From Nitrospinota bacterium (lineage in GTDB: Bacteria; UBA8248): DNA of 44,183 bases. Where the stretch lies: positions 1-44,183 of the forward strand of contig JASLZZ010000117.1 of the NCBI GenBank assembly GCA_030754595.1. The letters run 5' to 3'. Numbering within the stretch: the first letter of the stretch is position 1; each line of letters starts with the position of its first letter. Both the position numbers and the translations under genes were made by a program. The notes under the pieces were generated by a model. The model saw only the letters and a list, made by a program, of their open reading frames with translations. It ran no database searches and was not told where the DNA came from. Shown here piece by piece: positions 1 to 44,183 of the stretch.

Positions 1-88
1 TTTCTGACGCTCAAGTGGTAGAGTAAAAAGTTGAAAGATAGATATCCGGTTCAAAAATTCTTGCGCTCCTTGGGTAAGGGGAAAGTAG

Positions 89-873
89 ATGCCTGAAATC
101 GGTGTGGTGGCGGATGTGGACCTCGCAAGGCTGAGGGCAGCGGTTCAAAACGAATACGCTGTGGTGGCGAACCAACCCGGCAAGGGCTTTCACTTTCACA
201 CAGGGAGGCCGCTGGCGAAGCTTCTGGGGTATTCGGACGAATGGCTCGAGGGGATTCCCGAGAGCGCGGCTGAATCCCTCGCGGGTACGGGGAATCCGTT
301 TTCCCTGGGCGAAATCCGGCAGGGTGAGCGCGTGGTGGACATCGGCTGCGGCGCCGGGATGGACAGTTTTCTAGCCGCAAAGTTTGTAGGCGAATATGGC
401 CGCGTCGTCGGCGTGGACATGACGCCGACATGCTGGGCAAGGCCCGGGCAGCCGCTGAGGCGGCGAACATCGGGAGCATCGAGTTCAAGGAAGCCCTGGC
501 GGAGGAGCTTCCGGTGCCGGACGGCTGGGCCGACGTGGTGATTTCGAACGGGGTGGTGAACCTTTGCCCGGACAAGCCCCTGGTGTTCGCGGAACTCCTC
601 CGTATCCTCAAGCCGGCCGGCAGACTTCAGATTGCCGATATCCTGGTGGACAAGCCGGTGCCCGAGGAGGTGAAAAGCGAGATCGATCTATGGACCGGCT
701 GAATCGCAGGCGCTCTGCTTGAGGCAGAGCTCGAGTCGGTCGTCACCCGGCCGGGTTTTGAGGATTTCGAGATCACATGGCGGAAAGATGTTTTCGCGGG
801 GTCCCCCCAGGACTCAAGCGCCGCCGCGTTCGGGACTGTGGGGGTCAACTTCCGGGCGCGAAAGCCCGCCTGA
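89..873 (+). CDS. ArsM-like (arsenite methyltransferase family) SAM-dependent methyltransferase, probable selenoprotein (UGA 700-702); 1-nt frameshift at ~425-429, so possibly a pseudogene
   Basis: ORF 89.. has GxGNP and the SAM motif VVDIGCGAG; the frame starting at 430 continues MLGKAR..DVVISNGVVNL..LKPAGRL..LWTG-TGA-IAGAL (ArsM WxGCIAGAL) and stays open 56 more codons to TGA 871-873; restored length 261 aa. Confidence 0.8.
704..734 (+). promoter_or_regulatory. Candidate bacterial SECIS hairpin
   Basis: GCTCTGC(712-718)/GCAGAGC(724-730) perfect 7-bp stem, G-containing loop TTGAG starting 16 nt after the UGA; short lower stem TCG/CGA. Confidence 0.65.
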
Positions 874-1635
874 TCAAATTTCCTGAATTTCCTCGAGCAC
901 CCGCCGGGTGTTCGGGGCGGTGGGACTCTGCCCACCTGCGTGGCTCGCGAGGCGTGCGCGAAGGCGCTCCAGGTCCCCGGTTGTATCCACATCGCTCCAC
1001 TCAGGAAGGGTGTGAAGCCGGTGGCACGAGGATTCGAGCCTTTCCGTCTGCGCCCGGAAAACCCCGGAGCCTCCCCATTCCATTCCCGAGAAGAGACCCG
1101 GCGAGAGGCGGTTCAACCCGATGAGATAGTAGCCGCCGTCCATGGACGGCCCGAGGGCGGCGCAGGGCACACCCGGCACGGCCCGCTCCATCTCCTCCAA
1201 GGCGGCGAAGGCCTCGATCACAATCTCCGCCGGAAGATCCGGAAAATCGGTGCCTATCAACACAGCCCGCCGCGGACGGCCCGTCATGTTCCCGGCGGCG
1301 AGCCGCCTCCCCAGCGCGGCCCCCATTCGCTCGCCGAGATCGCGCCCGCTCTGGGCGCGGTGAAGAAACGGCCCCGGCAGCCAGAAGTCGAGGGGCATCG
1401 CCCCAAGAGGCAGTGCCTCGGAGGACAGTGCCCCAGGAGGGACGTTTTCGATGGCCCATTCCGCCGTGAGTCCGGCAGAGGGCCTTGCCTCGTGCACCTG
1501 AGCACCCACCTCCGCCGCATCCGCCAGAAATGCCCGGTAGAGCCGGGCAGCCCCCTCGGCGCCGAGGGCCGGGATGAGGCGCGTCTTGACCCGGCCCGGG
1601 GTAGGGGGGCGGGCGAATAGAATGAGGCTTTCCAT
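874..1635 (-). CDS. TIGR04282/DUF2064 family CofC-like (glycosyl)transferase, rSAM/selenodomain- and arsenosugar-associated
   Basis: Motifs FARPPxPGRVKTRL, QxGxDLGERM, LIGTDxPDL, LGPSxDGGYYLIG, WxDVDT; start could be 1656. Confidence 0.85.
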   Translation of the reverse strand: MESLILFARPPTPGRVKTRLIPALGAEGAARLYRAFLADAAEVGAQVHEARPSAGLTAEWAIENVPPGALSSEALPLGAMPLDFWLPGPFLHRAQSGRDLGERMGAALGRRLAAGNMTGRPRRAVLIGTDFPDLPAEIVIEAFAALEEMERAVPGVPCAALGPSMDGGYYLIGLNRLSPGLFSGMEWGGSGVFRAQTERLESSCHRLHTLPEWSDVDTTGDLERLRARLASHAGGQSPTAPNTRRVLEEIQEI

Positions 1636-1799
1636 GGGGGAATCCGCTTTATTCATCCGGATAAAAAGACCTCGAAAGCAATCCAAATAAGCAGTTCACA
1701 GGAAAAAATCATGGAGCCCGGTAGCGTCGACTGCTAGAATGCGCCGCCTGCCCTGAGGGTGGCAATTCCCTTTCAACCAATAGGACAACGGAAAAGGAT

Positions 1800-2243
1800 A
1801 TGGAATTCAATCAGGAAGTGCTCATCGCGGCCCCCCGCGAGAAGGTTTGGGAGTTTATCTGGAGCGTCGAGGAGTTCGCGGCCTGCGTGCCGGGCGTCAC
1901 GGGCGTCGAAAAGGTGGACGATACGCATTACGGCGTGACGGTCGAGCAGAAGATCAGCTTTCTCAAGGCGAAGTTCAATCTTCAGATCGAGGTGGTCGAG
2001 CAGTGCGCGCCCGAATTTATCCGCACCGCGGGGGAGGGGAAGGACTCGAAAATCGCGGCCAGCCTCAAGCAGGCGAACGTGGTGACGCTCGAGGCCATCT
2101 CGGAGGGGGAGACCAAGGTCGTCATCCAGTCGCGGGTCGATGTTTTCGGCAAGCTCGGCTCGCTGGGTTTCAGTGTGATCAAAAACCAGGCGAATAAGAT
2201 TTTCAAGGAGTTCGCGATGAATTTGAAGGCTAAATTTGAATAA
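1800..2243 (+). CDS. CoxG/SRPBCC (START-like) family protein
   Basis: APREKVWEF..ACVPGV..GKLGSLGFSVIK pattern of CoxG; AAGGA upstream. Confidence 0.8.
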   Translation: MEFNQEVLIAAPREKVWEFIWSVEEFAACVPGVTGVEKVDDTHYGVTVEQKISFLKAKFNLQIEVVEQCAPEFIRTAGEGKDSKIAASLKQANVVTLEAISEGETKVVIQSRVDVFGKLGSLGFSVIKNQANKIFKEFAMNLKAKFE

Positions 2244-2486
2244 ACCGGGAACAAGGCGAAAATCTCAATCACAATCGAGGGAATCCCGTTTAACATATTT
2301 ATATTTATGAAGTAACAAAGAAAACCGCCGGGCGGCTGGCTCAAGAGCGCCGGCCTCGTGGGGGAATGGCTCGATTGCGGTGATCTCCCCGGAGCCGGCC
2401 TCGCGGCCTCGGGCCAGTTAGCCTCTGCCGGCGGCCCCGGCCTGAGAGCCTTTGTCGGATGGCCCTGGCTATATGGGCGGCCCCGG

Positions 2487-3857
2487 CTAGGAAGCCTCCT
2501 CGACCCGGCCCAGAAGGGCGCCCAGCTCCCTCGCCGGGACACTCTCGAGCCGCGATACGGCGTCGGCGATCTCACCCCTCAGCCCCTCGGTGGTGTGCGG
2601 CCCGCACAGCGCATCGAACTTGCCGCGCACCGACTCCCAGCTCATCGGCGAGGCCGGGAACCCCTCGTAGCCCGGTTTTTCCTTTTCGAAGACAGTACCG
2701 TCCTTCATCTCGATCCTGAGCCGCACGGGCGATTGGGCGGGATATCGCGCCGTCAGATCGTCCCCGCAGGTGATGTTCACCCGCCGGAGGAGCGCCTGAA
2801 CATCCTCGGCCCGGATGCGCTCGATCTCGTACTGCGCCGGCATCACCTCCCCGTCGATGAGCGCGGCCGCCAGAACATAAGGAAGGCTGTGGTCGGCGGT
2901 CTCCTTGTTCCGGATGTCGTGCTTGTCCCCCGCGCCGCCTCCGCCCATGATGTAAAAGGCTCGCTCGTAGGTCTCCAGCTCCACCCGCTCGATCTCGCCC
3001 GGTGAGATGTTGTGCTCGTTCTTCAGCTCGATGACGCCCTCGATGCCCGTCTGGGAGTGCACCCCCGCGTTGTATTTCTTGATGCTGATGCCGAGCACCT
3101 TTTCAAGGTTCTCGCTCTCCCAGTCGATCTCAAAGGGTCCGGTGATGGCCTCGAAGAGCCCGCGCGGGCCCTCGAAGATTTCCACCGGCCCCGTCACCCC
3201 GCGCATGGCGAGAAACACCGCGTGGATGGCGTTTAAGGCCGCGTCGGCGGTGGCGAATCCCTTCCAGTGGGAGATTTGCCCCGTCCGCGAGATGAACAGG
3301 GGGTTGTGGGAGGCCCCGCTCAGGGCGACGGCGTGCGCCGCTCGCTCCGGGCCGACCCCCAGGGCGCGCGCCGCCCCCGCCGCCACGGAGTAGGAGATGG
3401 CGAGCCCCTGATCGAAGCCGTTCTTTTCCGAGGGCGCGAGGTCGCAGAACCGGCACTGCACCTGATAGGCGAGCGCGAGGGCGGCCATGAAATCCCGTCC
3501 GGAGGCGCCGGCGTACTCCGCCGCCGCAAGCACAGCGCCCATGTTGTCGCTCGGGTGCGAGGTGCCCATCGCGCCCATGTAGCCGTCGCTGATGTCGAGA
3601 TAGCGGACGAGCGAGGTGTTGTAGAAGGCCGCCCGGTCGGGGGCGGTCGATCCCCCGCCGATGAGGGTGCAGCTCCCGTTTCCCCCGAAATCGTCGGCTT
3701 GCGCGCGTAAATAGCGGATGGGCTCGGCCCCCAGCGACCCGATGGCGCAGCCGATCGTGTCGAGGACGAGGAGCTTTACCTGATTCCGCGCGGCCTCTGA
3801 AAGATCGTCGTAGGACGCGCCCGCCGCGAAGGCGGCGAGCCGTTCGGCGGTGGTCAT
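2487..3857 (-). CDS. MmgE/PrpD family protein
   Basis: LDTIGCAIG, AAFYN..RYLD, HPSDN, ETADHSLPY motifs; start MTTAERLA preceded by GGAG. Confidence 0.9.
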   Translation of the reverse strand: MTTAERLAAFAAGASYDDLSEAARNQVKLLVLDTIGCAIGSLGAEPIRYLRAQADDFGGNGSCTLIGGGSTAPDRAAFYNTSLVRYLDISDGYMGAMGTSHPSDNMGAVLAAAEYAGASGRDFMAALALAYQVQCRFCDLAPSEKNGFDQGLAISYSVAAGAARALGVGPERAAHAVALSGASHNPLFISRTGQISHWKGFATADAALNAIHAVFLAMRGVTGPVEIFEGPRGLFEAITGPFEIDWESENLEKVLGISIKKYNAGVHSQTGIEGVIELKNEHNISPGEIERVELETYERAFYIMGGGGAGDKHDIRNKETADHSLPYVLAAALIDGEVMPAQYEIERIRAEDVQALLRRVNITCGDDLTARYPAQSPVRLRIEMKDGTVFEKEKPGYEGFPASPMSWESVRGKFDALCGPHTTEGLRGEIADAVSRLESVPARELGALLGRVEEAS

Positions 3858-3886
3858 GTGCGGTCTCCGATTTTTTTTTTGAAAAG

Positions 3887-4302
3887 CTAGGGCCGCTCGA
3901 TGGTCCACTCCTCGGCCAGCTCGCGGGTGCTTTCGCGGAAGAGGGCCGAAATCGGGCAGCGCCCGAAGTGTTGGCGCTTGAGTTCCGCGACCCGCTCGTC
4001 GGGCTCGTCCGTCACGAGGCGGATTTTCACCTCGACGTGATCGAAATTCGGAGAAATGCTGTTGTCGGCGTTCCTGGGACCCTGCGGGTCGGCAGTTCCG
4101 CGCACCTCGATGGATTGATCGATCACATTAAAATCCATCCCCTTGGCCACCTTCCCCGTAATCACCGTTCCGCCCGCTTTCAGGGGCTCGTCGGCGTAAA
4201 AGTGTGGCTCCGGGCCTTTAGCTCGATTTTGCACTCGCCGAGTTTGCTTGCGCGAACCCGCCTCTCCTGTTTGACCACCGCTGCGTCGAGGGTGTCTGCC
4301 AT
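3887..4302 (-). pseudogene. OsmC/Ohr-like protein remnant (frameshift plus internal deletion)
   Basis: AGGAGA RBS and ATG at 4302 (MADTLDAAVV..RSHTF); -1 slip in the A/T run at ~4198-4201 into YADEPLKAGGT..RCPIS; the GPxPxExLLxxLxxC segment expected after DEP..GG is absent. Confidence 0.7.
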
Positions 4303-4446
4303 CTGTCCAGTCTCCTAAAGAGAAAAGTATTATTGAAATCTTCCGCACAGAAAATTTCAGCCAAAATCAGGCAAGCGAAAAAATTAGCGAGCGCGATTAT
4401 GGGGACGACCCGCCGCCGCGAGAAGCGGCAAGTCATCCACTATCCC

Positions 4447-5508
4447 CTAGTCGAACAGCACCGCGCCGCGGCCGGTGATTTTATTGTCCTGAATCAACCC
4501 GAAAGCTTTTTCGGTCTCCTCGAGCCGGAAGGTCTGGGTGACGATGGGATTGATCTTACCCATCTGGATGAGGTCGAGCGAGCGGCGAAGCTCGATCATC
4601 GAACAATAGCGAGAGCCGTGAATCTCCTGGGCGAAGGAGAGCAGCTTTTGCGGATCGACGGTGAACTTCGGCGATATGCCGCCGAATGCCGCGGGCGGGC
4701 GCGAGCCGACGATGACCAGCTTGCCGCCGCGTCCGAGGCAGGCCACGCCCGCCTCGAGGGTTTCCTTCGAGGCCACGTAGTCGATGTATGCGTCCACCCC
4801 CCGCCCGCCGGTGAGGGCCATGATCTCCTCGCCGGGATCGGTGTTCGATGCGTCTATCGTGGCGAACGCTCCAAGTTCGGAGACGGTCTCGAGCTTTTGA
4901 CTCGAAATATCCACGCCGATGACCTGGCCCCCGCAGATTTGAGCCATCTGGACGGCATGGATCGCTACCCCGCCGCCGGCCCCGATGATAGCGACAACAT
5001 CGCCCGGTTTGATCTGCGCCTCGGCGGTGCAGTTGTGGTAAGGAGTGCAGATGCCGTCGGCCGCGACGCAGGCGTCCACCGGGCTGACGCCCTCGGGAAT
5101 CTTGCACAGATTGAGCGCGGGGATGGAGGCGTACTCCGCGAAGCCGCCGTCGAGGACAAGGCCGACATACCCCTTGAATTCCGTGCAGAGGGTTTCCCGG
5201 CCGCTTCGGCAGAAGTTGCACGAGTGACAGACAAGATAAAAATGGCAGGTGACCAGGTCCCCGAGCGCGACGTTTTCCACCTCGGAGCCGATCTCGATGA
5301 CCTCGGCGGCGATCTCGTGGCCCATGATTCGCGGAAACTTGTCAATGAGCCCCGGCGTTCTCCGCATGAGAACGGGGGTGAGGCCCACGCCGGTGGCCTT
5401 GAGTTTGACGAGGGCGTCGTTGGGACCCGGGGAGGGAACGGGCACTTCCTCGAGCTGGAACGCGCCGCCCAGTTCGTGAACGCGCATCGCCTTCATTGTG
5501 GATGGCAT
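4447..5508 (-). CDS. Zn-binding medium-chain dehydrogenase/reductase (ADH-like)
   Basis: GHE motif, structural Zn CxxCxxCx7C, GAGGGV nucleotide-binding loop, C-terminal GRAVL; RBS GAGGAG. Confidence 0.9.
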   Translation of the reverse strand: MPSTMKAMRVHELGGAFQLEEVPVPSPGPNDALVKLKATGVGLTPVLMRRTPGLIDKFPRIMGHEIAAEVIEIGSEVENVALGDLVTCHFYLVCHSCNFCRSGRETLCTEFKGYVGLVLDGGFAEYASIPALNLCKIPEGVSPVDACVAADGICTPYHNCTAEAQIKPGDVVAIIGAGGGVAIHAVQMAQICGGQVIGVDISSQKLETVSELGAFATIDASNTDPGEEIMALTGGRGVDAYIDYVASKETLEAGVACLGRGGKLVIVGSRPPAAFGGISPKFTVDPQKLLSFAQEIHGSRYCSMIELRRSLDLIQMGKINPIVTQTFRLEETEKAFGLIQDNKITGRGAVLFD

Positions 5509-5645
5509 GATTGGGCTTCTCCTCTGGGATGAAAATTTAAGATGCCGCCTGAGCCGAATGAATGGATTATACGCCCTACCGCTACTTTGTGCCCCCCCGC
5601 CACGGGTGTCCAGCGCCGGAGGCCATGCAAGAGAAGCGGAGGGGA

Positions 5646-5855
5646 TTAAACCCCCTGGTCGATGGTCGGGTAGCGCGGGCTGCCGCAGTTTGGGCAGTTG
5701 TCGGTGAAGGGAACCGTTTCGCCGCAGCGGGGGCAGTTCATTTGAACGGGCTGGTTGTCGAGACTCTCCGAGGATTCTTCCAGGAGTTCTTTGAAAGTGG
5801 GGGCGCGGAAATGGTGTACGATGCGCTTCCAGAGGTTTTTGGGAGGCTTCGTCAT
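5646..5855 (-). CDS. Small hypothetical protein with zinc ribbon (CPRC..CPNC)
   Basis: 69-aa ORF from ATG 5855 with GGAG upstream; two CxxC pairs. Confidence 0.55.
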   Translation of the reverse strand: MTKPPKNLWKRIVHHFRAPTFKELLEESSESLDNQPVQMNCPRCGETVPFTDNCPNCGSPRYPTIDQGV

Positions 5856-6107
5856 CGACTGCGGCTCTCCAAGGGGTTGGCGGGGCCGGTTTTCGTGGCC
5901 GGAATTGGGGCAGGAATCAGGCGGCCCGAGGGTTTTCTTTTCCTCGGTCCTTTTCCTCAATAATGACCCTCATAATGATTATAACGGCTGGACGCCGTGG
6001 GCAAGGCGGGTGAAGAGGGAAAAAAGAGTGAATTTGAGAAATGTTGCGTAATTGATTCGGGAATGGAACTTCAGTTTCTCTTCTAATATCTCAAGGATGA
6101 TCCGAAG

Positions 6108-6500
6108 GTGATTTTCCGGCTGTTTCTTCTATTTACGGCGGTCCCGCTTCTCGAGTTGATGATTCTGATCGAGCTGGGAAGCGCGACGGGGCTTGGCCCC
6201 ACCATCGGGATAGTACTCCTGACGGGGGCGGTGGGCGCCTGGGCGGCGCGTACCCAGGGTTTCTACGTTTTGACCCAGATCCAGAGCGAACTCGGCTCCG
6301 GCCAGCTCCCCGCGGCCCAGCTTGTCGAGGGGGCGATGGTCCTCGTCGGCGGGGTGCTCCTGATCACGCCGGGGCTTTTGACGGATTTCACGGGCTTCGC
6401 CCTCATGGTTCCGGCGGTGCGGAGGGTGATCCGGGAGATGTTGATGCGAAAATTCGGGGAGATGGTGGAGGAGGGAAGGGTGCAGATTCACCGTGGCTGA
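6108..6500 (+). CDS. fxsA: FxsA family membrane protein
   Basis: LFLLFTAVPLLEL, GGVLLITPGLLTD motifs. Confidence 0.9.
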   Translation: MIFRLFLLFTAVPLLELMILIELGSATGLGPTIGIVLLTGAVGAWAARTQGFYVLTQIQSELGSGQLPAAQLVEGAMVLVGGVLLITPGLLTDFTGFALMVPAVRRVIREMLMRKFGEMVEEGRVQIHRG

Positions 6501-7422
6501 AGCGCGCGCGTACCGGGAGAGCGACCGGAAGGCCCTTCTGGCCCTCATGGCCGAGGCCTACGGCGATCAGGGGGGGAATCGGAATTTCGATAATCTGGTC
6601 TCCGGTGGCGAGGGCCTGTGGCTGGTTGTCTCAACACCTGCCGCCTCCACTGCTGCCTCCGCTTCTGGAAACTTCGAGGGGTTTTGCCGCCTTGTTCCGG
6701 ACGAGGAGACCCGCGCCCGCCGCCGCGCGTGCATGGACATGCTTTACGTCAAGGAGGGCGCCCGGCGCGACGACCTTGGCCGCGCCCTCATCGGCGCCGT
6801 GCGAGAGGCGGCGTCGGAAAACGATTTCGAAGGGATTTGGGGATATTTTAACGATTCGCTCGACCTGGATTTTCTCGTGGCGACCGGTGGCCGGCTGCTC
6901 CGCGAGATCCGGCTGCTCCGAAACGAGCGGCTCGATGATGTGGCTCCCCCGAAGCTGCCCTAGGGATACCGGATTCGCCCAGTCTCCCCCCCGGCGATCT
7001 CGAACTCGCCTCGGCCATCTATAACGCCACGTTCTCTCAAATGTGGAATTTCCGCCCGCACACGAGCGGGGACATCGCCGGGTGGTTCGAGGGGAGCGAT
7101 ACGGCGCCCGAGGACTGTTTGATCCTGGTTTACGAGGGAAAGAGCGGGTCCCGGACCTTTGGGGCGGGGATCGCGGTGATGGCGGCCGATCCGGCGCGCG
7201 CGAAGGACCCGGACCCGGCGGCTTATGTGCCAGACGTCGGGGTCGCTCCCTCGCACCGCCGGCTGGGCCTCGGGGAAGCGCTCATGGCCGCCATGGCCGG
7301 GCCAAGGAAAAAGGGCTCGCCATCATCGAACTCATCTCCGACGACCGCGATTCCGCCGCGAAGGCGTTTTACGGAAAGCTCGGTTTCGATGAGATGGGAA
7401 AATCATCGTCTACGAATGGTGA
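6493..7422 (+). pseudogene. Tandem GNAT acetyltransferase (MshD-like two-domain), disrupted
   Basis: Domain 1 (LYVKEGARRDDLGRALI); in-frame TAG 6961-6963 in linker LP*GYRIRP; three -1 shifts (C7 run ~6986-6992, ~7300, A run ~7399-7402) rebuild domain 2 (VGVAPSHRRLGLGEALM..AFYGKLGF..IIVYEW*). Confidence 0.8.
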
Positions 7423-7424
7423 GA

Positions 7425-7572
7425 TCCCCCTCTGGGGGACCTCAAGGCGAACACCTTAGGGGTGACACCTTCCGGTGCGGTGCCCTCGGGTCTAAGTCAG
7501 CAGGGTGAAGCCCTGCCAGGATCAAGAGCCGCAGGGGCAAATAACCCCTGGGGTGGAACCCCTCAAGTCCTA
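7425..7572 (-). ncRNA. ssrS: Probable compact 6S RNA
   Basis: Minus strand folds by eye into a rod: closing stems GGACUUGAGG/CCUUGAGGUCC, CACC/GGUG, AGGGGU/ACCCCU; central bubble; inner stems GCGG/CCGC, CUCUUG/CGAGGG; terminal GCAGGG-CUUCA-CCCUGC; GACUUA..GAGGGCACC.CACC..GGU resembles the 3' half of Bacillus-type 6S RNA (from memory). Confidence 0.6.
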
Positions 7573-8861
7573 AGCCGGGCGCAAAGGTAGTCTCCGATTC
7601 CGGCCCTTTCGATTTTCTCCTGCCGGCTCTCGGCCATCTCGCGCAGCGCCACGACCCTCCCGGAGATTTCGTCCTCTCCCAGCACAATCACATAGCGCGC
7701 TCCCGAGCGGTCGGCGCGCTTCATCTGGCTCTTCATGCTCCCGCCGCCGAAGGTCCGGTCGGTGCGCAGGCCCCGCCCGCGAAGCTCCGAGGCGAGAGTG
7801 AGAGACTCGGCCTCGGAGCTCTCGCCCAGCGCCACGATGAACACTTCGATCGGCTGCTCCCGGGCGTCCCACCCGGGCCCGAGGTCCGTTTTCTCGGTGA
7901 GCTGAAGCAGGCGCTCCATCCCGATGGCGAAGCCGATGGCGGGGGTGGGGGGGCCGCCGAGCTCCTCGACCAGCCCGTCGTAGCGGCCGCCGCCGCAGAC
8001 CGCGTTTTGCGCCCCCAAATTCTCGCTCGTCACTTCGAAAACCGTCAGGCAGTAATAGTCCAGCCCGCGGACGAGGGCCGTGTTCCGCTCGTAGCGGACG
8101 CCCCCCCGATCGAGATGGCGGCACAGGGTGCCGAGGTGACGCCGGCACCGCTCGTTCCAGAATTGATCGATAGTCGGCGCGCGCGCGATGATCTCGGCGT
8201 GAGCGGGGTCCTTGCTGTCCAGAAAGCGGAGCGGATTCCGCTCGATGCGCTTGGCGAGGCCTTCGCCCATCCCGTCGGCGCCTATCCCGGCGGTTTCTTC
8301 GCGCAAGAATTCGAGAAGCGCCGCCGCGTACACCGGCCGGCACTCGGCGTCCCCGATGTTGTTGAGCTGGAGGGAGAGCCCGGAGAGCCCCATGGCCTCT
8401 AAAAATTCCATCAGCATGAAGATCACCTCGGCGTCGAGGGCCGGATCGTCGGTTCCCAGTGCCTCGGCGTCGATCTGGTGAAACTGGCGGTAGCGGCCCG
8501 CTTGGGGGCGCTCGTAGCGGAACATCGGCCCCGTGCAAAACAACTTGGCCACCCCGGCCTGGGCGTATAGGCTGTTCTGGACGTATGCGCGGCAGATCGA
8601 GGCGGTGGCCTCGGGGCGCAGCGTGATCGAGTCGCCGCCTTTGTCCTCGAAGGTGTACATCTCCTTGGTGACGATGTCGGTCCCTTCGCCGATGCCCCGC
8701 GAGAAGAGCTCGGTCCGCTCGAAGGCGGGGACGCGGATCTCCCCGTACCCGTAGCGCGCGAAAATATCGCGGGCCACCCGCTCGGCCTCCGACCAGCGGC
8801 GGGCTTCCTCGGGGAGGATATCCTTCACGCCGCGAACGGCGGTGAGCTTTTGCCTGGCCAA
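7563..8861 (-). CDS. hisS: Histidine--tRNA ligase
   Basis: RGVKDILP, KEMYTF, LRPEATA, FRYERPQAGRYRQFHQ, VRGLDYY, GGGRYD; likely TTG start at 8861 after GGGAG. Confidence 0.97.
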   Translation of the reverse strand: MARQKLTAVRGVKDILPEEARRWSEAERVARDIFARYGYGEIRVPAFERTELFSRGIGEGTDIVTKEMYTFEDKGGDSITLRPEATASICRAYVQNSLYAQAGVAKLFCTGPMFRYERPQAGRYRQFHQIDAEALGTDDPALDAEVIFMLMEFLEAMGLSGLSLQLNNIGDAECRPVYAAALLEFLREETAGIGADGMGEGLAKRIERNPLRFLDSKDPAHAEIIARAPTIDQFWNERCRRHLGTLCRHLDRGGVRYERNTALVRGLDYYCLTVFEVTSENLGAQNAVCGGGRYDGLVEELGGPPTPAIGFAIGMERLLQLTEKTDLGPGWDAREQPIEVFIVALGESSEAESLTLASELRGRGLRTDRTFGGGSMKSQMKRADRSGARYVIVLGEDEISGRVVALREMAESRQEKIERAGIGDYLCARLRT

Positions 8862-8888
8862 GCCGGATGCTCCCAAGAATGAAATCGA

Positions 8889-9001
8889 CGGGGCGGTGAG
8901 AGATTTCTAAATCCAATCGCCCGAAAACTCAAGCCGTATAAGTCGTACAAACCGTACTTGCCAGCCCCGGCGGTTCGGGGTGGTGAGATATCTCTAAACC
9001 A
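8889..9001. repeat. Imperfect ~26-bp direct repeat pair (87-bp period) upstream of hisS
   Basis: cggggcggtgagagatttctaaatcca (8889-8915) vs cggggtggtgagatatctctaaacca (8976-9001). Confidence 0.65.
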
Positions 9002-9100
9002 GCCTTTCCCGAATGGTTCCTTGAATTGAAACATTCTAGTCTCAAATGGCCGTTCCGGGCCACGATACTTTTCCGAGCGGCCGCGGCGCTTGAGATCGAA

Positions 9101-9937
9101 TCATTTCTCCCCGACTAGGACATACGAATAGCAGAAGTGGCGGTCGAGAAAGCCGGTCTTGTGGGGGGGTGTATTCTTTAAAGCCGCGATCAACTCTTTT
9201 ATATTGGGGAACGATTTTTCGGATTCACGTATGCGTCTTGGATAACCGGTAAACTTTCGCAGCAGGCTCTTTACGTTTTCCCCAATCCAGTAATGAAGGT
9301 CGTCGCCGAAAAAAGTGCCGGGAACGACCCGGCAATTCGACAGGCCGGCGTCGCGGCCCAACCCGAGCATTTCGGCGCGGGAAAAAGGAACCTCCGGGAT
9401 GTTTTCGGGCCAAAAACCGAATAACTTTTGCAGTCCCAGCGCGATTCGACAGGGAAAGTAGCGCGCGTTCGGGACCACGATGAACGTCCGCCCGCCTTTT
9501 TTCAGGACGCGGGCGTGGGCGCGGATAATTTCCTTGCGCTCCTCTCCCAAGAAGTGCTCCGCCGTACCCACGGACAAGCTGAAGTCGAATTGGCCCGACA
9601 ATTCATCCGGCAGGTCGAGGGCATCACCCGTTCGAACCTCCGCTTTGAGCTGAAAGTGCGCGAAGATGCCTTTGACCTGTTCGATTGTGGATTCGTTGTA
9701 ATCGATCATGGTCGTTCGGCACCCCAGCAGACCGGCGTTAAGAGAAAATTTGCCGAATCCCGATCCGAGTTCAATCGTGCGGACCTCGCCGGGGTCCGCG
9801 AAATCGTTCTTGACCATATCCATGAAATACGGCCACGAGGGAATCAGGGGGGCGTTTTTGATCGCGAGGAGGATATTCGAGGTTTCAAAAGAACGGCGAT
9901 CCCAGGCGGTGACGGAATCCATGTTCGATATGCGCAT
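9101..9937 (-). CDS. Class I SAM-dependent methyltransferase
   Basis: IELGSGFG motif I, GDALDLP, FD..SVGTAEHF, RVLKKGG; start MRISNMD just after cobB stop. Confidence 0.85.
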   Translation of the reverse strand: MRISNMDSVTAWDRRSFETSNILLAIKNAPLIPSWPYFMDMVKNDFADPGEVRTIELGSGFGKFSLNAGLLGCRTTMIDYNESTIEQVKGIFAHFQLKAEVRTGDALDLPDELSGQFDFSLSVGTAEHFLGEERKEIIRAHARVLKKGGRTFIVVPNARYFPCRIALGLQKLFGFWPENIPEVPFSRAEMLGLGRDAGLSNCRVVPGTFFGDDLHYWIGENVKSLLRKFTGYPRRIRESEKSFPNIKELIAALKNTPPHKTGFLDRHFCYSYVLVGEK

Positions 9938-9960
9938 CAACGCTCTCTCCGCCAGTCGCG

Positions 9961-10710
9961 CTAGTCGCCGAAGGCCGCCTCGACGAGGGTGGGCAGGGCT
10001 TCTCCCGAGGCCGCCTGAACGGACTCGTTCGTCGCCGGGCTGAGGTCCGTGCGCTCCGGGTTCACCTCGAGGACGAACGCCCCCGCCCGCCGCGCCAGCA
10101 GGGGCATCCCCGCGGCGGGCTGAACCACCGCCGAGGTTCCCGCCACGATGAAGAAGTCGCTCTCCTCGGCGGCCCGGATGGCAGCGCCGATGGCCGCAGG
10201 GTCGAGCATCTCGCCGAACCACACGACGTGGGGCCGGAGGTGGCCGCCGCATATCCCGCAACGTGGCGGGATCGGCGAGACCGGGACCTCGCGGTTCTCC
10301 CGGGGCGCGGCGGCGCTCTCGCAGGCCGGGTCCGAGCAGCGCACCCGCCAGATATTTCCGTGCAGCTCGATGAGGTTCCTCGCCCCCGCGATGCGGTGGA
10401 GGTTGTCGATGTTCTGGGTGACGAGGGCGAAGCCCGGCGCGGCGGCCTCGAGAGCTGCCAGCGCGAAATGGCCGGGGTTGGGCTTGACCGGCGCGAGGAG
10501 TTCGCGCCGGTAGTTGTAGAACTCCCAGACGAGTTCGGGGTTCTTGGCGAAAGCCTCTGGGGTGGCCAGCGATGTGGCCTGATAGTTTCGCCAGAGGCCT
10601 CCCGCGCCCCGGAAGGTGGGCACCCCGCTCTTGGCGCTGACCCCGGCGCCGGTCAGCACGGTGACCGAACGGGCGGCCTGGAGGGCGGTGATCGCTTCGC
10701 GGGTGAACAT
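9961..10710 (-). CDS. cobB: NAD-dependent protein deacylase (sirtuin, class III-like)
   Basis: TGAGVSAxSGVPTFRG, WEFYNYRR, TQNIDNLH, ELHGN, Zn cysteines, LRPHVVWFGE, GTS. Confidence 0.93.
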   Translation of the reverse strand: MFTREAITALQAARSVTVLTGAGVSAKSGVPTFRGAGGLWRNYQATSLATPEAFAKNPELVWEFYNYRRELLAPVKPNPGHFALAALEAAAPGFALVTQNIDNLHRIAGARNLIELHGNIWRVRCSDPACESAAAPRENREVPVSPIPPRCGICGGHLRPHVVWFGEMLDPAAIGAAIRAAEESDFFIVAGTSAVVQPAAGMPLLARRAGAFVLEVNPERTDLSPATNESVQAASGEALPTLVEAAFGD

Positions 10711-10729
10711 GAGGTTTTATCCTGTGGGC

Positions 10730-10765
10730 GAGTCCTCATGGATGAGTTCTCATGAATGAGACCTC
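10730..10765. repeat. 14-bp tandem repeat containing two CTCAT-N2-ATGAG palindromes
   Basis: gagtcctcatggat|gagttctcatgaat|gagacctc. Confidence 0.65.
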
Positions 10766-10813
10766 CGGCGAGCGTATCCGCCCGGCGCGGCGGAGGCAAA
10801 TCCCATTTCACCG

Positions 10814-10842
10814 TTGACAGCGCGGAGGCGGGGTCATAGGTT
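10814..10842 (+). promoter_or_regulatory. Putative sigma70 promoter
   Basis: TTGACA-17 bp-TAGGTT upstream of the ORF at 10917. Confidence 0.5.
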
Positions 10843-10916
10843 GATAATGTTAAATTTCACTTGGGTTTGTAAAGATAGATCGCCCGCCCGATCGCCGAAA
10901 AAATCGAGACAATTCG

Positions 10917-11696
10917 ATGAGTTCAGGCATTTCACTCACAATCCCTGGAGATATTTATTATAAAAGCAGGCGAATGGTGGCATTTTGGATAAGCATAAGT
11001 TCAATTGATATTCTTGTGGGGATCTCCCCTGGTGCTGCAGATGGCTCGTTGGTTTTATTTTCGTTCAGGATAACGAAGCCGCAATTTCTTCCGGGTATTT
11101 TCTTTGTTGTTCTTCTATATGCTTTCTGGCAATTATGGACGAGTTGGCTCGTGCAAAGCGAGGAGGTGCGCAATTTTACGATCAATAAGTTTGGTTTCCG
11201 TGCAACTTTTGTTGTGGCTGTTATTTGCCTGGTTTTATATGTCGTAAAATTTATAACTCAAAACATTATATAAATTGATGATTTCGTAGCGTGGGTTTTT
11301 ATTGCGGTTTTCTCATCGATTGCAGTGGCGATATTGCAGAAACTAATCTTGTCAATTAGTGCGAGGTTGAAAGAAAAATCAGAAGGTGAAGAAATCCGCC
11401 TCATTAAAATTCTTGTGGGTTCACGGTGGAAGCTGATTTTTAATCTTGCTACCGGAAGTTGGAAAGCTATCTCATTTGAAGAAGGCGGCAAGATTGGAGA
11501 GGGATTTGACGAGAATGGAGAGATATGGCGAATCCGCGAGGGAACGCTGGAGATTTTGAATTCCCGCAGGCAGGTATTCAGTCGATTTCGATACTACGAA
11601 CCAAGAGACAGATTTGAGCACACAAACAACGACGACACCTTATCAATGCGCTCTCAATTAATTGAAAAATCTCAGATTAATACCGAGACATTATAA
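10917..11696 (+). pseudogene. AT-rich hypothetical membrane protein split by an in-frame TAA (11271-11273)
   Basis: ORFs 10917-11273 and 11325-11696 share a frame; the gap reads IDDFVAWVFIAVFSSIA (start of a TM helix) with no other stop. Confidence 0.65.
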
Positions 11697-11743
11697 ATTC
11701 TTGATTGATTCATGAATTGAACCAAACGCGAGGAGGATTTTTC

Positions 11744-13438
11744 ATGGCCCGAACCGGATCGAGAGCGCTGCTGGACGCCCTCCGCGAGAACGGGACCGAA
11801 CATATTTTCGGCATCCCCGGCACGCTCACCCTGCCGTTTTACGATGCCCTGATTGATTTTCCGATCGAGGCCGTCGTCACGCGCCACGAGCAGGGGGCCG
11901 GGTTCGCCGCCGACGCCTACGCCAAGGTGTCGGGGCGGACGGGGGTGGTCTTCACCGTTCCCGGACCGGGCGGAACGAACCTCGCCACCCCGCTTCAGTC
12001 GGCCTTCGAGGACGCGGTCCCCATCGTCGCCATCACGGCGGCCCTGACCGACTCCATGCGCGACAAGAGCGCCATCCACGATGTGGATATGGAGAACGCT
12101 CTCCGCGCCTGCGTGAAAACCGTACTCGTCCCGGACTCCGTCGCGGGTATTCCCCCGGCGGTGGACGCCGCCTTCAAGTGGGCGGCGGCGGGACGGCCGG
12201 GCCCGGTCCAGGTGGTGGTGAAATCGAACCTCCTCCGGGCGGAGGAAGAGCGCGTCCTCCGCGCCCCGGAATTCCCCCTGCCCGGCGATCCGCCCGCGCC
12301 GGACGAGGCCGAGCTCGACAGGGCCGCCGAGGCCCTTCTCGCGGCGAAGCGCCCGGTCATCTACGCCGGGTTCGGGGCCGTGGCCGCGGGCTGCGGGCGC
12401 GAGATTCAGCTCCTGGCCTCGAAGCTCGGCGCCCCAGTCGTCACCTCGGTCAAGGGCCGGGGAATCCTTTCGGAAAAAGACCCCCTCAATTTCGGCGTCG
12501 CCACCTTCGAGGGATGCGAGGACATGCTCTCGGAGGCCGACGTCTGCCTGGCGGTGGGAACGGGCTTCGGGCAGTTCGCCACCCAGTACTACCGGATGCC
12601 GGTTCCCGGAAACCTCATCCAGATCGACATCGACCCGGGCCGCCTCGGAAGGAACTATCCGGCGCGCCAGGAGATTCTGGCCGATGCTCTCTCGGCGATG
12701 ACGGGTCTCCTCAAGCGTCTCGAGATGATAGACGATCGCCCGCCGGGCGAGGGCCACTTCCGCGTCCGGACCTCGAAGTCGGTTTACGCCGAGCGCCTCC
12801 GCGCCTACATGGATCGGCCCGCCGCTCCGCCATTCGACGGCCTCTTCGTCATGAAAACGATTCGGGACGCCTTCTCCCCGGACACGATATTCATCTCGGA
12901 CAGCTCGCACACACAGAGCTGGCTCATGGAGCAGGCCCTTGAGATTTATCGTCCGAGGAGCGTGCTTCTATCGGAGGCCTATCAATCGATGGGCTATGCC
13001 GTATCGGCCGCCTACGGGGCGAAACTCGGGGCGCCGGAGCGGCCCGTCTGCGTCATCGTCGGGGACGGGAGCTTCGTCATGGCCTGCGGGGAGCTGGCGG
13101 CGGCGGTGTCCCTCGGCGTCGATTTGACCTACGTCATTTTCAACGATGGGCATTACGGCGCCCTGCGCCACTCGCAAAAACACGTCTACGGGGAGCGCTA
13201 CATCGGCGTCGAGCTCAACAGCCCCGACTTCGCTGCGCTGGCCGCCGCCTTCGGCGCGAAGGGCCGCCGCGTCGGCTCGGGCGGGGAGTTGGCCGAGGCC
13301 CTCTCGGTCGCGCGGGCCGGGGGAGGGGTGCACGTCATCGATTGTCCGATGGACAAAGATGCCCTGTCCTCGCGCTGGCAGCGCACCGTGAAAATCTTCA
13401 CCGCCGACCCCGGCTCGTCCGAGAAGGCCACCGACTAG
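11744..13438 (+). CDS. Thiamine pyrophosphate-binding protein (acetolactate synthase-like)
   Basis: IFGIPG, TRHEQGAGFAADAYAK, PGPGGTN, GDGSF..ND TPP motif; RBS AGGAGG. Confidence 0.92.
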   Translation: MARTGSRALLDALRENGTEHIFGIPGTLTLPFYDALIDFPIEAVVTRHEQGAGFAADAYAKVSGRTGVVFTVPGPGGTNLATPLQSAFEDAVPIVAITAALTDSMRDKSAIHDVDMENALRACVKTVLVPDSVAGIPPAVDAAFKWAAAGRPGPVQVVVKSNLLRAEEERVLRAPEFPLPGDPPAPDEAELDRAAEALLAAKRPVIYAGFGAVAAGCGREIQLLASKLGAPVVTSVKGRGILSEKDPLNFGVATFEGCEDMLSEADVCLAVGTGFGQFATQYYRMPVPGNLIQIDIDPGRLGRNYPARQEILADALSAMTGLLKRLEMIDDRPPGEGHFRVRTSKSVYAERLRAYMDRPAAPPFDGLFVMKTIRDAFSPDTIFISDSSHTQSWLMEQALEIYRPRSVLLSEAYQSMGYAVSAAYGAKLGAPERPVCVIVGDGSFVMACGELAAAVSLGVDLTYVIFNDGHYGALRHSQKHVYGERYIGVELNSPDFAALAAAFGAKGRRVGSGGELAEALSVARAGGGVHVIDCPMDKDALSSRWQRTVKIFTADPGSSEKATD

Positions 13439-13471
13439 AGTTCAGGAAATAGAGCAGAAATAGGGCGCGGT

Positions 13472-14074
13472 CTATTTTCTGGGTTTTAGATTCCCGGGCT
13501 TTCGATTATCTAGCTTTCGATCTCCGAGCTTTCGAATGGAAAGGCGCGCCTCGGGCGGGGCGCCCGTGATCGAGTGAAACAGCAGGGCATAGGAGTCTCC
13601 TCCCGCCGTGAACCGCCAGGTCTGACCCGGCTGGAGCGCCCGGCTCCGGTTGGAGGTTTCCCCGCCGTCGATTCCGGCGATTCGGATCCGCGCTCGCTCT
13701 CCGTCGAGCCGTGAAAGGGTGATGAATACCCGGTCGGGCACGATTTCAACGGCCTCGCTCAGCGGGAAGCCGCGTTCTTCGACAATCGGGGCGATCACCG
13801 GAGAGGATTTCTCTTTCGGAGGCGCTTTCCCGAGCCGGAGCTTCAGGGCGGCGGCCCGTTTTTCAATCTCCCCGTTGGCGGCACGCAGTTTAGCGCTCTC
13901 GGCTGAGAGGAGGCGGACCTGCTCCGTCAGAAGATCGATCTGGGCGGCGTGTTTCTTTCCGGTCGCGATAAACACCAGGCCGGCGGCGAAGGCCACCGTC
14001 GCCGCGGCCGAGAGCGACCAGGTAATGAGCGTTCGCCTGGAGTAGTAGACCGTGGCCGCGCTTTTCGAGTCCAT
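13472..14074 (-). CDS. Hypothetical protein (N-terminal TM helix plus coiled coil)
   Basis: Open ORF with hydrophobic segment, heptad-like region and beta-rich C-terminus; start may be 14086. Confidence 0.6.
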   Translation of the reverse strand: MDSKSAATVYYSRRTLITWSLSAAATVAFAAGLVFIATGKKHAAQIDLLTEQVRLLSAESAKLRAANGEIEKRAAALKLRLGKAPPKEKSSPVIAPIVEERGFPLSEAVEIVPDRVFITLSRLDGERARIRIAGIDGGETSNRSRALQPGQTWRFTAGGDSYALLFHSITGAPPEARLSIRKLGDRKLDNRKPGNLKPRK

Positions 14075-14090
14075 CTTTTCCCCCACGAAT

Positions 14091-16591
14091 TTACTTGTCG
14101 CCCCGGCGGCGGCGGGCTCTCAATCTTTTCTTCAACCTCTCCTCACCCGAATAATAGCGCACCCAGCGGCTTCGGGTGAGACGCGGCCAGGGCCTAGAGG
14201 CGCCGTAGCGCTCGATTCGCCCGCCGGCCCCGAGAGAGGCCCCGGCGGTCGAAACACGGACCATCCCCGCGTAGCGCGACCGATAAACGCCGAGGGCGCG
14301 CTGCCGCGCCCTGAGGATGCGCCATTTCTCCACGGGGAGGCGGCGGCTACTCTGCGGCGAGGCGATCACGGCGAACGGGCGTATCCGCTCGAGCCAGCTC
14401 AGTACCACTTTGTTCCTCAACAACCGCTCGGTAAGCCTGACGAGGTCGAATTTCCCCTTCGGCAGCCGGCCGGGTCTGATGCGTCGGCCGGCGCTCATGA
14501 ACATGAGCCACTGGGCCCGTCCGTGCTCGAGTTTAAAGGCAAGGTGCCCTCCGTCCCACTTCATGAGCGAAAGGCGGGCCTTGCGGGTCCGGGTTGTCCT
14601 GAGGGTTGGGTTTTCCTTGCCCGGGCCGCTGCGCGGGGCATGATTGCTGCGCGGGGAATGGTTGCTGCGCGGGGCATGATTTCCGTCCGGAGCGTTATCG
14701 CCGTGCGGGCCAGGAGGAAGAGTCCCGCCCAGTCCCGTTCTCCCTGATTTCTCAGCAGCGGGGCCAGCACGCGCCCCCAGGTGTCGAAGCGCGCCCGGCT
14801 GCGGCGGCTGGCGTCCACCGCGAACCCCCGCCCGTCCGACAGGCGGATGAAAAAATGTTTTTCGACCGGCGTCCGGGAGAATAAGCGTCGTCCGTCCGGT
14901 GGCCGGGGCGGGCCCGGCCGGAAAGGGCGAGATGACGAGGAAGACGGTGAGAGCGACCGCCGCCCAGCCCGTTCGCCTCAGGGCCGCCCTTCGCATTCAC
15001 AGCGCCACCGTCAACGCGGCGAGAAAGGCGGCGATGAGAAATCCGCCGGGGCGGGGAACCAGCAAGGTCCCGCCCGAGACGGAGGCGGCGAGCCGCGTCA
15101 AGGCGATCATGGCCCAGGCCTGGAAGCTCAGAAAATAACTGACAGGCGCGGTCAATACGCCTGACCACTCAAACCTTATGTAATCGGCGCCGGCCGCGAA
15201 GACACTTGTGATGAAGGTGAGGGGAACCGTGATCGAGGCTATCGGAATCAGCAGGAAATTCGTCGCCAGTCCGGCCAGATGAACTTCCTGGAGATGAAAG
15301 GCGGGGAGCGGAGCCATGGCGACCGTCACCACGAACTGTATGCCCGAGAATTGAAGGAGGCGGCATCGCCACCACCCCCAGTCTCTGACCCCGAGCCCGG
15401 GGCGGTGCGCGGGAGCCGCCGCGCCGCCAGGATGATCGCGGCCACGGCGATGAAGGAGAGTTGGAAGCCGGTGTCCCAAACGAAGCCGGGCTCCGCCGCC
15501 AGTATGATCAGCGCGGCCAGGAGAACGGAGTGCATCGCCCCGCCGGGCCGCTCGAAAATCCGCGTTGTCAGATACACCACCGCCATGATGGACGCGCGGA
15601 CGGTGGAGACCCGCGAGCCGGTCAAAAGGGTGAACAGGATGATGACGGGAATTACGGCTGCCGAGGCCGCCTTCATCGGTGTGATGACGACCGGCCGCGT
15701 GGGGAAGGCCCTGGGCGGAAGGAGCCTGAAGAGCCCGAGGAACGCAAAGTGGAAGAACGCCGTGATGAAACCAACGTGCAGGCCGCTGATCGCCAGAATG
15801 TGGCTGGCTCCCGCCAGGCGAAACGATTCCCGCACCTCCCGATCAAGGTCTTCCCTGACCCCCAGGGTGAGGGCTTCGAGGAGGGCGGCCCTCTCGGGAG
15901 AAAAAGTATCCTTCAGATAGGCCCGCAGGCGGTCCCGGAACCCGTATATCCACCGATTGAAGGCGTTCGTCTCCGCCCTGGCGATGCGCTCGATGGCGCG
16001 GGGCGAGAGATATGCCGTGGCGTGAATATTTCTTAGCCGAAGGAACTCTCGGTAGTCGAACGCCCCGGGATTGCGGTATCGAATCGGGGGAACCAACCTC
16101 ACCTTCCGCACGAGGACCCGGTCGCCCACGCCGTGGACGGTGGCCGGGGGCTTGGAAAGCGTGAGCCGGACCGTCCCCCGGACGGGAATCTCGACGCCCC
16201 GGACGGAGAGGTGCTCCACCTCAATATAAATCCGGGGGCGGGATGAGCCCGAGCGTCGTTCGGTGGGCCGGTAGATGTGTCCGGTGATGTTGACTTTCTC
16301 GCGCGGCAGGTTGTGGAGCAGGTGGTGAGACGGGACCGCCCATTGATGGAATGAGATGATGAAAACGGCCGCCGCCGACCCGGCGCCCGCGAGGATGAGC
16401 CGCAGGGCCGGTTTTCGGGCGTCCCGGCTCCGGCCCATCCGCCAGTGCCGGACCGCCCACCAGCAGAAAGCGGCGGCCCCCGCCGACGAACAGGCGGCCA
16501 GAAGGCCTCCCCGAAGGCCGGCCAGCGGCGGCATCCAGTCGGCCAGCAGTCCTCCGACGAAGCCCAGCGTAAAGAGATCGAGCGGAAACAC
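14091..16591 (-). pseudogene. comEC: ComEC/Rec2 DNA-uptake competence protein, disrupted
   Basis: DUF4131 RNPGAFDYREFL and Competence-domain GASHILAISGLHVG, GFQLSF; frameshift ~15395, in-frame TGA 14997-14999, frameshift in the A6 run ~14850; degenerate C-terminal lactamase-like part (FDTWGRVLAPLL). Confidence 0.85.
14628..14681. repeat. 3 x 18-bp tandem repeat in the comEC 3' region
   Basis: gctgcgcggggcatgatt / gctgcgcggggaatggtt / gctgcgcggggcatgatt. Confidence 0.9.
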
Positions 16592-16855
16592 CGGTTATTG
16601 ATTCTCCATCAATGTGAATAAGGGCCGGGTTTGGGGAAGGAGCCAGTTTAGATCATTTTCGCCCGGAGATGGGCAGCCGGATGGCCCTTGGAAGATGGTG
16701 CCGGTTTTTTCGGTTGGGGCGGATGGCCGGTTGAGGGGCTTTTTGGCCCGTGATAGGCTCGCGCCCCGATAAGCGGGGGCGTCTGTCCAGCTTTTCGCAC
16801 CCTGTGTTTTCAGGCGGTCCGGGGATTCATTGTAATTTAATAAGGGGTTCGGGAT

Positions 16856-18646
16856 TTGGGCACTCTTCTCGATGGGGGCCGGACGCACAACTGCGGGGAG
16901 CTTCGCGCCGCCGACGTGGGGAGCGAGGTGGTCCTCATGGGCTGGACCCATACGAACCGCGACCACGGCGGCTTGATATTCATCGATCTGCGCGACCGCT
17001 ACGGCCTCACCCAAGTTGTGGCCGACCCCTCCTACAGCGTGGACGCGCACCGGCTGGCCGACCGGGTCCGGTCGGAGTGGGTGCTCGCCATCAAGGGAAA
17101 GGTCATCGCCCGGCCCGAGGGGATGGCCAACCCGAACCTGGCGACGGGGGAGGTCGAGGTTCGGATCACGGAGCTCGAAATACTGAGCGAAGCCAAGACA
17201 CTGCCGTTTCCGATCGACGACGAGTCCACCGCCGGGGAAACCACCAGGCTCGAGTACCGCTACCTGGATTTGAGGCGCTCGGCGCTTCGGGAGAATTTCC
17301 TCCTCCGCCACCAGGCGACCCAGACCATCCGGAATTATCTGATCGAAAACGATTTTGTCGATGTCGAGACCCCGGTCCTGACGCGGAGCACCCCCGAGGG
17401 CGCGCGCGATTACCTCGTCCCCAGCCGGGTCCAGCGCGGTTCGTTTTTCGCGCTCCCGCAAAGCCCCCAGATGTTCAAGCAGATACTCATGGTCGCCGGC
17501 TTCGACCGCTACTATCAGATCGTCAAATGTTTCCGCGACGAGGACCTCCGCGCCGACCGGCAGCCGGAATTCACCCAGATCGACATCGAAACCTCGTTCA
17601 TGAACCGCGAATCCTTTTTCGGGATGATGGAGGGGTTGATGACCGCCATCTGGAAGGAGACGCTGGGCGTGGAACTCTCGCCCCCCTTCGCGCGGGTTCC
17701 CTACGATGAGGCCATCGAGCGATACGGAACCGACCGGCCGGACCGCCGCTTCGGGATGGAGTTGGCCACGATCTCGGACATCGCCGAGGCGAGCGGGTTC
17801 AAGGTTTTCAAGGGAGCGATTGAAAAAGGAGGCGTCGCCCGGGCGATGGCGGGCCCCGGCATGGCCTCGGCCTCGAGAAAAGAGATCGACGACATCATCG
17901 CGCGCGCGATTGCACTCGGCGCGGGCGGGCTCGCCTGGGTCAAGCGCACCGAGGAGGGTTACGAGTCGAATATCGCCAAGTTCTTCGGCGAGGGCCAGCT
18001 CGAGGAGATCGGCGCCCGGACGGGAGCCGAGGTGGGCGATCTGTTGATGATGGTGGCGGACAAACCCGAGGTGAGCGCGGCGGTACTCGGCCAGCTGAGG
18101 CAGGAGATCGCCGAACGGATCGGGCTGCTTGAGGCCCCGGAGAGAAAATTCGAGTTTTGCTGGGTGGTCGATTTCCCGCTCCTCGAGTGGAACGAGGAGG
18201 AGGGCCGCCACTTCGCCCTTCACCATCCCTTCACGGCGCCCGTCTCCGAGGACATCCCGCTGTTCGATACCGAGCCGACCCGAATCAGGGCGCTCGCCTA
18301 CGACCTGGTGCTCAACGGGCTCGAGATCGGGGGCGGCAGCACCCGAATTCACCAAAGAGAAGTCCAGCGCAGGATGTTCGAGGCCCTGGGCATGGACAAC
18401 GAGGAGGCGGAGCGGCGCTTTGGTTTCTTCATGGAGGCCCTCTCGTACGGAACGCCCCCCCACGGCGGCATCGCCTTCGGGCTCGACCGGATCATCATGC
18501 TCCTGACGGGCTCTCCCTCGATACGCGACGTTATCGCCTTTCCCAAGACGCAGCGGGCGGTCTGTCTCATGACGGGCGCTCCCTCCGGGGTGGATCACTT
18601 ACAACTCCGCGAACTCGGCATCCGAGGGGTGCAGCCGCCCCGCTGA
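16856..18646 (+). CDS. aspS: Aspartate--tRNA ligase (likely non-discriminating Asp/Asn)
   Basis: RDHGGLIFIDLRD, STPEGARDYLVP, LPQSPQ, FRDEDLRADRQPEFTQID, PPHGGIAFGLDR. Confidence 0.97.
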   Translation: MGTLLDGGRTHNCGELRAADVGSEVVLMGWTHTNRDHGGLIFIDLRDRYGLTQVVADPSYSVDAHRLADRVRSEWVLAIKGKVIARPEGMANPNLATGEVEVRITELEILSEAKTLPFPIDDESTAGETTRLEYRYLDLRRSALRENFLLRHQATQTIRNYLIENDFVDVETPVLTRSTPEGARDYLVPSRVQRGSFFALPQSPQMFKQILMVAGFDRYYQIVKCFRDEDLRADRQPEFTQIDIETSFMNRESFFGMMEGLMTAIWKETLGVELSPPFARVPYDEAIERYGTDRPDRRFGMELATISDIAEASGFKVFKGAIEKGGVARAMAGPGMASASRKEIDDIIARAIALGAGGLAWVKRTEEGYESNIAKFFGEGQLEEIGARTGAEVGDLLMMVADKPEVSAAVLGQLRQEIAERIGLLEAPERKFEFCWVVDFPLLEWNEEEGRHFALHHPFTAPVSEDIPLFDTEPTRIRALAYDLVLNGLEIGGGSTRIHQREVQRRMFEALGMDNEEAERRFGFFMEALSYGTPPHGGIAFGLDRIIMLLTGSPSIRDVIAFPKTQRAVCLMTGAPSGVDHLQLRELGIRGVQPPR

Positions 18647-18655
18647 GGTGATTCG

Positions 18656-19651
18656 GTGACCAAAAAGGGAACGCGACCGGCGAAAAATTCCGGCGACGGT
18701 GGGGGCATCCCCAGCGAGAGTCTCCCGCCCGGACCGCCCGTTCCGGCCGGCCCGACTGTACCAGACGGTCACCGCTCGGGCTTCGTGGCCATCGTCGGCC
18801 GCCCGAACACCGGAAAGTCAACCCTCCTGAACCGGATACTCGACCAGAAACTCGCCATCATCACCCACAAACCGGGGACCACGCGCCGCCGCCTTCTGGG
18901 CGTATACAACCGGCCGGATGCACAGATGGTTTTTGTCGATACGCCGGGGATCGAGCGGCCCTCCTCGAAGCTGGGCCATTTTCTCCTCGAGGAGGCGAAG
19001 GCCGCCGTCTCCGGGGTGGACGTTATCCTTTTCATGACGGACGGGCGCGACGAAGGGGCCGATCTTCAGGCCTTGGAACTGCTCGATAACGCGGAGACGC
19101 CACTAATATTCGTCCTCAACAAGGTGGATCTCATCAAGGACAAGAAAACGCTGCTCCCGCTGTTCGAGAGCTATTCACGGGCGGGCCGGTTCAAGGATTA
19201 TTTTCCGATCTCGGCCCTGAAGGGAGAGAACGTGGACCGGATGCTCTCGGCTCTCCTGAAGCTTGTCCCCGAGGGACCACGCTATTTTACGCCGGGTACG
19301 GTCACGGACACCCCGGAGCGGATACTGGCCGGAGAATTCGTCCGCGAGCAGGTCTACCGGCAGCTTCACCGCGAGGTTCCCTACGCCGTGGCGGTGCAGG
19401 TGACGGAGATGGAGCGCGATCCGAAATCGGATCTTCTTCGCATCGAAGCCGTAATTTACGTCGAGCGGAAGAGCCAACGGGGAATCGTGATCGGAAAGGG
19501 GGGCAGTCGCCTCAAGCAGATAGGGCAGGGCGCCCGGCTGGATATTGAAAAAAGGTTGGGCGAGCAGGTGTTCCTGGGACTCGTCGTCCGGGTCAAGCCG
19601 AATTGGCGCCAGAGGGACGCGGCGCTACACGATCTCGAATTCGATAACTGA
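18656..19651 (+). CDS. era: GTPase Era
   Basis: GFVAIVGRPNTGKSTL, DTPG, NKVD, EVPY, KH motif VIGKGG. Confidence 0.95.
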   Translation: MTKKGTRPAKNSGDGGGIPSESLPPGPPVPAGPTVPDGHRSGFVAIVGRPNTGKSTLLNRILDQKLAIITHKPGTTRRRLLGVYNRPDAQMVFVDTPGIERPSSKLGHFLLEEAKAAVSGVDVILFMTDGRDEGADLQALELLDNAETPLIFVLNKVDLIKDKKTLLPLFESYSRAGRFKDYFPISALKGENVDRMLSALLKLVPEGPRYFTPGTVTDTPERILAGEFVREQVYRQLHREVPYAVAVQVTEMERDPKSDLLRIEAVIYVERKSQRGIVIGKGGSRLKQIGQGARLDIEKRLGEQVFLGLVVRVKPNWRQRDAALHDLEFDN

Positions 19652-19694
19652 GAGGGAGGGAAGAAAATCCGTTGATGGCGCGGGAGGGTGCCGC

Positions 19695-19883
19695 TTAACG
19701 GCGCTGGGCTCTGATCCTCTTTTTTCGGGCGGCCAGCACTTTCCGTTTGCGTTTGACGCTGGGTTTTTCGTAGTACTCTCTTTTTTTGATTTCGGTGAGA
19801 ATCCCCGACTTCTCGCACTGTTTCTTGAACTGCTTCAGCGCCTTGTCGATGGAATCTCCCTCGTGTACCTTCACTCCTGGCAT
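19695..19883 (-). CDS. rpsU: 30S ribosomal protein S21
   Basis: [33 protein letters not shown]. Confidence 0.96.
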
Positions 19884-20062
19884 ATGTGGCAATTACCTCC
19901 TTCGCCTGCAGTTAGTGAAAAAGACTCTCAACGCGTGGAATCCTATCCCACATCTGATTTGTTCCGTCAAGAGGCGCAATTCCGCGAAAAGGCTGAATTT
20001 AGCCCGTCGCGCCGCATTTCGGGTGGCGCCCCGCTATTCCAATCCCGGCGGGAGGGTATTTG

Positions 20063-20806
20063 ATGAGTATTCATGCGGATGAGGCAATCGTTCTGAGCGC
20101 CACCCCGTATTCAAATACGAGCCTCATCGCCACCTTTTTCGCCAGAAAAGAAGGGAAGATCAGGGTCGTTGCCCGCGGCGCCCGATCCCCGAAGAGTAAA
20201 ATCGGCGTCGGGCTGGAGCCGGCGACGCGGGTCCAGTCGGAATGGTCGATGCCCACCGGCAAGGACTTGGGAACGCTTCGCTACTGCGAGACGATCTCGG
20301 TTTTTCACAATCTCTGGTCAGACATGGAGGCGATGCGCCTGACGGGCCAGATACTGAAAACCATGGATCGCGTTTTCGGCGCTCATGAAGGCCAGGAGGA
20401 GCATTACGAGTGGTTGGCCGTGGCTCTCGAGGCGCTCGACTCGGGCGCCGAGGCGGGAAGCATCGGGGCGCTCTTCATGGCCGGCCTGCTCAAAAGGCTG
20501 GGCATCGCGCCGGTGCTGTCCTTTTGCGGCTCGTGCACGAAAAAACCCGGAGAGGAAAGAGCGGCGTTCGATGTCGAGTCGGGCGAGTTGCGGTGCAGCC
20601 GCTGCGAGCTCCCCACCGGGCAGGCGGTTCGGCTCCGGGCCGGGTCCGTTATGGCCTTGGGCGAGGCGATCGGGATCGCCCCCGAAAAAATCCGCTCGCT
20701 CCGGTTTCACGCCTCGATTCAGGGCGAAATTATTCAACTGGTTCGCGCTCTGATATCTTTTCATCTGGGGGTTTCTCTTCCCGTTCAGGGGCCGCGGACC
20801 AACTAG
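20063..20806 (+). CDS. recO: DNA repair protein RecO
   Basis: AIVL..YSNTSLI..GKIRVVARGAR; C-terminal CxxC..CxxC zinc finger. Confidence 0.88.
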   Translation: MSIHADEAIVLSATPYSNTSLIATFFARKEGKIRVVARGARSPKSKIGVGLEPATRVQSEWSMPTGKDLGTLRYCETISVFHNLWSDMEAMRLTGQILKTMDRVFGAHEGQEEHYEWLAVALEALDSGAEAGSIGALFMAGLLKRLGIAPVLSFCGSCTKKPGEERAAFDVESGELRCSRCELPTGQAVRLRAGSVMALGEAIGIAPEKIRSLRFHASIQGEIIQLVRALISFHLGVSLPVQGPRTN

Positions 20807-20845
20807 GAGCCCCAAAGGCCGCGGGCCGAATAGGAGTTAAGACAA

Positions 20846-22531
20846 GTGATCAAGGAACTACTTGAATCGATGATCCGGGAGGCCTTCGAGGCCGCCCGCG
20901 AGGACGGCGCGCTCTCGACCGAGGAAATTCCTCCCATAGAAGTGGAGATTCCGGCGAAGGAGGAGTTCGGGGATTATTCGACGAATCTGGGGATGCTGCT
21001 GGCCAAATCGGAGCGCAAGGCGCCTCTGGTCATCGCCGAGAGTTTGATGAAATTTTTACCGGACAGCGGCGGTGCACTTGAGAAAGTTCGGGTCGAGAAG
21101 CCTGGTTTTTTGAATTTCTACCTCAAGACGGAGTTTCTGGTTGCGCGCCTCGGGTCGGTGCTGAGGGAGCCGGACGCCTACGGCAAAAGCGACCTCGGAA
21201 AAGGAGTCAAGGTTCTTCTTGAATTCGTCAGCGCCAACCCCACCGGTCCCCTTCATATCGGCCACGGCAGGGGTGCCGCCGTCGGCGATGCGCTCGGCCG
21301 GGTCCTTCGCGCCACCGGGCATGAAGTCCACCGGGAGTATTACGTCAACGACGCCGGCAACCAGATGGAGATGCTCGGAAAATCCACCTATCTTCGCTAT
21401 TTCCAGGAAAAAGGGGAAAAAATCGAGTTTCCCGAAAACCTTTACTCGGGCGATTACATCCGAGAGATTGCGGTAAGCGAGGCCTACCGGCGGGCGGTCG
21501 CCGGCGAAGCGGATGAGGAATCCGCCCTGAAGGCGTCAACAGTGTTTACCGCCGATTTGATTTTGGGCCAGATCAAATCGGACCTTGATGCCTTCCGGGT
21601 GGGGTTCGATGAATGGTTCAGTGAAAAGTCCCTTTTCGGGGCGGGCGTCCCGACCGAGGTTGTCGGCAAGGTGGGCGAGGCGGTCCGGGCGCTTGAGGAA
21701 TCGAATCATATTTATGAGGAAAGCGGCGCTAAATGGTTGAAATCAATGGACTATGGGGACGAAAAGAACCGCGTCGTCGTCAGGGAGGACGGCAGACCCA
21801 CCTACCTCGCCTCAGATATCGCCTACCACCGGCTCAAGTTCGAACGGGGGTTCGACCGGTGCATCAATATCTGGGGAGCGGACCATCATGGCTATCTGCC
21901 CCGCGTGAGAGCCTCGCTTGAGATGCTTGGAACCGACCCCGAGAGGCTGAAAATCTTATTCGTCCAGTTTGTCAGCCTCAGGCGCGGGGGCGAGCCGGTG
22001 CAAATGAGTACGCGGGCGGGCCAGTTCGAGGAACTATCGAAGGTGGTTGACGAGGTGGGGGTGGACGCCGCCCGGTTCTTTTTCCTGATGAGGAACCCCG
22101 ACAGCGCGCTGGAATTCGACTTGGACCTCGCCAAGGAGCAGTCGAGCGAGAACCCCGTTTATTATGTTCAGTATGCGCACGCCAGAACTTGCAGCCTCTT
22201 TCGGCAGGCCGGGGAGCGCGGGATCGAGGTTTCCGGCTCCCCCGAAATTCCGGCCGGCGGGCTGAGCCTTCCCGAGGAGCACGCCCTGGCGAGGGTGGTG
22301 CTCGAGTGGCCCGAGACGGTCCGCCTGGCGGCCGAGCGACTGGAGCCCCACCGCGTCGCGTTTTATCTGGTATCGCTGGCAAAGCAATTCCACGCCTACT
22401 ACAACCGGCACCGGGTTCTGGACCAGGAGCCGAAAACCACCGAGGCGCGCCTTCAGTTGACCAGGTGCCTGCAAATTGTCCTGAAAAACGGACTTGAGCT
22501 ATTGGGGGTCTCCACCCCCGAAAAAATGTAA
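20846..22531 (+). CDS. argS: Arginine--tRNA ligase
   Basis: FGDYSTN, EFVSANPTGPLHIGHGRGA, WGADHHGY, MSTRAG, YYVQYAHAR. Confidence 0.97.
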   Translation: MIKELLESMIREAFEAAREDGALSTEEIPPIEVEIPAKEEFGDYSTNLGMLLAKSERKAPLVIAESLMKFLPDSGGALEKVRVEKPGFLNFYLKTEFLVARLGSVLREPDAYGKSDLGKGVKVLLEFVSANPTGPLHIGHGRGAAVGDALGRVLRATGHEVHREYYVNDAGNQMEMLGKSTYLRYFQEKGEKIEFPENLYSGDYIREIAVSEAYRRAVAGEADEESALKASTVFTADLILGQIKSDLDAFRVGFDEWFSEKSLFGAGVPTEVVGKVGEAVRALEESNHIYEESGAKWLKSMDYGDEKNRVVVREDGRPTYLASDIAYHRLKFERGFDRCINIWGADHHGYLPRVRASLEMLGTDPERLKILFVQFVSLRRGGEPVQMSTRAGQFEELSKVVDEVGVDAARFFFLMRNPDSALEFDLDLAKEQSSENPVYYVQYAHARTCSLFRQAGERGIEVSGSPEIPAGGLSLPEEHALARVVLEWPETVRLAAERLEPHRVAFYLVSLAKQFHAYYNRHRVLDQEPKTTEARLQLTRCLQIVLKNGLELLGVSTPEKM

Positions 22532-22642
22532 AAGCGTGAAATTCATCTCCAAATGATGTAGAATCGCATTGCGGCTTTAATGTAACGGTCAAGTTTTCAG
22601 TATATTCGCCGGTTTTCATCCGCCCGATGGACCGATGGATCG

Positions 22643-23461
22643 ATGGCGATTTTCCCCTCACGCAAGCCCCCGCCCGGCGAACAACCTCCGGTGCAGTTCT
22701 CCTTCACCAAGCAACAGATAGGTCTTTTGACGGGAGGCGCTCTTGTCCTGCTGACGATTTCATTCAGCCTGGGGTTTGTCGTCGCGGACCGGCGGGAAGG
22801 CGAAAAAGAAGGCGGCGGCGGAGTTGAATCCGGGGTGGCGAACGCTGAGAGTACCTACCGGGGCGAGCGGGAAGCGACCGTCAGAATTACACCTTCGGGC
22901 GACAAAGGCGGGGCCAGCAATGGCGGGACCACCAGCATCAAGCCCAGTTTTTACAGAAGACTCTTGTCGAAGGACAATCCCGCGGCGGAAAAGCTGGACC
23001 CGTTGAAACTGTCGGGGACGAACTCTTCCAGTATCTCCGGAAGGAGGGCAAATAACTCCGGAGGAGGAACGAGTGGCTCCGGGGCGGATGGCTCCGAGAG
23101 GAAGGTCTCGACGGATAAAGCGAAAGAAAATCCCCCCCCAAAACAGTTTCCCGCGATAAAACCACGCTTATCCGCGAAGGCGGTCCCGCCCGTCTCAAAG
23201 CTCGATTTCTCCGGTGGACCTCGATCCCGCTTCACCATCCAGGTGCTCTCCGTCCGGGAGCCGGCTCGGGCCATCTCGGTGATGCGCGGGCTTCGGGACA
23301 AGGGTTTTTACGCGTTTATCCAGCGCGTCGATCTCAAGGAAAAGGGTGTCTGGCTCCGGATCCGGGTGGGCCGCTTTCCCGACCGCGGCTCCGCCGCCAG
23401 GACGCTTCAGGCCCTCCGGGCGAAGACTACGGTCCAGGGAGGGCACGTGATTCCCCTCTGA
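22643..23461 (+). CDS. SPOR domain cell-division protein (FtsN/DedD-like)
   Basis: N-terminal TM helix, disordered linker, C-terminal FTIQV..WLRIRVGRF SPOR domain; typical position after argS. Confidence 0.85.
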   Translation: MAIFPSRKPPPGEQPPVQFSFTKQQIGLLTGGALVLLTISFSLGFVVADRREGEKEGGGGVESGVANAESTYRGEREATVRITPSGDKGGASNGGTTSIKPSFYRRLLSKDNPAAEKLDPLKLSGTNSSSISGRRANNSGGGTSGSGADGSERKVSTDKAKENPPPKQFPAIKPRLSAKAVPPVSKLDFSGGPRSRFTIQVLSVREPARAISVMRGLRDKGFYAFIQRVDLKEKGVWLRIRVGRFPDRGSAARTLQALRAKTTVQGGHVIPL

Positions 23462-23505
23462 TTTCCCTATGCGGTACCGCACTGATTCAGTGAAATTCTC
23501 GCTCC

Positions 23506-23534
23506 TTGACACTCCCGAAAGGCATTCCTAATAT
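23506..23534 (+). promoter_or_regulatory. Putative sigma70 promoter of lipA
   Basis: TTGACA-17 bp-TAATAT. Confidence 0.55.
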
Positions 23535-23569
23535 GCCCCCGCTCGTTTTCCGGTAGCTGAGGATTTTCA

Positions 23570-24547
23570 ATGGTTTCCCGAAAATTTCCGCCGTGGCTGC
23601 TCAAGCGCCTTCCGGTCCCGGGTAAGGCCCATAGCGTGAAGGCGCTCATGCGGAAGAAAAACCTTTTCACGGTCTGCGAGGAGGCCCGCTGCCCCAATCT
23701 TTTCGAGTGTTTCGCCCAGGGGACGGCCACCTTCATGATCGGCGGGGACATCTGCACGCGCACCTGCGGGTACTGTGCGGTCGAGAAGGGAGCGCCCGCC
23801 CCCCTCGACCTCGATGAACCGAGACATGTCGGCGAGGCGGCGGCCCGGCTCGGGCTCCACCATGTGGTCGTCACGATGGTGAACCGCGATGACCTGCCCG
23901 ACGGAGCCGCCGGCCATGTCGTCGAGACGATAGAGGCGATCCGCGAGCGTCTTCCGCGAGCGACGGTCGAAGTCCTCGTCTCGGATTTCATGGGAGACTT
24001 CAGAGCTGTGGAAACCGTGGTGCAGGCAAAGCCCGACGTTTTCAACCACAATGTCGAAACGGTCCGACGCCTGTTCAGGAAAACCCGCCCCAAGGGAGAC
24101 TACGAACGCTCCCTCCGGGTCATCGGGATGGCGCGGGAAATCGACCCCGGGATGACGACGAAGAGCGGCGTCATGGTGGGCCTGGGGGAGGGGGAGGACG
24201 ATGTGCTCTCGCTCATGGACGATCTCAGGCGCCCCGATGTGGATTGCCGGATCATGACTATCGGCCAGTACCTTCAGCCGCGCAAGAAGGGAATCTCCGT
24301 ATCCGAGTACATTCATCCCGACACTTTTGCGCGCTACCGATCGGCGGGAGAGGATAAAGGTTTCGCCCATGTGTTCGCGGGCCCGTTCGTCCGGAGCTCT
24401 TATAACGCGCGCGAGGCCATGCTCGCGGCCAAGGGCGATGTGGACGGCGATGCGGGGGGGGATCCCGAGGGCCGATCGTTCATGACCGGGGACATGTCGG
24501 GCCAAAACATCGCTGTCGGCGGCGCCGGGCTGCCGATGTACACTTAA
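23570..24547 (+). CDS. lipA: Lipoyl synthase
   Basis: [31 protein letters not shown] motifs. Confidence 0.96.
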
Positions 24548-24563
24548 AGGCGGGAGGGGAGCC

Positions 24564-25760
24564 ATGCATGAATTTCAGCGAATCACCCGCCTGCCGCCCT
24601 ATGTGTTCGCGGCCGTGGACGAACTCAAGCTCGCCGCCCGCCAACGGGGGGAGGACGTCATCGACTTCGGGATGGGCAACCCCGATCTCGCCACCCCTCC
24701 CCATATCGTTGAGAAACTCGTCGAGGCGGCCTCGAACCCCCGGAACCACCGCTACAGCGCTTCCCGGGGAATCACGAAGCTGAGAAAAGCGATCTCGGAC
24801 TGGTACGGGCGGCGATTCGACGTGGTTATCGATCCGGACCGGGAGGCCATCGTCACCATCGGGGCGAAGGAGGGGATCTCCCACCTCTGCCTGGCCATCA
24901 CGAACCCTGGCGACCTGGTCATGGTGCCGAGCCCGACCTATCCCATTCACACCTATGCGGGCGTCCTTGCGAACGGAAACGTGCTCCATGTCCCGCTCGC
25001 CCAGGGCGACGACTTTTTAGACAACTTGATGAATGTGATTCGGCCCATTTGGCCCCGGCCGAAAATATTACTCCTCAGTTTTCCGCATAACCCGACGACG
25101 GTTTGCGTCGAACTGCCGTTCTTCGAAAAACTCGTGGCGTTCGCCAAGGAAAATGATCTGATCCTGGTCCACGACTTCGCCTATGCCGATCTGTGTTTCG
25201 ACGGCTACCAGCCTCCGAGCATGCTCGAGGTCCCCGGGGCGAAGGATGTGGGCGTTGAGCTGTTTTCCCTCTCGAAAAGTTATTCGATGCCCGGGTGGCG
25301 CATCGGCTTCGTGGTGGGAAATCCCCAAATCGTCGAGGCGCTGAGGCGGATAAAAAGTTATCTTGACTACGGCGCCTTTCAGCCCATTCAAATTGCATCG
25401 ATCATCGCCCTGAACGGGCCGCAGGATTGCGTCGATTCCATCCGGCAGACCTATCAAAACCGCAGGGACACTCTCTGCGAGGGTCTCGGCCGGATCGGCT
25501 GGCCCGTCCAGAAGCCCCGGGGAACGATGTTCGTATGGGCTGAGATCCCCGACGCTTTCAAGGAAATGGGATCGCTCAAATTCGCGACCTACCTGCTGAA
25601 GGAAACCAACGTCGCCGTTGCCCCGGGAATCGGTTTCGGGGATCTGGGCGACGGCTACGTACGCTTCGCTCTTGTCGAGAACGAGCACCGCATCCGTCAG
25701 GCCATTCGAAACCTGCGCCCGGTTATCGGAGGCGGGGTCGCGAATCGCGCAGCGGGTTAA
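24564..25760 (+). CDS. alaC: PLP-dependent class I/II aminotransferase (AlaC-like)
   Basis: [46 protein letters not shown]. Confidence 0.85.
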
Positions 25761-25790
25761 ACAGTTCCCCTAAATTTCGGTCTGGTACTC

Positions 25791-27116
25791 ATGAAAAAAG
25801 TTCGAATTGGCATATTAGGCCTGGGCACGGTGGGCTCAGGGGTGGTTTGTCTCCTGAACGAGCAGCGCGAGCTGATTCAGCGCCGCCTCGGCGTGGAGGT
25901 GCTGATCGGCCGAATCGCCGACAGGAGCGCGCACGGCAAAAGCGCGGAAGGTGTTTCGGAAGATAATCTGAACACCGATTTCGACGGACTGCTCGACGAC
26001 CCGGACATCGATATTGTCGCCGAGTTGATCGGCGGAACCGAGGACGCCCGCCGCCATATATTAAGGGCCCTTAAAAACGGCAAGCCCGTCGTGACCGCCA
26101 ACAAGGCGGTGCTTGCCATCCACGGCGAGGAAATATTCGCCTCCGCCGAGGAGGCGGGCTGTCCGCTGGGATTCGAGGCCTCCGTCGCCGGGGGAATCCC
26201 CATCGTCCGGAACCTGCGCGAGGCGTTCGCGGCCGACCGGATAGAGAGTGTCGCCGGTATCCTCAACGGGACCTGCAATTACATTTTGACCGATATGACC
26301 GAAAAAGGCGCGGAGTTCGCCGCGACCTTGAAAATCGCGCAGGAACTGGGCTACGCCGAAGCCGACCCGGCCTTCGACATCGACGGCGTGGACGCGAGCC
26401 ATAAAATCGCCATCCTCGCCAATCTCGCCTACGGCACTCCGGTTGAACTCGAGGCCATCCCGACCGAGGGGATTCGCGGAATCGACGCCATCGATATTTC
26501 CTTCGCGCGCGATCTGGGGTTCCGCGTGAAGCTCATCGCCATCGCCCGCGAGACGGGGGGGCAACTCGACATCCGGGTGCATCCGGCCATGCTGCCCGAG
26601 CATCACCCCTTGTCTCAGGTCGGCGGGGTTTTTAACTCCGTTGCCGTGGTAGGAGCCAACGCCGGTCCCCAGGCTTTCATCGGACAAGGCGCCGGTTCGG
26701 CCGCAACCGCCAGCGCCGTTGTGGGGGATGTCGTCGAGATCGTCCGGTGGCTTCGCGACAACGGCGGCCAGTCGCGCCTTCCGGCGGCGGCGTTTCTCCC
26801 GGACTCCCGGAGGCGCCTGAAAATCTTGTCGCCCAAAGAGGTGAGGACTCCCTACTATATCCGCTTCTCCGCCCTGGACCGGCCCGGTGTCCTGAGCCGT
26901 ATTTCGGGGGTATTCGGAACCTTCGACATCGGCCTCGAGACGATCATTCAAAAGGGAAGGGCCGGCCGCGACGATCACGTGCCTTTGGTGATCATGACCT
27001 ACGAGGCCTCGGAGGAAAGCATGCAAAACGCCCTCCGGGAGATTTTGTCCCTCGATGTGGTGTCTCCGGAATACGCCCTTTTGCGCGTGGAATCCGACGG
27101 CACCCGGTTCGCCTGA
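25791..27116 (+). CDS. hom: Homoserine dehydrogenase with ACT domain
   Basis: GLGTVG, VVTANKA, FEASVAGGIP, GILNGTCNYIL, GYAEADP, DRPGVL. Confidence 0.96.
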   Translation: MKKVRIGILGLGTVGSGVVCLLNEQRELIQRRLGVEVLIGRIADRSAHGKSAEGVSEDNLNTDFDGLLDDPDIDIVAELIGGTEDARRHILRALKNGKPVVTANKAVLAIHGEEIFASAEEAGCPLGFEASVAGGIPIVRNLREAFAADRIESVAGILNGTCNYILTDMTEKGAEFAATLKIAQELGYAEADPAFDIDGVDASHKIAILANLAYGTPVELEAIPTEGIRGIDAIDISFARDLGFRVKLIAIARETGGQLDIRVHPAMLPEHHPLSQVGGVFNSVAVVGANAGPQAFIGQGAGSAATASAVVGDVVEIVRWLRDNGGQSRLPAAAFLPDSRRRLKILSPKEVRTPYYIRFSALDRPGVLSRISGVFGTFDIGLETIIQKGRAGRDDHVPLVIMTYEASEESMQNALREILSLDVVSPEYALLRVESDGTRFA

Positions 27117-27163
27117 AGACCTTTTTCCGGATCGTCAAAGACCGGATCGCCAAAGGAATTGCC

Positions 27164-28471
27164 GTGAAGGTCCTCGTTCTCCTGGGCAGTGGAATGGCCG
27201 GTGAATCCTTTCCCGGGTTGGATGGGCGGACTTTTCTCGAGGCCGCCGATACACCGGCGATGGACCGCCTCGCCGCCGTGGGTGTGTCGGGTGGGTGGCA
27301 TTCCGCCCCCGCCTCCGCGCAGTCCTCGCCCGGAGCCGACACCACCCTTTACGAGTTGTGCGGATGCTTTAAAAGGACGCCCCGGGGTCCGCTCGAGGCC
27401 CTGGGTTCCGGCATCGGCCTTCGGGAGGGCGAGGTCGCCTTTCGGGCGAATTTCGTTTGCCTGAGGCCCGGGGCGACGAGCGTGATCATGTTCGACTCCG
27501 CCGGGGGCGGGATATCGGACGAGGAAGGCGAAGCCCTGTCCGCCCATCTCAGGGAGAATTTTCTCCCGGACCCAGGCGAGGAGATTGGATTTCACTCCCT
27601 CGGCGGATACCGGGCCCTCCTGACCTACCGGAAACAAGGCGATGAGGTCTCCCCAGCGGCCCTGTGCGGCTTTATGCCCCCGCACGATATCGAGGGCCAG
27701 CCCATCGGCGACTATCTCCCGCCGTCCGGGAAGGCGCGGCGGTTTGTCCACATCGTGAACGACTCGCAAATGATCATGGCCGGTTATCAAGGGACAAAGC
27801 AAGGCACGGAATCCGCCATGTTCCCGGCCAACAGCATTTGGCTCTGGGGCGGCGGGGCCGTTTCGGACCACCCTCCGATTTCACAAGCTCTAGGCGGACG
27901 CCGGGCGGCCTTTGTGTCGAATTGCCCGGCTGTGATCGGCGTTGGTCGCCTGGGCGGGGCCGAGGTCTTCTCCACTGGCGGCGCCATGTCGGCAGCCGAC
28001 TGCAGGCCGGAAATGGTGGCGGCGGCGAGGCGGGCCGCACGCTCGAGCGATTTTGTCGTGGTCTGCGACGAGGGACCCGCCGAGGCCGTCAACCGGGGAA
28101 AAAATTCGGGCGAAATAGTAGGCGCCATCGAGGCGTTCGACCGCGAGGTGGCGGGACCCCTTATCGAGGAGATGGGGGAGGGAGACTGGCGGATTCTCCT
28201 GCTCGCCGACTGCATCGCCTCGAACCGGCCCGCCCCTTGGGCCATGGCCGATTGGAATTCCGGAGAGCTTCGCCCGCCGCTGTTTAAAGAAGGCTTTGGG
28301 TTCGCCGCCCTCTTGCGCAGGCTTCGTGGTGAAGGCGAAGCCTCAGCCGGAGTCGAAACCTCTCCCAGAGGCGGTGCCTCTCCCGAGGCGGGGGCCTTCG
28401 TGGAGAGTTTGTGCGAGAATCGGGCTCCGCTGACCGGGCGTGCTCTCTTAAAGCGGCTCTTGGCAGCCTGA
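27164..28471 (+). CDS. ApgM-like (cofactor-independent phosphoglycerate mutase / proposed homoserine kinase family) homolog with degenerate active site
   Basis: GxGMA..LDGRTxLEAAxTPxMDRLA, RGPLEALG, FRANFV, PPHDI, ANSIWLWGGG; GTG start at 27164. Confidence 0.8.
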   Translation: MKVLVLLGSGMAGESFPGLDGRTFLEAADTPAMDRLAAVGVSGGWHSAPASAQSSPGADTTLYELCGCFKRTPRGPLEALGSGIGLREGEVAFRANFVCLRPGATSVIMFDSAGGGISDEEGEALSAHLRENFLPDPGEEIGFHSLGGYRALLTYRKQGDEVSPAALCGFMPPHDIEGQPIGDYLPPSGKARRFVHIVNDSQMIMAGYQGTKQGTESAMFPANSIWLWGGGAVSDHPPISQALGGRRAAFVSNCPAVIGVGRLGGAEVFSTGGAMSAADCRPEMVAAARRAARSSDFVVVCDEGPAEAVNRGKNSGEIVGAIEAFDREVAGPLIEEMGEGDWRILLLADCIASNRPAPWAMADWNSGELRPPLFKEGFGFAALLRRLRGEGEASAGVETSPRGGASPEAGAFVESLCENRAPLTGRALLKRLLAA

Positions 28472-28538
28472 GGCGGCTCCTGGCGGCGTAGAGTGGGCCC
28501 CCCGGGTGGGGCCTCTAACTCCCCACGGAGAAAGAGCA

Positions 28539-29743
28539 ATGGGTCTTGTGGTCCAAAAATTCGGCGGCACCTCGGTGGCCGATATCGAGTGCATCCGCAG
28601 CGTCGCCGGACGGGTGGCCTCCGCGCGCGGGAAGGGGGACCAGGTCATCGCCGTCGTCAGCGCGATGGCCGGCGAGACAGACAAACTCATCAAAATGGCG
28701 GACGAGCTCTCCCCGGAGCCGTCGGGCCGCGAGGTGGACCTCCTGCTCACATCGGGCGAGCGGATCACCGCCGCCCTCCTGGCGATCACCCTCGAGGGCC
28801 TCGGCGTCCCCGCCATCTCGCTCACCGGCAGCCAGGCGGGTATCCAGACCGAGGGGGCCCATACCCGCGCGCGGGTGCGCACGATCCAGCCCCGGCGGAT
28901 CCGCCTCGAACTCGAGGCGGGCCGGGTCGTCATCGCCGCCGGCTTTCAGGGGGTAGACCACCTGAACGAGGAGCAGACCCTCGGCCGGGGCGGCTCCGAT
29001 CTGACGGCGGTCGCCCTAGCGGCTGCGCTCGAGGCCGGGCTGTGCGAGATTTACACCGATGTCGAGGGCGTCTTCACGGCCGATCCGCGGATCGAGCCTC
29101 GCGCCCGCCTGCTCGAGAAGATATCGTACGATGAGATGATGGAAATGGCCTCGCTGGGCTCCAAGGTGCTTCAGTCGCGCTCGGTCGACCTGGCGGCCAA
29201 ATATAAGCTACAACTCGTCGTCCGATCCGCGTTCGGCGAAGGAGAGGGAACCTTGATCACACCCGAAGAGCCCGGAATCGAAGCCCCCGCCGTCAACAAC
29301 GTGAGTTGCGACAAGAAACAATCGAAGCTCACCGCCCAAGGCGTCGCCGACCGGCCCGGCATCGCCGCCTCCCTGTTCGGCAACCTGGCCGAGAAGTCCA
29401 TCGCCGTCGATATGATCGTCCAGAACGTCAGCGAGGAGGGGCTCACCGATATCTCGATTACCGTGAACAGCGACGCCGCTGCCGAGGCCGAGCGCATCAT
29501 GATAGAGACGCACGCCTCCTTCGGCGCGCGCCGGATCATGCGCGACGACAACGTGGCCAAGGTATCCGTCGTCGGGATCGGGATGAAAAGCCAGGCCGGC
29601 GTCGCCGCGCGGGCCTTCGCCGCCCTCGCCCGGGATCGCATCAACATCCAGATGATCTCCACGTCCGAGATTTCGATCTCTGTGATCGTCGTGGAAGGCC
29701 AGGCCGGCGAGGCCATCCGCTCCCTTCACCGGGAGTTCATCGC

Positions 29744-29747
<4 letters not shown>
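28539..29747 (+). CDS. lysC: Aspartate kinase
   Basis: [37 protein letters not shown], two ACT domains, ISTSEI. Confidence 0.96.
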
Positions 29748-30778
<1,031 letters not shown>

Positions 30779-30782
30779 TTCA

Positions 30783-30818
30783 GTGTTGATGCTGTCGTTG
30801 ACACTATCGTTGACATGA
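30783..30818. repeat. 3 x 12-bp imperfect tandem repeat between glyQ and glyS
   Basis: gtgttgatgctg / tcgttgacacta / tcgttgacatga. Confidence 0.7.
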
Positions 30819-30842
30819 TTCCTGACTCCCTTTGAGGCTCCA

Positions 30843-33068
30843 GTGGGCAAGGAACTTTTGTTTGAAATCGGGTGCGAGGAGATCCCCTCCATCTACATGC
30901 CGGGCATGCTCGCTGCGCTCCGGGAGCGCGCCGGGGCGGCTTTCGAGGAAGCGCGCCTGGAATTTAGCGGCCTTTCCGTCTGCGGAACCCCGAGGCGGCT
31001 GGTGCTGCACGTCGCCGATCTCGCCGAGCAACAGGCCCCCTTGAGTGAGGAGCTTCTCGGACCGCCGGTCTCGGCGGCCTTCGATAAGGACGGCAACCCC
31101 ACCAGGGCGGCGCTGGGCTTCGCCAAAACGAACGGCGTCGATGTCTCCACTCTTGGACGAAAAGACACCCCCAAGGGCGAGCGGCTGATGTTTATGCGGG
31201 AGGATGAGGGACTACCGGTTACTGATGTTCTTGGATTTGCAATTCTTGGCGTTCTTATTATTCACCTCCCATCTCCAAAATCGATGAGATGGGGTAGCAG
31301 TACAAACACTTTTGTAAGGCCGATACATTGGTTACTTGCTTTATACGGCGGAAAGACTATTCAAAGATTAGGGGAGGGAATATTTGAAATGCTCAATTTC
31401 CCTCCTTTCGGCAACACTACCCGTGGCCACCGCTTCATGGCCCCCGAGCAATTTGAAGTCAAAGACTTCGCCGACTACCTCACTAAACTCCGGGCGCACA
31501 AGGTCGAGCCCATCGTGGACGACGGCGCGGGCGGGGGGCGGATTCCGCTCGTGCGCCGGGGGGTGGAGGAGGCTGCCGAGGTCGCGGGAGCCGCACTCGC
31601 GGCGAACGTCAAGGGGGTGGAGCGGCTCGTCGAGAAGGTAGCGCACCTCGTCGAGTGGCCGGTCCCGGTGACCTGCCGCTTCGAGGAGCGTTTTCTCGAT
31701 CTTCCCGAGGAGGTGATCATCACGACGCTTGAAGCGCATCAGCGCTGCTTCGCGCTCCGGAAAAAAGGGGGCGGCCCCCTCGCGGCGGAGTTCATCGGGG
31801 TGAGCAACACCGAGGCGAAGGACATGGCCGTCGTCGGAGAAGGTTATGCGCGCGTCGTCCGCGCGCGGCTCGAGGACGCGGAATTTTACTGGCGCCAGGA
31901 CCTCGAAACTCCGCTTGACGATATGGCCGAAAAACTCAAGGGCGTAGTCTATCACCCGCGCCTCGGGACGAGTTGGGAGAAGGTCGAGCGCTTCCGTGAG
32001 CTTGCCGCCTGGATCGCTGGGGAAATTTTTCCGGGGGACGAGTCGCTTCTCTCCCGCGTGGACGAGGCGGCCCGGCTCTCGAAGGCCGACCTCACGAGCG
32101 GGATGGTCTACGAGTTCCCCGAGCTACAGGGGCGAATGGGCAGCCGCTACGCCGAACGGGCCGGAATCGACCCTGAGGTGGCGCGGGCCGTCTTTGAGCA
32201 CTATCTTCCCAGGGGGGAGGGCGACGATCTTCCCTTGGGCGATGTGGGCGCGATCGTCGGCCTCGCCGACCGCATGGACACTCTGGCGGGAATGATAGGA
32301 CTGGGATATGTTCCCAGTGGATCGGAGGACCCGTATGCGCTGCGCAGGGCGGCGAATGCGGTGATTCGGGTCCTCCAGCGGGGCGGCTACAGACTCTCCC
32401 TCGCCGGTTGCGCGGAGCGGGCGATGGAACCGCTCCTCGAAAAATTCAAGGACGACAAGGAAATCGTCTTCGGGCGGCTGGCCGGGTTTTTGAGGAACCG
32501 CGTCGCGGCGGGTCTTTTGCGCGGCGGCGCGCGTGCCGACCTCGTCGAGGCGGTCCTCTCGTCGGGAGGGGGCGCGGGCTGGCACGATCCGGTGGACGCC
32601 GCCGCCCGACTCGGAGCCATCGAGACGATGGCGGCGAGCGCGGAAACCTTCGAGCCCCTGGCGACGACCTTCAAGCGGGTGAGCAACATCATCCGCCAGG
32701 CAGGGGAGGAGGCGCCGCCGGGCGACGGGGCTCCGGAATTTTCCGGGGGCCTGCTCGCGGACGAGGGCGAGCGCGCGCTGGCCGAGGCGATTGAGGGCTG
32801 CGCGGGCGAGATTGGAAAGCTCATGTTTCCCCTCCGGGAACTCCGGCGGGACGGGGAGGGGAGCCTTGGCCGCGCCTACGCGGGGGTGATGGAAAAAGTG
32901 ACCGCCCTCCGGCCCGCCGTGGACCGCTTTTTCGACGAGGTGCTGGTAATGGCCGAGGACGAAAAGCTGCGGCGAAACCGCCTGGCCCTCCTCGGCCGGG
33001 TCGGCGCCCTTTTCACGCCGGTGGCCGATTTCTCGAAAATTCAGGGGCGCCCGAAAGACTCGTCTTAA
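30843..33068 (+). CDS. glyS: Glycine--tRNA ligase beta subunit
   Basis: LLFEIGCEEIP, TPRRL, KSMRWG, MVYEFPELQG, DPYALRR, NRLALL. Confidence 0.96.
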   Translation: MGKELLFEIGCEEIPSIYMPGMLAALRERAGAAFEEARLEFSGLSVCGTPRRLVLHVADLAEQQAPLSEELLGPPVSAAFDKDGNPTRAALGFAKTNGVDVSTLGRKDTPKGERLMFMREDEGLPVTDVLGFAILGVLIIHLPSPKSMRWGSSTNTFVRPIHWLLALYGGKTIQRLGEGIFEMLNFPPFGNTTRGHRFMAPEQFEVKDFADYLTKLRAHKVEPIVDDGAGGGRIPLVRRGVEEAAEVAGAALAANVKGVERLVEKVAHLVEWPVPVTCRFEERFLDLPEEVIITTLEAHQRCFALRKKGGGPLAAEFIGVSNTEAKDMAVVGEGYARVVRARLEDAEFYWRQDLETPLDDMAEKLKGVVYHPRLGTSWEKVERFRELAAWIAGEIFPGDESLLSRVDEAARLSKADLTSGMVYEFPELQGRMGSRYAERAGIDPEVARAVFEHYLPRGEGDDLPLGDVGAIVGLADRMDTLAGMIGLGYVPSGSEDPYALRRAANAVIRVLQRGGYRLSLAGCAERAMEPLLEKFKDDKEIVFGRLAGFLRNRVAAGLLRGGARADLVEAVLSSGGGAGWHDPVDAAARLGAIETMAASAETFEPLATTFKRVSNIIRQAGEEAPPGDGAPEFSGGLLADEGERALAEAIEGCAGEIGKLMFPLRELRRDGEGSLGRAYAGVMEKVTALRPAVDRFFDEVLVMAEDEKLRRNRLALLGRVGALFTPVADFSKIQGRPKDSS

Positions 33069-33155
33069 GGTCTCATCTTGATTCACCCGCCCCGCCCGCC
33101 CAGGCGGAGGCGCAATTTAAATATGCTCTATCGTTGAGCAGGAGGGTTGTTTGAA

Positions 33156-35870
33156 ATGGCGGATAAGTGGATCTACGCATTCGGGGCGGGAAAAACCGAG
33201 GGGAACGCTTCGATGCGCGAACAACTCGGCGGCAAGGGAGCGAACCTCGCCGAGATGGTGAGCCTTGAAATTCCGGTTCCCCCCGGATTCACGCTGACGA
33301 CCGGATGTTGTGTGGATTATCTCGGGTCGAATGAATTTCCCGCCGGGGTGTGGGAGGGCGTATTGGGGCAGATGGAGCGCCTCGAGAAAGCGATGGGAGC
33401 GAAGTTCGGCGGGGACGAGAATCCGCTTCTCGTCAGCGTCCGCTCGGGCGCGCGGGATTCGATGCCCGGGATGATGGATACGGTTCTCAACCTGGGGCTG
33501 AACGACGTCACCGTGGCCGCGCTCGAGCGAAAAAGCGGGAACCGCCGGTTCGCCTTCGACAGCTACCGCCGTTTCATCAACATGTTCGGGAACGTCGTCC
33601 TCGAAATGGAACATTCCGATTTCGAGCCGCTGATCGAAGCGATGAAAAACAACCGCGGAGTATCGAGCGACGTCGAGCTCTCGGCCGACGATTTGGCCGA
33701 GCTGACGAAACAATACGACGCCCTCGTCAAGGAAAAGACAGGCTCCGCCTTTCCCCAGGACCCCGTCGAGCAGCTTCGCCTCGCCATCGAGGCGGTGTTC
33801 AAGTCCTGGAACAACGAGCGGGCGGTCGCCTACCGGCGCCTCTACTCGATTCCCCGCACGTGGGGAACAGCGGTGAACGTGCAGTGCATGGTTTATGGAA
33901 ACATGGGCGAGGACTGCGTGACGGGGGTGGCTTTCTCCCGGGATCCCTCTACGGGCGAGAAGGCGCTCTACGGAGAGATACTGTTCAACGCCCAGGGCGA
34001 GGATGTCGTAGCAGGAATCCGCACCCCCGAGCCCATTTCGGTGCTCAAGGAGCGCATGCCCGAGTGTTTCGCCCGGTTCGAGGAGATTTCCGCCCGCCTC
34101 GATGTCCACTACAATGACATGCAGGACATGGAGTTCACCATCCAGAACGGCCGTCTCTTCATGCTCCAGACCCGGAACGGCAAGCGAACCGCCCGGGCCG
34201 CCGTACGGATCGCGGTCGAGTTGGTCGCCGAGGGGCGCATCGACAGGGAAACGGCGGTTACCCGCGTGGACGCGGACAGCCTCGATCAACTCCTCCACCC
34301 GGCGATCGACATGGACGGAGGAGTAGACGTGATCGCGACCGGGCTCGCCGCCTCGCCGGGAGCCGCAGTCGGGAAAGTCGTCTTCACGGCCGCCGAAGCC
34401 GTCGCCCAGGTTAAGGCTGCCGAGGCTGCCGCCGAGGCCGCCGCCGAGGCCGAGGACGACGAGGCTGCCGCCGAGGCCAGGGACGACGGGGCCGTTATCC
34501 TGGTGCGCCTGGAGACGAGCCCCGAGGACATTATGGGGATGAACGTCGCCCAGGGAATCCTCACCGCGCGAGGCGGGCTCACCTCGCACGCCGCCGTCGT
34601 CGCCCGCCAGATGGGCAAGTGCTGCGTCGCCGGATGCAGCGCTCTCAACGTTCAGGCGGGCGAGAAGACCATCGAGACCAACGGCCACCTCATCAAAGAG
34701 GGCGACTGGATATCGCTCAACGGCAATTCGGGCGATGTTATCCTCGGCCAGGCCAATCTCAAACAGCCCGAGGTGGCCGGAGATTTTTCGACGCTGATGG
34801 AATGGGCCGACGATATCCGCACCCTGGGGGTGCGGGCCAACGCCGATACCGTGGCCGACAGCGAGGCCGCACTCAAATACGGCTGCGAGGGAATCGGCTT
34901 GTGCCGCACCGAGCACATGTTCTTCGAGGAGGACCGCATCGGCCACGTCCGGGCGATGATCCTCGCCGAGACCGAGGCGGGCCGGCGCGAGGCGCTCTCC
35001 CACCTGCTTCCCTTCCAGCGGGGCGATTTCATCGGCCTCTTCGAGGTGATGGGCGAGCGCCCGGTAACGATACGCCTCCTCGATCCGCCGCTCCACGAGT
35101 TCCTGCCCAAGACCCTCCACGATATGGAGCAGGTCGCCTCCCTTCTCGGCATCAGCGTCGAGGGCGTGCGCCATGCCACCGAGATCCACAAGGAGCAAAA
35201 TCCGATGCTGGGCCACCGTGGCTGCCGCCTCGTGGTCACCTATCCCGAAATTTGCGAGATGCAGGCCCGCGCCATCACCGAGGCGGCCTGCGAGATGAAA
35301 AAACGGGGGGTCTCGGCGTTCCCCGAAATCATGGTTCCGCTCACGGCAGGCGAGGCCGAGTGGGAGTTCAACCGCAATATCGTCGCCGAGACCGCCAAAA
35401 AGGTGATGGCCGAGCAGGGCGTCGAGATCCGCTACCTGGTGGGAACCATGATCGAGATTCCCCGGGCCTGTCTCCGCGCCGGGCAGATCGCCGAGACGGC
35501 CGAGTTTTTCAGCTTCGGCACGAACGATCTCACCCAGATGACCTACGGACTCAGCCGCGACGACGCCGGGCAGTTTCTCCCCGAGTACCTCGAAAAAAAT
35601 CTAATTTTACGCGACCCCTTCGTCGCCGTGGACCGCGAGGGCGTGGGCGAGATGGTGGAAATCGGAATCGAGCGCGGAAGGAGCGTTAGGCCCAACATCG
35701 AGGTGGGCATCTGCGGAGAGCACGGCGGCGAACCCACCTCGGTGGAGTTTTGCCATCTCGTGAAAATGGATTATGTCTCCTGCGCCCCGCCGCGCGGGCC
35801 GGTTGCGCGGCTCGCCGCCGCCCAGGCCACCATCGCTCACGGCGCCTACAAAACGGCCGAGATCCACTGA
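33156..35870 (+). CDS. ppdK: Pyruvate, phosphate dikinase
   Basis: LGGKGANLAEM, SVRSGA, MPGMMDTVLNLG, phospho-His GGLTSHAAVVAR, GTNDLTQ, GICGEHGG. Confidence 0.97.
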   Translation: MADKWIYAFGAGKTEGNASMREQLGGKGANLAEMVSLEIPVPPGFTLTTGCCVDYLGSNEFPAGVWEGVLGQMERLEKAMGAKFGGDENPLLVSVRSGARDSMPGMMDTVLNLGLNDVTVAALERKSGNRRFAFDSYRRFINMFGNVVLEMEHSDFEPLIEAMKNNRGVSSDVELSADDLAELTKQYDALVKEKTGSAFPQDPVEQLRLAIEAVFKSWNNERAVAYRRLYSIPRTWGTAVNVQCMVYGNMGEDCVTGVAFSRDPSTGEKALYGEILFNAQGEDVVAGIRTPEPISVLKERMPECFARFEEISARLDVHYNDMQDMEFTIQNGRLFMLQTRNGKRTARAAVRIAVELVAEGRIDRETAVTRVDADSLDQLLHPAIDMDGGVDVIATGLAASPGAAVGKVVFTAAEAVAQVKAAEAAAEAAAEAEDDEAAAEARDDGAVILVRLETSPEDIMGMNVAQGILTARGGLTSHAAVVARQMGKCCVAGCSALNVQAGEKTIETNGHLIKEGDWISLNGNSGDVILGQANLKQPEVAGDFSTLMEWADDIRTLGVRANADTVADSEAALKYGCEGIGLCRTEHMFFEEDRIGHVRAMILAETEAGRREALSHLLPFQRGDFIGLFEVMGERPVTIRLLDPPLHEFLPKTLHDMEQVASLLGISVEGVRHATEIHKEQNPMLGHRGCRLVVTYPEICEMQARAITEAACEMKKRGVSAFPEIMVPLTAGEAEWEFNRNIVAETAKKVMAEQGVEIRYLVGTMIEIPRACLRAGQIAETAEFFSFGTNDLTQMTYGLSRDDAGQFLPEYLEKNLILRDPFVAVDREGVGEMVEIGIERGRSVRPNIEVGICGEHGGEPTSVEFCHLVKMDYVSCAPPRGPVARLAAAQATIAHGAYKTAEIH

Positions 35871-35894
35871 TCCGAGACCCCGCGGGGAAAAACG

Positions 35895-37064
35895 GTGAAC
35901 GCTGAATACGAGGAGGCCGGCCGCCACTGGATGGCGGAAGCGATCTCCCTCGCCCGGCGAGGCGCGGGGAGAACCAGCCCCAACCCCCTCGTCGGAGCGG
36001 TGGTGGTCGGTCCGGACGGGAAGGCTGCGGGCCGCGGATGGCACGAGCGGGCCGGCTCCTCCCACGCCGAAGTCATCGCCCTCAAGGAGGCCGGCGGCCT
36101 CGCCTGGGGCGGCACCCTCTACATCAATCTCGAGCCCTGCGCTCACCGGGGGAAGACCCCTCCCTGCGCCCCCGCCGTTGTGGAAGCGGGGATCGCCCGG
36201 GTTGTCGCCGCTCTCGAGGACCCGGACCCGCGTGTCGCCGGCAAGGGATTCCGTATTCTCGAGGAGGGCGGTGTGCCGGTCGAAACGGGCCTTCTCGCCC
36301 GCGAGGCGGCCCGGCTGAACGAGGCCTTCATCACCTCGATCGAAGAAGGCCGCCCCTTTGTCACCCTAAAAATGGCGATGAGCTTGGACGGGCGGATCGC
36401 CGCCGCCTCGGGCGAGAACCGCTGGATCACCGGAGAGCCCGCCCGCGCGTGGGCCCACAATTTCCGCGACCGGGTGGACGCCATTCTCGTCGGGGTGGAA
36501 ACCCTGCTCAAGGACGATCCCCTCCTTACAGCGCGCCCTGAAGGAAAGGTGGGCAAACCCTTAATTCGCGTTGTCTTAGATTCTCGTCTCAGGGCGCCGA
36601 AAGAGGCGCGCGCGTTGCCTCCGGATCGGGGCGTTGCTACAATCGTCGTCGCTCTCGCGGGTGGTGACTCTTCGCGAGCGGTTGAATTGGAAAAGGCGGG
36701 GGCCGAAATTGTTTTTACCGAAGCCGGCCCCGGTGGGCGGGTTGCTTTGGCCCCTTTGCTTGAAACCCTTGGGGACCGGGGCGTTCGTCATCTTCTCGTC
36801 GAGGGCGGGGGCCAAGTGCATGGCTCATTCCTGAGACAAGGGCTGGCCGATAGGGTGATGGCTTTTATCGCCCCCATGATCATCGGGGACGATTCGGCCC
36901 CCGGGGCGGTGTCCGGGGGGCTCGGCTTATCGCTGGGCGAGGCCCCGAGATTATCTCATCTTGAATATGAGATAATTGGCCAAGACGTATTGATTCAAGG
37001 CTACTTAAATGGTCCGGTATGGGCGAAATACCAGGATGTTCCGGAGGAAAGTTCCGATGTTTAG
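35895..37064 (+). CDS. ribD: Bifunctional diaminohydroxyphosphoribosylaminopyrimidine deaminase/reductase
   Basis: [34 protein letters not shown]. Confidence 0.95.
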
Positions 37065-37713
37065 CGGAATCATCGAAACCGTTGGCCGGGTTCGCACCGT
37101 TCGCTCCGGCGAGGGGGGCGCCCGAATCGCCATCGAGGCGGGCGGGCTTCTCGACGGGGTGAAACTGGGCGATTCGATCTCGATCAACGGGGCGTGCATG
37201 ACGGTGGTGGAATTCGCCGGCCCGGTGTTCGAGGCCGACGTCTCGCCCGAAAGCCTCCGGATGACCAATCTCGGCGGCCTGAAGGCGGGAGACGGGGTGA
37301 ACCTCGAGCGTGCCCTGGCCCTTGGGGACCGCCTGGGCGGCCACATGGTGACGGGCCACATCGACGGCCTGGGCGAGATCAGGAGGCGAATGGCGGATGG
37401 CGATTCCATCTGGCTGACAGTCGCGGCGCCGCCCGAGGTGATGCGCTATATCGTGTTCAAGGGCTCGGTCGCAGTGGACGGCATCAGCCTGACGGTGGCG
37501 GCCTGCGATGAGGACTCGTTTTCGATTGCGATCATCCCACACACCAGCGAGGCGACGACCCTTACCGAAAAAAAAGACGGGGAGGCGGTGAATCTCGAGG
37601 CCGATCTGATCGGAAAATACGTGGAAAAACTCCTCGACCCCCATTCCCGGGCCCGCGCGGCCGGAGGCGGCGGGGTTTCCCTCGATAAGCTGAAAGAGCA
37701 CGGCTATGCCTGA
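37057..37713 (+). CDS. ribE: Riboflavin synthase (alpha chain; ribC in E. coli nomenclature)
   Basis: [38 protein letters not shown]. Confidence 0.95.
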
Positions 37714-38893
37714 AACCGCGGCCGGCGGCGAAAAGAAAAGTAACTTCTCCTCCATCAGCGAGGCCATCGGGGACCTCCGCGAGGGCCGGATCGTGATTCT
37801 CGTCGATGACGAGGACCGCGAGAACGAGGGCGATTTCGTGATGGCGGCCGAGAAGGTCACGCCCGAGGCGATTAACTTCATGACAAAAGAGGGGCGGGGG
37901 CTCGTCTGCCTGTCGGTCACGCCCGAGCGGGTCGAAACCTTGGGCCTGCCCATGATGGTGGACCGCTTCCAGAACGGCTCCCGCTTCGGCACCCCCTTTA
38001 CGGTCTCTATCGAGGCCCGCGACGGCGTGACCACCGGCATCAGCGCCTTCGACCGCGCCCACACGATTCAGACCGCCATCCGGCCCGGCGCCGGCCCGCC
38101 GGATCTCGTCACACCCGGCCATATTTTCCCCCTCCGCGCCCGCCCGGGCGGCGTACTCCGCCGCGCGGGGCACACCGAGGGGGCAGTGGATCTCGCCCGC
38201 CTCGCCGGGCTCGATCCCTCGGGAGTGATATGCGAGGTCATGAAAGAGGATGGCTCCATGTCCCGGCTTCCGGACCTCGAAAAGGTCGCTGAGGCCCATA
38301 ACCTCTCCATCGTAACCATCAAGGACCTGATCGCCTACCGGATGCAGCACGAGCGCCTCATCGAACGCGCCGAGGAGGTGCTCCTGCCCACGCCCTACGG
38401 CGAGTTTCGGGCGACCGTCTACCGGAACCGGACGAGCGGACGTCTTCACTTCGCTCTCTCGATGGGAAAGGTCGATACCGAGGAGCCTGTCCTTGTCCGC
38501 GTCCAACCCGCCCTCGGCGTGTTGGATCTGTTCAACCTCCTTCGGTCGGATTGCACGGATCGAATCAGGTACGCTCTCGCCGCCATCCAGAAAGAGGGCC
38601 GGGGGGTGCTCGTCTACCTTCAGTCGGATACGATGGGCGGCGCCTCTTCCCAGGTGGAGGAAACCGGGCGGGAGGTGCTTCCCCGCTCGGGGCCGATATC
38701 CCGGCTCCGCGAATATGGAATCGGCGCTCAGATTCTGGTGGACCTGGGCGTGAAACGGATACGGATCATGTCCAACGAGCAGCCCCGCATCGTTGCGTTG
38801 GAGGGATACGGGCTTCATCTCGAAGGAAGCGTCGCCCTCGAGCGGGAGGCCCCCCTGCCTTCCATCATGAAATCGAAATCGGAGCAGGGCTGA
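37706..38893 (+). CDS. ribB: DHBP synthase fused to a degenerate GTP cyclohydrolase II domain (RibBX-type)
   Basis: [24 protein letters not shown] intact; the C-terminal domain has [12 protein letters not shown] in place of RVHSECLTGD. Confidence 0.88.
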
Positions 38894-38920
38894 AACCGGG
38901 AACCATTTGCGGAGAGAGAT

Positions 38921-39427
38921 TTGAGCCAGATATTCGAAGGCACCTTGGACGGACGCGGGCTCAGGGCCGGAATCGTCGCCTCGCGCTTCAACGAATTTAT
39001 TGTCGAAAGCCTCGTCAAGGGCGCCAAGAGGGGATTCCGCATGTGCGGCGTCCCGGAGAGCTCGGTGGACCTGGCCTATGTGCCCGGCTCGCTTGAACTG
39101 GCCCTCGCCGCGCGGACCATGGCGGACTCGGGAAACTACGATGCCCTGGTGTGCGTCGGTTGCGTGATCAGAGGGGCCACCTCGCATTATGATCTCGTCT
39201 GCTCCGAGACGGCCAAAGGGGTTTCGCAGGTCGCGGCCCATACCGGGATTCCCGTAATCTTTGCCGTCGTGACCACCGAAACGATCGAGCAGGCCATCGA
39301 GCGCTCGGGCTCGAAAGCCGGAAACAAGGGGTACGACGGTGCGCTGGCCGCCGTCGAGATGGCGACCCTCGCGAGGGGGCTCACCCTTGGGAAGGGGCCC
39401 AAGAAGGGCCGCCGGCCGAAAAAATGA
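38921..39427 (+). CDS. ribH: 6,7-dimethyl-8-ribityllumazine synthase
   Basis: SRFNEFI, VPGSLE, GCVIRGATSHYD, QAIERSGSKAGNKG. Confidence 0.95.
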   Translation: MSQIFEGTLDGRGLRAGIVASRFNEFIVESLVKGAKRGFRMCGVPESSVDLAYVPGSLELALAARTMADSGNYDALVCVGCVIRGATSHYDLVCSETAKGVSQVAAHTGIPVIFAVVTTETIEQAIERSGSKAGNKGYDGALAAVEMATLARGLTLGKGPKKGRRPKK

Positions 39428-39449
39428 TTGTCCGGGAAAGGAATTTTTC

Positions 39450-39860
39450 ATGAACGGGCGGCGCGAGTCGCGGGAACTGGCGTTTCAGCTTCTCTACCAC
39501 CTCGACCTGATAAAAGGGGAGATGGACAAGGAGACCGAGCATTTCTGGGAGATCAACGGCGACAAGGCCGCTCTGAAGCCGTTCGCGGACCGTCTGGTGT
39601 GCAAGGTTCTGTGCAATCTCGGCGAAATCGACCGTCTCATCTCAGGAGCGAGCAATCGTTGGACGCTCAAACGGATGGATTCGGTCTCGCGCTCTCTTCT
39701 TCGCCTCGGCGCTTGTGAAATCCTCCATTTCCCCGAAACGCCGCCCGAGGTGGCCATCAACGAGACGGTTGAGCTGGCCAAACGCTTCGGCTCCGAGGAT
39801 ACGCCCGGATTCGTCAACGGTATTCTGGACCGCCTCCATCAGGAAGAGACCCCCGTTTAA
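39450..39860 (+). CDS. nusB: Transcription antitermination factor NusB
   Basis: RRESRELAFQLLY, VAINETVELAKRFG, FVNGILD. Confidence 0.95.
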   Translation: MNGRRESRELAFQLLYHLDLIKGEMDKETEHFWEINGDKAALKPFADRLVCKVLCNLGEIDRLISGASNRWTLKRMDSVSRSLLRLGACEILHFPETPPEVAINETVELAKRFGSEDTPGFVNGILDRLHQEETPV

Positions 39861-39861
39861 A

Positions 39862-40416
39862 GTGATTCGGCTTCGAATCGACCCCCAACCCCTGGAAACC
39901 GCCTCCTGCATCGTCACGGTATCGATGTTCGCCGAGGAAGATATTCCCCTGGCCGGGGTGCCGGGGCGAATCGACGGCCTTCTCAGCGGGCAGGCCAGCC
40001 ACCAGATCGCGGAGGGCCGCCTCACCGGCGCATGGGGGTCCCAGGCGCTTCTCGCCACAAGGGGGCGTCTCGAATCCGATTATGTCTTGTTCGCCGGCCT
40101 GGGTTCCGTGAAAAAAATCACGGCTCCCACCATCGCCGTCCGGACCGAGGAAATCGTCCAGCGGGTGCTTAAGTTGTCGGCCTCCACCCTGGCGATGCCG
40201 GTATTCCAGCCGTCCGGCCCCCGGGCCAAGTACGAGCGCCTGGCCTCAGAGACCGTGAACGGGGCGTTGCGGGGAGGGGATAATTTTCCTTACGATATCG
40301 ACATTACCGTTTGCGAGCCGGACCCGTCGCGGTACAATGCTCTAGTAGCCGTCGCCGAAAGATGCGCATTCCGCCGAGCAGAGGGCAGGGAACTATCCGT
40401 CGAAATTATCGTATGA
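39862..40416 (+). CDS. Stand-alone peptidase M17 N-terminal-like domain protein
   Basis: F.EDxPLxG..GRIDxLLSG..G..G..LL..VLFAGLG pattern; no catalytic domain. Confidence 0.6.
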   Translation: MIRLRIDPQPLETASCIVTVSMFAEEDIPLAGVPGRIDGLLSGQASHQIAEGRLTGAWGSQALLATRGRLESDYVLFAGLGSVKKITAPTIAVRTEEIVQRVLKLSASTLAMPVFQPSGPRAKYERLASETVNGALRGGDNFPYDIDITVCEPDPSRYNALVAVAERCAFRRAEGRELSVEIIV

Positions 40417-40964
40417 ATCCCAAATCGAACGCGGCCCGGACTCTCGGGCGCAGGCCGTTTTTGAGAGCGGCCCTGGCGCTCGCGCTCTCCGCGGTGGCCG
40501 GGTGCGGTTATTTCCTCGTGGGTACATCCAACCCTGAAAACCTCAAGGGCGCGCGGTCAATCAACATTTCCATATTCCGGAATGAATCGAGCGAGCCGAA
40601 CCTCGGCTTCGTCATGGCGGAGGCAACCCGGAACCGCTTCGTGAACGACGGCCGCCTGCGGGTGGTGGATTCGGGTCGCGCGGAAATCGTCCTTGACGGC
40701 GTGGTCCGCGAATACCGGCTCGATCCGATCGGATTCAGCAGTAGCGATCAGGTCCAGCGCTACCGGGTGTTCGTCAAGACCTCCGTACGGCTGCGCGATT
40801 TGCGGAGCGGGAAAAATATCCTGCTTCAGGATATTGAATCTGAATCCGAGTTCGATGTTGAGAGTACGGTCTCGGGCAGCGCCGAGAACCGAGATGAAAC
40901 AAATAAAAAAGCGGCTTCCTTCTTCTCCGAGGAAGTGCTGAGCCTGATCCTGGAGGGTTTCTAG
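40413..40964 (+). CDS. lptE: LptE family lipoprotein
   Basis: Lipobox VAGC followed by GY; FRNESSEP; located directly upstream of holA. Confidence 0.8.
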   Translation: MNPKSNAARTLGRRPFLRAALALALSAVAGCGYFLVGTSNPENLKGARSINISIFRNESSEPNLGFVMAEATRNRFVNDGRLRVVDSGRAEIVLDGVVREYRLDPIGFSSSDQVQRYRVFVKTSVRLRDLRSGKNILLQDIESESEFDVESTVSGSAENRDETNKKAASFFSEEVLSLILEGF

Positions 40965-40966
40965 GG

Positions 40967-42064
40967 ATGGCCCGTCCGTCCCGCCGCCGCGGATCGGGCG
41001 AGGAGATTCGCGGGGCGCTCTCTCGCTTGAGATCCGGAGAAGTTGACTCCCTGTACCTGCTCCATGGCCCCGAAACTTTCCTCCGGGACGAAATTGTCGG
41101 CGAAATTCGCCGGGCGGTTTTGGGTGATGAGGGAAGCGACTTCAATCACGACCTTTTCACCTGGGGCGAGACACCCGCGAGGGACATCGCCGCTGCCGCC
41201 CAGACCCTCCCGTTCATGGGTGGGCGGCGGCTGATCGAGGTCCGCGGCCTCGGGCAGGTGGCGGACCATGACACCGAGATTCTCTCCCCGCTGATCGATG
41301 ACCCGCCTCCCGAGGCCGTCGTCGTCTTCACCGCCGAGCGGGCCGATATGCGCCGCTCGTTTTTCAAGAAACTCGCCGGCGCCGGCGCCGCGCTCAAACT
41401 CGAGCCACCCCCCGAGCGGGAGCTCCCTAAATGGGCCCAGTCCCAGGCCAAGGGCCTTGGGTTCACCCTGACGCGCGAGGCGGCGATGCTCCTCACCGAG
41501 TGGATCGAGCCCTCCCTCGGACGGATTCGCTCGGAACTCGAAAAACTCGCCGCCTATCTCGGACCCGAAAAAACCGCCGGTGTGGAGGACGTGCGCAACC
41601 TCGTGGGCCGCTCCCGGGCCGAGGCGATGTATAAGCTGGGCGATATGCTCGCCGAGGGGAGGGCCGAACGCGCCCTGGCCCTCGTGGGGGACTTGAGCGC
41701 GACCGATGGCGGACCGCAGTTTCTGGTCGGTTTTCTCCGGAACCAGATTCGCCGCTGGACGATCGCCAGGGCGGCGGAGAGAAAAGGAATCAGGCAAAAA
41801 GAGCTGGCCGAATTGCTGGGGGTGCCTCCGTTCGTCGCCGAGCGTATCCAGCAGCAGGCCGGGAAGGCGAGCCCCAGGTTTTTAAGAAATCTTTACGGAA
41901 AGCTGCTCGCCGTGGACAGGCGGGTGAAGCGCTCGGGGGGGAACGCCGCCGCTCTCCGGGCGATCGAGCTGTTCGTCATTGAAATGAACCGGGATTCGAC
42001 GGGGTTCAACAGGCAGACCCAGAATCGCGTTCCCGGACGCCCGCCTACATGGGCGCGCGGATGA
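40967..42064 (+). CDS. holA: DNA polymerase III subunit delta
   Basis: YLLHGPETFL, FN, TLPFMGGRRLI, ELEKL; lptE-holA-rpsT context. Confidence 0.9.
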   Translation: MARPSRRRGSGEEIRGALSRLRSGEVDSLYLLHGPETFLRDEIVGEIRRAVLGDEGSDFNHDLFTWGETPARDIAAAAQTLPFMGGRRLIEVRGLGQVADHDTEILSPLIDDPPPEAVVVFTAERADMRRSFFKKLAGAGAALKLEPPPERELPKWAQSQAKGLGFTLTREAAMLLTEWIEPSLGRIRSELEKLAAYLGPEKTAGVEDVRNLVGRSRAEAMYKLGDMLAEGRAERALALVGDLSATDGGPQFLVGFLRNQIRRWTIARAAERKGIRQKELAELLGVPPFVAERIQQQAGKASPRFLRNLYGKLLAVDRRVKRSGGNAAALRAIELFVIEMNRDSTGFNRQTQNRVPGRPPTWARG

Positions 42065-42069
42065 GCGGT

Positions 42070-42339
42070 TTACGAGGCGGAGGCAGCGGCCCGGTTGACG
42101 CGGCGGGCAAGGCGGGAGGCTTTTCGGGAGGCCGTGTTCGAGTGAATCACCCCTTTGGAAGCCGCTTTCGCCAGATTCGTGTGCGCCTCGCGAAGAGACG
42201 CCTCGGCGCTCTCTCCGGATTCGACGGACTCAAGAACCTTTTTGACCGCGTTGCGGAGCTGGGTCCGGACGATTTTGTTGCGCGCTTTCCGGCCCACGCT
42301 CTGCCGGTCACGTTTTTTCGCCGATTTGATAGTAGCCAC
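42070..42339 (-). CDS. rpsT: 30S ribosomal protein S20
   Basis: IKSAKKR..RN..KGVIHSNTASRKASRL. Confidence 0.95.
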   Translation of the reverse strand: MATIKSAKKRDRQSVGRKARNKIVRTQLRNAVKKVLESVESGESAEASLREAHTNLAKAASKGVIHSNTASRKASRLARRVNRAAASAS

Positions 42340-42413
42340 GGCTGTTTCTATCTCCTAAAAAAAGAGGCGCCAATTGGAGAGGGCCCGGATTGAGGACTTC
42401 ACCCTGGCCGCGT

Positions 42414-42441
42414 AAAATACTTTAGTTCCGCTTTTTGTCAA
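42414..42441 (-). promoter_or_regulatory. Putative sigma70 promoter of rpsT
   Basis: Minus strand TTGACA-16 bp-TATTTT. Confidence 0.45.
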
Positions 42442-42467
42442 GCGCCCCACCGCCCCTCGGGAAATTC

Positions 42468-44087
42468 GTGACAGACGATACCGGAGAACATTCCCCAAGA
42501 GAGCCCGATTCTTCACGCTCCCCGGAGGGAAAGTCAATTGCCCGCGCCGCCGGCTCGATTAGCGCGGCCACTTTTTTAAGCCGGGTTCTCGGCTTCGTGA
42601 GGGATGTCCTCATCGCCCGCCTTTTCGGGGCCGCCCTCCTGACCGACGCTTTTTTCGTTGCTTTTGCGATACCAAGCATGTTTCGGCGCCTCCTGACCGA
42701 GGGCGCCCTGACCTCGGCCTTTATTCCGGTCTACTCGGATGTCCGCGCCCAACAAGGCGAACGCTCCGCCCGCCTCTTCTCGGGCGCCATGACGGTGAGC
42801 CTCACTGCCCTTTTGGCCGGAGTGTGCCTCCTGGGGATTTATTTCGCCCGTCCCCTGGTGGTGGCCCTCGCCCCCGGTTTCGCGGGCAGCGCCGAAAAAC
42901 TGGACCTGACGGCCCGGCTCACCCAGATCATGTTTCCGTTCCTGTTTTTTATCGGCCTGAGCGCCATCGCCGTGGGTGTACTCAACTCCGCCCGGCGCTT
43001 TTTCCTCCCGGCGCTGGCCCCCGTCGTCCAGAACCTTGTCATGATCGCCGCCCTCGTGGTGGCGGGCGGTCTGGTCGAGGCGAACGCGGCGGTAAAATGG
43101 CTGGCGTGGGGGGTGGTCGCCGGCGGGGCGCTCCAGCTCTTGATTCAGCTTCCCCTGATATCGAAACTCGGGATTTCGCCCATCCCGGTGCTCCCTTGGC
43201 GGGCGCCCAGCGTGGGTCGGTGCCTCGCCCTGATGGGTCCGGCGGCCTTCGGCATGGCCATACTCCAGATCAATGTCCTGATCGACCGGTGGCTGGCCTC
43301 GTTCCTGGCGGAGGGTTCGATCTCGTATCTCTATTACGCCAACCGCCTGGTACAGTTTCCGCACGGAATCCTGAGCCTGGCGGTGGCGGCGGCGGCTTTT
43401 CCACTGCTGGCGGACCGCGAGGCGAGAGGGAGGCACGGGAAAGAGGAGGGGTCCGCCCGCAGTCCGCTTGACGAGGCCGGGCGATTGACCCTGTTCATCA
43501 CGCTGCCCGCCGCTTTCGGGCTGATCGCGCTGGCCCGCCCGATTATGGAGGTCTTATTCGAGAGGGGGGCTTTCGTGGCGACGGACAGCTCCGCGAGCGC
43601 GGCCGCCCTCCGCGCCTATGCGCTCGGGCTCGTATTTTTCGGTTTTGTCCGCCTCATGGCGGCCGCCTATCATTCCCGCCTGGACACGAAAACCCCTGTC
43701 CGGTGCGCTAACTGGGCGGTGCTCGCCAACGTGGCGGGAAGCGTCGCCCTCATGTTTCCGCTCGGGTTCGTCGGGCTCGCGCTGGCCACTTCGCTCGCCA
43801 GCGCCCTCAACGCCTGGCTCCTTCTCGCGGGCCTGCGCGAGACGGAGGATTGGCCCGGCGGGGATCTCGCCCGGACGGCCAAACACCTGCTTCCCGTCTC
43901 CGCGGCCATGGGAGCCGGACTTTACCTATTCAACTGGGTTTTCTGGCCCGCCGGGGCGGATATCTGGGTGCGCGCCGGGGTTCTCTCCCTCGAAGTCACC
44001 GGAGGTACGGTGGCCTATCTACTTGTTTCGTGGTTTGTCATGCCCGATTCGGCAGCGCTTTGGCGCACTGCGCTGAGACGGGCCTGA
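42468..44087 (+). CDS. murJ: Lipid II flippase MurJ (MviN)
   Basis: SRVLGFVRD, DAFFVAF.IP..FRRL..EGAL, YANRLVQFP, LFERGAF, DTKTPV; start uncertain. Confidence 0.94.
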   Translation: MTDDTGEHSPREPDSSRSPEGKSIARAAGSISAATFLSRVLGFVRDVLIARLFGAALLTDAFFVAFAIPSMFRRLLTEGALTSAFIPVYSDVRAQQGERSARLFSGAMTVSLTALLAGVCLLGIYFARPLVVALAPGFAGSAEKLDLTARLTQIMFPFLFFIGLSAIAVGVLNSARRFFLPALAPVVQNLVMIAALVVAGGLVEANAAVKWLAWGVVAGGALQLLIQLPLISKLGISPIPVLPWRAPSVGRCLALMGPAAFGMAILQINVLIDRWLASFLAEGSISYLYYANRLVQFPHGILSLAVAAAAFPLLADREARGRHGKEEGSARSPLDEAGRLTLFITLPAAFGLIALARPIMEVLFERGAFVATDSSASAAALRAYALGLVFFGFVRLMAAAYHSRLDTKTPVRCANWAVLANVAGSVALMFPLGFVGLALATSLASALNAWLLLAGLRETEDWPGGDLARTAKHLLPVSAAMGAGLYLFNWVFWPAGADIWVRAGVLSLEVTGGTVAYLLVSWFVMPDSAALWRTALRRA

Positions 44088-44183
44088 GGTCGGAAATGGT
44101 CAGACCGCGGGGATCGAATCCGGTGAAACGAGGCAGGCGGCCAAACGGGGAAAATAGGGGGGCGGCGGAGGCGGGATTACTTA

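Follow-up and report, generated by a model that had tools for sequence, protein, structure and literature searches.

Our overall reading, which we hold to be probable, is that the window (the whole 44,183-nt stretch analysed here, contig JASLZZ010000117.1 of a Nitrospinota bacterium) carries a broken copy of a 261-codon gene with an ArsM fold in which an in-frame TGA at 700-702 is a selenocysteine (Sec) codon, the break being a one-base deletion at 425-426. The whole gene, a frameshifted allele on the + strand at 89-873, corresponds to a SAM methyltransferase of 261 residues with a single Sec. Its limits come from end-to-end alignment with in-frame orthologs of the same genus and with an in-frame allele, L118; the ortholog in genome G001, which is in frame, is 93% identical to the window's gene at the DNA level.

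An earlier note on this DNA had taken 430-873 to be the gene, a span that proved too short: the true start lies at 89, and 430-873 (residues 115-261, delimited by profile matches and the alignment of relatives) holds just the C-terminal 147 of the 261 codons. The N-terminal half (89-426, residues 1-113) belongs to ORF 89-541, which runs past the lesion for 37 out-of-frame residues up to TGA 539-541. In a profile search the two pieces, 89-541 and 430-873, both match the same ArsM-type models, end to end. SAM-binding motif I (DIGCGAG, 338-358), placed by Pfam methyltransferase matches and alignment to ArsM structures, lies in the frame of ORF 89-541 and not in that of ATG 430, as do the GTGNP and His-Phe-His motifs.

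The UGA codon and the hairpin behind it

Past TGA 700-702, the frame of ATG 430 stays open for 56 sense codons and closes at TGA 871-873; at the very next base lies the stop of the convergent ORF 874-1686 (- strand), and on both points the earlier description stands. This neighbor, which scores over the NCBIfam cut-off for TIGR04282/DUF2064 in a profile search, meets the methyltransferase gene stop to stop with no spacer and is not part of the Sec signal. The earlier note had also placed the UGA at the catalytic cysteine of ArsM enzymes, and the alignments bear this out: UGA 700-702 (residue 205) falls in the alignment column of CmArsM Cys224, where CrArsM and human AS3MT have their equivalent Cys. 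At this site 86 of 107 aligned loci carry TGA, 20 a Cys codon and one a Ser codon. Within the clade marked by the motif SNGV (87 loci, the window included and two duplicates dropped), there are 84 loci with TGA and three with Cys, and the aligned loci outside this clade are canonical-type ArsM or more distant. These clade counts come from a ranked sample: out of a capped set of 600 pattern matches, 199 relatives were confirmed and the top 80 retained. In that sample and among the best protein-database matches, the named relatives closest to the window's locus are Nitrospinota. Eight relatives' loci with 71-92% identity all have the TGA, followed by 56-57 more codons. Of the best 120 protein-database matches, 11 end at the UGA, and among the remaining 109, which are full length, 105 have Cys at the site and four have W, Y or R (Trp in two). 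The downstream tail is conserved across many phyla, and the homologs with Cys run to full length. What the alignments present is an in-frame UGA where homologs have Cys, with conserved sequence on both sides, as in a selenoprotein.

The machinery for reading such a codon was found as well. A check for selA, selB, selC and selD, proposed in the earlier note, recovered all four from the window's genome, with selA, selB, selD and tRNA-Sec (selC) each over the cut-off; SelA is encoded by a single intact ORF (490 aa), and the selD gene contains an in-frame TGA of its own. Across the 78 genomes behind named loci, selA was found in 67, namely 65 of the 75 with TGA and two of the three with Cys, related genomes among them not being independent; it was not found in 10 of the 75 TGA-bearing genomes, which are mostly MAGs. 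A passage of PMC5029168 puts Sec users at 21.5% of bacteria. The outcomes that the earlier note had set against its own reading (homologs ending at the site or carrying Trp there, an unconserved tail, a genome lacking the Sec machinery) were examined and none holds, the homologs having Cys or TGA at the site, the tail being conserved and the machinery being present. At two loci (L039:2116-3465 and L092:928-2277), a gene for a SelB-like elongation factor, recognized from the sequence starts, is found no more than about 2 kb away from the methyltransferase gene.

The hairpin that the note had reported, with a 7-bp stem and a loop starting 16 nt after the UGA, is there as described (712-730), its stem formed by GCUCUGC (712-718) and GCAGAGC (724-730) around the loop UUGAG (719-723). 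RNAfold adds a closing U-G pair, which gives an 8-bp stem and a 3-nt loop, UGA, 17 nt from the UGA codon. The bSECIS model asks for a stem of 4-16 bp, a loop of 3-9 nt with a G in its first two positions, and a distance of 16-37 nt from the UGA; the window's spacing fits that model as given in passages of PMC13188914, and this hairpin, with its 8-bp stem and 3-nt loop, is conserved, compensatory pairs included. By folding energy the hairpin is not exceptional, since 46 of 200 dinucleotide shuffles of the 46-nt stretch fold equally well (z -0.71). When the peptide is instead re-coded synonymously 5000 times, all seven pairs arise in 0.7% of the draws, all seven as Watson-Crick pairs in 0.06%, and an equal energy in 0.26%.

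Conservation of the stem follows the TGA: all seven pairs are kept in 59 of 84 TGA loci and at least six in 80 of 84, against at most four in the Cys-codon controls (n = 20). Compensatory pairs occur at three stem positions (C-G 48 loci, G-C 31; T-A 44, C-G 23; G-C 75, T-A 7), and the change from G-C to T-A is accompanied by a synonymous change and found in both subclades. The stem forces a rare codon on its Ala residue: all 39 of 39 loci use GCT there, compared to 112 of 1055 elsewhere in those genes. These counts, together with the re-coding result, uphold the SECIS claim, the stem being conserved in TGA loci and not kept in the Cys-codon controls. The loop departs from the usual G[G/U] pattern in the window's species, as position 720 is U in the window (G in 71 of 84 loci and U in one). 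Decay after the deletion was considered as the cause of this U and ruled out, since the in-frame allele L118 carries it too. Judged from alignment, conservation and covariation, TGA 700-702 is almost certainly a Sec codon, decoded with the help of the downstream hairpin; in the in-frame alleles, SelB would bind this hairpin and Sec would be inserted at residue 205.

Replaced cysteines and the candidate reaction

We turned to a model of the in-frame ortholog for the fold. The AlphaFold model of the G001 protein (pLDDT 96) has ArsM structures as its best matches (Z 27.1, rmsd 2.2 Å, 215 aligned residues), which makes it a class I SAM methyltransferase with an ArsM fold. According to the part of PMC6138428 consulted, As(III) methylation by CmArsM needs Cys44, Cys72, Cys174 and Cys224, of which the 174/224 pair binds As(III). 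In the present clade, a His-Phe-His motif (191-199, residues 35-37) takes the place of Cys44, as indicated by conservation and by a structural alignment that starts at model residue 36 and chain residue 44 (range ends only); H35 is found in 75 of 75 loci and H37 in 72 of 75, and the motif is kept in all 109 full-length database homologs. The Cys72 equivalent is Thr or Val across the clade, being Thr67 of GTGNP (284-298) in the window, and the Cys174 equivalent is Gly in 75 of 75 loci and in all of the best 120 database matches, being Gly155 (550-552) of SNGV (544-555) in the window. The replacement of these cysteines, which the earlier note had observed in the window, is thus a property of the clade as a whole, in which no further Cys is conserved beyond the Sec/Cys site. 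The stretch DGWADVVI appears invariant in the clade largely as an artefact of the retrieval pattern, and it varies among the 109 full-length database homologs.

The simplest reading of the catalog label would be a canonical arsenite methyltransferase that merely has Sec for Cys224. The selenoproteome of the Global Ocean Sampling (GOS) set does file the clade under arsenite S-adenosylmethyltransferase in the passages available (PMC2398784), some databases name the Cys homologs "arsenite methyltransferase", and the in-frame ortholog scores 231 bits against NF008823/PRK11873. That score is below the model's cut-off of 263, and three of the four catalytic cysteines are absent, neither the Cys174/Cys224 pair nor the N-terminal Cys44 and Cys72 being found. 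In a quick tree, built without the incomplete loci and without L035 or the window's own allele, a long branch sets the clade apart from 14 canonical-type ArsM controls (SH-aLRT 100), and the catalog's representative, WP_011987699.1, itself keeps GCGNP and SNCV. We consider a canonical role very unlikely. More broadly, since three ArsM cysteines are lost and sulfur carriers (rhodanese, DsrE, TusA) lie beside or fused to members, the clade quite likely does not act on As(III), as far as sequence can tell.

Better candidates for arsenite methylation are two other ArsM-like genes in the window's genome, G000:C50:22889-23245 (L031) and G000:C35:4855-5208 (L034), both of which retain SNCV and CGNP along with a Cys equivalent to Cys224. 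Further relatives were met along the way. A second ArsM-like paralog adjoins the gene at L040:4762-5331, L083:4741-5301 and L104:1918-2484 (all with TGA) and at L052:1164-2015 (the Cys form), where it has the motifs GVGNP, SNG and SAWAG-TGA-V[AS]GAL and is accompanied by genes for an ECF sigma factor and a small anti-sigma protein; having TGA in three loci and Cys in one, it is likely another selenoprotein subfamily. Neighboring ArsM-like Cys methyltransferases with SNGV at L045:1165-2514 and L115:893-2110 have a fused hydrophobic C-terminal part that by eye resembles a small membrane transporter.

The neighborhood was scanned in 300 of 306 neighbor ORFs, a heuristic choice taken as two sets of 150. 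The commonest neighbors are rhodanese domains (24 of the 300), ArsR, MFS transporters, DsrE, OsmC and metallo-beta-lactamase (MBL)/rhodanese proteins; the 25 most frequent families of each set, which reach down to families of two members, include none from an ars operon. By hand assignment from clusters, ArsR-rhodanese proteins lie near 18 of 87 loci, MBL-rhodanese near 11 and DsrE near 10, with any of the three near 27, which are spread over several phyla, and none near the other 60; these counts include related genomes that are not independent and have no control set with equal flanks. TusA is fused to 18 of the best 120 database matches. The convergent TIGR04282/DUF2064 neighbor is found in all five genomes of the genus and in none of the other loci clustered, and it belongs to a family that NCBIfam names after arsenosugar biosynthesis, which counts against a sulfur or selenium substrate. 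Farther along, the window encodes a CoxG-family protein (1800-2243, + strand) and an MmgE/PrpD-family protein (2487-3908, - strand), with no evident link to the methyltransferase.

From the neighbors (27 of 87 loci), the TusA fusions (18 of 120) and the replaced cysteines, we infer that the clade's reaction may be methylation of sulfur or selenium through a Sec-bound intermediate; we lean toward this reaction without being confident of it. With the other three ArsM cysteines given over to Gly, Thr/Val and the His-Phe-His loop, the only reactive chalcogen conserved next to the SAM site would be the Sec205 selenolate. Sulfur or selenium might pass from a carrier (rhodanese, DsrE or TusA) to the Sec, forming a selenosulfide or diselenide, and SAM would then methylate the Sec-bound S or Se, with release as methanethiol or methylselenol. 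That the His-Phe-His/SNGV/single-Sec clade is, in this full form, a Sec-dependent S/Se methyltransferase fed by rhodanese, DsrE or fused TusA and releasing methanethiol or methylselenol is a more tentative proposal. If true, it would add an unrecognized route to volatile methylated sulfur and selenium in soils and the sea.

The strongest competitor gives in-frame members an organoarsenical or some other metalloid (MAs(III), DMAs(III), Sb, Te) as their substrate, held by the single Sec with help from the His-Phe-His motif and methylated in a non-canonical reaction. The nearest solved folds are all ArsM/AS3MT, the nearest NCBIfam models are ArsM-named selenoprotein fusions, ArsR regulators are frequent neighbors, and the genus has TIGR04282 as its convergent gene; in the CmArsM scheme, moreover, DMAs(III) binds weakly to Cys224 alone (PMC6138428, in part). 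Yet the same source has MAs(III) methylation by CmArsM depending on Cys174 together with Cys224, and all members examined have Gly at the Cys174 position; the neighbor sets lack an ars-operon family among their commonest members, and the window's genome has the two Cys-type ArsM-like genes elsewhere. We regard a metalloid substrate as possible and somewhat unlikely. S/Se methylation is accordingly placed, provisionally, ahead of an organoarsenical or other metalloid, and canonical As(III) methylation comes after both.

The one-base deletion and the fate of the window's allele

A single C is missing from a short C run at 425-426 when the window is compared to all eight aligned relatives and to L118. 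In eight of eight sequencing runs, from eight studies, contigs bridge the site with no indel relative to the window; the DNA runs covering half of the stretch or more number 15, and the eight among them used here were selected by similarity to the window, one perhaps being the assembly's own source; rare variants are lost in contigs. Five RNA runs also have the stretch, at a share of 0.05-0.07, and the runs come from marine samples. Two loci emerged from a metagenome scan: L117 with the same deletion and L118 in frame, the latter 99% identical to the window (nine substitutions in 785 nt). The protein P0004 is likewise in frame, with two differences from the window in 203 aa, and a 90-aa piece is called on 19 contigs. 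An assembly error as the cause of the frameshift is ruled out by the eight runs and by L117 sharing the deletion. The broken allele is common alongside in-frame alleles of what is probably the same species.

Among the other four genomes of the genus, three have the gene in frame and the fourth has an apparent different frameshift. The locus L013 (G004) has its own frameshift, in motif I, and radical substitutions, and L011 (G002) is in frame with a Gly-to-Ser change in the SAM motif (Gly in 74 of 75) and other rare changes. A recurrent programmed frameshift site was rejected, because the other damaged loci (L013, L061, L080 and L108) have different lesions, some of which may be sequencing errors. 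In the protein cluster P0003, nine of the 15 listed members are called as 123-aa proteins from residue 82, several of them on long contigs, which suggests, from protein calls alone, a second inactivating lesion upstream in close relatives; from this pattern, the gene may be undergoing repeated loss in the group.

We looked for decay after the lesion on the window's branch and found none: pN/pS is 0.25 versus 0.17-0.21 on sister branches (Fisher p 0.57-0.65), and the 13 nonsynonymous and 17 synonymous changes on the window's branch, compared to 7 and 14 (p 0.57), are no excess of amino-acid change. Most of the window's amino-acid changes are common to in-frame alleles too. Given that there is no such excess, the lesion is probably recent.

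The window's allele is very probably inactive and yields no working enzyme, since the N-terminal product would lack the Sec half while having motif I, and translation from ATG 430 would give a product lacking motif I. That the locus yields a hidden selenoprotein, as the earlier note had it, is not supported: a real upstream frameshift parts the SAM-binding half from the Sec half, and the unbroken frame from start codon to UGA that L118 has is absent here. One might still suppose that the allele works, either because ribosomes slip by -1 at 425-427 or because translation starts anew at ATG 430 and the two pieces complement one another, considering how common the deletion is (8/8 runs; the 90-aa piece on 19 contigs) and that the downstream half keeps its frame and its SECIS and has an ATG at its start. 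Against this, inspection of the sequence revealed no slippery heptamer and no clear ribosome-binding site ahead of 430, ATG 430 encodes Met115, an internal residue that is conserved, the clade's other broken copies are damaged elsewhere, in-frame alleles exist in the same species, and the N-terminal piece would have 37 out-of-frame residues; we find a working allele very improbable. It is hardly credible that TGA 700-702 is instead a true stop, or a Trp or Cys codon, with a tail that is no Sec extension, as gene callers ending the protein there and the two homologs with Trp might suggest, when the tail is conserved across phyla, the Cys homologs are full length, the stem covaries, selA co-occurs, and the methyltransferase gene and its neighbors use TGA as an ordinary stop.

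Relation to known systems

The clade itself is not new: the GOS selenoprotein catalog of Zhang and Gladyshev (2008, PMC2398784) already contained it, and its passages give "arsenite S-adenosylmethyltransferase" eight sequences. Four of those listed belong to this clade, two per subclade (DLWTGUIAGALLEAEL and DLWTAUIAGGLPCAGW), with SNGV and the same Sec position; in the same passages the clade is lumped with canonical ArsM and its lost cysteines go unmentioned. Read as a motif match and not as an alignment, the window's gene has the same signature (DLWTx-U-IAG, SNGV and FHFHTG) and differs by its frameshift. Arsenite methyltransferase is a listed selenoprotein family in the portions of PMC13188914 and PMC9312934 consulted, and its representative, WP_011987699.1 (PMC12013277, supplement, in part), is a Sec form with the canonical GCGNP and SNCV. 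A literature search found no paper on the clade's substrate, which Haft and Tolstoy 2025 and Fomenko 2007 may discuss. The window's locus is a broken allele of a cataloged selenoprotein and is of little significance by itself.

The labels attached to the clade matter more. Databases truncate its Sec members at 204 aa and often give the clade the name "arsenite methyltransferase"; should arsenite not be its substrate, metagenomic estimates of arsenic methylation would come out too high. Since full-length Cys homologs and TusA fusions are abundant, the substrate is easy to address in vitro with no need for Sec expression.

Among NCBIfam models, the four best for the in-frame ortholog are NF041537 (ArsM_AhpD_UU), NF041536 (ArsM_DUF2284_UU) and NF047649 (MTase_UXPK_star), at 243, 224 and 212 bits (E 5e-72 to 8e-63), together with NF008823, and there is no NCBIfam model whose cut-off the stand-alone ortholog passes. 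The first three, listed in PMC13188914 (NF047649 with a UxxG motif), describe fusions with a second Sec-containing part, and they cover the N-terminal loop region. In contrast to them, the ortholog, with 261 aa and one TGA, scores far under their cut-offs of 510, 575 and 460 and is not a fused double selenoprotein. With ArsM/AS3MT enzymes (CmArsM 4FR0/6CX6, CrArsM 5EVJ, human 8XT7) it shares the fold, 28-35% identity and the Cys224 position, which is occupied by Sec; unlike them, the clade has His-Phe-His, Thr/Val and Gly as the equivalents of Cys44, Cys72 and Cys174, and stands in no evident ars-operon context.
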